From the NCBI GenBank assembly GCA_965637545.1, contig OZ281497.1:22754001-22818000 (forward strand): 64,000 nucleotides of DNA, given 5' to 3'. Below, in pieces: positions 1 through 64,000 of the stretch. This DNA comes from Phallusia mammillata (Eukaryota). Numbering within the stretch: the stretch's first letter is position 1; every line of letters begins with the position of its first letter. A program made the translations under genes and the position numbers. The notes below the pieces were generated by a model that saw nothing but the letters and a program-made list of their open reading frames with translations, had not been told where the DNA came from and searched no databases.

Positions 1-131
1 AGGAAAATTTGCTTGACATGTTAAAATTTTCCGCTCAATTTGATCTATTATCCATTTTATTACTTTAAACATGCCGAAAAATTGCACGATGTGTATTGGT
101 TACCTCATACGGTTGCACTTTTGATCTACAG

Positions 132-3100
132 TTCCCGGTCACAGTTCTGCAGAACAGTGTGAAAATGACAAACGAACCTCCCACTGGTCTCAGGATGAAC
201 ATTCTTCAATCCTATCTCAGTGATCCAATATCTGATCCCGAGTTTTTCGCCAGTTGTGGAGAAAAATCGTCGGTATGTAAATTTACTCTGATCAGTTTGA
301 TATTTACACTTTAAAGCTGAAATTTCTGTTACTTTTTTTCTACATGGAATCACAATGTAAAAATAACAGAAACTAACCAAAAAATGTTTCTAGTAGTTTA
401 ATTTATTCCACATTACGTAGCAACAACGATAGAATATCTTAGGTTTAGTGTAAGGTTTTGTTCAGTGGAAAGAAAGTGCACAATTTTCAGGTTTTCGAGA
501 AACTTCTCTTCGGGTTGTGCTTCTTCCACGCAATCGTTCAGGAGAGAAGAAAGTTTGGACCACTTGGTTGGAACATCCCGTACGGCTTTAACGAATCTGA
601 TCTCAGGATCAGTGTGAGACAACTACAGGTTAGAAAGCTGTGTTCTTTCCTATTTGGATAATGTGGTGAAGTTCAGTTTAATACGGTGCCCAAATGCTAA
701 ATTAAGCTATGACCGTTTAACGTCTGTGCAGATTGTAAATTTTGGGTCCTTTCATAGGAATAGGTTTTGTTAGAACGGCCCCTTATCACATTGTCTCAAA
801 AATAGAAATGATAGTACGCCAGGCCTAAGGAAAGGCCGGTCACCAAGCATTTCCACTAAAGCGTAGTTTAAAGAAATCTAGCATGCGGTGAGAGTCGAAC
901 CCACGTCAGGAGCCTTTTTAGCAGTAGCTTTACAAAGTGTGCTAAACAAAATATTTTTATTAACTAAAGTGGAACTAAAATTACATTTTTCCATTATTTG
1001 ATCTAATTTAGATTTTTATCAATGAATATGACGAAATTCCTTTCTCGGCTGTGACGTACTTGACGGGTGAATGCAACTACGGAGGCCGCGTCACGGATGA
1101 CTGGGATCGTCGTTTGCTGAGGAGCATTCTGCGTGATTTCTATAGCCCGTCTATGGTTCACGAACACAAGTACAAGATTTCACCGACTGGCACTTATTAC
1201 GTGCCACCGCAAATGAGCTACGAAGAATACATTGAGTTTATTAAGGTATTGGTACTTGTTTCAAGTATTGAGCGGAGATGGTGTTCCCGCCTTAAATTTT
1301 GAAAAAAGCGCGAGGCCACTGGACCTGATCCTTACTATCAAATTCGACATTTAACAACGTTTTATTACAGCTGGTATGTTACACATTTATAAACGACTTA
1401 CAAATTATTTCGTGGGTGTTTCGAGCATGTAAAAGATATGCTCAGAATTTTATGATTTTACGATGTCCCAAAAAAATAAATAACGCAAACCTGCAAACAC
1501 TAATAATGAAAAAACAATAAATAAAAATGTTAAGGGTCGAAACTGAAATGGTTTGAAACTGTTGCACATTAATGTTACTGCTGATATTACAAATACCTAT
1601 CTTTGTGGTACATCGGTACTCTTAAGATTTCTAAGCTTTGGAGTACAGTGTTGTGTAATGGCAAATGTGACATTGCAGGCATTCCCGACTATTCAACAAC
1701 CCGACGTGTTCGGGATGCATGAGAATGTCGACATATCGAAGGAACTGCAGGAAACCAGACAGCTGTTTGACTCAGTTCTGTTATCACTAGGCTCCCAAGT
1801 AAGTTCTATGCCGACATTGAATAATTGATTTGCAGTATGACGTGTTTGTAGGTATTCATTGTTACAACTTTTGCACAAGATATGTGACAAATCAGGTTAA
1901 ACTTGCCGAGGTGTTTGTATGTAATTAACCAGAGTTTGATAAACTAAAGTCCACCTTTTTTGATGTGACCAACTGGGTCCAATATAAATCCTGAAAAAAT
2001 AATCGCGTGACGTATAAGTAATTTCCTACAATGAAACGGTTTATACGACTAACCGGACGTTTTTTTCTAAATGGCTGTAGTTGAGATTTACGATCCCTGT
2101 GCAATCAACCGGATTTAGTCTGTGCAACCATGTTTAACTTTACTCCTTCTGCGTACAGTATTTGTGTTCTCTGTTAAATTACCAGAACTTTTACAAACGT
2201 TTGTCTCTAGATTGATAGCAAACCCAACCTTTTTGTGCTTTTGTTTTTTAGTCAGGGGGCGGAGGGGGAAAGACCGATGACGCTTTGAACGAAATCGCTC
2301 TCGATATTCTCAACAAGTTGCCCAAAGATTACGACATCGAGGCAGCGCTTGAGAAATATCCGGTCCGATATGAGGAGAGCATGAACACTGTGCTCGTGCA
2401 AGAGATGGAACGCTTCAACAAGTACTAACCGGATATTTTGTCATTTAAAATATTGCACGACTTTAAAACCCAATAAATGATTCACACTGTTGCCTGTTTT
2501 AAATAGGTCCTAGGGGTTTATATCGATGCGTCTTCATTACTGACATAATTAGTAACTCATTTTCTGATGGCGCACCTGGCATTTTGAGTAAAGACTGTAA
2601 TCAGAAATATTATATGGTTTTAAGAAAGTGTAATTGTTACCATATATAGTACTGCGTGTTCAATTTATTTTCCTTGTTTTTATCAATATAACTTCCTTAG
2701 GAATACAACAGTTTTTCCGATATTTTAAATCTAAATAATCAAACTGTGTTTTTCTTTGTTATGAAACTAAACAAATTACAATTTACCGTCTTTGTCATAT
2801 TTGACCGATGCTACAGCATGTTAATCATGTTCATTGCGCAAAACGGCTGCCTGAATTGCTAAAAACTTACTCTATATCTATTTTGTCAAAGAATATTCTA
2901 AAAAGATACTGATTGCTTTGTTGCACCATTATCTTCATTTTAAATATTCTTGTCGTGCAGTTTGCTTCGGGTCATCCGATCTACTCTCGTCAACCTTCGC
3001 AAAGCGATCAAAGGTTTGGTTGTGATGAACGCTGAACTGGAGAAGGTGGCGAGCAGTCTCTTGATCGGCAAAGTTCCGGAAATGTGGATGAAAAAATCTT

Positions 3101-5602
3101 ATCCCAACTTGAAACCGCTTGGAAGTTACGTCAGCAATTTCCTGGCCAGACTGAAATTCCTTCAGGTGAGAAATTGATAGAAATTGTGTTTACTACACAT
3201 TCGGTGGAGATCTACTGCAGATAGTGCACACTGTTTCGACCTATAAGGTCTCATCAGTGCAGCTGGTGGCGAGAGATCGGCCGGATGGCTAAGTGTAGCC
3301 ATTCAACGGCACTCCAGTTTCTAGGGAGCAACAGGGTAAAAACCTATGCATCAACTGGTCTGTGCGATGCCTTAACTGGGAATACAACATAGATGAAACT
3401 GGCTCACATTGGCCAAGCATCTACCTTGAAAAAAGTGCCAGAAAACTGAGTGAATTTACACATAGGGATTTTAATGCATAGAGAACTGGTTAATTGCATA
3501 CTACTACATCGCCTTTCCGTTTAACTGCATGAGGGTTTTGAAACCTGGGGCCCATAATTTGTAAGAAAAAATGTCATTGCGTACGAATGCTTGGAAAATG
3601 CCCCAAACCAGATTCGTTTGTGTTGCAGTGGTGGGAAAAACATCGATTTCAAAACCTTTACAACATAATGAATTAGAACTTTTTGCAAGATCTTTACTGT
3701 TTTCCAGTAATAGGTTTTAATAGAAAAACGTTGTAATAGGAATAATTGTTTGCGTTTTTATTATTTTGGTGTTTTTTTTCAATGGATGATTGAACATAGC
3801 TTTGCATAACGCATTTAACTGTTTAAATTCGGAATTTTATGTTTACGCTGATGCATGTCGAGTTCGCAACAACGTTTCATTTTATCGCATTTGCCTACTG
3901 TTTGTTCCAGTATCTTTCATAGAGGTTTCCACAACACACAACTGTTATGTATTTTCTATTATCAAACACCATGGTTCTGTCCTGTAGGACTGGTACGACG
4001 ATGGGAAACCAGCGGTGTTCTGGGTTTCAGGATTCTTTTTCACGCAAGCGTTCTTGACCGGAGCTCGTCAGAACTACGCGAGGAAATACACAATTCCGAT
4101 TGACAAGCTTGATTTCGAGTTTGAGGTTCTTCCGTTCGACGAAACTAGCGACGGAGCACCGGTCGACGGCGTCTATATTCACGGTCTTTTCTTGGACGGA
4201 GCGCGCTGGGACAGAAAGAAGTAAGACTAGGAATACTTAAGCTATTGCTGCCAGGCATAGTATCAAGTTTATAGAGCTCTTCTGGCAAATGTATTTTTAT
4301 TTCGACGTTTCGACGTCCTATACAGGTTGTCTTCATCAGGGTTAATAGTACTGACAGCGACTAGTACAGTGCACGATAAATACAGGAAAAAATGAACTAA
4401 ACGAAAACACCGCGCGATAACGAATGAGTGAGCCTCTAATCTTTGGGCAGGTGCCTGTAGCACGTTGAAAGCATCACGTCTGTTTTGATGTCGATTGTGT
4501 TGCCCCGTTGGTGAATATTCCATGATATAGCCTTTTCCTGTAGTCAGCAGGCTCCCGGGTAATAAAAATACATTTGCCAGAAGAGCTCTTTAAAGCTCTA
4601 TGACCTTCATACTAGGAATACTTGCGACCGTTTTTTGCATGTTATTAACTTCAAATTACCACGAAGTCTGTAATAGTGCGCTTGTATCGGAAGGGACGAA
4701 AACGCTTGTCGACAATTTATCCTAGGTTCAACAGGGTAAAATATATCTTGGGCTTGGATCAAGTTGCGCAATGTGGAGGTCGAAAAATCGAAAAACAATC
4801 CGTAAACTTCGTGTGATCATCGTGAATTTCAACACATGACATATGATACATAAGATAACTTACGTACGCTATACTTTACAAAGTGGCAAGGGAACTAATA
4901 CAGAACTGCGGTATTTCTATTGTTTCAGGGGTGTCCTTGCTGAGCAACACCCGAAGGTTTTGTTCGACACCGTTCCTATTATTTGGTTGAAGCCGAATCG
5001 CGTAGACAACATCAAAACAGGTATTGCTGAATCATCTGGGTGGGTCGGGTTCGGGGATAAGCTTAATTAAAAATTACTTCTTTTCTCACTTAAGGCTTTA
5101 GGGCAAATTTAGACTTGTTAAAACAGTTGGGTTTGGGATGGGCTCATGCTATGCTAAATGCACTATAGTTCAAATTAAACTTGGTCTTTCAGTAACGTTA
5201 TGTTGAACAGATTGTTTACCATATATTTTGTTGTTATTGTACCATAACGTGATAAGACCCTAGCTTCCAGCACTGTCAACAACTAATATGTCATTTGATA
5301 TTTATCTTACATTTTACTTATCCACGTAGGAGCTTTCCAACTAATAGTTCATATTTGCGCATATTGTTTCGCCGGGATGAGTTTATTTTCACTTAGACAT
5401 CTTCAACAATCCACATAACAAACTGTTTTTCTCAGGTCGTGACTACAACACTCCTGTGTACAAGACGAGCGAGCGAAAGGGAACGTTGTCCACCACCGGC
5501 CATTCAACCAACTATGTCCTGGCAATCCGTCTGCCCTCCGACCGCCCTGAGTCGCATTGGATTAAGCGGGGAACCGCTCTCCTTTGCGCCCTGGACGACT
5601 AA
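132..5602 (+). CDS. DNAH12: Axonemal dynein heavy chain, C-terminal nine exons (gene starts upstream of window); best recalled match DNAH12
   Basis: Phase-consistent GT-AG exons at 132-272, 491-628, 1012-1245, 1679-1798, 2252-2421, 2961-3165, 3988-4220, 4929-5020, 5436-5602. Motifs [100 protein letters not shown]. Dynein call is firm; DNAH12 versus DNAH3/7 is from recalled sequence. Confidence 0.93.
805..915 (-). mobile_element. Degenerate fragment of the tRNA-like repeat family (intron of dynein)
   Basis: Reverse complement reads CTCCTGACGTGGGTTCGACTCTCACCGCATGCTAGATTT...ATGCTTGGTGACCGGC...GGCCTGGCGTACT, colinear with the 3' half and trailer of the 53046 element. Confidence 0.75.
3222..3262 (-). 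ncRNA. Type I hammerhead-ribozyme-like motif, probably inactive
   Basis: Minus strand TGCA-CTGATGA-GACC ttata GGTC-GAAA-CAGTG-TGCA. Core, stem II and a 4-bp stem I are present, but the cleavage triplet reads GUG, not NUH. Confidence 0.45.
4239..4610 (-). mobile_element. Penelope-like element 3' fragment with inverted partial terminal copy
   Basis: Flanked by 13-bp direct repeat ACTAGGAATACTT (4226-4238, 4611-4623). Perfect 29-bp inverted repeat (~4273-4301 vs 4561-4589). Minus-strand CTGATGA...GTCGAAACGTC hammerhead-like core (~4300-4342). Peptide [27 protein letters not shown] resembles PLE C-termini. Insert absent from the duplicated copy near 15605. Confidence 0.72.
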
Positions 5603-7741
5603 CTGCACGATTTTTTTACTTGGGGAGTGTAATTTTTTTTTGTTTTTTTGGGGGGTGGGGGGTTGTTTATGACCGCTGTAAGTTACTTGGAGCATCATCA
5701 CGTCATCAGTCACATGTCATCGAGCTTTGACGTCACCGATGGTTGCCAATAGTCACCCATTTCACTGTGTATACAATTTCTACTATTTTTTCGCGCCAAT
5801 GTAGCATTATTTAGTAGTAATTCGCCGTAGAACTAATCTCATAACCCAGTGGCAAAACGTTAAAACTAGAAATCGAAAAACAACAGAAATATACAAGTCA
5901 AAATACCGCTTTGGAACCAGAATCAAAAATTAAAATTAGATGAAAAATTGGTTGAAACAGTATTGCCGCTGGTTTCGCCATTCCATGTTTGCCCCACGTT
6001 TCTTCTCGGTTTGGGGATGTTTGCTGTGATATTTTTGAGTTTTTTTTATCGCGATGTAGACGCGTTGGTTTGCTGTGCAGTAGTTGTTTTTAGCCTAGCT
6101 AACAGAACCTGAGTAAAGGAGCTGTTGGTGGTCCTGTGCTTCAAGATGTTTTGAGTTTGTTGTTTTTGAACTAACCGCACTAACAGAACGTTGTTTTTGA
6201 GTTTTATTGTTTAAAAGAGTTTTTTTATGAGTTTAAGGTTAATGTGTACACATATGTGTTTGAAAGAAATGGTAATATATATTGGGTGTATTTTTGAACC
6301 ACGTATGATGATAAGTTAGACTTATACAGGGTATTTCAAGCTTATAAAACAGATCGTAAATATAACTTTTCAGTGTGCTTTCAAGGATAGGATTAGTTGT
6401 GACGATGGTTGCCCGTGAAACAAACAAACAGAAATTAGACACCCTCGTGGCTTTGTTATGTACCGCGGGGGATAACTTTAGTCCTAATAGTGGTTATTTG
6501 GAAGCGAAACAATTTAATTGGGTGAAATTTGGAAACGTTGACTATTTTGGATCAAATATATGACGTTTATGAATGGGGGTTTCCAAATCAAGTCGAGGCA
6601 TGTAATTAAATGGAAATTAAATAATGATTACCAAGTCAAACAGGGTCAAAGCAAAAAAAATGTACAATATGTCACACTGCAAATTCAAATGGTGAATTAC
6701 CACTTAAGATTTTACAAAAAACTTTACTGTAGTGTACTGGACGAAACAATTTCGGATAAGGCGAGGGCTTCCACAAGCAATTTCCCAAATTTCGGTAAGG
6801 TCTATGTAATTGAAAACGTGCGGTAATCCTAGATTAAACCGATGTTCACAACATCATTAATATCGAGACAAAACTGAAAATCGAACATTAGGACGACGAA
6901 TGTGTTCTGCAACTTTACAAGTTTTGTTAAATGGAAAATCCTTAATTCTCAATCACAAAACTGCACTATGGCAACCAGTCACAAGGCACAGTATTGTCAT
7001 TTTGTTTACAAAAAATGTCGCGATTCGAAACCAGTTCACTTCGGAAACGTTTGCCTGTGACTCAAAAATTCCCTAAAACATCGCAACTTGAAATTTGATA
7101 AGAAACGCTTGTAGACCTCACAACAAACAACAAATCGAAGTTTGTAACTTAAGATTGTAAAAAGGACTACTTTTGTGTCACGAGGGAAAAAGGTAACAGG
7201 GGCACTGTTGTGACGCAGGAGACCAAGTTAAAAAGGAAACACGATCAAAAAATAATACCCTAGTGTCAATACATCAGCAACTCACTTGAGGAACTTGTAC
7301 AAAATTTCTGTTGGCTTGATCAGTTGTTGGTGTCGAAAGCATTTGTAGCACAAGCTTTTTTGCATGTTTGTTTTAGTGGAAGTTGAACTTTTTACGTTAG
7401 CGTTCGTCTTGTAATTTACTATTTTCTGATTCTCTACAATTGCTTTAAACTAGCCTATATGTTTTTTCGTCAGCAGGGCTAAGAAAACAAATTGGTCTTT
7501 AATGATATTTGCCCTTAAGATAACTTTAAAATGCTTCCATTTTTTTCGTTGAGTGATGATCGACTTTTCAAGTAAGTCATCTAGGCTACTTTCATTATTC
7601 TAACGACAATATCTAAAAATTGAAAACAACAAACACATTTTATCAGCTTTTTTTATCAAAAGGTATTGGATTTTTAATGGGGTTATTCTTCAATTGCTAA
7701 TTTTGAGAAGCCTGTTTGGAGACGGGCATGCGAGCGTTTTT

Positions 7742-8013
7742 TGCACAATGTGCTCGAAAATGTGCAGGTCGAAATGTGCGCACATTTTTCGAAAATGTGC
7801 AGGTGCCAAAATGTGCAGGTCAAAATGTGCGCACATTTTTTGAAAATGTGCAGGTGCCAAAATGTGCAGGTCAAAATGTGCGCACATTTTTTGAAAATGT
7901 GCAGGTGCCAAAATGTGCAGGTCAAAATGTGCAGGTGCCAAAATGTGCAGGTCAAAATGTGCAGGTGCCGAAATGTGCAAGTCATAATGTGCAGGTGCCA
8001 AAATCTGCAGTCG
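7742..8013 (+). repeat. Left TIR array, 14+16-bp units AAAATGTGCAGGTC / AAAATGTGCAGGTGCC
   Basis: Direct reading of tandem units. Confidence 0.95.
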
Positions 8014-10262
8014 CTCAAACGAAGTAGTGATATTTAACGTCAAACTATTGTTGTGGTCATAAATTGTGCCAAAAATATTAGTTATAAGTTATGACCTATA
8101 AATTAAAATCGGATTTAAGAGAAACTTGTAAAAATGCATGTTGTGTTTGTTAGATATGGCAAAGCGTGAAATTATCTAGCATTCAGGAAATAGGAAACAC
8201 TGTTTTTCAGACTAGATATGTACACGATCGTCACCTCAATCGGTTTGACTTTATTGTTTTTAATTTAAGGCCTGTTAGCTTGTAGCCTGCCCAGCTTCTA
8301 TAGATTTTACAATTAGACAATAGTATACTCATATGACAGTCCAGCTATTGTTTCCGTCACGCTTGATTAACACTACACGCTTGTCGGATGCTTGCATTGA
8401 GTTTGGTGCTTTAAGAGCAAGCAAATGACAAAGCTGGGCTTGTATGGTCAGATTTATGCATCTACCCTGTATAATGTTACTACGTGGTTGTGATTGTGCT
8501 GTTGGAGAGTATTTAATGTACGTTTTATCTTTTTAGTACTTCTTTAAACGCTTTGAAGTGATTTTACCTAACATATTAAAGGGTGCATAAAGTTTATTAC
8601 TAATTGATTTAAAGTCTGGTAAAAATAGAACTTTCCTAACTGGCTGTATCTTTGAACTGATGTTCAACGACTTTGGCCTCGACCAGGAACTCTGGACAGA
8701 CGAAAGGTCAAGCTTGAACAAAGATCATGTTTTTTTCCAAAGTTACTCATTTTAAACTGTCAACAAAGGGTAAATTTTGTGAATCAAAAATTAAGTTTAT
8801 TTGAAGAAAAATTCAAGGCACCAAAACAATTGCTAGACATCATAACCACCAAGGAAACTGGTGCAGAAAACACAAGTCAAATTGCTATGATAAGTAACAA
8901 AGAGTTAGACACAACAGAGTATTTATGAGGATATGTTTTTTCAAGGCAAAAAACTAGTTTACGGAAGTTATCAAAATTGTCGGCATGTTGTCAACCATGC
9001 GACCACAGGGCCAGCTGATTTCTTTAGTGGAGCCAAAGTCTGGAGGTCTCGCTTATCCTTTTATGAGTTACTGCAACTTTTACAAAGTGCGTAAATGCCT
9101 GACAGGATGTTTACGGCCAGCCAACAAGCTAGATTTTTACTGCATTGCAAAAGTTACACTGATCCTCACAGAGTTTCCAAAAAAGACATATGTGAAATTC
9201 TAGAAGTTGCTGGACTACCATATGAGTATACTGTTATTAAACTCAAAACCAAGTCAAAGACCCAGCTGTCCAGTGATTTTTATTCAATGAAACAAATGAA
9301 TTATTAGAAAGTTTTCCATCCTTTGGGTTATACTGCACAATTGACAAAAGGACTATATATGTGTCTTTGGAAGAAACTCAAATGACAACATTCAAAAAGA
9401 AAAGGACAACCACACAGTTGCCCAACTTAATGTTTGACATTTTTTATTTGTTTGAGGCTCATTTACATGACATAACTTGGTATATGGGTATTTAATTAGG
9501 TTAGTTTTGAAACCCACACAAATACTTGATGTGATGCCCTAATTTTAAGTTTGCTAAAACATTCATGTTATTGCTTCTGACTTGCTATTGTGTGGACCAG
9601 ATGGCTAAAAAGACCTACTGTAGGAATATCATAATACACCAAAATATCATTAGATGCTTTTGCAAAATTTGTAATTGTTTCCTGACTAATATACAGAAAC
9701 TAGATGATTGCCATTATGAACGAAAAAGGTGTATGTTTCATGTGGGATTGCAAATAAATAAACAAACTAAATCTGGCGTGAACAATTAGAGAGATAAAGA
9801 GACTGAAACAGCCAGAAAGAATATTAGGATAGGGAAAATATTTTTTTGAGACCGCTGTGGGCATTCTGTATTATATTTTTGGTAAAAAATATGTACAATG
9901 GTAACAAAACGGGTTTAGAAAAGGATAATACTGAGATGTCATGAAAAAAATGATGGATGTGCAATGCAAAAGTATAAGTTCTCACCATTTATATAGGCAT
10001 CAGTTATTTACCACTGCATTTGTTTGAAACCACATTGTATTTTCAGTTATTTTTGCCCTGAAGGGTCATATTCTGTTCAGTTAAAAAACTTAATCCACTG
10101 CATTTAACAAGAAAAATAACATACCTATATAAGTTAATTGATTTGCACAGAACACTATTTAAAATAAAAATGCAGGGAAAGATATATAATAATTATGTAA
10201 TTGGGACAAAAAATTGTTTGTGTGAAAGGGACAGAAAGACTTTTTTAGTATGAAAGGGAGAA

Positions 10263-10583
10263 ATTTTGGCACCTGCACATTTTGACCTGCACATTTTGAC
10301 CTGCACATTTTGACCTGCACATTTTAACCTACACATTTTGACCTGCACATTTTGGCACCTGCACATTTTTACCTGCACATTTTGACCTGCACATTTTGGC
10401 ACCTGCACATTTTGACCTGCACATTTTGGCACCTGCACATTTTGACCTGCACATTTTGGCACCTGCACATTTTGACCTGCACATTTTGGCACCTGCACAT
10501 TTTGACCTGCACATTTTGGCACCTGCACATTTTCGAAAAATGTGCGCACATTTCGACCTGCACATTTTGGCGCACATTGTGCA
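10263..10583 (-). repeat. Right TIR array, same units in inverted orientation
   Basis: GCACCTGCACATTTTGACCTGCACATTTT repeated about 10 times. Confidence 0.95.
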
Positions 10584-10849
10584 AATTCTTGCCGTAAGCC
10601 CTGTTGCTGTTTGGGCCGGAAAGTTGGTATGACAGGCCTACACACTAAAGCCTGAGAAAAGACCAAGACAACAAACTCAATAAACAATTGGTCTTTAAAT
10701 TGGCTTAGTTATAATTCATTGTAAATACTATACATTACTATACATTCAGAATACTTTTTAAACACATAACACCTACAGCATTGTCATTAGGTGAGAAAAA
10801 GAAATGGGCAAAGAAAAACGTAACAAAAATATTTTATTTTATTTGACAG

Positions 10850-11911
10850 ATGGTTTTTCGTTATGTCAAAGTAACCCCGCCACACAGAGAATCAGTTCAG
10901 TTGTTTATGTTAGACATCCAAAACACAAAGATAACATTGACTACGAAAACTGTCTTTTAATAAACGCCAAGTTGTTAAAATAATCAAAATTAAATATTTG
11001 TTGTCTTATTGTAGTTATCTCGTTATCTTATCCCAAACAAGTGCCTGAACTAAACCAGTGCATGTCCCCCAAATCCTATCGTATATCATGCAACTGTACA
11101 ATGTAAGTATCGGCTAAGTATGCACTGGATGCATCATTGCTTGCACTTTTTCCATGCATTACTAGTCTTTTTCAGGATTTCTTCTCAGCTTAATGGCTTG
11201 CTCACAATATACCAACTTTATATTCGTAAAACTTTTATGAACACGCACAACAAGCTTTTAAACCACCCAACCCCTCCCCTCGTGTTTTTACTAAAACCAT
11301 TTTATTTCCTGTTATTGTTTAGAGCGTTAGAAAATTTCAATATTTGTGGATCGATAGCTTGCTGCCTTCAACGCATGCAACTGGTTATCAATTCAACCCA
11401 AGTTTCAAACTGTTTGGAGCTGTGTATTAGTGGACAAACAGCCACAACTTCACAACCAAGTCAGTTCCTGAAAACCCAAATATGCTGCAGGTTAGTGAAA
11501 CTAGATGGATTATAAAGAGGTCAAACTCACCGACTTAATTGTCAAAAAAGAACAACGATCAGATAGGTACCAAATGTCATTTTTACACGTTTAAACTTTA
11601 TAAGTTGATTACAAATGTATTTTTTTGAATATCATCCTACGACAAGCTTTTATACTAAACTTTAGAATTGAGTCTCTTTCAATTTTAAAACGTACATTGC
11701 CATATTTTGCAAATGCGTCTTTAGACTGAAAGACCCCAATGAAATACAGTGCGAGTTTTGGAGTGAGGAAGTAAAAATTGTCAATAACAACAACCGTGTT
11801 TTTGTACAAAGCAAAGACAAACTCTCGATCGAAAACAAACAGATCTGGATTCGTGTTATTATTGGAAGACACGTCTGCCTGGAACTGCCGTTTTACATTA
11901 GTTTATACTAA
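10850..11911 (+). CDS. Small beta-domain family gene E (5' end uncertain)
   Basis: Exons ~10850-10961 (tentative), 11323-11490, 11725-11911. MQLVINSTQVSNCLELCISG..PSQFLKTQICCR and FWSEEV..SKDKLSIENKQIWIRV..LPFYI* align with gene F and share its phase-2 intron. Confidence 0.62.
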
Positions 11912-12724
11912 AGACAGGTTTGCGTGTTTTGGCAAACAGGAAGTAATTTAAGTTTATACCTTATGTATTTGGTACCACATGCCACTTACAAGCTATTACA
12001 GGTACAACACTTTGATGTGTTTGACGTTTTTTTGGTTTAGCCAGCTGTGCTCGCTGAAAGGTTTTTGGAGCTTAAATAACCCACGTTGATGTATTGTATT
12101 ATTCTACAATTTCATGTATATTGAATTGTTGCAAAACTTAGTGATTGTTGCAAATAGTTTGTACGCACAGGCCAATGGAAGGCCACTCATTCTTATGGAT
12201 ATTGATTTAATGTAATGTGTTTTGTTATTATTATTATCATTTTCTTTTTTTCGATTTCACAAAACGTTTTGCTTTTTTGTACTTTATCGCCAGATCGTTT
12301 GTTTCAGCTTTTTGATGCTTTGTAACCCAAAACTTTAAACGCATAGATGTAAAAAGAATTAAATTTTAAGCCCGACTTATGACATATTTCGGTCAATTAA
12401 TATCTCTTCAACAGTTGTGTATTTCATTTATGTAAACTGTCTTTGTGGTACATTAAACGTCAGTGGGTCGTAAAGCGCATATAAAATGTAACGGTGGAAA
12501 GAATATCACCGTAACCGAAACAAAGTCATTATCTTTTTGTCTGACCGTTATTTTATCCTTGTACCCTGGCTTATTCGTTTCTTTACAAAGTTGTTTGTAC
12601 TCCGAAATTTTTTTTTTATCTTTGTTTGTTTACGTTACTAAATCGTCTTGTCTTTTTGTGTACAGACTACTCAATCATAAGTAATTAACTAATTTTTAAA
12701 ACTTTTTGACAACGCCACTCAAAC

Positions 12725-14265
12725 ATGATGTCTGCTCACAGGTCAAGGTATAAACAAAATAGCAATATCAAAATGCGACCATGTGGTAATAAACTCAAAA
12801 TACATAACTAAATGAGGATGTATAATATATTGTACTTTTGTAATGTCCTGTTAGCTTGTTATATTAACAGTGTACGACTTCAAACTGTTTGTTTCAATGA
12901 TCAATCAAAACACATTTTCTTGCAGCTCGGATGAAATAGAAAAGAAGTTGATTGTAACCCTGAAACCACACCGCGAAACTGATCCAATTATCATGCTCAT
13001 ATCAGTGCTACTTTTGGAACTAAACTCAGATATTGGAGACGACGACGGATTGATACTCTTTAACACAAACATTACGTTAAGGTAAAATGCTCAAAATTGT
13101 GTTTTGTACGCCAAAAGAAAAGTAATCTGTCTTATAACAAAGGCTGCAGGCAAATTTACATTATATATTCGCCTAAAAGTCGCACCACCGTATAGGTCGC
13201 ACTGTTAGTTTTGTGTTTAAAAAGTGTAATTTGGAGTTGACTCGCACGTAAGTCGCACTGAAAATCTAGGGATTTAAAAGGCCCTTAGCCTAGCTTTTTT
13301 GCATAAATACCTGGAGCAATTGGTTGTTTTTTACCATTGAACTGCATTGCATTGAAACCGAAAAACTATGTTTTCTCAACAAAGCGGGAAAATCCAACGC
13401 ACGCTAATGTGCGTGTGCGCTCATGAAACTGTCTCGCATTGGTATGTGTGTGCACGAGCGCATGCACCCGTATTCGATAGCACATTTCCACTACAATTCG
13501 CGTCTATAACGCACATCCTTAATTTTTTATTAAAAATTAGTATGAAATTTTGAGCGTTATACTCGAATAAATGCGTTATATCCGCCCAATACGCTGACCG
13601 GAAAATACGGTACTTGCAATAGCCGAAAACTTTCAATTTTGTTCCGACTTGGTGGCGATTTGCACTTATGTCTCGCGTATAGGTAGCACCTATATCTTTT
13701 TTTAAATACAAGTAAAAAAGTTGCGACCTATACGCGAGTATATACGGTATATCTAAATATGGGCCCAATACATAGTCATATAGGGTGAGCATAATACCAC
13801 ATACCGCACTGACTTTGTTGTGATTTTTCAGATGTGGTTTACAGACGCCTGTTCGTTTGATATTGCAAAGTAACGAAGTCACAGTGAACAATCCACGTAA
13901 ACAAGATGTCGACGAGCGCTGTTTTGTGACTGCTCGCACAGAAAGACAATTTCGTTTGGAAAAGTCAGCCGATTCGTCGATGGAGACAAAACAGATATAC
14001 TTAACAGTGAAACAAGGAACGCGCCCCAATAAGTACCCGATATACCTCAGGTTAAACAAAGGTAGATTAATCGAAAATCTATTTAACAAAGAAATTGTCG
14101 TAATGTCGCTAATCTTAACTTTTGCTTTTGTATTGACCAAATGGCCTTCATAATACAACCTTGTCTTTAAACTCTGCAGCCCGTCAGACTGAAAACGAAG
14201 CACAGGCCATCTACAATGTCGAAACCCACCACATCGAAGTGATGAACGTTGGCACATCGAAGTGA
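12725..14265 (+). CDS. Small beta-domain family gene A (~160 aa)
   Basis: Four phase-consistent exons 12725-12741, 12926-13081, 13832-14061, 14180-14265: MMSAHSSDEIEKKLIVTLKPHRE..ILQSNEV..RQFRL..KQIYLTV..PIYLRLNK..GTSK*. Confidence 0.8.
13159..13747. mobile_element. Tc1/mariner-pogo-type MITE in intron 2 of gene A
   Basis: Right end GCGACCTATACGCGAGTATATACGG, degenerate left end CATTATATATTCGCCTAAAAGTCGC, TA on both sides. Confidence 0.5.
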
Positions 14266-15563
14266 TGAAAGCCGTTCACCAAAGTTGGATTTGTTTCAGT
14301 GCACCATCCTATCTGAGTGATGACGTAAAGATAACGACATGTATTGTATGTCGTCCATCCTAGCGGCCAACAAACGTAACAGGAGTATGGCGCCTTTATG
14401 CCACGGAACTTTACCAAACCTGGACAAATGACTTCGCAATTTTTGCAATCAACCTTCGCAAATGGCAGTTAACAGCTTTAGGACGTTGGAAGTATTGACC
14501 GCTGTTGCTTAAAATGCCTTATCTGATTTATAGTTTAACCGGACGTCGTGTAGGACAGATATTCACAAGGCTGTAGTTTGGGGTCGGTGTGTTTTGGTAT
14601 TTTGGTATTTTGGTCTAGAACTTCTTGAATTACCCCACCACCCATCTAATGTAGATAATTTTTGTAATTAATGTTTAAATTGAATAAAATTTGTATAGTT
14701 TATAGAATATAGAATATGCCTTCTCAGTCGTGAATTGCTGTGCTTCACCTTACTCCTCCACGATTTACCCCACTTGTCCTCTACGATGGGTGAATTTCGT
14801 AAACAGTTTTAAATGAGATAAAATTTGGTCAATTGATAAATATGCTTTTTGAGCTGTCGATTATTGTGTTTCACCCTATATCTTCACTACTTCTACAAGC
14901 AATATCTGAAGTGAATGAGATTGATTAGTTTGTACTTTGTATATAAAGTAGAGTGTTGTTTGCTGCGTTTATTCTCACAACATCAGACTTTCTGATAGTT
15001 GTGTTTCGAAAAGAAAAAACAATTTTAACAATGTGTAAAAACGTGGATCTATATAGGATATATAGGATATAAAGTAAATATAGGGGATATATAAGCTTTT
15101 TCGAGTAGTTTAGGTAGATGAGCAATCAGTAAGCGCTAACCCACCATAATTTTCCCAGCGAATATTCAATGATAAGCTTATTTTAAGTCCTGAACATTTT
15201 TATATTGTAAGTTACGAGTAGCATATTTTGTTTTAAAACTAGCTTACTAACATGTCATTGTTATAAGTTTCGAGTTAAAAGTAACGAGTTTAGCTGAGTG
15301 TAAAGATTGTAATTAACAATAAAACAGGGGTGGGCAAACTTTTTAGGCCAAGGGCCGCATTCTAAAGTTCTACACTTTATGGGGCCGCATAGTAACTTAT
15401 ATTAACCCAAAATGTTAACCTAGTAAATTTCCATCTAAACACAAATGCGTTTGTGGTCACTTCTAAACACAATTGACAAACATTGGTTAAAACGCAGCAA
15501 TCGTAATTGTTACTAAATAAACGGACATTTTAATGCAACATGGGCTACACTTAGAATATAATT

Positions 15564-16907
15564 GTCTTTTCTTGGACGGAGCGCGCTGGGACAGAAAGAA
15601 GCAAGACTGGGAATATTTGCTACCAAAATTGGTGGCGTTGTTTATCACTTCCAAACTACCACGAAGTCTGTTATAGTGTCCTTGTATAAGGAATGGGACG
15701 AAAGACGCAACACACGACATATGATGCGTATAAGATAGGATTACATAAGTTATGCTTCACAAGGCGGTTTACTCAGGAAATGATTCAGCACCGTGGAGTT
15801 TCTATTGTTTTAGTGGTGTCCTTGCCGAGAAACACCCAAGGCTTTGTTCGACACTGTTCCTATCAGAGTAAATCGGGCCGGTTTCGGGTTCAAGATGTTA
15901 GATTTTTTTTCAAAACGGGCTTGATTCGAGCATGACTTTACACTCTGTGACAGAATTTTTTATAGTACAGTTCGCCAGCTAAATAGCCAGTTTCTGGACC
16001 TGACCTAATGTCAAACAGCCATTGTACATTGTGTTCGTTATCTTGATCGTTTCTGAGGTTTCAATGTATAGGCATGTCCATAAAACTTTCGGTCCTAAAC
16101 GCGTTTCTTAAAAACGATTTGGGTTTGGGCCAGGTTTCGGGCTTGTACTTTCGGGTTCGGACAGGGTTCGGCAGGGTTTACAACTGTGGTTCCTATTATT
16201 TGATTGAAACCGAATCGCGTGGACAACATCAAAACAGGTATTACAAAACATAGGTGTGGGTCGGGTCCTGGGTTATGCCTAATTAAAAATTGCACTTCTC
16301 ACACTTTACTGTGTATACAATTTCCTGTAATTTTTTTCGCTTCTATTTTTAGCATGGTTTAGTAGTAATTTGCCTTAGAACTAACCTTTACAACCCAGTG
16401 GCAAAACTTAAGAACTAGAAATAAAAAAACAGAAAAATATAGGCAAAAATACCGTTTGGGAATCAGAATCAAAAATTAAAATTTACTGAAAAAGTAAATT
16501 GGTTGATACAGTATAACCGCTGGGTGTTGCCGTTACATGTTTGCCCCATATTTCTACTCGGTTTGGGGGATGTTTGTCGTGATATTTTTCGGTTTTCTTT
16601 TTATCGCGATGTAGACGCGTTGGTTTGCTGTGCAGTAGTTGTTTTTAGCCTAGCTAACAGAACCTGAGTAAAGGAGCTGTTGATGGTCCTGTGCTTCAGG
16701 ATGTTTTGAGTTTGTTGTTTTTGAACTAACCGCACTAACAGAACGTTGTTTTTGAATTGTCGTTGTTCCAAAGAGTTTTTTCTGGGCTTAAGGTTAATGT
16801 GCATACATATTCCAATGTATGATGATAAGTTGAACTTAAACAGAGCATTTCAAGCTCATTAAACAGACCGTAAATAAAACTTTTAAGGGTGCTGCGAAGG
16901 ATAGGAT
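15564..16907 (+). pseudogene. Decayed, internally deleted duplicate of the dynein 3' end and downstream flank
   Basis: Colinear matches to ~4183-4235, 4645-4695, 4835-5090 and 5760-6394. Last dynein exon is missing, and the copy of exon 4929-5020 is split by a MITE. Confidence 0.88.
15864..16188. mobile_element. hAT-type MITE inserted in the duplicated dynein exon
   Basis: Exact 8-bp TSD GTTCCTAT (15856-15863, 16189-16196), single in the parent exon near 4975. Imperfect TIRs CAGAGT.. / ..ACAACTGTG; subterminal TTCGGG repeats. Confidence 0.8.
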
Positions 16908-18931
16908 TACTCAAACCCGACCAACTTTTCGTTTTGTAGCATCTTGTTACATTGTTCTTAACCCTAACATGATGTTTTAAAGTTTTTTTAAAAAAAAATA
17001 TTTGTTTGTTTTGAAGAGCTACAAACTACGGAACAGAAAACGATATTTTCGGTCGGTTACCCTAGGGCCTAGGCTATAAACTGCTCGTAGCGGCAACATT
17101 AGTCAAACACTACCAAAATAAAACTCAAACTTAGAACGATTGACTCCTTTTGTAACGCAAATATGTAATGAAAAGGAAGGATCCAAACACTCACATACAA
17201 AACTGCACCATGGCAACTATAAAAAAGAAGAAAGAAAACAGAAAGAGGTTTTGACCTGATGTTGTAATCAGGTAAAAGTAACAAGGCCAGGAAACTAAGC
17301 GATCAAGTTTGCCTATATTATTGATAGAACCATTAGTGGGGTCACATTTCAAAATATTGGCGTACAATCTGTTAAAAGGAACGATTGTTGTCTGTGGAAC
17401 TAAACAACGCAAAATAGACAACCCCGCTAACAAAAGAAGTGTTGTCTCAACATTTGCTGTTGGTGGTTTTTGGCTTCAACACGTTCTTTAATTAGAGTAT
17501 TTGAAAACGTAACATTTGTGGAAAACTTTTAAATGTTATTAGGTTTTTAAGCTTGCTTCCATTATTGTAAAACTGAAAACGTAGTTAATCAATATGTTAC
17601 ACCCCAACGCTTACAAGATACCACTGATTACAGAAGATTTCATCAACAGGGGAATCTAACATTTTGTAAAGGACATGCAATGTATACACGAACAGTAGAC
17701 AGTACGTCGAGCAACTTCAAACACAACCAAAGAAGCAAAATTTAAATGTCATAAAGTTATTTGTATTGACTGTTTTTTTTTTGACAAATGGCGTCGCAAC
17801 ACTGGGGTGACCTCCAACGACTACAAAAAATGATTAAACTGTAGACAGCTGTTTTGAAGTTGTTTACATCAATTTAAATACTGTGAACAAGCCGAATTTT
17901 GTTACTTTAACGGCTTTTTTCCTTTGAAAATGCATTATTGCGTAATTTAAATCACTCTGTGTAGAAAAAGTACTCATCAGTGAAGTTATAATTAAAAAAA
18001 ATACTTCTTGAACTGCGTTTAGTACAAACTGTAGGTACTTGGAGTAAAGCATAAGCTTGTGAGTATTTTAAATGATGGATAGGTATAAAATACATTTTAG
18101 AAAAAGTCGGCATGTTTGGACTTTGCGATCAGAAGCGAATAACAAGGCCGAAAAACTAAGTAACCCAACATACTTTAATAATAGTAGTAGTGTTATTGGA
18201 CTCGCAGTTCATAACATAAACTTACAATCTGTTAAATAGAACAAGGGGGGGGTAGCTTGAGGAACAAGTATAAACAAAAACACAGAAACCCACGTACACA
18301 TGTAATACGAAACAGAGTGTTTTGCCACAGCGGCTGTTGTTAGTTGTCGGGTTCAACATCAGACTTTGGTTGTGCGTATTTCGAAACGAAATAATTTAAT
18401 TGTGGGAAACGTTGTTAGGCTAAATTTTTAACCAAACTATTCCGAAACAAACGTTTGACTTTTTTGAATGGCGGTTTTCAAACCAAGCCGAGGTACTTGA
18501 CCACAAGCCAAAGCCGAATCATGCTTACTAGACCAAACAAGGCCAAAACAACAGTCAGAGAGTTGCACAATATGTCATACAACTTTTTCGTGTATACAGG
18601 CTAAGTGCTTATTTAAGAACAGCATTACCTATCGTCTCGTCAAAATAGTCGCATCCAAGGTCGATACGTTAGCGTGTGTGGTATTACGTAACGTTACCAA
18701 AATAAGTTCATCAATTTACTGTCTATGTTTTTATATTGATTAGAACGTTTTTTAAAACAATATACGTTGATCTGAGGTGTCTGTGACTTTTACACGCTTT
18801 TGATCGGAATTTTGTCAATCATCAAGGTAAGTTGATTGTGACCTAATACTATATGAGGCTGACATGTACAGCACACGCGACAGGCCACAGTGCTCTTGAT
18901 TCGTCCTTACCCCTACGGGTGTACCCTAGCC

Positions 18932-19183
18932 CAGGGGTGCACAACCTTTTCGCCACGACTGCCACATCATTATACAGTTCGTCATTTAAACTATGTTTTT
19001 CGTTTGCGTATTAATAATGTAAAGATGTAGGATAATGTAAAGATCATGTAAATAATGTAAAGATCATCAGATTTCGTCAACTGGTGAAAGTAGATGCCCA
19101 ATTTTTAAAATTGTAATCAACTAGCGGCCGCCGTAGCATATACTTTAACAAACATGTTTACGGTCCCTGGTTGTGCACCCCTT
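18932..19183. mobile_element. Old hAT (Charlie-like) MITE
   Basis: TIRs AGGGGTGCACAACC / GGTTGTGCACCCCT. Both flanks are NNCTAGNN but no longer identical. Confidence 0.55.
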
Positions 19184-20071
19184 TTCTAGAATTAATGTTA
19201 AAAGACACTGAAGTGACATATTTAAAAAACCGGGGAACAAACACTAGTGTGCCCAATAAATTATTCGCGCGTTGACATATGCTTTGTTCTTGCTTCCCTT
19301 TCTATGCTTTCCTTGTTGTAAAGTTGTATGAATCTCCTTCTCCCCGAGATTAACTCAAAGATAAAGCGCATTGTAGAGTTTTTTGTTAGGAGAATCGCAT
19401 TTGCAGTTTACACACAAGCAAAAGTGGGGAAACACCCCGATCACAGCGTGCAGTAGGGCGGAAGTTGTTTGACTGACTTTGCTCAGCTGGCGAGTAAAAC
19501 CAACTGTGCGAGCTGAAACTTCACTAGCATCAAGTAAAGCTAAGCAATCTTGCACCAAAAGTAGCATAGGCAACTGTTTAGCAATTGGGTTGACTTACAA
19601 TCAGTTTAGGACAGGCAATACCATGCGTGTTTAGTTAGTTTAACCAATAGTAAAAACTGAACAACGTAAGAGTTTTGTTGCAAAACAATATAATAATAAG
19701 TAAAAGTTCCAGACTTCTAACATTTGGCGTAAAGGTCACGTAATTTAAGTAAAATGTTTTCATGTTTCCATTGTTACAAGGCTAAATTTTAGTAAGTGTG
19801 ATACAGTCAGCAGCTGGCTCAAAATTGCTTTATTTAGTGTTTGGTCAGATATTTGAAATAAATTTTCTTCACAACAGAGCAATAACTTAATGCCAATGCA
19901 CTTGGTCTGTTTGTTTATGCAATAACTTTTTACCTACTTCTGTGATAACGATTGGCAGCGTTTTCTTAGTCATGTAAGGATTTTAATGTAACTGTCAAAA
20001 GAAGAGCTTTCAACAAGCTTCTGAAGCTCTGTGTAAACTGCTACACTTGCTATTAAGGAAAGACTTGATAA

Positions 20072-22181
20072 ATGACTGACAGGTCCGGAAAAATTGATGT
20101 TTTAATTTGTAACGGTTTTTGTATTCAGTTTCATTTAAGTAACGTTTAGGCAAAACAAATTAACGATTTTAAACCGATTTCACTAAAATTTTACCAAAGT
20201 CATGGTTTGAATATGTTTTAACGGAAAACATAAAGAATAACTTGGTTGTTTTTTTTATGAGCTAAAAATGCTGATTATTAAATGGATTTAAACAGTTGCG
20301 CTACTTGGTTGTGGTGCTTTGTACTTTTTGTTCGAAAGATTAAATAAACTGCATAACAGTTAAAAAGACGCATAAATAGCATACATAGTCAGCAATTCAC
20401 ATAGCACACGAAAAGCAAATGCGTCATGCGAAATCGGACACTTAACACATAACAAATCACGTGACTGTGGAATACGTGTACGCTATTCACTGCCTCACGG
20501 AAAGCAAAAAAGATGTAGCCACAAACGCAATATCTATGAAATTTTAGTTTTTCTGGAGATAAGAAGCTGGTGGTGAGCGTCATTACTCCAGCTGAACCGG
20601 ATCCTCCGAATCTCATCGTTTTGGTTCTTCTGTTGAATACCACGAGCAGTGTGTGTGACAGTGACGGTCAACAAATCTACCACATTCAATTTCGATTAAG
20701 GTTAAGTTTTTGCAAAATTGTAACTGATTTCACAACTGTTGGCTAATTGTATTGAATACAATTCCAAATCATATAGACCAGGGCTTCCCAAACTTTTTTG
20801 ATCGCGACCCCTCTTAACTCTTTAAATTTTCCGCGACCCTGCACGAATAACATGATAAACAATGCAAAAAAATACGTTTGTTGTTTTTATTGAAACGACT
20901 AATTCGAGCGTAAACGAAAAACAACAAAACGGTACTCAGAGTCTACTACTTTACACGTCCAAACACCGATACCTTGTACGTGCTTTAGCCTTTAGTTTTG
21001 TCACATTGTTTTGCAAATAGGCACTACTTGCACCAAGTTTAGGCCGTTGCAGTGCTTTGCAAACGGACATTAAATACTGCTTAAAGATCGAAAATTAATT
21101 ACCTATTTTTATCAGAGAACGTTATTGCGCCACACAATACTTAAACGTTAGTCTACAACTCTATATGTCATCTTTATGTTGCATTAAAATGCCTGTGTAT
21201 TTCAAACCAATTGCAAGTGTTGCGTTTCAACCGACGTTTGTTCGATCAATGGCGTCACTACAACCGCGTTTGCTGTTAGCTGTTTTAAAACTGACGTAAC
21301 TTGAACAAAAATGACATTGTGACGTTATACAAAGGTCAAGGCCGGGAGTGTGCGGCATCCCCGTACTTTACGCCAGTGTATGGAGTACTTTCTTCAAAAT
21401 TGGTACAGCTCTTTGCGACCCCTCAAGTTTGTAAAGCGACCCCTTCCGGGGTCGCGACCCCCAGTTTGGGAAGCCCTGATATAGACTACATGTATATACA
21501 TATGCACTTATAAGATTGCTTTACAAAAGCCTTAATGGCTTATTAATAAAATTGAATAGTGAGTCCTAAATCATGCTTAACGGCCACTTATCGGTGGTCA
21601 CCCACCAAACCAACAACATTTTGCTTTAATCCTGTTGAGCTTTTAAAATTCCTATTGGCACCTTAAAACATTTGGCAGTGAAAGAAAACGGTTGAACATG
21701 TTTTATATATTCAGGCAAACGGAAGACAATCTCAATCTTCCTGTGTTGAGTATAGTGTTGGAAAGTGATGAAGTTGTTGTCGATCAACCAAATAGGCACG
21801 ACATCGATAGAGAGAGTTACACGAGCAACCGGTTTGAAGTTCAATTCCGTCTTGGCAAGTTAAACGATATGTCAATGAAAGAAAAACAGATTTTTCTCAC
21901 GATACAATATGGAGATTATTCACAGCGATCCCCAATCTACCTGCGTTGGAATAAGGGTGAGTGTAATGATACAAAATTATTTCCTTACTGATTTGGCATC
22001 AATACAGATGCCTGTTGTTTAAGATTTATCTGATTGTTGTTTAAGATGAAAATTTTGTCCTGAACGATTTTAGATTTATTTACACAATACATTACTTACA
22101 TTACTCTGTTTGTTTGTTTCAGGTCAAGCTTATGAGGATTCACGTGAACCACGCATCAGTCATCTTAACTTCCATGTCTAA
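20072..22181 (+). CDS. Small beta-domain family gene B (~155 aa)
   Basis: Exons 20072-20082, 20548-20700, 21715-21956, 22123-22181: MTDSFSGDKKLVVSVITPAEPDPPNLIVLVLLL..LESDEVVVDQP..NRFEVQFRL..KEKQIFLTIQYG..LNFHV*. Confidence 0.85.
20779..21478. mobile_element. hAT (Charlie-like) MITE, 700 bp, in intron 2 of gene B
   Basis: Perfect 16-bp TIR CAGGGCTTCCCAAACT and perfect 8-bp TSD ATATAGAC (20771-20778, 21479-21486). Confidence 0.92.
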
Positions 22182-24445
22182 TAGAATACCACAGTGCTAA
22201 GTAAAAACGTCTCTGACTTCAGTCACCCCAGTTAGTTTATAAAACCAGACACAACATGAGTACTTGTTTTAATCATACTGTCCGTTTTTATTGTGTTGCC
22301 GCTGTTCTACGTGGTCAATCACTGAATTTAGCTTCATGAAGAAAAGAGAACGAATAAACTGCATACAATTCCAAAAGCGCATAGCGTCGGTCAAAAAGGG
22401 TTTAACTCGAACGAAAAGATTAAAAGTGATTTACACATATTAATTTGTCTAAAACTTTTTGTCTAGTTAACATGACTTGTCAAGCCTACCTCGTGCACCA
22501 CATCTGACTAAAGAATCACAAACACACTATGTCAGTGTTTTTAGTTTGTTTTAGTCGCGGAACCATTTTATACGGGAAAAAATTGCGGCACCTCACCATA
22601 ATGTATATGAAACAAATAAACCAGCTGTTTGAAAAGAAAAAAATCAACAAAAAAGAAGCAAAAGGGAAGAAAAACAACATACAACTTTTCAAGGGAACGA
22701 ACTTAAAAAGCAGCTTGACTAAAAACAAACCTGCCAGAAATCTTGTAAGTTATGTAAATGCACTGTAATATGGGGTTTTTAACTCTCTGTCGTACACTTT
22801 AAAACAAATAGTACCCATAACATAAATAAGCGCCAAATTTCGGGGCGGCTGGTTAAAAAAATGCAATTTAGTAGACAAATTTTATGACGTAAAAACGTTG
22901 CAGTTTAGCTTTGGCGCTCACATTTTGGGGTCAAATCACAACGGATTTGAATGAAACTTGCAGGAAATGCAAATAAGGGTCATTACTTTGCACAGAAAAA
23001 ATATCTACTTAAAACCACCTAATGGTGAAAATTGATAAACGATTAAATGTTATTACTGCCAAATTACATTTTGGAATAATTACGATCTTCAGTTTATCTT
23101 TAAAAAACGCAAAAAATTAACACTTAAATGCAATGAATCACACATATATGCAATTATGAGGAATTTAGGCTTCTATATTGTAAAAATAAAAATAAAACAT
23201 TGATTCTGAGCGAAATATTAAACATACGAAATTGAATATTGCCATAACGACCAATGCTTATCCTATTTTGAGGCGGATTTTTAGCTATTGTGTTGAAACG
23301 GGAAAAGGGCCACTGGCATATTCTTTTTCTGCAAAGCATGTCGTTTACAAAAAGCCCTAACTCGTTATTCTAATTTCGGGGCCACTGCTCCCAATATTCA
23401 CTTGAACTTTAAAACTCGCGCATATTGCCGCCGTCCCGCTCGCCAGCAAACAATGACGCGCGACCGATCAAAATGACCAAAAAAGGGTTCACTTTCGACC
23501 TCAATATCTCGCGAACCAAACAAAGCTGAACAGAAAAATTTGCACACCATACTTTTCAAGGCATTAACAAACCATCGATGGCACTCGCTTAAAAAATGAT
23601 CGAAACCACAAATATTATTACGCTAATGAATATGACTGCTCAATGCTCTTTACTACGTTTCGAGGCATAAAAGCCACTGGCATATTCTTTTTCTGCAGAG
23701 CATGCCGTTTTCAAAAAGCCCTAACTCGTTACCCTAATTTCGGGGCCACTGCTCCGTTCCGATCGGACCTCCTCGCGAGGCGTCCGCGAAAACGCTGAAA
23801 AAATTGCTGAGTCATTTCTTATTGCGTCCGATCGGACAGCAATAGCGGAAAAGTCCGATTGGACCAACGGCCATGGAAACGGGTTATTGGAGAGCACACT
23901 CGATTGTGCATGCTGGCACTTTCATCAGCTTGAAATAAAGTTAAACAGCAGTGCTTCTCTATGTGCCACGAAAAACAGGATAGCTAAGTGTTTTGCAGTG
24001 TTTTTAGAGAGGTTAACTCACAGTTTAGCTTTAGGCCAGGTAGCACAACGCATACTTTGTTACTTTTACGAGCAGGACTAAGCACCTGCGTACAAAACAG
24101 GCGTTTTACTGCACAATTAAAGTTAATCATTCAAAATATGAAATCCGTTAAAAATCAGCGTAAAAGTGACATCGTTTAAGTTAACCTTTTTGCCAGTGCT
24201 ACATAGACAACTGCTAGCTGTTTGCTAAAAGTTGCTCTATTTTAGTGTTTGGTCAAAAAGTTTGGAAGTATTTATGCACATGTCATATCACCAGTTTTCG
24301 TTAATACCACCTGTCGTGTGCTAGTTTAGCTTGTGCTTCTGTGTTACTAACTGGTGCCTTTTTCAAGGTAAAACTGTTAATGGGAGAGTTTTAATAGAGC
24401 GCGGCCAAATTTCGAAGTTTTATGTGCAAAGAAAAACTTGAAAAA

Positions 24446-26477
24446 ATGGCTGACAGGTTAGTACGACTTCATAATATTATGTTGTAATATTCTGTATAAC
24501 GTTTTGATTAAGTCATGTTTAGGCAAAATAGGATTAAGCGAAAAACAAATCAAAAAAAGCCACTTCATTTTTCATGAAACTATCCTTTTAGATGTGGCCA
24601 AATAGATATGATCGGTTGTTTTATGTTAGCTGCAAATGCTGTCAATCCTATTACAGATCAGTATTAACGAGCAGTATTTCTTTAAATTTTATAGTTTTCC
24701 TGACGATAAGAAATTGGTGGTGAGGATTGTACCCCCAACGAAACCGGATCCTCAGAATGTAATCGTCTTGGTTGATCTGTTGAAGACGACAGGCAATATT
24801 TGTGCCAGTGATGGACAACAGATATATCACATCGACTTCAAAATAAGGTTTTGTTTTGCAAAGTTGTAACAAACACCAACTGTTAAATGAGAGATTTCTT
24901 ATATGCATACTATTTAGCAATATCATGAGGCTAAATCAGTTAGCTATCGTGTACAGAACAAATATATATGTTTTAAATATATTTGTGCTGCATACAACAT
25001 GGTCAACTAATTTTAGCTTCAAAATAAACGTTTCTAAACTTGTGATATATATTATAAGGGTGGAAATCGTTACAAGAATAGATAACAGAATATGGAATGA
25101 TTCCCAGAATCAATTTACTAGGATTTATGACCAATATCATAAGATTTATATATGTATACTCTGCGTTTAAGACTCACATGCACAATCTGAGCAAATAAAT
25201 ATTTGCAAAAACACTGAAATATGTTCAGACATAATTTGTTGTCAATCACAACTTAAACTGACACAAAACAAAAAGGCTAAACTTAACAAAAAATAAATGT
25301 TTTAAACCGAATCCTTAATATCACAACGATTCACCAACGTTTTGAATCAACTTTAATATGGGGTGGTGTTTAACGAATTAATACTAGGTTTATTTAATTT
25401 TTATACTGAGTTGATAGAATTTGTTGTTCGTGTTATTGTAGCAACGCGCGTCGTTTGAAGTTTGATGGCTATTCAGGTATAACGTGCAACGAGCAAAATA
25501 TTGTTTGTCCGATAGCTTCCTAAATTTTTAATTGCAGTATCGGCCTTTTGTCCTCTTGGTAACTATACTTATTGTGTCCGAAAGTTCTTTTGTCTATGTG
25601 TTTACTCAGAGCGTGTTTGTCCAGCAAACGTACTTTGTTCGGCAGTTGCTCTAAGCTACTGTACGTTAGGATGGACAATGCATGTCAGTATGTTACTACC
25701 CAAACATTGAGCGTTAGCAAACGGTATTTTGTCAAATCGTTGACGATCGTTTAGAGTAGAATCATTAAAAAAATAACAAAGCTTCTGCAACGTTTAATAT
25801 ATCTAATCGAAAACCCGCAAAGGCTAAGTCTTAAATCTTACAGCTCAAATTCTTTTTACCAATACATCTCTTTTGTGTTTGGGATAACGAACCCCTTTTC
25901 TTTTTAACCGCGACAACGTTTTTGCAACTTACTAACTTTTTGTCCACGTGTAAAATAATATTATTTTATTTTTTGTAAACCACCTATCCGTGTAAGCTTT
26001 TTTTCCAAGGTAAAACGCTCACGTTACACTTTCAGGCAAACAGCAGACGATGTTCAACCTCCTATGTTGAATATAATGTTGGAAAGTGATGAAGTTGTTG
26101 TTGATCAACCAAGTAAACATGGAATCGATAAAGACAGCTACACGAAAAATCGGTTTGAAGTCCAGTTCCGTCTTCGAAAGTTGGACGACTTGCCAATGAA
26201 AGAAAAACAGATTTTTCTGACCATACAATATGGAGATTATTTAAAACGATCCCCAATTTACCTTCGTTGGAATAAGGGTGAGTGTTTTCTTACATAATTT
26301 AAATTTAATTTGCTAATTTGGTCGTATTTAGGAGAAAATTTTACTGATGTTTAAGATCTATTTTCGACCTGAACAAGTGTAGTTTATTTTACTGAATATA
26401 TACCTTTTTTGGTTTCAGCTGAAGATAATGTGCACTCACGTGAGCCACGCACCAATCGTCTCAACTTTCATGTGTAA
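24446..26477 (+). CDS. Small beta-domain family gene C, close paralog of B
   Basis: Exons 24446-24456, 24695-24847, 26036-26277, 26419-26477, same intron phases as B: MADSFPDDKKLVVRIVPP..LESDEVVVDQP..LNFHV*. Confidence 0.85.
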
Positions 26478-28380
26478 TGTAATAAGCATTGGTGCAAAGT
26501 GAAACCTAAATACCAAAAAAATCATAACGCTCTATTTTCTATTGTCTCGAGCACTCGCGGTCCATAAAGCTTAATGTTTGAAAAACTTGAGTTAACAAAC
26601 AATAGCTAATTTTCGCACTTCCTACAGAATAATGCAAAATTTAGTTCTGCAAAATTAAGCATAACAATTATGCTAAAGGAATTTGTGACACCATACAAAA
26701 GACAAACATTACGATTGTGTGCAAACTATTGCATTTTTTGTTGATTGTCATTGATTAAAACGCATTGTTCAGCAATAAAGACCGCTCTTCTTAAATTTTA
26801 CTTTCATCATCACGATCACACATCAAATACAATTGCATAAATTGTACAAGCTCTTGGTGGTCCTTTACGAAATTACCTTGCAGTCCCCAAAGAGACCGCG
26901 GAACCCAGTACCATTGTACTAAAACTAGACAAACAATCCTTTGTGACATCAATCATTCTGTGTAGTTGTGTTAATCACCTGTCGTTGCTTGTATTTTGCT
27001 GTCGCTGTTCTTTTTGAACAATTACTATATTTTGCGCCTTTAAGAAAATGGAAAAAAATATATTAAATCCGCTTCCAATTCCTCAAACACGATTTTCTCA
27101 TTTTGCGTGTTTAAGCCAGTTTGGGTTTCATTAAAACAAATAGATTGACATTGAGTAGTCATTTGGAGATGTGTGTAAGAATAAATCTATTTGACATACG
27201 TTAATTGCCAAGTCTACTTAATACTCCAATCCTGTCTTAATAATCAGATATATGTTTTCCGAAGATCGATTATATTTAAACACAATAATCAATTGTTTTT
27301 AAATAAAAAAATAAAACAGTTGTTTAAAAATGAGCAAATCAGCAAAAAAGCAACAACAAAACGACAAGAAAAACTCGTGCAGCAAAACGTGCGGGATATT
27401 TTTTTCGAAATAATGTTTAGAACGCTAAACACGGACTAAAAAAGTAGCTTGATCAAAAACAAAACTGCCAGAGATCTTGGAAGTAATGGTGAATGCATTG
27501 GAATTCAAAAGTTTTTACACTTTGTCGTAGCCATCAAAGAAAATCGCACTCAAAGTTGATATATGTACAGTACAAGTTTTTCTGACAGTTGTGTCTTTTT
27601 TTACAAAAATTTAATACAACACAAAAAAAATAATAGAGTAACAAAACGGCACGTCGCGGGCTACCGTTCTCTGCAAAAAAAACACCGTCAACGCATCAAT
27701 ACGGTACCAACGGCTCCTGCTACGCATCACAAGTGTCAAAGAGTCAAAAACTGGCTTGTTGAATCTTGAAAATATTATTTTTCCAAACTAGTTTCAACCG
27801 AGTTTTGCCTGGTATGTACAGATGGTCAATGGTCCGGAACAGAATCAATTCTAAAAAAAGGCTTTCAACTAGTTTGTCGGTTGTGTGTTGTTAGATGAGA
27901 TTTAAGCTTTTCTAGTGTTTAACACAACAAGCAAACAATGCTTTTTTTGTTAAAGTTTTTTAAATAATACACCACAAAAGCTGCGAATCTCAACATCGTT
28001 TTTTATATGTGCTCGCTAAATTGTCACTACTGTTTTCGGCACAACAATAAACTGAACGCATGGGAAAACTCATTCTTCCTATTGGTTGCAAAAAGCAATC
28101 TCGCACATTGCACTAATGCAGAAAAGTTTGTTCGAATTGCAGATTGGGGTAATAAAGTACCGTTAAGTTGATACATGTTGTTGTTGGCTAATGTTCAGTC
28201 GTTCAATGTTATCACTTGAAATATCGAAGCTCGTGGATCCGCTTTTTTCTTTTTTTCCTGAAAAAAAGTTAACATCAAAGCACATTCTTCTTCTTTTTCT
28301 TTAAAACACAATCCGGTATTTGTGTTGCATTATATGTATTTGATCGAATATTCAAACAAAACGTTTTATATTGTGAATGT

Positions 28381-29055
28381 GGATTCACATGAACCACGCA
28401 TCAATCATCTTAACTTCCATGTCTAATAGAATACCACAGTGCTAAGTAAAAAACGTCTCTGACTTCTACCCAGTTAGTTTATAACACCAGGCACAACATG
28501 AGTACTTGTTTTGATCATACGGTCCGTTTTTATTGTGTTGCCGCTGTTCTACGTGGTCAATCACTGAATTTAGCTTCATGAAGAAAAGAGAACGAATAAA
28601 CTGCATCCAATTCCAAATGCGCATAGCGTCGGTCAAAAAGGGTTCAACTCGAACGAAAAGATTAAAAGTGATTAACACATTATAATTTGTCTAAAACTTT
28701 TTTCTGTCAAGCCTACCTCGTGCACCACATCTGACTAAAGAATCACAAACACACTATGTCAGTGTTTTTAGTTTGTTTTAGCCGCGGAACCATTTTATAC
28801 GGGAAAAAATTGCGGCACCCCACCATAATGTATATGAAACAAATAAACCAGCTGTTTCAAAAGAAAAAACAATCAACAAAAAAGCAGCAAAAGGGAAGAA
28901 AAACAACATACAACTTTTCAAGGCCACGAACTTAAAAAGCAGCTTGACCAAAAACAAACCTGCCAGAAATCTTGTAAGTTATGTAAATGCACTGTAATAC
29001 GGGGTTTTTAACTCTCTGTCGTAGACATTAAAACAAATAGCACCCATTACATAAA
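28381..29055 (+). pseudogene. Duplicate of the last exon and 3' flank of gene B
   Basis: Near-identical to 22136-22830. Starts inside the last exon and lacks its splice acceptor. Confidence 0.85.
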
Positions 29056-30644
29056 TAAATGAAAATGGAAATGTACAGAAGTTTTCTGGCAGTTGTGTTT
29101 TCAATCAATAATGCAACAGAAACATTGGTTACAGAATAAGCATGTATATAGTGCAAAACTGAACCTAAAAAGCACCGTAAACGACATATACGATAACATT
29201 TACGCAATATGAACGGTACGTATCCCGAAGTGAGAAGTGTCAAAGAATCAAAAACTGATATGCTTTTCTAGACTCTCTCGTTGCTTGAAATAACTTTTTT
29301 CCAAGCTAGTTTAAACCGAGATACTTTTGGTATGTACAGATGTACCATAGTCCTGTCCAGAGCTTATTCTAAAAATGCGAAAAAAACATTATTAACAATG
29401 TAGGTTATCTTCTGTTTGTCGAAATCTAACATTCTCTACTGTTTAACAAATTAATATTTTTTTTGTGTTTGCTTATCATATACTGGTTGATGCTTGTACT
29501 TATTTTTTTAGGTATTTATTATTTTGTTTGTATTTATTTTATGCATTATCAAGCAAATTATTTGTTTTTGCTTAATAAATTAATGGTTAAAGGACTAACG
29601 AATATTTTCTTTGTGTTATTGTTAGCCTTAATCAATTAACACACCGCGCTAAAGCAGAAACGTTATTTGAACTTTAAAAAGGGTTGATAACGTACAGTTA
29701 AGTTGACAGCTCCTGTTGTTGGCCAATGTTCAACTGTTGAATGTTGTCACTTGAAATACCGAAGGATCCGTTTTTTTCGTTTTGTCCTGATAACAGGCAG
29801 ATGACATGTTAAAACATTTTTTTCTTTCAAACACACCCCAGTGTTTCTATTACCTTATATTTACTTGGTTGATTATTTTAAACTTAGTCTAAGCTACCAC
29901 TTGTAAGTAAGCAAAACGTTTGTTGTTGTGAAAAGTTTGACTACAGGCAGGGTTAGATACTTCGCGTATGACGTCACAATGGATTTTATAATAGCTTTGT
30001 TACGTCACACTCATACAAGTGGAGATAATTCACAGTTTGATTAAGAGGCAACCACTGTTAGAAACAACTGTGTCGAGTGTCAAAAAATGTCATATGTATA
30101 CGATCGAATCGTGATTATAACGTTCGTTACTTACAGCAAGAGTGAGGGAGCTTCACATGGCCTTAGGCTAACCAGCATTTAGTTGATATTGCGAGTTTAG
30201 TAGGCACAACAGGTGCTAACAGAGAGGTCTACACAGTCTATCGCCAGATGGCGCACTTGTCACCGCAAGCTGGCGCATTTGTCACAGCAAGGTGGCGCAA
30301 TATATTTTATGTTGTTGCCCCCCTAAAAACGTGGGTGGGACACGCAAATACTTTAAATAAAGTGTGTGTGAAAATTTTAGGGTTTGTCTGAGGCAGGGGT
30401 GTCCAACTCGAACATCTGGCCGTGCCAATTTTTTTATTGTCACCATAAACGCCCGTGCTCCGTTGGAAATTCCCAAACCTGGCTACAGTGAGTTCTTACG
30501 TTAGTAACTCTACCGTCAGTTCATGTGTTAGTAGCTGTATCACCCAAAGTAGCTCTATGCAGTATAGTTTTAAGGCCAATATATATATTTTTGTTGTTCA
30601 ACGGATACATGTCTTTAAATACGCATTGAAGAAAAAAAACATAC

Positions 30645-31636
30645 CGGTGTGGTGACCAAGGAATGCGATATATGAATGCATCCCGTAGCAATTTCCCACC
30701 AGAACGGTGATCTTATTATGCCTCTCGTTCAAGTCATTAATGCTCAGTCTAAACTGGACTTCAACGCGGTATGTTAAATCCACTTCGTACATGGGAGGGG
30801 GCTTGACTTCAACCTCATCACTCACAATTCCAATTTCCACCTTTTCAGTAAGTCTACAAAACAATAGAATGCACATGTATGTATATTACCAAAAATTAAT
30901 GAAAGTGTCAACTGTAGTAGATGCCTAAAATTTGGAAGTCTCCTATTTGTTGAGTCTGTATATGTTTCTATAGCCTGCTTCTAAGACCAAATATAACACA
31001 TCAAAATTTTATGTTGCTTGATTTTGTACAAAGACGGCATTTGTATCTAAGCATGTTATTAAGGTGTTACCTGCACCAAAACCGAAGTGAGAACATTACT
31101 CACCTGATTCTAATGTTGCTATTATATAACACGTGCCCGTCGTTGGGGTTAAGGTCGACACTTCGATCAAGCAAGAAGACTGATATCACCCTGGTCGTCT
31201 CGGTCCTGAGATGAGGTTTTAGGGTGATGGCCAACTTCAGCTGTGTGAAATCGCTGCAATACAAAAACATGGAGAATTTGTTGGATCAAACAAATCGTCT
31301 TGAAAAAAGCTCTAACTTACTCAAAAAAATCAGACATTTTCACAGTTTTGATGATCCCTAGTTTACAGCAAGCTGTTTATCAGTATCAGCAAATTTCCAA
31401 AAGCTTTCAGCCCCAGAGTATTAACAAAGCCTTATTATCCCTATTTACCTACAATTCAAATCGGTAGTTAAAACAAAAAGCTGTGTAAGGTTTAATGAAT
31501 TAAGGCACAATGTGGATAAAATAAAAACAAATAATTTGCACTACATCTACATTTTGCAACAACAACAAATATGCTAGTAAAATGGTGGTGAAGTAGAAAA
31601 AGCTTTGTACAAACTATACATTGTTTTCGTGGACAT
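30645..31636 (-). CDS. Small beta-domain family gene D (A-like; terminal exon not resolved)
   Basis: Exons 31636-31620, 31253-31104, 30853-30645: MSTKTIDFTQLKLAITLKPHLRTE..IVSDEVEV..RVEVQFRL..HNKITVLVG; same intron phases as A/B/C. Confidence 0.75.
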
Positions 31637-31886
31637 GTATGAGCAGTGTATGAGTTAATGATAAACAAAACTGCAAAAGGATAAAATCAACATGGTTTAG
31701 GAAAAATACTGATTATCTATTTGATCCGAAGTTCCATACACATGTACAAATGTTCGAAATAGAAAGGGTTCTAAAATCACAAAAAATATCAGTTTTCATG
31801 AATTTTTGGCATTTTTGGAAAATATTTTTGCTATTGTCTGTTTCTAAGAGACATTAATTTTACAAACATTGAAAGATTGCTGAAGT

Positions 31887-33105
31887 CTAAAAGGTGGCCT
31901 GATTAACATCTTTTGGGATCATCCCTGTGATGTAAAAAGGCTGCTTCAACCTAACTTCTCCATCAATGCACACTTTTATCCAAATTTGTTTGTGATTGAT
32001 GGATTCCTCATCTTTGCTCCAGATCATGGCCTGGTATTTGCCCCAAGCGATTCCTTCAACTTCGTCACTCCACATGTCCACATTTAAGTCCTCCCTGAAG
32101 ATACGGCTGAAAATATAGAGCTGTCATTTAGAACAGGTTTAGAACTCTTATTGGTCACTAACAACAGTGTTCTGTGGTTTGTTTCGATGTGCTACCGTTA
32201 TTGCAAGACTGAACAACAATATTTTTGTACTTAAAATGCTTTGTAATCTGAAATGCCCTTTGCGTAATGCACATGCACAGTTAAGAGTCACTAATGTACA
32301 TTATAAGCAATCGTTTTGTTAGGGAAAAGAAGTCATCTTTGCACGAATTAACATCACATGTGTTAATAAATCGAAGAACTATTTCATCTTACCTAAAATT
32401 AGCTACGTCGCCTCTGTAGATGATATTAGTTTTTAGGAGCTGTGTTGGTTTTGATGGAACAATTTGTAGGCCCAGTCCAAAAACGCAAACTTCGACAGAA
32501 CATGACCGAGGTTGCATATGGACGAACAAATGCATTTTATATTTCCTCATCGGGTCATCATTTTTGCCCTAAACAAAAGTATGAATTGTAATGACAGTAT
32601 TATCGGGTAATGCCTATATAACACACAAATGCGGCCCGTTTAGGAAAACTCTCAAATATACCTTCAAAGTAGGAGGCCTATACATGTCAAAATTGTGCAA
32701 TGGATATTCTGCATTAGCTTTATCCACGGATAAATCTCTGCAGCATGTGTGGGTGCTTTCCACTTGTTGAAAATCACCAACCACCTGGTAAAACAAAAGA
32801 AACAATCTCATAAAATATTACTTTGAAAAAACTAAGCTTGCAAATTTATGCAGACGTTTTAATATGTTAACAGTTGTCACTATGAATTAAAAAAATGTTT
32901 TCGGAAGCTTTGTGGAAATATCCTATTTAAACAAACAATAAAGTTAATCAAACATAAAAGAATCAGAAAAAAACACCTTTAATCTCAAGTAAAGACAGAA
33001 ACAGATCATCAAGCTTATGATGGAAAGTAGCACATTTTTGCAACTTTTCAGGATTTGAGTGAGGTTCTGTTTGGCTTTGTGATAATCTTTAAAACTTTTT
33101 ATCAT
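31887..33105 (-). CDS. Small beta-domain family gene F (E-like; N-terminal extension, 5' end uncertain)
   Basis: Exons 33105-32977, 32784-32662, 32568-32393, 32106-31887, phase consistent. KMHLFVHMQP..PTQLLKTNII..WSDEV..HKQIWIKV..PFYI. First exon has a hydrophobic stretch VLLSIISLMICFCLYL. Confidence 0.65.
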
Positions 33106-35639
33106 CTGAAAAAAACAGCAAAAGTGCATAAACAAAAAAAAGACAAATGAAAGTATCACACAAAGGCTTTAAATTAAATTTTATCACTCGTTACAAACAT
33201 TTGCTATGTAGTAGCGTCTCCTAGTCTTTTATTTGCAATGTGCATGTTTTTATTTGAGGAAGTGCGCCGCAACGCAAGGTTGGACTAATAAAATTGATTA
33301 TGAAGCAATAGTCACATGCACTTATCCGGACTCACTGCTGGCATTTTTCTTTTTACCTTAAAATATTGTTAGGTTCTCGTAAAGTTTTCTTTTTAGAATT
33401 ACCAAAAGAAAAATATATCTCGCAAAAGGTCAATAATCACTTGAGATTAGAATTTTCTTGCCCCGTTGAGATCAAGTTAAACAAACGAAACTCGATAATT
33501 GACATTGATTTTGTAATGTGGGGGGTTGTAAACGAGTTAACACCACTTTATGTCTACATTGCTAAAACAATGCAGTAACAAGTTGTTGCTTTGGAATGTT
33601 GAATGCAAACCTGCACAACAGCAACTAAAAGAGGATCCAAGCAACATATCTAGAATTATTTCATGTTGGCCCAAGAAAGTCATCAACAAAAACAGATTAA
33701 TAGTTTTTTAATTCAAGTTGGTCTTGTTGTGCTGATGCAATATGTACAAGCCCTGGCCAGAAAATAAATGAGATTTTAAGGTGAATATTGTTTTTTATAT
33801 ATGTTGACTCTAAGTATCGGGTATCGAATCGGACCGCGGTAGTTTTTGTGTAAAATATCGGGTATCGGTATCGGATTGAAATTGGGTATCGGGTCAACCC
33901 TAATACAAAGTTGTGGAAAATTGTAAAAGGTGTACAACGGGGAAAAAGTTAAAAAGCACTGTGCCAGAGGATGTTAATTGCACCTCTTCTAAGAAAATTT
34001 TCAATCAAAATTAAGGCCTAAGTGAAACAAATACCACTTTTTAGCAATCTTTTAAATATTGGCTTCATGCTTCAAAATTAGAAGTTTTCGTTTTTTTAAA
34101 AAAATTCAACAAGGATTTAAAAATATTTTACAAAACATCAGCGGTTTTACTTTGCGTTATTTAAAGACCTACGTTATTTACTTTTACAAAAAACGTTCAT
34201 GAATCATGTGCATGGTGGTGTATAAATAAGATAAGAGCTAGTACTGCCTATAAACGTGCCAGGAGAAGTGATTTTTTTATGGCACGCTTCTTAAGTTCGC
34301 AAGGACGTACTGTTTGATATAATTCGAACTGCTACAATAATTGTTTTCTATTTTGTTTTTATGTAAGGGTCCTATAAACCTAGGATTCTGGTATGAATTT
34401 GTCAGCGTTTGTTCTGATAACTGTCAAAAAACAGACAAACGGCTAATAGACACAAACATGTTTGCACGAATCCCCTTCTCAGTTTAAAATAAGTAAATTG
34501 GCACGCGTAGTTTAAAGGTTGCCGACCCCTGGACCAAGCAAATTGAACCATAGAAAAAAAACCTTGATTTCTTCTGAATTTGATTGAGGAAACGAAACAG
34601 CCGAACATGCACAACAATGGTCGGGTTTTGTTTTCTGCAATATTTTAGAAGTCAGATAACTCTGTATCTGAAAAATAAAAAATAGGTTCAAGTGTAAGAA
34701 AAAATATTTCGTAGCATTAGTTACTTGTTGACGGCGTGTTTGAGATAAACTCCACTCCTGTGAATGTTCTCTCAACATACCTACAAAAGAACAAGAGAGA
34801 AAAGCAGTTTAGATAATTTTGGACACGTCTTTAGGTCATTCTGGTCATGGCCAATTACTTTTGCCTACCTATACCAACAACAAAAAATGAAAATAAAGAT
34901 ACTGAACGAACAGTGAGAAATATAGCAGGTTGCATATATCGTTGGTTAAACTCGCAGGTTCGGCTGGCCAAATGTGCCACTAAGTTAAATTTAGGAAAAA
35001 TTATCCACTAGAATTTTTTTGTTTTTGCAAAAAGTAGTGTAGTTCGTGAGATTCGCCATTAAGATTGGTAGAAAACTGCAAAAAGCTTATCTTTTGTGCA
35101 ACTTACCGGTAATGAATAGTGATTCCCTGTCCTGGGAAACACAAGTTCGTTCAACAGAACATAATATTAGAAAAATAATTCCAGCAACAAAAACCGACAT
35201 ATCCGCCTAAAAAAGACAATTTTGATAAATTTGTAACAATACATATTTTTGCAATATCTTTACGCTGATTGTTTGTAGGTTACTTTTCATAGTTTTAAAA
35301 CACTTTGGAAGGTTTTCTATCGTATCTAGTTGTCGCAGGAATTTAATGATTATTTATTTCTGCATGGAAGTGAACGTACAGGTTTGAAATAGTTTTTTTT
35401 TATGCACAACTGTAGACTTTTCTAACTTTTTTACTTTCTAACTTTGCGAACTATTGGGCTGAATTCGGACTGGGTTAGGGCCCGCTTACAGTTCTATTTG
35501 TTTCAGACTTTTGAAATCACATCGCGCCAGTCTTTAAAACAAAAACGCAGAATAGTTCGACCCCAAATCAGCCGAACAAAATTCATTTAATGTAGTTGTT
35601 TGGGGGTTGCCATGATTTTAAATAAGACTGCTTACACTT

Positions 35640-35900
35640 TTTTTCATAACAAGCACCATTAATATAACAGGAAACTTGACTCGATAAACAACGTTGTTTT
35701 TTCGGTGTATAAGTGGTGTCGCAATTGCGCAATTACACTTTTTCAATGCCGAGAACAATATTGCTGGATACAAGATTTTAACCCCAATCCCAAAATAGCC
35801 CCGACGTATTCGTCCCTCGTGGGGAATCAACGGTATTTTTACCCAGGGGAACAACCCACGGGACCCGATCAGGGAATTGGTGCAGTATTATGTCGGTCAC
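35640..35900 (-). mobile_element. Possible Penelope-like RT/GIY-YIG linker remnant
   Basis: FPWVK..GVKILYP..PLIHRKNNVVYRV resembles the PLE linker (LPWI..VIF..P...SNVVY). Weak, by-eye similarity only. Confidence 0.35.
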
Positions 35901-36146
35901 AGTTAGATGAACACCAGTTTGGATTTCAATTCAGCAGACACGTAAAAAGTACTTCGTTAAAACAATGCAAGCAATACAGAGCCATATATTGTGAGCTGAT
36001 TAATATCACATTTAAAAAGTAAGTGAAACATTTACCATGCGAAAATATTAAAATTATGTTAAAAAGTGGTGAAAAATTTAAAGACTGTTCCTCACTATTT
36101 TAATATTACAGTTAATTTATCAAATAGCATTGATATCCCAGAATGA

Positions 36147-36345
36147 CTACTGTCGTGGGTTTGAACTTTGAGTCCCTTTGCAGACTAGATTTTTCTAGCC
36201 TCCGCCTTGCTTTTGGAAGTGCTTTGGTGACCAGCAGACTCGACATAGCGCCTTAGACCTGGCGTACTATGATTTTATATGAGCCGTGATCGCTGGTTTT
36301 CGACGCTTCGGGGCTGATTCCAGCTATTTATCTATGTCTTAACCA
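36147..36345 (+). mobile_element. Degenerate fragment of the tRNA-like repeat family
   Basis: CTGTCGTGGGTTTGAA..CTAGATTTTCTAGCC..TTGGTGACC..CCTGGCGTACT..GCCGTGATCGCTGG..CGACGCTTC colinear with 53090-53290. Confidence 0.8.
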
Positions 36346-38665
36346 TTCATATCGATACGAATTTGTATTCATTATAAGACAACACTTCAAAAATCATATT
36401 TGATTTTGCAGTTTTTTTTACAAACGACACCCACGCAATGTGTTTGACACAAAGACATGTACGTGCAAATAAAAATAATAAAATTTAAATGCTTACCGAT
36501 TTTTTTAGTTGTCCTATATGGTACAACTTTTGCTGAGAGACCCTCGGACTTAAAATTTAAATCACAAAATGTGATGCTAACACTTGACTCTTTCTCGTGC
36601 AATGAAACAAAAAATCGTTTTGAAAATGTTTTTAAACCCCAAAGTGCAGGTAGATCCTGTGCTGAATTCCCCAAACTTTACCCAGGTGGATACCCATCAG
36701 ACAGAAAGAGGTACTTAAAACCGCTAAATTATTTGGGTGTCATGCACCGTGAACACGACAGCAGGATATGGCTTCTGGAAAGTTAATACCTTTTTTGATA
36801 CAAAACAAACGCAGCGTTGTTTTTAAGCGTGGCATGTATTTAAAACTTCAAACTCAGTTTTAAATACGGGCATGTATTTAAAACTTCAAACTTATTTAAA
36901 ACTTCAAAGTTTTCCAGTTTTAGAAATGGTTGTAGTGGCAAAGTCTACACTGCACTCGCCTTAGTTGAGCACTAATTACATTGTAAGCATAATGTTATCA
37001 TTTATTAGAAGAACGTCATCAGAGTTTTTCAGCAGTTTGGTTGGTGGTGGCAAGGTTAAAAAGGTTTTTCAAAACGCAAAGAAAAAACAAAAGAGTACCA
37101 CCTATTTTCAACATTCTACTTTTACCAAAGCCCCCGAACCAATTTGTTACATTTTACATCAGCTTGTGTTTACAATCCGTTTTTGCTTTGTAACAATTTT
37201 TGCTTTGTTAGGTTCTGCGAGTTGGTCTTAGTCATGAAGCCACCGCACCAACGTCAAGGTGCCAACCCTCGCGGTGGGTCTACTCTGAAGCAGCAGAGGG
37301 AGTCTCGCCCGGCGCAGAACCCCGAACAGCAGGGCGAGAAAGAGAGACTGGCCCATTTGCCCAAAACAAAATTCACTGGACGACTGAATGGGCTTAGGCA
37401 TACCTGGGTACTTACACACGATGGTATTTCGGTTGGAGTTGCAGTATCTGTTATAACCTGTAAAATCTGAAACACGCAAAAAAACTAAATTTAGAAATCA
37501 AAACCGCACAGAACAACTGACTTTTCAAACACATGCAAACACAAAGTTTGTTGAAATGAAATACAAGTTTCAATATTTAGTTAACGACGATATAAAGGTG
37601 GTTGATTCTGCAAAACTAAAATAAAATTCCAAAAAAAAGGGTGGATATTATTAACCCATTTTCAAACATCTTCATAAAACAAGAAATTACGTTAGTACTA
37701 TTTACATGTGGCATTATCTTATGTAACTTACCATTATTATAACGCCAATTTACCCGCTAGTTTGTATATGTTTGATTTTTCTTCATGTAAATATTTAAAT
37801 ATTTGTGAAAGCATTCAGAACGCCTGAAAAACAGCAAAGTTTTAGTAAACATTGAACAAGGAATTTAAAGTAGGTCCAACATCCCCAACTTACCGATATG
37901 TTTATTTCGGCTCATTTCCTTCTTTCACATAAGTTTTATTTTTTACAGTTTTTCAATCGCCAATCTGCAACAATAAACAAAGCATTAGGTTTTACAATTA
38001 GTTTGTGATTTTCTTGGCGTCTTCGTCTTTCACCTGCAAAACACAGAAGTATGTTAAATATTTCAGTACAAACAAATACAAGGCTTTAAGTTCGTACGAG
38101 TAGTCAAATCATTTTGTTTTACAAAATCCACGCGATTTCAGCAAATCAACATTCAGCCTGCACTTGCTATTATCAGAGGCTGATCTAATAGTTTTTCATC
38201 TTGACAATGGCGATCCCAAAACACTGTCTTTTTCTGCTCTCCTAGAGGCATCAGACCTCTAGTAAAACTAAATGCACCACTAACACTAATACAAAACAGT
38301 CTGTAACTGATCTGCAATCTGATGGGGAAACAGACCCCCGCAGTAACTAAGTTAACTAAGAGTGAAATTCCTTTCACCCTGGAGCAGGTTTACCGTTAAT
38401 TCAACCTGAGAATATATCCACCATCTGTTATTTAGATATATTCATCACTGAAAATGATTTGTTTAGTCTTGTGGACTTTTATGATAACAAAGTGGATTAT
38501 GCGCTCCATGGTTAAAATAGAGTTTACATATTTGGAAACAACGATTAATGCTCTTTGAGGCATTTAGGCTACAACGTAGTTTAAATTAAGGGTTTGAAAT
38601 GTCGTTTAGCCCATTATCAATGCTTTATGAGCATATTCAGGAATTAAGGCCTATATATGTTGATC

Positions 38666-38877
38666 TTCGTACATCTGGTACACGAATCGAACGCTGGTTG
38701 GTTGCACTTCGCTCATCTGGGACTCGAATCGAACGCTGGTTGGTTGCACTTCGCTCATCTGGTACACAAATCGAACACTGATTGGTTGCACTTCACTCAT
38801 CTGGTACACGAATCGAACGCTGATTGGTTGCACTTCTCTCATCTGGTACACGAATCGAACGTACATTGGTTGACGAT
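38666..38877. repeat. 42-bp tandem repeat, about 5 copies
   Basis: Unit CTCATCTGGTACACGAATCGAACGCTG(G/A)TTGGTTGCACTTCG. Confidence 0.95.
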
Positions 38878-41143
38878 CTCGTTCACGATTGGTTGTTCGT
38901 CTGCTTCGGTTTTCACCACACAATTATTAATAGGAGGAAAGATATGCAGCATGCAGGTTAATGGTGGGGATCGCCATCGCCGTGTCTAACTCACTGGTAT
39001 AAAATTGTAATAAAAAGTTAGAAGGTGAGATGCCGCACTTTGACCAATCACATGCCGGGAAGAAAAGCTATTAGGCATGCACTGGTCTGGGCAACACACG
39101 AATGCGAATTGATATGATAAGTTAAATTAACCTTTCCTGTATCAGCTGGATCCGCAAATTGCTAAGCAGAACTGATCTCAGCTAAGCAGATATTCAGCAG
39201 AACACACGGATCAAACCTTCAGACAAATACACGCTAGATTTGCAGATGAGAATCAACAGCCAAAAGAATAGGAATATCCACAGAAGTCGCACGTCATCAA
39301 CCTGACGTCATAATCACGTCACAGCCGATTATTATTAAGGAAACATGAATGTGACGTGGTTAATCGGGCAGCGAAGATTCAGTGCTAGTCTGTAGAAGTC
39401 CCTTCAGAAAACGACATTGTTACCTATGTTAGTATTTAATAAGCGAAAAAATAAAAATGTGACGACTGGCGGCAGTGCCGGGGGAGGACAACGTCACAAC
39501 TGAGGGCGCAAATTTATCGACACTGCCGACAACAACAAAAACAACAACATCATAGAGCAACGGAGACACAACCTGAAATAAAAAGGAGAGCCCACCCGGG
39601 AAATGTGTTTAGGTTTGTGAGTGGAAAAAAACTTTCTCCTAGTTAGCCGGCTGGCTCGCGAACCTGCAGGAACGCCTGCACCGGTACCCATCTCCGGTGG
39701 ATTTCTGGCTCTCTCGGCCCAAGGTGGTGAGTCCAATCGTATATCTAGCCCTTCATTTAGCTAAAGTCATTTAACGCGCCACGCCTTATCTAAACCCGTA
39801 ACTGAAGGTGAAATGTGGCGCGCGACCCGGGGCCCATCTTAACTAACCTACCCTTAGTTATGTGCTACAAGTAATCTAAACCCTAGGCGGATCTTGCTGA
39901 ACATGTAGCACGTCTACTGGAGTTAGGCCTTCCATTCGGTGGGCCTGCAAATGACGAATGGAAGGCCCGTCGGCGCAAAGTTAAACCTAGAGTTATGGCC
40001 TAGAATCGGCATTCGTGTGTTGACCAGCGCGACAACTTATACGTTACTGACTCCTTCATATTGAAGTTGACAAGGTTGAGAATGGTCGTGACTTGGAATG
40101 TCAAGATTGGAGGCAGTCGCATTGACGTTGATGGTTGTGGTGCTAATGGGTTGGATAAGATGCGGTTCCAATAACTGGATTCCACTAGACATGCGGATTC
40201 CACGAATCCAGGCAATAACTGGATTCCACGAATCCAGGCAATAACGGAAGTTGATGGGGATGTAGGAGGTAATAACAAAGAAATCTGAAAGTATAAAAAT
40301 GGAATTTTACGTTTACTGTATGCAAGGTTATTAATCATTCTTACGGCAAAAGCTCTCCAAAGCAAAATAAGATTGAACAGAGATTGTGGATTAGTAATCA
40401 GTCTATTTTAACTTTTAGACTACAAGAAAAGGGGTTGCAATCAGAGATAACTACCTTCATGGCATCCAAGTCTGACAAGGAATAGCAGTTGGTGCTGTAC
40501 AATGTTTCAAAAACGGAAAAAAATCCGCACCGCCTAAAGAAAGAGTAAGTTAAGTACGAGCATGCAATCACAAACCATGTGTCCTGGGTAAAATGCACAG
40601 TTTATTTCACAACATACAACTACTTCTTGCCCCGGTGACTTTTGCGGTAAATGATTTTCTTTGTTTCACTTTAGCTTAACTGAAAGACGATTTCAAAATT
40701 GTTGCTTCAACCTGTAAGCAATGAAACTCTTTAAGCAAGCAAATGTACTAACACTACCCGCTTCATGGCATTATCAACTCTCTCAGTGGTTTTGAACGAC
40801 CTGTTCTACTGCTCAATAGTAACATATGCTGTACACATGCGTAAACAAGACTTGCTTTGGTAACTTAGTTGATGCACTTTGGGAAGAGGAAGAACACAGC
40901 GAAGATCTTGACCGTGATTTCGACAAAGTACGTTGTCACCTCTGCGGACCGACGAAGAAGATGAAAACATAGAACATGAGGTAAACGATGGTGACGAAGG
41001 ACCATGCAGGAGGTTGGTGGAGACGGCGATGAAGAAGAACAAAACTGGAGGATTAAGTGGACAGCCATGAGCTAATCAAGAGGATGACGCAAACCGCTAT
41101 GACGAAGAACCAAGCAGAGAGATGACTCAGAGGGCGATGATGG

Positions 41144-43232
41144 ACGGTGATGACATGATAAGAAGGATGACGCAAACGGAGATGATATGGTAAGAAGGAT
41201 GACGTAACAGGTGATGATCTGGTAAGAAGGATGACGTAAACAGTGATAATCTGGCAGAAAAGATGACGTAAACGGTGATGATCTGGTAAGAAGGATGACG
41301 TAAACAGTGATAATCTGGCAGAAAAGATGACGTAAGCGGTGATGATCTGGTAAGAAGGATGACGTAAACGGTGATGATCTGGAAAGAAGGATGACGTAAA
41401 TGGTAAAGATCTGCTAAGAGAGATGACGTAGATGGTGATGATGCGGTAAGAAGGATGGCGTATATGTTGATGATCTGCTAAGAAGGATGACGTAGAAGGT
41501 GATGGACTGGTAAGAAGGATGACGCAAACGGTGATGATCTGGTAAGAAGGATGACGTAAACGGTGATGATCTTGTAAGAAGGATGACGTAGACGGTGATG
41601 ATCTGGAAAAAAGGATGACATAGACGGTGATGATCTGGAAAAAAAGATGACGTAAACAGTGATGATCTGGAAAAAAGGATGACGTAAACAGTGATGATCT
41701 GGTAAAAAGGATGACGTAAACTGTGATGATCTGGTAAAAAGGATGACGTAAACGGTGATGATCTGGAAAGAAGGATGACGTAAACGGTGATGATCTGGTA
41801 AGAAGGATGACGTAGACGGTAATGATAGACGCTGATGATCCGGAAAGAAGGATGACGTAAACGGTGATGATAATCAGGTAGAAAGGATGACGTAAACGGT
41901 AATGCTCTGGTAGGAAGGGTGACGTAAACGGTGATAATCTGGTAGAAAGGATGACGTAAACGGTGATGCTCTGGTAAGAAGGATGACGTAAACAGTGATT
42001 ATCTGGTAGAAAGGATGACGTAAACGGTGATGATCTGGAAAAAATGATGACATAGACGGTGATGATCTGGAAAAAAGGATGACGTAGACGGTGATGATCT
42101 GGAAAAAAGGATGACGTAAACAGTGATGATATGGTAAAAAGGATGACGTAAACAGTGATGATCTGGTAAAAAGGATGACATAAACGGTGATGATCTGGTA
42201 AAAAGGATGACGTAAACGGTCATGATCTGGTAAAAGAAGGATGACGTAAACGGTGATGATCTGGAAAGAAGGATGACGTAAACGGTCATGATAGACGGTG
42301 ATGATCTAGTAAGAAGGATGACGTAAACGGTGATGATCTAGTAAGAAGGATGACGTAAACGGTGATGATAGACGGTGAAGATCTGGTAAGAAGGATGACT
42401 TAAACAGTGATGATCTTGTAAGAAAATTGACGTAAACGGTGATGATCTGGTAAGAAGGATGACGTAAACGGTGATGATCTGGCAAGGAGTATGACGCAAA
42501 CAGTGATGATCTTGTAAGAAAGATGACGTAAACGGTGATGATCTTGTAAGAAAGATGACGTAAACGGTGATGATCTGGTAAGAAGGATGACGTAAACGGT
42601 GATGATAGACGGTGATGATCTGGTAAGAAGGATGACGTAAACGGTGATGATCTGGTAAGGATGACGTAAACGGTGATGATAGACGGTGATGATCTGGTAA
42701 GAAGGATGACGTAAGCGGTGATGGTCTGGTAAGAAGGATGACGTAAACGGTGATAATCTGGTAGAAAGGATGACGTAAACGGTGATGCTCTGGTAAGAAG
42801 GATGACGTAAACAGTGATTATCTGGTAGAAAGGATGACGTAAACGGTGATGATCTGGAAAAAATGATGACATAGACGGTGATGATCTGGAAAAAAGGATG
42901 ACGTAGACGGTGATGATCTGGAAAAAAGGATGACGTAAACAGTGATGATATGGTAAAAAGGATGACGTAAACAGTGATGATCTGGTAGAATGGATGATGT
43001 AAACGGTGATGACCTGGAAAGAAGGATGACGTAAACGGTGATGATATGGTAAGAAAGATGACGTAAACGGTGATGATCTGGTCAAAAGGATGACGTAAAC
43101 GGTGACGATCTGGTAAGAAGTAGGACATAAACGATGATGATCTTGTAAGAAGGATGACGTAAACAGTGATGATCTAGTATGAAGGATGACGTAGACGGTG
43201 ATGATCTGGTGAGAAGGATGACGTAGACGGCG
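41144..43232. repeat. 32-bp minisatellite, about 65 copies
   Basis: Unit GATGATCTGGTAAGAAGGATGACGTAAACGGT with point variants; 41928-42167 recurs at 42746-42985. Confidence 0.97.
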
Positions 43233-46200
43233 ATGCAGAAGAAGCTAGCAGGAAGTGACCAAGAAACCAATGATCACAATCTAGTAAAGATGATGACGTT
43301 GGACGAGTGGTAAACATTCCAAACGTGGAAATGCTTTGACCGCATTGGTGTGGACAATTCACGAATATATCAAAGATGAAGTAGAAATTGTTAGCATATC
43401 TTTGTGGTAGACCATGAGGTAGGATCATAATAATGACAAGATGGTACATGCGGAGAAGTCGATTGTGAGAGACGTAGCACAGGTGGCAACTGAGTTGAAG
43501 TTAACCTTGGCGAAAAAACACGATGATAAACGACGCATTGCATGGAAGTCCAAAGGTCTTTGATAGGCGATAGGTAGTTTGGGCGTTGAATAAACAATGG
43601 AATTCAACGAGAGTTTGTAAAGTCAACATATCCATAACATAGTCCGATAATGCGATATATACAAGTTGTGACACAGTAAGTGCAAATGTCAATGTAAAGT
43701 TCTCCACTGATATTTAATTGAATATTAGTAAACAATGACAATAATTTGCAAAACAGTAACAATGGTTCAAGCACAATCTAAATTTAAAATACCAATTACA
43801 AAATAATCACAGTACATTAAAGCTCACTGCTTCAATTACAAAATACACATGAGATATTCTATGATATAAAAACAAACAAACTTTGGCCCGCAATCCTTTC
43901 TTAACCACTCAAAATCTATTCTATCTATTTCGATCCATTCCTTCAAAACCATTTTGCTGTACTGAAAACCTGTTAAACCCTTTACTGTCCTTAAACGTGT
44001 TATTTAAACTTTCTTAGTACCCACTTAAAATGTACTTGTTAATGCTGTTGCTGACATATCAATTAACTTAGTACCACTACTTAAAGTTCTATTCATCTAT
44101 ATCTGTCCTTTAATTTATCGGCCTTTTGCTGTATTGAAAACCTGCTTTGCTGTTTCCTTTCCTAAACGTTTCCTAAAATTATGTGGCATTCTTTTCAGAA
44201 AAACAAAACAAAATACACTCTCACTGAATATGTAACAGAAACATATATAAACTACCATTGCACTTTGTTATAACTTATAACAAATTAGCTAATTATACAG
44301 AACGCTGCATGTATATGTTCCAAGGCCACAGGTTCGACTTTCAGAAGTTTCTGATTTTTCTTTGTTTCAGAAGTACCAACAATATCAGTTGCAAATTTGT
44401 CAATCTGTAATCAGTTTTTAAGCAGAGCAATTTCAAAATATACTGGTCCCGCACTTGTACAGAAATCAGAAACAAACTGCTATTGTTCTCACCAACGAAT
44501 GCTGTTTTTTTTAAAGTAAACAAATTTCAGATCACTGAGTTTCGAAACAAGTCACTGACTTAATAACAGTTACAAATAACAACATCTGTTTCGGCAGCAA
44601 AACAACAAATCTGGATCGGCAGAAACCTACAAATCATGACAAAGTTGTTTGAAACTGCTGTTTGTTCAACACTTGCAAGCGTCAGAGGACTTTTGCAGCA
44701 TATGTCTGAAAAAAAAACAAGCTACTGCGGCTGTTTTCAAATCCACAACACACAATCAGTTACTGGTATACCTATAACTATAATTACAGGTTTGTCCATT
44801 TTTCTGATAAGCAGAAAACAACAATGCAAGCATCCAACAACGTAATTGCAAACCAGATTCAAACTGTCGGTTTCATAGCAGAAATATATATTACACTAAC
44901 AAATCAACACTGTTTCTCGCGCTTTTTTTCCTGGTCTGCGTTAGAGGTGTAGGTCAACTCTGCTCACGTATTGTGTCTTAGCTTTTACAACTAATCACTT
45001 CTAGGTACCTTGGATCTTTAGCTGTAACGCCTGACTTAAATTTATGCTGTTGTATTACTATGCTATTTCATTGCCATAAAAACTAATTTCTGGTAGAAAA
45101 TACAAAATCTGTTGATATTTTCTTACTGGTGATTTCAACAAATAATCTCGACCTAGTGGATGTAACTTTTTGGACCAGCTACGTTGGGCCAAAGTTTGTG
45201 TTATATAAGACACATGGTGGTAAAAGTGGTAGTACTACAAAATTTAAGATATGACATATAAACAGCATAAAGAACACCAAGACATACGTTTCAACGATGT
45301 GTGAATGTTACGAGTCATTTAGTCCATTGAAAACTCTTTCGTTGGAGTCGCTGATTTCCAAAAAGCGTGTAATGACTTTGGTGCTTCTCCAAGAAAATTC
45401 TAGCAAACAAAGATGGGCACTAATATAAAGTAATTACAAACTTCTAAAAAATACACTGGTTGTTGCTACGTTTATGACACAGGAGCTATGTTTATACCAA
45501 ACTTTAAGCAAAGACATTATTTTCGCAAGCAGTTGACTAAGGCTTTTCTCAACGAGTAAACATTTTTAAGTTAGATTTTAACAAATTATACTTTGTATGG
45601 TGATTTTTCAATTTAATTCAAACATGCAACGATCGCTTTTTCGGTGTGGGTCAAATAGCTTCCTAATGCATTAAAAACGTTAATTCTAAAACAACTGTTT
45701 ACATTTTCATTTCGTTACGAAATCTAAAGCGAAGGTTCATTCACAACACGTAAACGAAGCAAGCAACGCTAAAAACTGCTTGTGGCAAAACGCGCAAACG
45801 TCTTGTAGGTTGCATGTGTTTGGGCAATCAGCAAAAAGTGCCGTTCGAGCAAAAGCGCTCTTGCTTGAAACTGCATTGGCAACAGCTGACTTAAAAATCT
45901 CTAAGTTAAGTGTACAGTCCAAATGTTGGTAACATCATAATAAAGACCAAATTTGGTACACTTTAAACAACATAAAAAAAGCACAATTTTTCACAGCGCT
46001 GTTTCACAAGGTTTACATAAAATTTTTACATTAATAACTATTTTTTTGGATTAGTTTTATTGAATTTTAAGTGCTAATACCTTACCCCGACCCTAATAGC
46101 CCTAACCGTTAGCATTTTTTTAGATATACCGTTTTAAAAATTAAGCACTTTTGGATCTCCTAGGAGGCACTCCGTCAGTAGCTCTACCGTTTCACAATGC

Positions 46201-46736
46201 CGAAAAACACCTATACAGCAGTAAGTACAAGATTGAATGGGTAATTTCGCAAAACAAGTTTAGTAAAGTATTTATACCGCGCTATAACTGTGTAGCGATT
46301 ACGTCATAATTTGTGCAAACCTTGCAATAATTGTTTGCCAAATTAGCTGGTTTTACTTGCTAAAATGCTCGAGTTGATAATATTCCCTGTTACAGTTAAA
46401 TTAGGAGGTTGATCGACTTTGCTATCTGGTGTTTACCCGCTTTAATCGTATGTTTTGTATTGTGCGGTAAATTTGGCGCTGTTTTGTGTGTGAGAAAATG
46501 TGCAAGCACCAACGGCAAGAGCATAGTTGTACAGTTTAATGTCACGTGTAATGAATTTATAAAACGTACCGCTGATGTAATGGCTCATAACAGTTTTAGT
46601 CCTATACCGCAGTTAACTCTTTGGCTTACTGTTCAATTACTTGCATTGAAGTAATGTGTTGGTTGCTAGCTTAACTTGAATTTATATGTAAACGTTATTA
46701 CTATTAATTTCTAACGACTTGTTTTGTTTCTCAAAC

Positions 46737-46803
46737 ATTCTATTTGAATAAGCAATCTATTTGAATAAGACATTCTATTTGAATAAGATTTTATTTGAAT
46801 AAG
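46737..46803 (+). repeat. Four tandem copies of the Ciona-type spliced leader ATTCTATTTGAATAAG
   Basis: Exact at 46737-46752 and 46772-46787; one mismatch at 46754-46769 and 46788-46803. SL identity is from recalled literature. Confidence 0.85.
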
Positions 46804-47200
46804 TAATAAACAAACGAACCGAAGTGCAAGACACGTGTGTGGAGTTTCCAGGACTCTGTCCTGACAAGCCCAGGAGCTTGGGAGGATAAGGACGGTGATA
46901 TACCTCTTTAATTTGTAGTGACGCGATTATATCCTTGAGACTCATCAGCGAACAATACCATAAACATTCGATCACTACAACTGTGACCAAAATACTTTTA
47001 CAACATCAATATTTTATTAATTGTGTACCTTGTTTATGGTTTGTGCAGGATCCTTTACCACATATATGTCATGACTGCAACATTAAATGTCAAAATACTA
47101 AATAACTTAACATTTTCATTAATTAGCTGACAAATTCAGCACACACTTAAATCAGCAAAAAGTCTTACTCATGTCTCGTATTAGCACGAAACTCACTTAC

Positions 47201-50200
47201 GTGTATTATATTGACGGTAGAAGGCGCTAAACTTCGTACAGTTGCCGATTTGTCTGAATACCGAACGTAGATTTTCTCCTTCAACGCAGGTGCGAAAATT
47301 TCAATCTGAGCACATTTAACTCAAGGATTGAAGTTATTTTTTTACGAACTTTTACCACTATATTGCGGATGACAAAGTTTGTTACGAGGCAAAAATCGAA
47401 AAGTTATAAAATGTTTGTTGAGACTCAACAAAATTGATGTGTTAACAGTAATACCTTCACCTTTGCAATTAATCCGTTTTTGTTAATAAACTGGTCAAGT
47501 CCAGTCCAACTGACAACAACCGTTGAGGCGTTGCATTCAAAAGTCGTTGCGTTGGTAACAACTGTTGATGCATAGTCACAAAATTTAAAAAAGAATGTCA
47601 AATTATTCCTTTTACCCACACAATGATTCTTTTATTACCTGGAGGATAGCAACTAGATGGTGGGTTAGGAAATGTTGTGAAGTCAAGGGTGAAGGAGACG
47701 TTAGATCTAACGCAACCAGAAAGAATTGCGGTGACCTGTGAATTAAATGTTGCTTTAAATAATTCTGCACATTTTCCGCGTATTACACTGTTGGACTACT
47801 TCGTGTTGTTGCTGTTTTAGGTTATGTCGATGGTTATCATTAACCTGTAATGTATAATAGAAATGTTCGCAATTTTTGCTATATTTACATTTAATTGATA
47901 TTTTGTGTCAACACTCAAGCTTCCAATCGCAGTGGATCCATCTAAATACGGGGTTCTGAATCTTCTGTTCAGCCTCGAAACATGAATTTCAACCTAAGTA
48001 CAACACATTTCGAAAATGATATGAAAAGTCGCCAGCTTTTAACAAATGTTACCACTGCACTGAGATTATGTTTTTTGATGAATTGATCAAGTCCAGTCCA
48101 CCTGACCACCACAGATGAAGCGTTGCATGCATCTCTCTTCACTGTAGCTTTGACTAAAAGTGAAATAACAAGTTTAATTAAAATGTAGCAGCAGGTTTGC
48201 ACAGTATGTTTAACTTAGTATTATTTGCAGCAACAGGAGTATGCAAACACTATCTCTGTCAATTCATTCACTCGATTATACGCTGCCCTGGATTATAATT
48301 TGCGTGCTGTCATGTTCGATACTATAGTTCTATCGTTGGCTGTTTTGTTATTTGGCAACAATTGCTGGCTAGTCAAACGACGAATTTGGAACGCGAATTG
48401 AATCATAACAAAGGGATGGAGAAGTAACATGGGCATGACAGTAAACCGCCATCGCATAGCTTTGAGGCCTAGTTTCACAGTATGTGTCTGTAACTTTTGT
48501 ATCGATAATATTACCTAGCTATAAGCAGTTAGTTGCTGGACTTAACCCGGTGCCAAACGGTGCCACGAATCTCATAGGGTTAAGGTTAGGGTGAAAAAAT
48601 GTCGTAATGATCAATAGCCATATGATAAAGCAGCGGGTGATAACTGACGCATGATCAAATGTCGTGTGACAGCGGATGATGAAATTTCGAGTGTGATAAA
48701 ATGTCACTCAACCGTGCTAAACAAACCAAAAACGTCCTGTATAAGGCATCGTCCATTATTACCCATCATGCCTTCTCTATTGTTCTTTTCAGCCCTACTT
48801 ATTGTAGGGTTTGCATGTATGGATCTGTCAAACAAACTTTCGGGTTTTAACCGACTTTTCAAAACCAATTCGGCTTCGGGCTTACACTTTCCAAGTTAAG
48901 GTCAAATTCCAGACCCACTTACAGCCATAAATGTAGGCAAACTGTAGGGAAAAAAACTTTACAAACCGCAACTTGCAATTGAATGTATACGATATTCAAA
49001 TTGTGTTTCCCATTTTTAACTTGCGCTAAACTCCAGCCAACCAACTTGCGATATCACTCACGTTTCACTTGACAAGCGTAGTAGGCCTTTCTTTTGCACT
49101 TTATGCTTGATTGTTTGTATATGTATTGTTTATTTTAAGATAAATTGTTTTGTTTTATAATTACTCACATTTTGCTTGGCAGGCGTAGTAAGCCCTTTCC
49201 CCACTGCAGTTCATGCTTGACTGCTCCCATCCGATCCCATAATGCAACGCTCCCTGCTGGCAAGTTGCAACGTTGGAAACGGGAAAGTTTGCCGGAGATC
49301 CGTCGCTCCAATACCAACCATGCAACGACGTGTTGTAACGAGCTCCAATAATGATATTTATATCTTTGAACATAAAAGTTACAACAGATTCCAATATTGT
49401 AAAGAAATATCGCTAATATTTTGTTGTTAAATATCGGCAGAAACTAATCTGGTGTTCGGAACGATCCTTGTATTTTGTAAAGTTTTTATATGACTCATTC
49501 ACACTTCGCAGTTTGTATGCATTTCGTCGACCAAAATAAATAAAAATTTTCTTTTGGCGTTTTCTGGTATTGTTAGCAAATAATGTATAGCGTGACGTCC
49601 ACCCTACAAACCGGCATTCGTTAAAAAACTCGGTGTTAGTAATATGTAAGATATTCGATCCAGTATTTGTTTGCAAACTACGTTTTGTATTTAAGAAAAA
49701 ATCTCAGTTGGGTTTCAAATTAATTGTAATTGCTAATTGAAAAATTTAGGGAAATGAAACGTAATGTATTAATTTACAAACCAGCTGCTCAACACAAACC
49801 GTTCCAATTTCCTTTTTTACTCAAGCCTTCACAAGTTTTTCCGACAGTTACTCCCCACTTGTAATCAGGTTCATTTCTCCAAGCATCACAAAAATAGATT
49901 GTTTGTCTTCTGTTTTGCTGATTGCTAAAACAAATGTGAAATACGATTGCGAAAGTAAACGTTGCAACCTCCAATAACTACGGTTTAGTTAATAATTCTG
50001 TCTTCGTTTTGTTGTTGACCATTAGTGGATGGTGCATGCCAAATGTTATTACCTTTTATACAAGTCAAAATACCACAGATGTCCTAGAGATTTTGTCCTT
50101 TTCCAAGTGCCATTTTTATGCGGACTTTTCGAGTATTTGTATTGTTGATAAAAAAAAAAAAAAAAATATATAAACCCGTTGCAAATCTGAAACAATTCTT

Positions 50201-50814
50201 GAAAATCACTAAAATTCAAACAATAAAAAGAATTGTTATATGTTTGCAAACAGCTGATTTTGAAACGAAATTATTTTCTTTTTCTCAATTTCTTGCTTCC
50301 ATCTTAACCTGTTGTAAATTTGTCTGTTATGAGTTGAGTGAGAGTTGTGTTGATCTGTGGGTCATCAGTCATTGCAAGATTTCCACCCAGCAAAGAACAT
50401 TTCTTCTGTGCTTTGTTTGCATTCCTTTCATTGTCAGATAATACCAAGACACTGTCCTTCACTGCTTGTAGAGTCTTTTTGCAACCTGTAATATATTTTT
50501 GTTTAAATGTGACCTGAATATTTGAACGATTTGAACAATTATTTCGGATTCACGGAGTGTAAATTTGTTTTTAAGTGTCGGGATGAATAATGTCTGACTC
50601 TATAGATATAATTCTTACTAAATCCAAGATGAAAGTCACAAAGGTTAAAAACCGAGGCCTGTTTTCACTTGACACTCCTGGATTCAAAATCCATGGTAAA
50701 AACAAAAAACAAAACTTTTCAATGTATATTGGAAACAAAGTTGTACTTACTGTTGATTTGTCCCCTTGAATAATAAACCAATAGCAATATTATGAAAATA
50801 TTGCTTCCTGTCAT
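47201..50814 (-). CDS. Signal peptide + C-type lectin-like + FN3 ectodomain-only paralog of the receptor phosphatase (secreted or truncated)
   Basis: Signal exon 50814-50751 (MTGSNIFIILLLVYYSRG). Exons [58 protein letters not shown], then FN3 exons [51 protein letters not shown]. No TM or PTP exons found downstream. One splice donor near 49445 is ambiguous. Confidence 0.72.
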
Positions 50815-52460
50815 ATTGTACGCTGTTTAAGCTAAAGCAGTTTGTACATTTCTGCTTGTTTTATTGTTTGATCGTTTTTTGTGCAAAAATTTCTTGCAAA
50901 TAAGAATTAAATTGAATTCAGTAACACAAACGGTTCTAAGTCGTCCAAGTAGATAAATATTGCTAAAACTTAAGTCAAACGCTGCCGGAAAATGCAGCAT
51001 AAACGTAGACAATTACTTTAGAATATAGTAACTGATACTGGTACTATTGTTTTCATCTTGGTTGGTGGTAATTTGTGTACTGCAACTACGTCCTGTCAAA
51101 ATCAAAGCGCGAACCTATATGCTTCCGCATACCGATCCTCTAACGTATCTGTATTCTCGATGGTGCGAGTCCTGTTGCATTGTCTGTCAAATATGCTTCT
51201 TCCTTATACTGGCGGGATTGTTTACGTCGAACTCATGTATCAGAATGCGGAAATTTTTTAACTTCGTTTACAATAATGGCTAAATATGGAAATAACACTA
51301 CACACAGCAGGTCACTCGAAACATGTACTGACATGTTTTGGATTATTGTTTTGCAAAACTTGGCACTGTGTTGCTTTTGATGCATTAAAAGCATTAATAT
51401 GTCATCACACTTCTACTTAGTGTGCCCTCATACGCCTTTTGTGAACAGGTCGTGCGATAAATTTCGTGCTGTCAAGGTTTTTACTGGTGTTTCAGTGTAA
51501 GTAAGAAACATAATAACTAAGAGTTTTACACTGCAACAACACCATGTCTACTAACCTCTATGTTTAAACATTATTTCCTTAGTCGGACTTTCCTCTTAGG
51601 CTGCCACTATGCTGCGTACCGTCTTCCAGTGCGGCTACAACGAAACCTTATAGTTAAACAATAGGATTTAGGAAATGCAGCTGTTTGCTGCCACCAAACG
51701 CTAACGCCATCATCGAACAACACGAGAAAATTAATCAATCAGCAAAATGCACTAATGCAAAAAGAAAACGAAAATACCTAAAATAACACAAATTGCAGCC
51801 GCAATTAGTAAACTTGGCGCGTATATGTGAATATGAGTAAAATAATATATAAGAACCAATCCACAGAATTTTCGCAACCTAAAATAAACATGTAAAATTT
51901 AACTGCTTGTTACTTTGGGTGTTAACATTTTTCATTTGAACGAGCTTCTCAGACGCGCCAGGTTATTAAAGCCAGTCACTGAATGTCGGTTATCGGTTTC
52001 TCCCCTCCTTATATTTCTTTCCAACTGTTCCTCTTTCTCTGTTTTTGTAAGCATATGTAAAGGATTACCGGAAGGGCAATGACTGTACGTCACTGTCTGG
52101 AAGCAAACAAACATGTAAAGAACGAAATTTTTGCGGTCTCTAGGCTAGATTCCGTCATGCACTGTACACATGCCTACTTTGTTGGTTAATCCAGCCCTCG
52201 GATCGATTGTTCAAGCAAAACGTCATTACGGTAAACAGTGACGCCAAGCATTTACAGCCTGCAAATATGCCGTGTGGTTTTCGCCTACCTTTAAAACGTC
52301 GACACTTAAAGACCACACCAAGTTAACGTAGCCACAGTTCAAACAACAGAGCACACTGCATCTCTTCACACCACTAAGTTTCAAAGTTTTTTCTTCCACT
52401 AAGTCTCGTAGAAACCGATATGTTTAATTTTGACTAAATCCTTTTTTTTTCGCAGTTCTA

Positions 52461-52960
52461 ATGTCAAAAATTGTCAGCATCTTTACTTGTAGATGTGTTG
52501 CTGATTGATTGTAACTACAGCAGTTTCCGGAAGTGTAATAAAACTTTACTAAAATCGCTCGCTTCAAAATCGTTTATAGTTGTAATTTGTCATGTATTAT
52601 TAAGATTTGTTTGCGTGTTACATGGGTTCTTTGAGGCAAGCATAAATTTATATTTGTCTCAAATCAACAGAAACAAACATGCGTACACAGATCACAATGC
52701 TTCTTCCATTTTCGTACACTCATATAGATTATGCTAAAGAAAGACTTAACTACAATTTTCGCTTTAACCAGGGAGTATTTTGGTCATTTATATGTCAGAG
52801 CCAAACATGCAAGTTATTAGGAAATTTAGGCTAGCACTTTTCACTTCACCTGCTTGTTTGATTTACCAGATGGCCACAACACACTGAAAGCAGTGAAGAA
52901 CAATGTGTTGATATTATCTGATGATCTTGTGGATGCAAACACTGCACAGGAGAAATGTTC
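52461..52960 (+). pseudogene. Dead 5' duplicate of the lectin-phosphatase gene
   Basis: Broken signal-like exon near 52461-52532 and a lectin exon ([23 protein letters not shown]) that matches 54890-54965 and stops abruptly at 52960. Confidence 0.75.
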
Positions 52961-53045
52961 GATCCCCTACTACGAAGCTGACATGTGCAGCATACGAGTC
53001 AGGCAACGGTGCTTGTGATTCGACTTTCGGCGGATTCTACACTGA

Positions 53046-53119
53046 GCCTGCGTAGCTCAGTTGGTAGAGCGCGAGTCCCGGAAAGACTCCTGTCGTGGGT
53101 TCGAATCCCACCGCAGGCT
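53046..53119 (+). tRNA. tRNA-like cloverleaf, nominal anticodon GGA, atypical (probably SINE head or pseudo-tRNA)
   Basis: Acceptor GCCTGCG/CGCAGGC, D arm GCTC/GAGC, anticodon arm GAGTC/GACTC with loop CCGGAAA, T arm GTGGG/CCCAC with TTCGAAT; A and B boxes intact; T5 run just downstream. C33, an extra base before the anticodon arm and a short variable loop are non-canonical for Ser. Confidence 0.6.
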
Positions 53120-53400
53120 AGATTTTTCTAGCCTACGCCTTGCCATATGGTGGTGAATGCTTGGTGACCGGCTGATTCGGTATGACGCCTTTAATGGGCC
53201 TGGCGTACTGTGATTTACATATGAGTGTGCCGTGATCGCTGGTCTGCATCGACGCTTCAGGGCTGGTCCCAGTCATGAATTTATGTTCATCTTAACTGAT
53301 TCTGGTCAATCTGGCGATCCCCTACTACGAAGCTGACATGTGCAGCATACGAGGCAGGCAACGGTGCTTGTGATTCGACTTTCGGCGGATTCTCCACTGA

Positions 53401-53474
53401 GCCTGCGTAGCTCAGTTGGTAGAGCGCGAGTCCCGGAAAGACTCCTGTCGTGGGTTCGAATCCCACCGCAGGCT
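53401..53474 (+). tRNA. Second identical tRNA-like cloverleaf
   Basis: Identical to 53046-53119. Confidence 0.6.
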
Positions 53475-54749
53475 AGATTTTTCTAGCCTACACCTTGCCA
53501 TATGGTGGTGAATGCTTGGTGACCGGCTGATTCGGTATGACGCCTTTAATGGGCCTGGCGTACTGTGACTGAAAAGCGAAGCAGTTAGATGGCTATACTA
53601 ACCAACACGATCCATGTCTTGTCCCCAGCTGCATTGATTAGACCTTATAGGCAAGTTAGTAATAAATCTACTTGAATAAACTAAACAACCAAACATGATT
53701 TTTTCGTGAATGTGACACTCGTTAACTTTCAATATATATTTGAGCAGTCAGCACTAGTTCAACCAAAAAGGCGTATGTAACGATTCACCACTAAGCAAGA
53801 AACTGTTTGTACAAACCCAACAAACCCAGTCAATAAACAGGCAACGTCAATGGCCGAATCGTAAAACCACTTGCGTTTCCCTATGAGCAACATTAGGTGT
53901 TTAAGGTCACTATAGGTGTAAAATTGCTGCAAGGCGATGATTGTTTTTTGTATTTTATTTTTCGTAAGGATAAAAAAACTTCTGTTATACTTTGAATCGT
54001 TTTCATATGATTGTTTCTGTTCTAATCCATACTACTGAATACCTGATACTCGTAGACTTCCAACAAAGGAACGTATTTTGGAAAGGAAAGTAAAATCTGT
54101 CGTGTGCAGACTTGCTTTTACGATTGTTTATCTGATGCTAATGAATAAAGAAATACACGTTGGCCAAAACACACATTATACGATCAGCTTTTAGGTCGTA
54201 AAGGAACACGTTATTTTTAGCAACAGTAAAGATTTACGCCTCTCCCACACAATGTTTGCGCTAGATCACACGTAATTGAACAACTCAGTAAACAGACAAC
54301 GTCAATGCGAACATTGAAAAATGGCAAACCACTTTCGTTTCTGTAGGTGCGACGGTACGTGGACAGCTTAAAAATCGAGTTTTTCATATTCATTTGGATT
54401 TTTGCTTCGCCAGAGACGTTTCGCAATAACAAGCGCCTTGATGGTAGTATACCATTAAAACTAGTCGGTTAATTTGCACCAGATATTTCTTAAGTCAAAA
54501 TAGGCAAAATAACTGACGTTTTATTTTGACGCGAAGCAGTTTAATGTCAATGGGCTGTTTTAAAGTTAATAGTAATTTTCAGTTTAGTTCGAGTTGCCAC
54601 ATGGACGGTGATATGTGGCAGGTGCAACTGTCTCTTGCATTCTGTTTTACTAAAGCAAACTAGTTGAACTAGTAAATGCTGTCATTTGTTTCCAATTAGA
54701 CGTTTGTTGCATGAATAAAAAAGCATTGGAAGCACAGAACTTTTTTAAC

Positions 54750-57700
54750 ATGATAAACAGGACTGTGGCGTTTTTCGTGATGCTGCTTGCGCAATGGTCA
54801 TCAGCTGCAAGTAAGAAGTAGAATACTGTAAACAATCACAGCAACGCTATAACATTGGTTCATTTCGTTGTCAGATTGTACCACAACGATGCAAGCAGTG
54901 AAGGACAGTGTGTTGATGTTATCTGACGATCTTGTGGATGCAAACACTGCACAGGAGAAATGTTCTTTGTTGGGTGGAAATCTTGCAATGACTGATGACC
55001 CACAGATCAACACAACTCTCACTCAACTCATGACAGACAAATATACGACAGGTTTAAGCTTTACTCATGGCTGCATATTTTATTTTTGAAATATTTGTGA
55101 AAAAATAAATAACAAACATCGTTTCAGATTTGCAGAGAATTTATATTTTTTACAACACGTTCCAACATGAACGATACAAATACTCAAATAGTTCGACTGA
55201 AGACGGTTGGAATAGTGCGGAATTACTCGGACATCTGTGGTATTTCGACTTGTATAAGAGGTAATAGATGTTGACATTAACACACCAGTAACCATAAAAA
55301 CATGCAATTTGTTAAATAGCAATCCTGAAAACACCATGCAAGAAATTTACTTCTGCAATTATTCAAGTGGTTCTAATGATGAGAGGTGGATTGCAACTAT
55401 TGGAGAAGATTGTGCGATATTCTGTAAGTATAAAAGCTTTCGCCTTTTGAAATTCAGCTTTACATGCACAAAATGCTCTGCTTCCGTTTTATTATTGGTA
55501 TCAGCTGGCACGAAACACTGTTATATAGAAAAAGGCTGGTACGCGAGGTCATTAAGACATTGAAATAACAAGTCAATTGGCACGCGTCGCCTAAAAGGTT
55601 GCCGACCCCTGCCGTGGAACTTCGTTGGTTTTGATTATTGATTCTGAACTAAACAATCTCCACACCAGCAGAAATAGGTTTGAGAATTCAACGTGGAGTA
55701 AATCCGATTGTACCATAGGATAACAATATAGAATGAGTGCTCGGCGCTAAACACTCGCTAATATATCACACCACTAACGTTACGTTTTCAAGTACCCTTG
55801 CTTACGCACAATACAAAAGACTATCATGTCCACGTCGCGTATTGTAACTGGGCAACAGAAAAAATACCCTTGTACCTAAAGACCGTAACAAAGCGTTAGA
55901 ACTATTACGTGAATCAAAGTGACCAGAGGGCTAATAAGCACTTGTGTGGTTACCAAAAATAGAACAAAAGCAGTAGAACAAACAGCGTTGTGAAGTGGTC
56001 ATTGTGTAAAGCATCGAATAACAACAGTTCGGCAGTCTAAAATTTCATGAAAACAACCGGTATATAAAAAACCGGTATATAAAAAAAATATTAATTTTCA
56101 CGAGTTGCTATCTATATCACACCAACCTACACGTTTTTTTTCATATATATTCCTTTTTTAGTCAAAACAAAACCTCACATAAGGCTATCTAATTATTTGC
56201 AGCGTGGATATTTCAGTATTCCTTGTTTTCCGATGTTAACATTAACAAGCGCCAAAAAGATATATTCAATTATGAACGGCCTAACCCACGTGCAGGCAAG
56301 TTGTGGAGTGTTAATGAAACGTACAAAAACTTTACAACTTATAAAGGATCGTTCCTGGCACCAGGTGAGCGTTTGGTTTCAAAAAACTTACAACCATAAA
56401 AATCTGTCGCTCGTGTCATTAAACATCATCGCAAAAATGGTTTCAGACATTAACGTCCTAATTGGAGCTCGTTACAACACGTCGTTAAATGGTTGGTATT
56501 GGAGCGACGGATCTCAAGCAAACTTTTCCGTTCCCAACGTCACAACTTGCAAGCAGGGAGCGTTGCATTATGGGATCGGATGGGAGCAGTCAAGCATGAA
56601 CTGCAGTGGGGAAACGGCTTACTACGCTTGTCAAGTAAAATGTAAGTATTTAGCAAACAGTATAATTGATTCGAAATACAGACTAAACTTCAAACAATCT
56701 GTTTAAGTTGATTTGATTTATTTGAAACACAGCGTCTCTTATGTTGTAATGTCCCCTGCTTATATTATAGCCTAAATTATTTCTTCGGAAATGAACATTC
56801 CAGTTGATTTAATTTTAGTCAATGCTACTGTGGAGAAATCTATATGCAATGCTTCAACTGTGGTGGTCAGTTGGACTGGACTTTGTCAGATCATCGAAGA
56901 CAACAATATACCAGCAAAGGTAACATTTTTATATACGACGATGGCGAGAGTTCGATGTTTTTGGCGAAATTGCAAAAATAATAAGTCTTTACGCGCAACA
57001 AGCACGATCAAAGAGATAATGCGAGAAAAAGGCACATTTGCGCGCGCCTGAAGATTCGCTACACAGCTCCACCCAGCGGATCTGTCGAGGTGTTTTATTT
57101 ACCTAACTTGCATTGCGTAAGTTTTGTTCTCAACTATGAAAGGACTTGTGTATGGTAGGGGCAAGCGAGCCCGAATCATATCCCTGCGATTAACAAATGC
57201 TCCGTTTTAATGGATTTATTCTTAAATATCGCTTCAATACTGAAACAAATCTTCGGGAATGGAGATAGTACATCAGCTATCAGGAAGAGGTTGGCACAAT
57301 CCAGAGGCTTCGACAATCACTGTTCTGTAGAGTTGCAAAACCGCAATCGTTTTTCTACTATCCCCGATTTGAACTTTTTGTAAATGTTGTATTTAGGTTG
57401 AGATTCATGTTTTGGAGCTCAACCGAAGAATCATGGCACCGTATGCAGATCTATCAACAACCATTGAAAACCTAAGTTTTGCAACACAATATAATTTTGA
57501 GGTAAAGTGTGTTTGAAAATCATTCAACATTATTTATTTGAATTTGTTTGTTCAGTATGAATGGCCAGCTCAATAGCAGTATGGTCGAGTTATTGGACTA
57601 CAAACTAGTTGTTCTTATTTTCCACTGAAAATAACGGAGACGAAAACAGTATCGAAATACTTTAATCAAAGATAGCTCAACTATAAAACCTAAACAAACT

Positions 57701-60700
57701 AGTATTCTAGTTACCACCTAATATTACAAACAGATCACTGCAATGCTTACCGGATGCCTGACTGCTAACGTCTCAACGTCCAAACTAGTAACAACGTATG
57801 AAAATCCCCCATCAAGTTGCTATCCTCCACGTAAGCGAACAAGTCGCGTGTGAAATTTAAACCTTAAATCTGACAACGACTTTTGTAGTAAACGCGACTG
57901 CAGAGACATTTTCATGCAACGCTTCAACTGTGCTTGTCAGTTGGACTGGACTTGATCAATTCATTAACAACAACAATTTAACAGCGCAGGTTTGAACCGA
58001 GTTTGTATTTGTTAAACCGTTAATTAAAACGAAACTAAAACAGGTTGTGATTCAAGTCGAGGGTTTAAGTGAGACAATCTCTGTTCCATATTCTGACAAT
58101 TCGACTTTAATAGAAGATCTAGTTTATTCAACATTTTATGAAATTCAGGTGAAAATTTTTTTTCTTATTTGAGTCAATCGAACAAGTAGTTGCAGTACAC
58201 CTTTTGTTTACAATCAACTACACGTTTAAACATTTTTATCGCAATGTATTTACGTAGTTTGAGTATTTCAGGTCACAGTGATTGTCACTGGTTCAATCAA
58301 CACAAACATCACATCCAATCGGACAGTAACAACTCCGGGCAATCCCCCTCAAAGCTGTTATCCTAAAGGTAAAATACTTCTCAGCAAACAAACGTAATTT
58401 GCTTTAGTGTTGCACTGAAGTTTTGGAAAAAAACATAGTTTAAAAACATACCTGTGTTTCGCAACCATAACTCCGCAGAAGCGAGCAAACTATGTAACAC
58501 AAACCAGAAACATCCTTTTTTCCTATTTGTATTGCAGTAAACACGAGTGCAGAGACGTTTCCATGCAACATTGATGCAATTTTTTAAGTATTTGGCAACC
58601 CTAGTTCCCAAGAAGCAGGCAAACTGTTTCTCTAATTTTACAAACCATAATCAGTGGTTTATTATTATGCATTTCAGTAAACACGACTACTGAGACATTT
58701 CTTTGCAACGCCTCAACCGTGCTGGTCAGATGGACTGGACTTGATCAATTCATCAACAACAACGATCTGTTAGCGCAGGTCTAAAACAAACTCTTTTTTG
58801 TTGTTGTTTCAAATCTTCAATCTATAATAAACGAACCTAGGAAGTGTAACAAGTATGCAGAAACAAACTAAATTGCTCTTTGTAAACAATTACATGCAGG
58901 TTACAATTGAAGTCCAGGGTTTGAATCAAACAATATCTGCACCGTATTCCGATAAATCAACAAAAATAGAAGATCTCCGTCACTCAACTTTGTATTATAT
59001 GTCGGTAAGGATTTTTTTCTAGGATTTTTTTCTAGGATTTTTTTTCTTTTATTTTTGGACAACCCAAAACAAAGGTTCATTTTGTGTAAAATATTAAACC
59101 GAAGTATATCACAGATTACAGTCATAGTTACTGGTTCAATCAACACAAACATCACATCCAATCTGACAGTAACAACTCCGGGTAATCCCCCTCCAAAGTG
59201 TTTTCCTGGAAATAACACAAAATCTGCAACTAGTGTTGGAATGATTGCCGGTCTGGTGATCGGGCTGTTGCTTCTGCTACTTGTCATTGTTGGGCTGGTG
59301 GTCATGTTTGTACGTCGACACAGGTTTGACATTTTGGAGCAAAACCTTATACATACAGTTGATTTTTTCCCTTTTGCTTTTAGTTCTCGTTTATCTGTTT
59401 TTGACCAATCGGATTATCGGATCGGATGACAGTTAGCTACACAAACTTACATTTAAACAAAATTAAATTTAAACAGTCACGTGAAGATAGCAGCACAATA
59501 TGCAGCGAGGATTTTTAAGTGAAATACCTAACTAAAACCTTCTTCTGGGTTTGCAGGACGAGCAAAGATCAACCTTCGCAAGTAGAATTTTCTTCGGAAA
59601 TGTCACCCGCAGGTAATGTTCACAATAACACATTGCTAATTGACTTAAAGGATTTTAGAAAATTGATAAAAACGATGCCATAGAGTCATGCCCCAAAATG
59701 TATCTAAATATCGAACTACACTTAATGGTTTCAACAGGGCCAGTGATATACGAAAACATATCTTCTTCTGCTGGGACCTCTAAAAACTGCGAAGACACTA
59801 AATTGTTTGAGGTGTACAAGAAAAATGTTGAGTCAGGACTTCTATTTGTTACCGAGTTTAAGGTTAGAGACAAACTATGACAAACATGTATATCCAGACC
59901 ATTGAAGAAGAATATCATCATACCCTAAAAACTCCTTTCATTGTTTTTAATCATTTTGCAGGAAGTCGAGAACCAAAGCAAAAACAACCAGCGGGCAAGA
60001 AGCGTGTCACAGTTGCCGCAAAGTGCAGTGAGAAACCGATACAAGAATATTTTCCCCTGTAAGTATTAGAAATACTGATGAGAAATTAGAAATCCCCTTA
60101 TTTATCATTGGCATAGTTGTTGTACATTTGTTTCCGCGACGTAACAAAATTCACATCCTCGGTAAAACTAAAGTACGCTGCCTGAAGGAATTAAAGCCTA
60201 TGCCATATAAAAACGAGATTTTAGTTTATTTTTATTTGATTAGAATAGTTGCTAACAATGAGAGATCGGTTAGTGCACCAGTATTGGTCACATATTACAA
60301 TATTTGCTATTGTAGATAGTTGTTGTAACCCTTCATTAATGGACGTGCAATGAACTCTCAGTTTTATTGGCGCTTGCTCAACAGACGATCATGCTCGAGT
60401 GGTTTTGCAAGGAAGCGGTGGAAACGATTACATCAACGCCGCTTATATACCGGGTTACGATAACGAGAGGAAGTTCATCGCCACTCAGGGTCCGAAGAAG
60501 GAGACAATCAACGATTTCTGGTTGATGGTTTGGCAGGAAAACTCCAACATCATCGTAATGCTCACTGGCTTGGTGGAAAAGGGAAAAGTTGGGTTTGGTT
60601 TTCATTTTGTGGCGATTAAAAATTGATCTGAAAAAGGAAGCAAAAAAAAATACTGTAATTTGTTTCATGGAATATTTAATTAGATTCTTCATGTTAAAAG

Positions 60701-63448
60701 CACAAAGTTGCTTTCTAAAACCCTTATATTTGGTTTGTCTATAGATAACTAAATAGTTTTAAAATGTAGACAAAATGTGAAAAATACTGGCCTGAAGTCG
60801 GATCCGAAATCAAATTGTCATCGAATCTGGAAGTTCGAACACAACATGAAACAAGTCTCGGAGGAATCATATATCGAAAGTTCGAACTATTCTCAACCAG
60901 AGTATGTGCTAAGTGGCAAAAAAATGTAATCATATAACGTAAATGACCAACAAACTGGTATTTGTCTTGCTAAAACATTGTTGCGTAATCTTTTCTTGAC
61001 CCGCACAATGATAAGCGACATGTGGGTGCCATGTTCCTTTTGTGTAAAAATGACGTAATAATTGGTGCAATTATTTGTTTGTTTCATAGGAACAACGGAC
61101 CATAACACAGTTGCAGTTTACAACTTGGCCCGATCATGGGATTCCAGTAACTACATCCAACATGATCCACCTACGTAACATGGTCGATGATTTGCAAAAC
61201 ACAAATGATCCAATCATTGTACACTGCAGGTAATGACTTTTCCTATGCTATTTCGATCAATCAATTAAGCATATGTTTTATGCAGTGCTGGAGTGGGACG
61301 CACAGGTACTTACATAGCGATGGACACTTTGTTTCATAAACTTGACGACAAAGGAACAGTTGATGTACCACAAACTGTGTTAAGAATGAGAGAGAATCGA
61401 ACAGACATGATCCAAAACTCGGTAATGTTTATGCAAACCTTAAGCTAACTAAGAAAAAAGAAAGAGACCTGAAGAAATTTGGCGCAAAATCCTCATGTTT
61501 GTTGTGCAAGAGCAGGGTCATAAAGTGAAGCTAAGACCAGCAACGCGTTAATCACAGATGTTTTTCTAAATTTGCATTTCTTCAGAAACAATACATGTAC
61601 GTCTACAAACTTCTCATGGAGCGTGAGAATTTAATTGAAACAGATAAAGATGTGACAGAACTACAATCGATGATGACCTCAAGTGAAATGTAACTCATTT
61701 TGTGTTTTGTAGAATAAATCACATGACTTGTTTTTCAGCATACAAATCTAATTCCTTGCAAGAGTTTTTTTAGTGTAACACATTGCTAGTTGTCACTTTG
61801 TTGAGATTATCGTTTAAACCGCTATTTACATCCAGCTATGAAATCGTGTGAGCACACATTAAAGATTTTGTTTCATAGCAAGGAGATGCAAGAGCAAGAA
61901 TTCAAAACATTGTCAGTGTGGCGATTTGGCGAGGAATGGCAGGAAAATCACCCACAGCTGAGAACATGTAAGTTAATTTCTCAAAATAATGTTTGACCTT
62001 AAACACATGAAATATTGTGTTCAGACAAGAACACGACAGTGAAAATTTGGGACAAAAAACTTAAGATTATACAGCAACTGGATGCTTCGTATATTCAGGT
62101 GATAATACAAACTACTTTCAATTTCAATTTGCGGCGTATGTAGCGTTTAACTTTCTTTTAGTGTTTTAAAGTAAAGTCAAATATGTTTCAAGATGATTGT
62201 ATAAATACTTTTACATACAAGCATCATTAGCAAACCGTTCAGGTAAAATGTCAAAAAGTTTTAATGCTTTACATGCATGTCACAATGTAAATGATCTTTG
62301 TCCTTGTGACAAAACATTGTTCTCTTTGGTCTACTTTAATCTAGTTTCAAATACAGGAACAAGGATCTTCGGAATGTTTCATCGCTGCAAAAAATCCTGC
62401 TGCTGGAGAAAAAGAAATCTTCTGGAAGATGATTGTGGAGAAAAAAGCTATGGTTGTCATTGATTTGGAGAATAGCATTGATGTACGATTGTCATTTTTT
62501 CAAATCACAATTTCTTTACATAATAAATCATAAAATTGTTTTTAGATTCCAGTGAATACAGCTTTACAATACGAAGATATTTCGGTTTCTGTATGTGATG
62601 TAAATGAAAGCAACGTTTACAATCTGACAACTGTTGACGTTTGGTCAACAACCAACGCTTTTGTAAGTTGAAAACTTTAGAACAGCATTGCTTCAGAACA
62701 AAGTACAAAGTTTGCTGTGGTCTTGTGTGTGAAAAACAAATCAGTACATAATCTATCAAAAAACAACCCAAAAATGCCTTTCACAACATAGCATTATTTC
62801 AAAATTTGCGTAACTGCTCGGATCAACATACCGGCTTTTAGCATTTCAAGACCAGTTTTATAACGTGCATAATGAAACTTAGCTTTAATTGTTTTCAGGC
62901 TGATACTCAATTGTTGCTTCTGCAAGTCACGGGATGGAATGAAGTGGAACAGCCCCCGACAGAAATGGATTTCATCAAAATTATCGAGGAAATGCAACGG
63001 CTAAAGGCCAAACAGAATTGCCAATATGTGCTGGTTGTCTGCAGGTAATATATTGTTTGCATTTTACACACAAAACAAGGAGATCTGCTACAACCAATTG
63101 ATATCAAGCCAATTTGCCAACAAAATTCTAAAAATCATGAACATGTTCTCAAGACAAAATAATATTGATATGTTCCCAGCAACGGATCAACAAGAACTGG
63201 AACCTTTATCGCTTTGGTGAACATTTTCGAACGTTTGAAGGCACAAAAGCGGGTGGATGTATTCCGAACTGTGAAAGACCTGAGAGATATGAGACCGAAT
63301 ATGGTCGACAACAAAGTAACGTTTTTCTTTGGGCTAAGGTAGACATCTCTTTAAATAAAGTTTATTTTGACAGGAACTGTACAAATACTGCTACTCGGTC
63401 GTCATGCAATATCTGTCTGATTTCGACATTTATTCAAACTTCCAATGA
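54750..63448 (+). CDS. Receptor-type protein tyrosine phosphatase: signal peptide, C-type lectin-like region, 3 FN3-like repeats, TM, catalytic D1, degenerate D2
   Basis: Signal exon 54750-54810; lectin exons 54875-55051 and 56447-56641; three 3-exon FN3-like modules 56819-59200; [27 protein letters not shown]1 motifs [54 protein letters not shown]2 [10 protein letters not shown]; end DIYSNFQ* at 63448. Confidence 0.93.
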
Positions 63449-64000
63449 ACTGCAAACAGACAACGGCATTATTAAGAAATCTGAGCGTTTGCTTTTGCTC
63501 GTTAATAGATTTTCTGTCATTTTTGAAACATTTGTTGTTTAATCATGCTGATCTGCAATCTGCTGCTTGTGTGTTGCCCCGTTTTCCGAAAATAATTATA
63601 TGTGTAAGATTTGTTGAAACTTTAATTCCCAGAATTTTTTCTTAAATCATTTCTGCGTTATCACCCAAAAAAGAAAAATTGTGCTGGAAAAATTCTTTAG
63701 CGTTATTTGAAAGAATTTTAGCGTTATTTGAAAGATAGGCCTATACAATAATAAACCCACTAAAATCTATGCTTGTCGTTAGTTGCTAAATTCAAGTTAA
63801 ATATGTCAGATATTTAAACAGGTGTTATTCAGTTTTTAAGTAAAGTAGTAAAAAAGAATCTACAAAACAAGCAGCCGACACAACGACAGTGAAGCATTTT
63901 CTGTTGAGTCGATTTCCATGCAGTAAAACTTGCTGTAAAATGTTGAGGGTCGGACAAACTTTTCGTCACAAGCTCATGATAACCGTTGTGTGTTAACTCG

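What the first reader, a model, noticed from the sequence alone, without database searches (positions are those of the whole stretch)
46737..46990. Four tandem spliced-leader copies heading a ~190-bp GC-richer body
The Ciona-type SL 16-mer occurs twice exactly and twice with one mismatch. A rough estimate for one chance exact hit in this window is about 3e-4 at 64% AT. It is not an SL RNA gene, since no GT donor follows the leader. Options: (a) a retrocopy of serially trans-spliced RNA, like the relict SL arrays in dinoflagellates; (b) the footprint of an SL-targeting non-LTR element, analogous to SLACS/CRE/NeSL; (c) slippage after one SL retro-insertion. I know of no description of (a) or (b) in chordates. 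It lies just where the minus-strand lectin-FN3 gene stops being traceable.
Basis: partly seen in the sequence, partly recalled or inferred. Interest (0 to 1): 0.8.

Follow-up and report, generated by a model that had tools for sequence, protein, structure and literature searches.

The report
Host spliced leader inside a retrotransposon LTR
The four leader copies lie inside a lone 689-base retrotransposon LTR, at the point where the element's RNA most likely starts, so a leader that cells add only to RNA has been copied back into the DNA of a small jumping-gene family.

Summary
Four spliced-leader (SL) 16-mers lie at 46737-46803, two exact and two with one mismatch, against 0.16 expected by chance. 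No GT donor follows. The 176 bases behind them are GC-richer.

The 16-mer is this species' SL. It occurs 3860 times, 3179 of them followed by GT, including a 553-bp tandem SL RNA gene array.

The array does not head a free-standing retrocopy. It lies inside a solo LTR (46291-46979) with TGTAG...CTACA ends and a 4-bp ACTG target duplication. The family is a small non-autonomous LTR retrotransposon: full copies have two LTRs 99.4-99.7% identical, a primer-binding site, a polypurine tract and a 1.7-kb non-coding interior.

In 30 distinct LTR copies read, every one carries SL units at this spot, one to six by eye. A TATA-like box lies upstream and AATAAA directly downstream. A second LTR type shares everything up to the array and differs after it. 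cDNA contigs show cap-switch oligo joined directly to SL base 1 of multi-unit arrays.

Best reading: the SL was captured once from trans-spliced element RNA and now opens the R region, and unit number changes during reverse transcription.

The scan found SL-bearing LTRs before on other DNA of this genome (s1-395747, s1-403096).

The parts
46287..46290 (.). Left copy of the 4-bp target-site duplication (ACTG)
   Evidence: ACTG directly precedes TGTAG, and ACTG directly follows CTACA. Matching 4-bp duplications flank solo copies elsewhere: GTAT, ATCA, TCAT, CTCG, TAAG, GCAG, and for the B type GACA, AATG, CACA, GACG, TACT.
46291..46979 (+). Solo LTR, 689 bp, of a non-autonomous LTR retrotransposon family (A type), with TGTAG...CTACA ends
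   Evidence: about 40 genomic matches, 87-96% identical, share sharp boundaries at 46291 and 46979; full elements L061 and L062 have two such LTRs 99.4-99.7% identical, with a PBS, a PPT and a 1.7-kb non-coding interior. In the window the flanks hold neither a PBS nor a PPT, so this copy is solo.
46291..46736 (+). U3 (inferred): the part shared by A-type and B-type LTRs upstream of the SL array
   Evidence: B-type copies L054-L060 align from 46291 up to 46788 or 46814 only; a contig (X6 record 28) runs from the polypurine-tract sequence into 46294-46348.
46702..46707 (+). TATA-like box (TATTAA), 35 to 30 nt upstream of the first SL base. The bases CATTCT around 46737 fit an initiator consensus.
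   Evidence: Sequence. The box is conserved in the copies listed. Promoter function is inferred, not tested.
46737..46752 (+). SL unit 1, exact ATTCTATTTGAATAAG, directly after the U3 end ...CAAAC
   Evidence: In 27 of 30 distinct LTR copies the 12-nt core of the first unit is exact.
46754..46769 (+). SL unit 2, AATCTATTTGAATAAG (1 mismatch), preceded by an extra C
46772..46787 (+). SL unit 3, exact, preceded by AC. AC is also the last two bases of U3 before unit 1.
   Evidence: The AC+ATTC junction occurs 7 times and the C+ATTC junction 11 times among the copies.
46788..46803 (+). SL unit 4, ATTTTATTTGAATAAG (C4T). This is the variant unit shared by most A-type copies, next to the body.
46805..46810 (+). 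AATAAA polyadenylation-type signal, starting two bases after the last SL unit
   Evidence: A-type and B-type LTRs share AATAAACAAA and diverge right after it. Use as a poly(A) signal is inferred.
46804..46979 (+). In full elements a PBS follows after 2-3 nt.
   Evidence: Eight exact CTACA-N(1-4)-TTGGTGCCGCTCGAGTGAGG junctions occur genome-wide. GC is 43.8%.
46980..46983 (.). Right copy of the target-site duplication (ACTG)

Best explanation
Window 46291-46979 is a solo LTR of a small, recently active, non-autonomous LTR retrotransposon family. The four SL units sit between U3 and the AATAAA signal, at the start of the LTR's R region and so at the 5' end of the element's RNA. The SL exon carries no SL-gene promoter and no intron part. 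It therefore entered the element through RNA: an ancestral element transcript was SL trans-spliced near its 5' end, and reverse transcription copied the leader into the LTR. This step is inferred. The leader has since been inherited as DNA in every family member read. Unit number (one to six) most likely changes when minus-strand strong-stop DNA, which ends in SL complement, re-anneals out of register on the SL array of the 3' R, or through ordinary slippage. This step is also inferred. Because R is made of SL units, strand transfer can join U3 of one element to U5 of another that shares only the leader. That would explain the A-type and B-type LTRs. In the window the LTR is a dead remnant left by LTR-LTR recombination. 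It has no shown link to the neighbouring gene.
For: LTR identity: about 40 matching places with sharp boundaries, TG..CA ends and 4-bp target duplications. Full elements have LTR pairs 99.4-99.7% identical, a PBS (TGGTGCCGCTCGAGTGAGG) 2-3 nt after the LTR, a purine-rich tract before the 3' LTR, and no long ORF in the 1.7-kb interior. Solo LTR L033 has the same two flanks as full element L061, in a nearby duplicate. Eight exact LTR-end-plus-PBS junctions occur in the genome.

SL identity: 3860 exact copies against 0 for the reversed control. Of these, 3179 are followed by GT, including a 553-bp tandem array with SL+GTAAGC. The sequence is the same 16-mer as the published Ciona SL.

RNA origin: LTR and SL gene share only C plus the SL.

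Position in R: a TATA-like box lies at -35 and AATAAA starts 2 nt after the array. A and B LTRs are alike up to the array plus AATAAACAAA and unrelated afterwards. A B-type LTR sits behind an A-type polypurine tract in L059.

RNA 5' ends: contigs of run X5 carry the cap-switch oligo tail GAGTACGGG joined directly to SL base 1 of multi-unit arrays. One of them runs into the A-type AATAAAC body. That contig is partly inferred from the depth tables and loose ends.

Specificity: 19 of 20 exact SL-SL dimers in the genome lie in this family.

Unit variation and junction types.
Against: No start or end of transcription was mapped directly. The runs are contigs, which cannot show starts, ends or strand. 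Only one run carries visible cap-switch oligo. Its contigs could come from other LTR copies or, for the 55-nt one, from a library template-switch artefact.

The capture event is a single old event that cannot be replayed. No SL-less ancestor was read.

A 3' flap of SL complement should hinder normal strand transfer, so the capture needs an aberrant transfer.

The gradient from exact units at the 5' end to variant units at the 3' end may be a founder effect, because the copies are related.

The tRNA matching the PBS was not identified, and no autonomous partner was found.
Confidence: 0.68

Rival explanations
1. Serial capture, as in dinoflagellate relict leaders. Each retrotransposition cycle starts from an RNA that received a fresh SL by trans-splicing upstream of the previous, DNA-encoded unit, so the array grows by one unit per cycle.
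For: The 5'-most unit is exact in 27 of 30 copies, while the 3'-most unit is the variant one. Internal units often begin TTC or TC, the same 5'-shortened SL forms seen on Ciona full-length ESTs. cDNA contigs begin with SL base 1 in front of further units. C. elegans Cer1 shows that LTR element RNAs can be SL trans-spliced.
Against: There is no AG acceptor between the U3 end (...CTCAAAC) and unit 1, so a fresh SL cannot be spliced in front of the array. The first AG after the pyrimidine tract is the end of unit 1 itself. The commonest junction extras, C and AC, are the last bases of U3, which suggests duplication of the DNA-encoded junction. Partial units (AATAAG, TTGAATAAG) look like misalignment rather than splicing. 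The relicts are not cut at a fixed internal AG, as they are in dinoflagellates.
Confidence: 0.15
2. One SL capture, followed by purely DNA-level change in unit number (replication slippage or unequal exchange in a 17-bp minisatellite), without reverse transcription playing a part.
For: The window array reads as two copies of a 35-bp unit at 91%. Unit number differs among otherwise close copies.
Against: The two LTRs of one element have the same unit number, differing by at most one base in the array (L061; L039 against L040 in L062). So change is tied to new insertions rather than to time in place. Junctions are heterogeneous (C, AC, CA, TTC, TC, partial units) rather than in register. Neither point excludes slippage.
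Confidence: 0.12
3. DNA-level capture or mimicry. The LTR picked up the transcription start of an SL RNA gene, or evolved an SL-like initiator, so that its transcripts start with the leader without any trans-splicing in its history.
For: CATTCT around base 1 of the SL fits an initiator consensus, and the SL gene also has C before the SL.
Against: There is no similarity to the SL gene unit beyond C plus the SL, neither promoter nor GTAAGC intron part. A 16-of-16 match arising by convergence is very unlikely.
Confidence: 0.04
4. Footprint of an SL-gene-targeting non-LTR element (SLACS/CZAR/NeSL type) or a plain retrocopy of a host mRNA.
For: SL-headed LINE copies do exist in this genome (L003 and L008; earlier notes).
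Against: The 446 bp upstream of the array are part of the repeat. The unit has TG..CA ends, 4-bp duplications, a PBS and a PPT. There is no poly(A) tail, no non-LTR ORF and no SL-gene target sequence.
Confidence: 0.01

Closest known systems
Relict spliced leaders of dinoflagellate retrogenes (recycled processed cDNAs; see PMC5585692, PMC6050394)
   Same: A leader that is added only to RNA is found encoded in DNA, in tandem, at the 5' end of a transcribed unit. This marks passage through reverse transcription.
   Different: Here the carrier is the LTR of an LTR retrotransposon, not a host retrogene. The units are full length or lack 1-2 bases, and are not cut at an internal AG. There is conserved U3 upstream. 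Serial splicing is not needed to explain the array. The host is a chordate.
Non-autonomous LTR retrotransposons (TRIM/LARD type), for example ta-TRIM of Echinococcus (PMC4558846)
   Same: Paired LTRs, a PBS, a PPT, a short non-coding interior, solo LTRs with target duplications, and recent activity.
   Different: None of these is described as having a host spliced leader in its LTR, as far as my four literature searches reach.
SL1 trans-splicing of Cer1 (Ty3/gypsy) RNA in C. elegans (PMC3315495)
   Same: RNA of an LTR retrotransposon is a substrate for host SL trans-splicing.
   Different: In Cer1 the leader is on a spliced 2.4-kb mRNA, not on the genomic RNA, and it is not reported in the DNA of the LTR.
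SL-headed LINE copies and SL-bearing LTRs noted earlier in this same genome (s1-368968, s1-375379, s1-395747, s1-403096)
   Same: The same host leader is fixed in retroelement DNA. s1-395747 describes a solo LTR with four tandem leaders and reaches the same reading.
   Different: These are other loci, and I could not tell whether they belong to the same LTR family. This report adds the full elements, the A/B chimeric LTRs, the unit and junction statistics and the cDNA 5' ends.
SLACS, CZAR and NeSL site-specific non-LTR retrotransposons
   Same: A retroelement associated with the SL sequence.
   Different: Those insert into SL RNA genes and are flanked by SL-gene sequence. Here there is no SL-gene sequence and the element is of LTR type.

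Membership tests
LTR retrotransposon (solo LTR) | Terminal TG...CA with short inverted ends | tested here: met
   TGTAG...CTACA at 46291-46295 and 46975-46979, the same in all copies. The B type has TGTAG...CCCACA.
LTR retrotransposon (solo LTR) | Target-site duplication of fixed length flanking the unit | tested here: met
   A 4-bp ACTG in the window. Matching 4-bp duplications flank at least 11 other solo copies and both full elements.
LTR retrotransposon (solo LTR) | The same unit occurs as a direct pair around an interior that has a tRNA-type primer-binding site and a polypurine tract | tested here: met
   L061 and L062 have LTR pairs 99.4-99.7% identical, TGG-initial PBS 2-3 nt after the 5' LTR, and a purine-rich tract ending ...GGCGTGGGGTATTT before the 3' LTR. 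There are 8 exact LTR-PBS junctions. The matching tRNA was not identified.
LTR retrotransposon (solo LTR) | gag/pol coding capacity (autonomous element) | tested here: not met
   The interior is 1.7 kb and holds only scattered ORFs of 136 aa or less in the two full elements. The family is non-autonomous. The partner was not found.
SL RNA gene | SL followed by a GT donor, a short intron part with an Sm-type site, and its own upstream promoter | tested here: not met
   The units are followed by C, A, A and T. Similarity to the true SL gene unit (L079, SL+GTAAGC...) is limited to 17 nt.
Dinoflagellate-type relict SL array (serially recycled cDNA) | Tandem leader relicts at the 5' end of a retroposed transcript, each older relict cut at the acceptor used for the next splicing | tested here: inconclusive
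   Tandem units lie at the inferred RNA 5' end. However, there is no fixed truncation point, no acceptor upstream of unit 1, and the junction extras equal the U3 end.
SL-gene-targeting non-LTR retrotransposon (SLACS/CZAR/NeSL) | Insertion at a fixed site inside SL RNA genes, with a non-LTR ORF and endonuclease | tested here: not met
   There is no SL-gene flank and no such ORF, and the architecture is of LTR type.

The most novel reading that the evidence does not exclude
The family uses the host spliced leader as its R repeat. Trans-splicing at the AG that ends the first DNA-encoded unit would give every transcript that runs through a 5' LTR, from whatever promoter, a correct SL-initial 5' end. 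Minus-strand transfer would then run on SL homology. That would make replication independent of an exact transcription start. It would also let unrelated SL-headed RNAs recombine into LTRs, as the A/B chimeric LTRs suggest.
Probability: 0.25. Interest if true: 0.8.

Novelty: new variant of a known kind. Interest (0 to 1): 0.58.

Why it matters
A leader that exists only on RNA, found fixed in an LTR, is a natural tag. It marks where the element's RNA begins. It shows that trans-spliced retrotransposon RNA was reverse transcribed and integrated in a chordate germ line. It also gives a simple read-out, unit number and junction type, of how strand transfer behaves in vivo.

If the leader really serves as the R repeat, this would be a new way for a retroelement to lean on a host RNA-processing step. 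It would also be a route for recombination between unrelated elements.

My searches of the held literature found relict leaders only in dinoflagellates and related protists. They found SL trans-splicing of an LTR element only at RNA level (Cer1). The library lacks many subscription papers, so this is no proof of absence.

For annotation the result is practical. In this genome a dispersed SL match without a GT donor marks a retroelement junction, not an SL gene.

Tried and rejected
1. SL RNA gene: rejected. There is no GT, and nothing is shared beyond 17 nt.

2. Simple retrocopy headed by the SL: rejected, because the upstream 446 bp are part of the repeat.

3. The B-type continuation at first looked like a virus-like element driven by the shared promoter. 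This was rejected. In L066 a B-type solo LTR, flanked by a GACA duplication, has inserted into a parvovirus-like sequence, and the capsid-like and Rep-like ORFs are flank.

4. The Rfam scan of the SL gene unit gave nothing. No hammerhead was found in nine loci carrying SL plus a roughly 45-nt unit at E up to 0.1. The only hits were palindrome-type microRNA matches below threshold.

5. Source of the 55-nt SL-SL cDNA contig: its junction is absent from the genome, and its 15-mer tail has one hit, which is chance level. Unresolved.

6. SL-less relatives of the body: about a dozen loci have a pyrimidine-rich ...CAG or ...CAAG before AAGTAATAAACAAAC, and there are 14 such DNA contigs in X11. I did not try to obtain them through another tool.

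7. Pfam on the B-type LTR ORF: no hit.

8. The large protein searches, structure prediction and complex prediction were not used, because nothing here rests on a protein.

Full report
**Observation**

The window holds four tandem spliced-leader (SL) units on the + strand:
- 46737-46752, exact
- 46754-46769, one mismatch
- 46772-46787, exact
- 46788-46803, one mismatch

Shuffles give 0.16 such matches in the whole window, and none of 100 reaches four. Tandem Repeats Finder reports a period of 17 with 4.0 copies. No unit is followed by GT. The next 176 bp are 43.8% GC, against 35-37% around them.

**Is the 16-mer this species' leader?**

Yes.
- The window's genome (240 Mb) has 3860 exact copies and none of the reversed control.
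- Of these, 3179 are followed by GT. They include a long tandem array with a 553-bp period on contig 3, in which the SL is followed by GTAAGC, a short hairpin and a T run. That is the expected anatomy of an ascidian SL RNA gene.
- The 16-mer is identical to the published Ciona intestinalis SL (PMC1488885 Table 1; PMC7986045).

**What the array lies in**

Among the first 30 dispersed SL hits, three shared 60 bp of upstream flank with the window. A search with 46300-47300 returned about 40 places that match at 81-96%.
- All alignments begin at 46291.
- They end at 46979 (A type), or stop at 46788 or 46814 (B type).
- The unit starts TGTAG and ends CTACA.
- In the window it is flanked by ACTG on both sides. 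Other copies are flanked by their own 4-bp duplications.

Two complete elements were read (L061, L062). They have:
- two LTRs of 668-688 bp, 99.4-99.7% identical;
- flanking duplications CATA and ATTT;
- TGGTGCCGCTCGAGTGAGG 2-3 nt after the 5' LTR, a primer-binding site of tRNA type;
- a purine-rich tract ending GGCGTGGGGTATTT before the 3' LTR;
- a 1.7-kb interior with only scattered ORFs of 136 aa or less.

A solo LTR 12 kb away (L033) has the left flank of L061's 5' LTR and the right flank of its 3' LTR. It is the recombined form in a duplicated segment. Eight exact LTR-end-plus-PBS junctions exist in the genome, seven of them on contig 3. The window's copy has neither a PBS nor a PPT beside it, so it is a solo LTR.

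This is therefore a small, young, non-autonomous LTR retrotransposon family. An exact 26-mer across the U3-SL junction occurs 35 times.

**Where in the LTR the array sits**
- TATTAA lies 35-30 nt upstream of SL base 1.
- CATTCT around base 1 fits an initiator.
- AATAAA starts two bases after the last unit.
- All 30 distinct LTR copies read carry SL units at this spot. The script counted one to five. By eye the range is one to six, because L036 has six.
- A second LTR type (B, about 975 bp, TG..CA, 4-bp duplications) is the same as A through U3, the array and AATAAACAAA, and unrelated after that.
- In L059 a B-type LTR follows the A-type polypurine tract.

In LTR elements U3 comes from the 3' end of the RNA and U5 from the 5' end, and the two are joined within R during minus-strand transfer (established retroviral mechanism). 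A chimera whose breakpoint is the SL array therefore places the array in R.

**RNA evidence**

The runs are contigs, so they cannot show starts as such. Run X5 nonetheless keeps the tail of a cap-switch oligo, GAGTACGGG. That it is the end of the SMART oligo rests on my own knowledge.
- In one 55-nt contig this tail is joined directly to ATTCTATTTGAATAAG, followed by a second unit that lacks two bases.
- A second contig has the oligo tail, then the SL, AC, a second SL, ATTTTATTTGAATAAG and TAATAAAC, out to about 46832. I infer this contig from the loose end before 46756 and the doubled depth at 46770.

So capped RNAs exist whose first base is SL base 1 and which carry several units in front of the A-type body. 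Other contigs run from the polypurine tract into U3 (X6) and across a B-type solo LTR with its flank (X1, X6).

**How the leader got there**

The LTR shares only C plus the 16-mer with the SL gene unit, with no promoter and no intron part. The source was therefore a spliced leader on an RNA. The likeliest carrier is the element's own RNA. That LTR element RNA can be SL trans-spliced is known for Cer1 (PMC3315495).

Capture needs an aberrant first-strand transfer that keeps the SL complement at the end of strong-stop DNA. This step is inferred.

**How unit number changes**

Among internal units, the bases found in front of the 12-nt core TATTTGAATAAG are:
- C+ATTC, 11 times
- ATTT, 8 times
- TTC, 8 times
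- AC+ATTC, 7 times
- ATTC, 4 times
- TC, 2 times
- partial units such as AATAAG

C and AC are the last bases of U3. There is no AG between U3 and unit 1. Both points argue for misaligned re-annealing of a DNA-encoded junction rather than for a fresh splice in front of the array.

The shortened TTC and TC forms equal the shortened SL forms on Ciona ESTs. They fit ragged cDNA ends.

The first unit is exact in 27 of 30 copies and the last unit is the variant one. This could mean renewal of unit 1 from real SL, or simply descent from one founder. I cannot decide between one capture plus strand-transfer slippage (preferred) and serial capture.

Tandem SL dimers are specific to this family: 19 of 20 exact dimers genome-wide fall in it.

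**Possible SL-less relatives**

DNA contigs of X11 (14 contigs) and about a dozen genomic places have the body preceded by a pyrimidine-rich stretch ending CAG or CAAG, then AAG, in place of SL units. If these are older relatives, AAG|TAATAAAC would be the original trans-splice acceptor. That matches the SL-body junction seen today.

**Context in the genome and in the scan**

Other dispersed SL hits head LINE-like ORF1 sequences (L003, L008) or short units of about 45 nt. Earlier notes of this scan on the same genome describe:
- SL-headed LINEs;
- SL-tagged Penelope tails;
- a solo LTR with four tandem leaders, with the same reading as mine (s1-395747);
- a gypsy LTR with an SL (s1-403096).

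The scan has therefore seen this kind of thing before, on other DNA of this genome. I reached the LTR reading before opening those notes. They did not change it.

**Literature**

Four searches found relict leaders only in dinoflagellates and their relatives, and no SL-bearing LTR. The library is incomplete.

**Verdict**

The finding is real. It is a solo LTR whose R region opens with captured host leader. It is a new variant of known things (an LTR retrotransposon and relict leaders), and of moderate to good interest. In the window itself it is an inert remnant.

Noticed in passing
L079 (G000 contig 3, about 11.108-11.147 Mb): A tandem SL RNA gene array with a 553-bp unit: SL, then GTAAGCATCATACTCCTCGGAGTAAC, then a T run. 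Of the 3860 SL 16-mers in the genome, 3179 are followed by GT. Rfam has no family that matches the unit.
   Followed up: partly
L003 and L008 (G000 contig 1, about 0.99 and 2.62 Mb): Coiled-coil ORF1-like reading frames of LINE type begin 23-55 nt after an exact SL that is preceded by a G. This looks like SL-headed LINE copies, as in earlier notes s1-368968 and s1-375379. Many dispersed SL hits have G at position -1.
   Followed up: partly
L002, L007, L009-L016, L019, L025, L027, L028: Dispersed units made of SL plus about 45 nt, with unique flanks. They read (C)TGATG(A), a small hairpin, then GGCAAAATATA or GGGGAAATATA. L007 holds two such units head to head. My Rfam scan found no hammerhead at E up to 0.1.
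   Followed up: partly
L066 (G000 contig 3, 14684500-14694300, minus strand): A B-type solo LTR (GACA duplication) has inserted into a parvovirus-like sequence. Upstream is an ORF cut at the LTR that has a VP1-type phospholipase A2 domain (Pfam PF08398, E 5.9e-06). Downstream are a 350-aa ORF with no Pfam hit and two overlapping ORFs with HUH-like and P-loop-like motifs seen by eye only, in different frames. Observed only.
   Followed up: partly
L004, L054-L060, L064-L066 (B-type LTRs): The part of the B-type LTR after the SL array holds an open frame of 137-171 aa (MTLIDEVQSESEDE...) that stays open in most copies. It has no Pfam hit. Whether it is coding is unknown.
   Followed up: no
window 46012-46192: A short dispersed repeat of about 180 bp, with at least 40 copies 89-98% identical. 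Its last 52 bases also match nearby on the opposite strand of many copies. It looks like a MITE. It lies 100 bp left of the LTR.
   Followed up: no
window 42300-45900: This stretch resembles contig 2 at about 7.13-7.23 Mb (72-88%) and the stretch just upstream of it in the window (82-83%). It looks like a locally duplicated gene region with ORFs of 242-259 aa on the minus strand.
   Followed up: no
window 45973-46975: One DNA contig of run X11 (depth 348) joins 45973 to 46975 and carries several differences just downstream. Another contig (depth 362) crosses the left LTR boundary without any difference. This may be a second haplotype lacking the MITE-like repeat and the LTR. It is not a clean empty site.
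   Followed up: no
run X5 contig laid at window 46737-46772: A 55-nt cDNA contig reads cap-switch oligo tail, SL, TCTATTTGAATAAG, ACATAAAGGTGTAGG. The last junction is absent from the genome at up to 2 mismatches. It could be an SL-SL dimer at RNA level, a non-reference LTR copy, an exon junction or a library artefact.
   Followed up: partly
G000 contigs 3 and 6: The LTR family is unevenly spread. Of the 35 exact U3-SL junction hits, 17 are on contig 3 and 8 on contig 6. Of the 8 LTR-PBS junctions, 7 are on contig 3. Several copies lie in local duplications.
   Followed up: no
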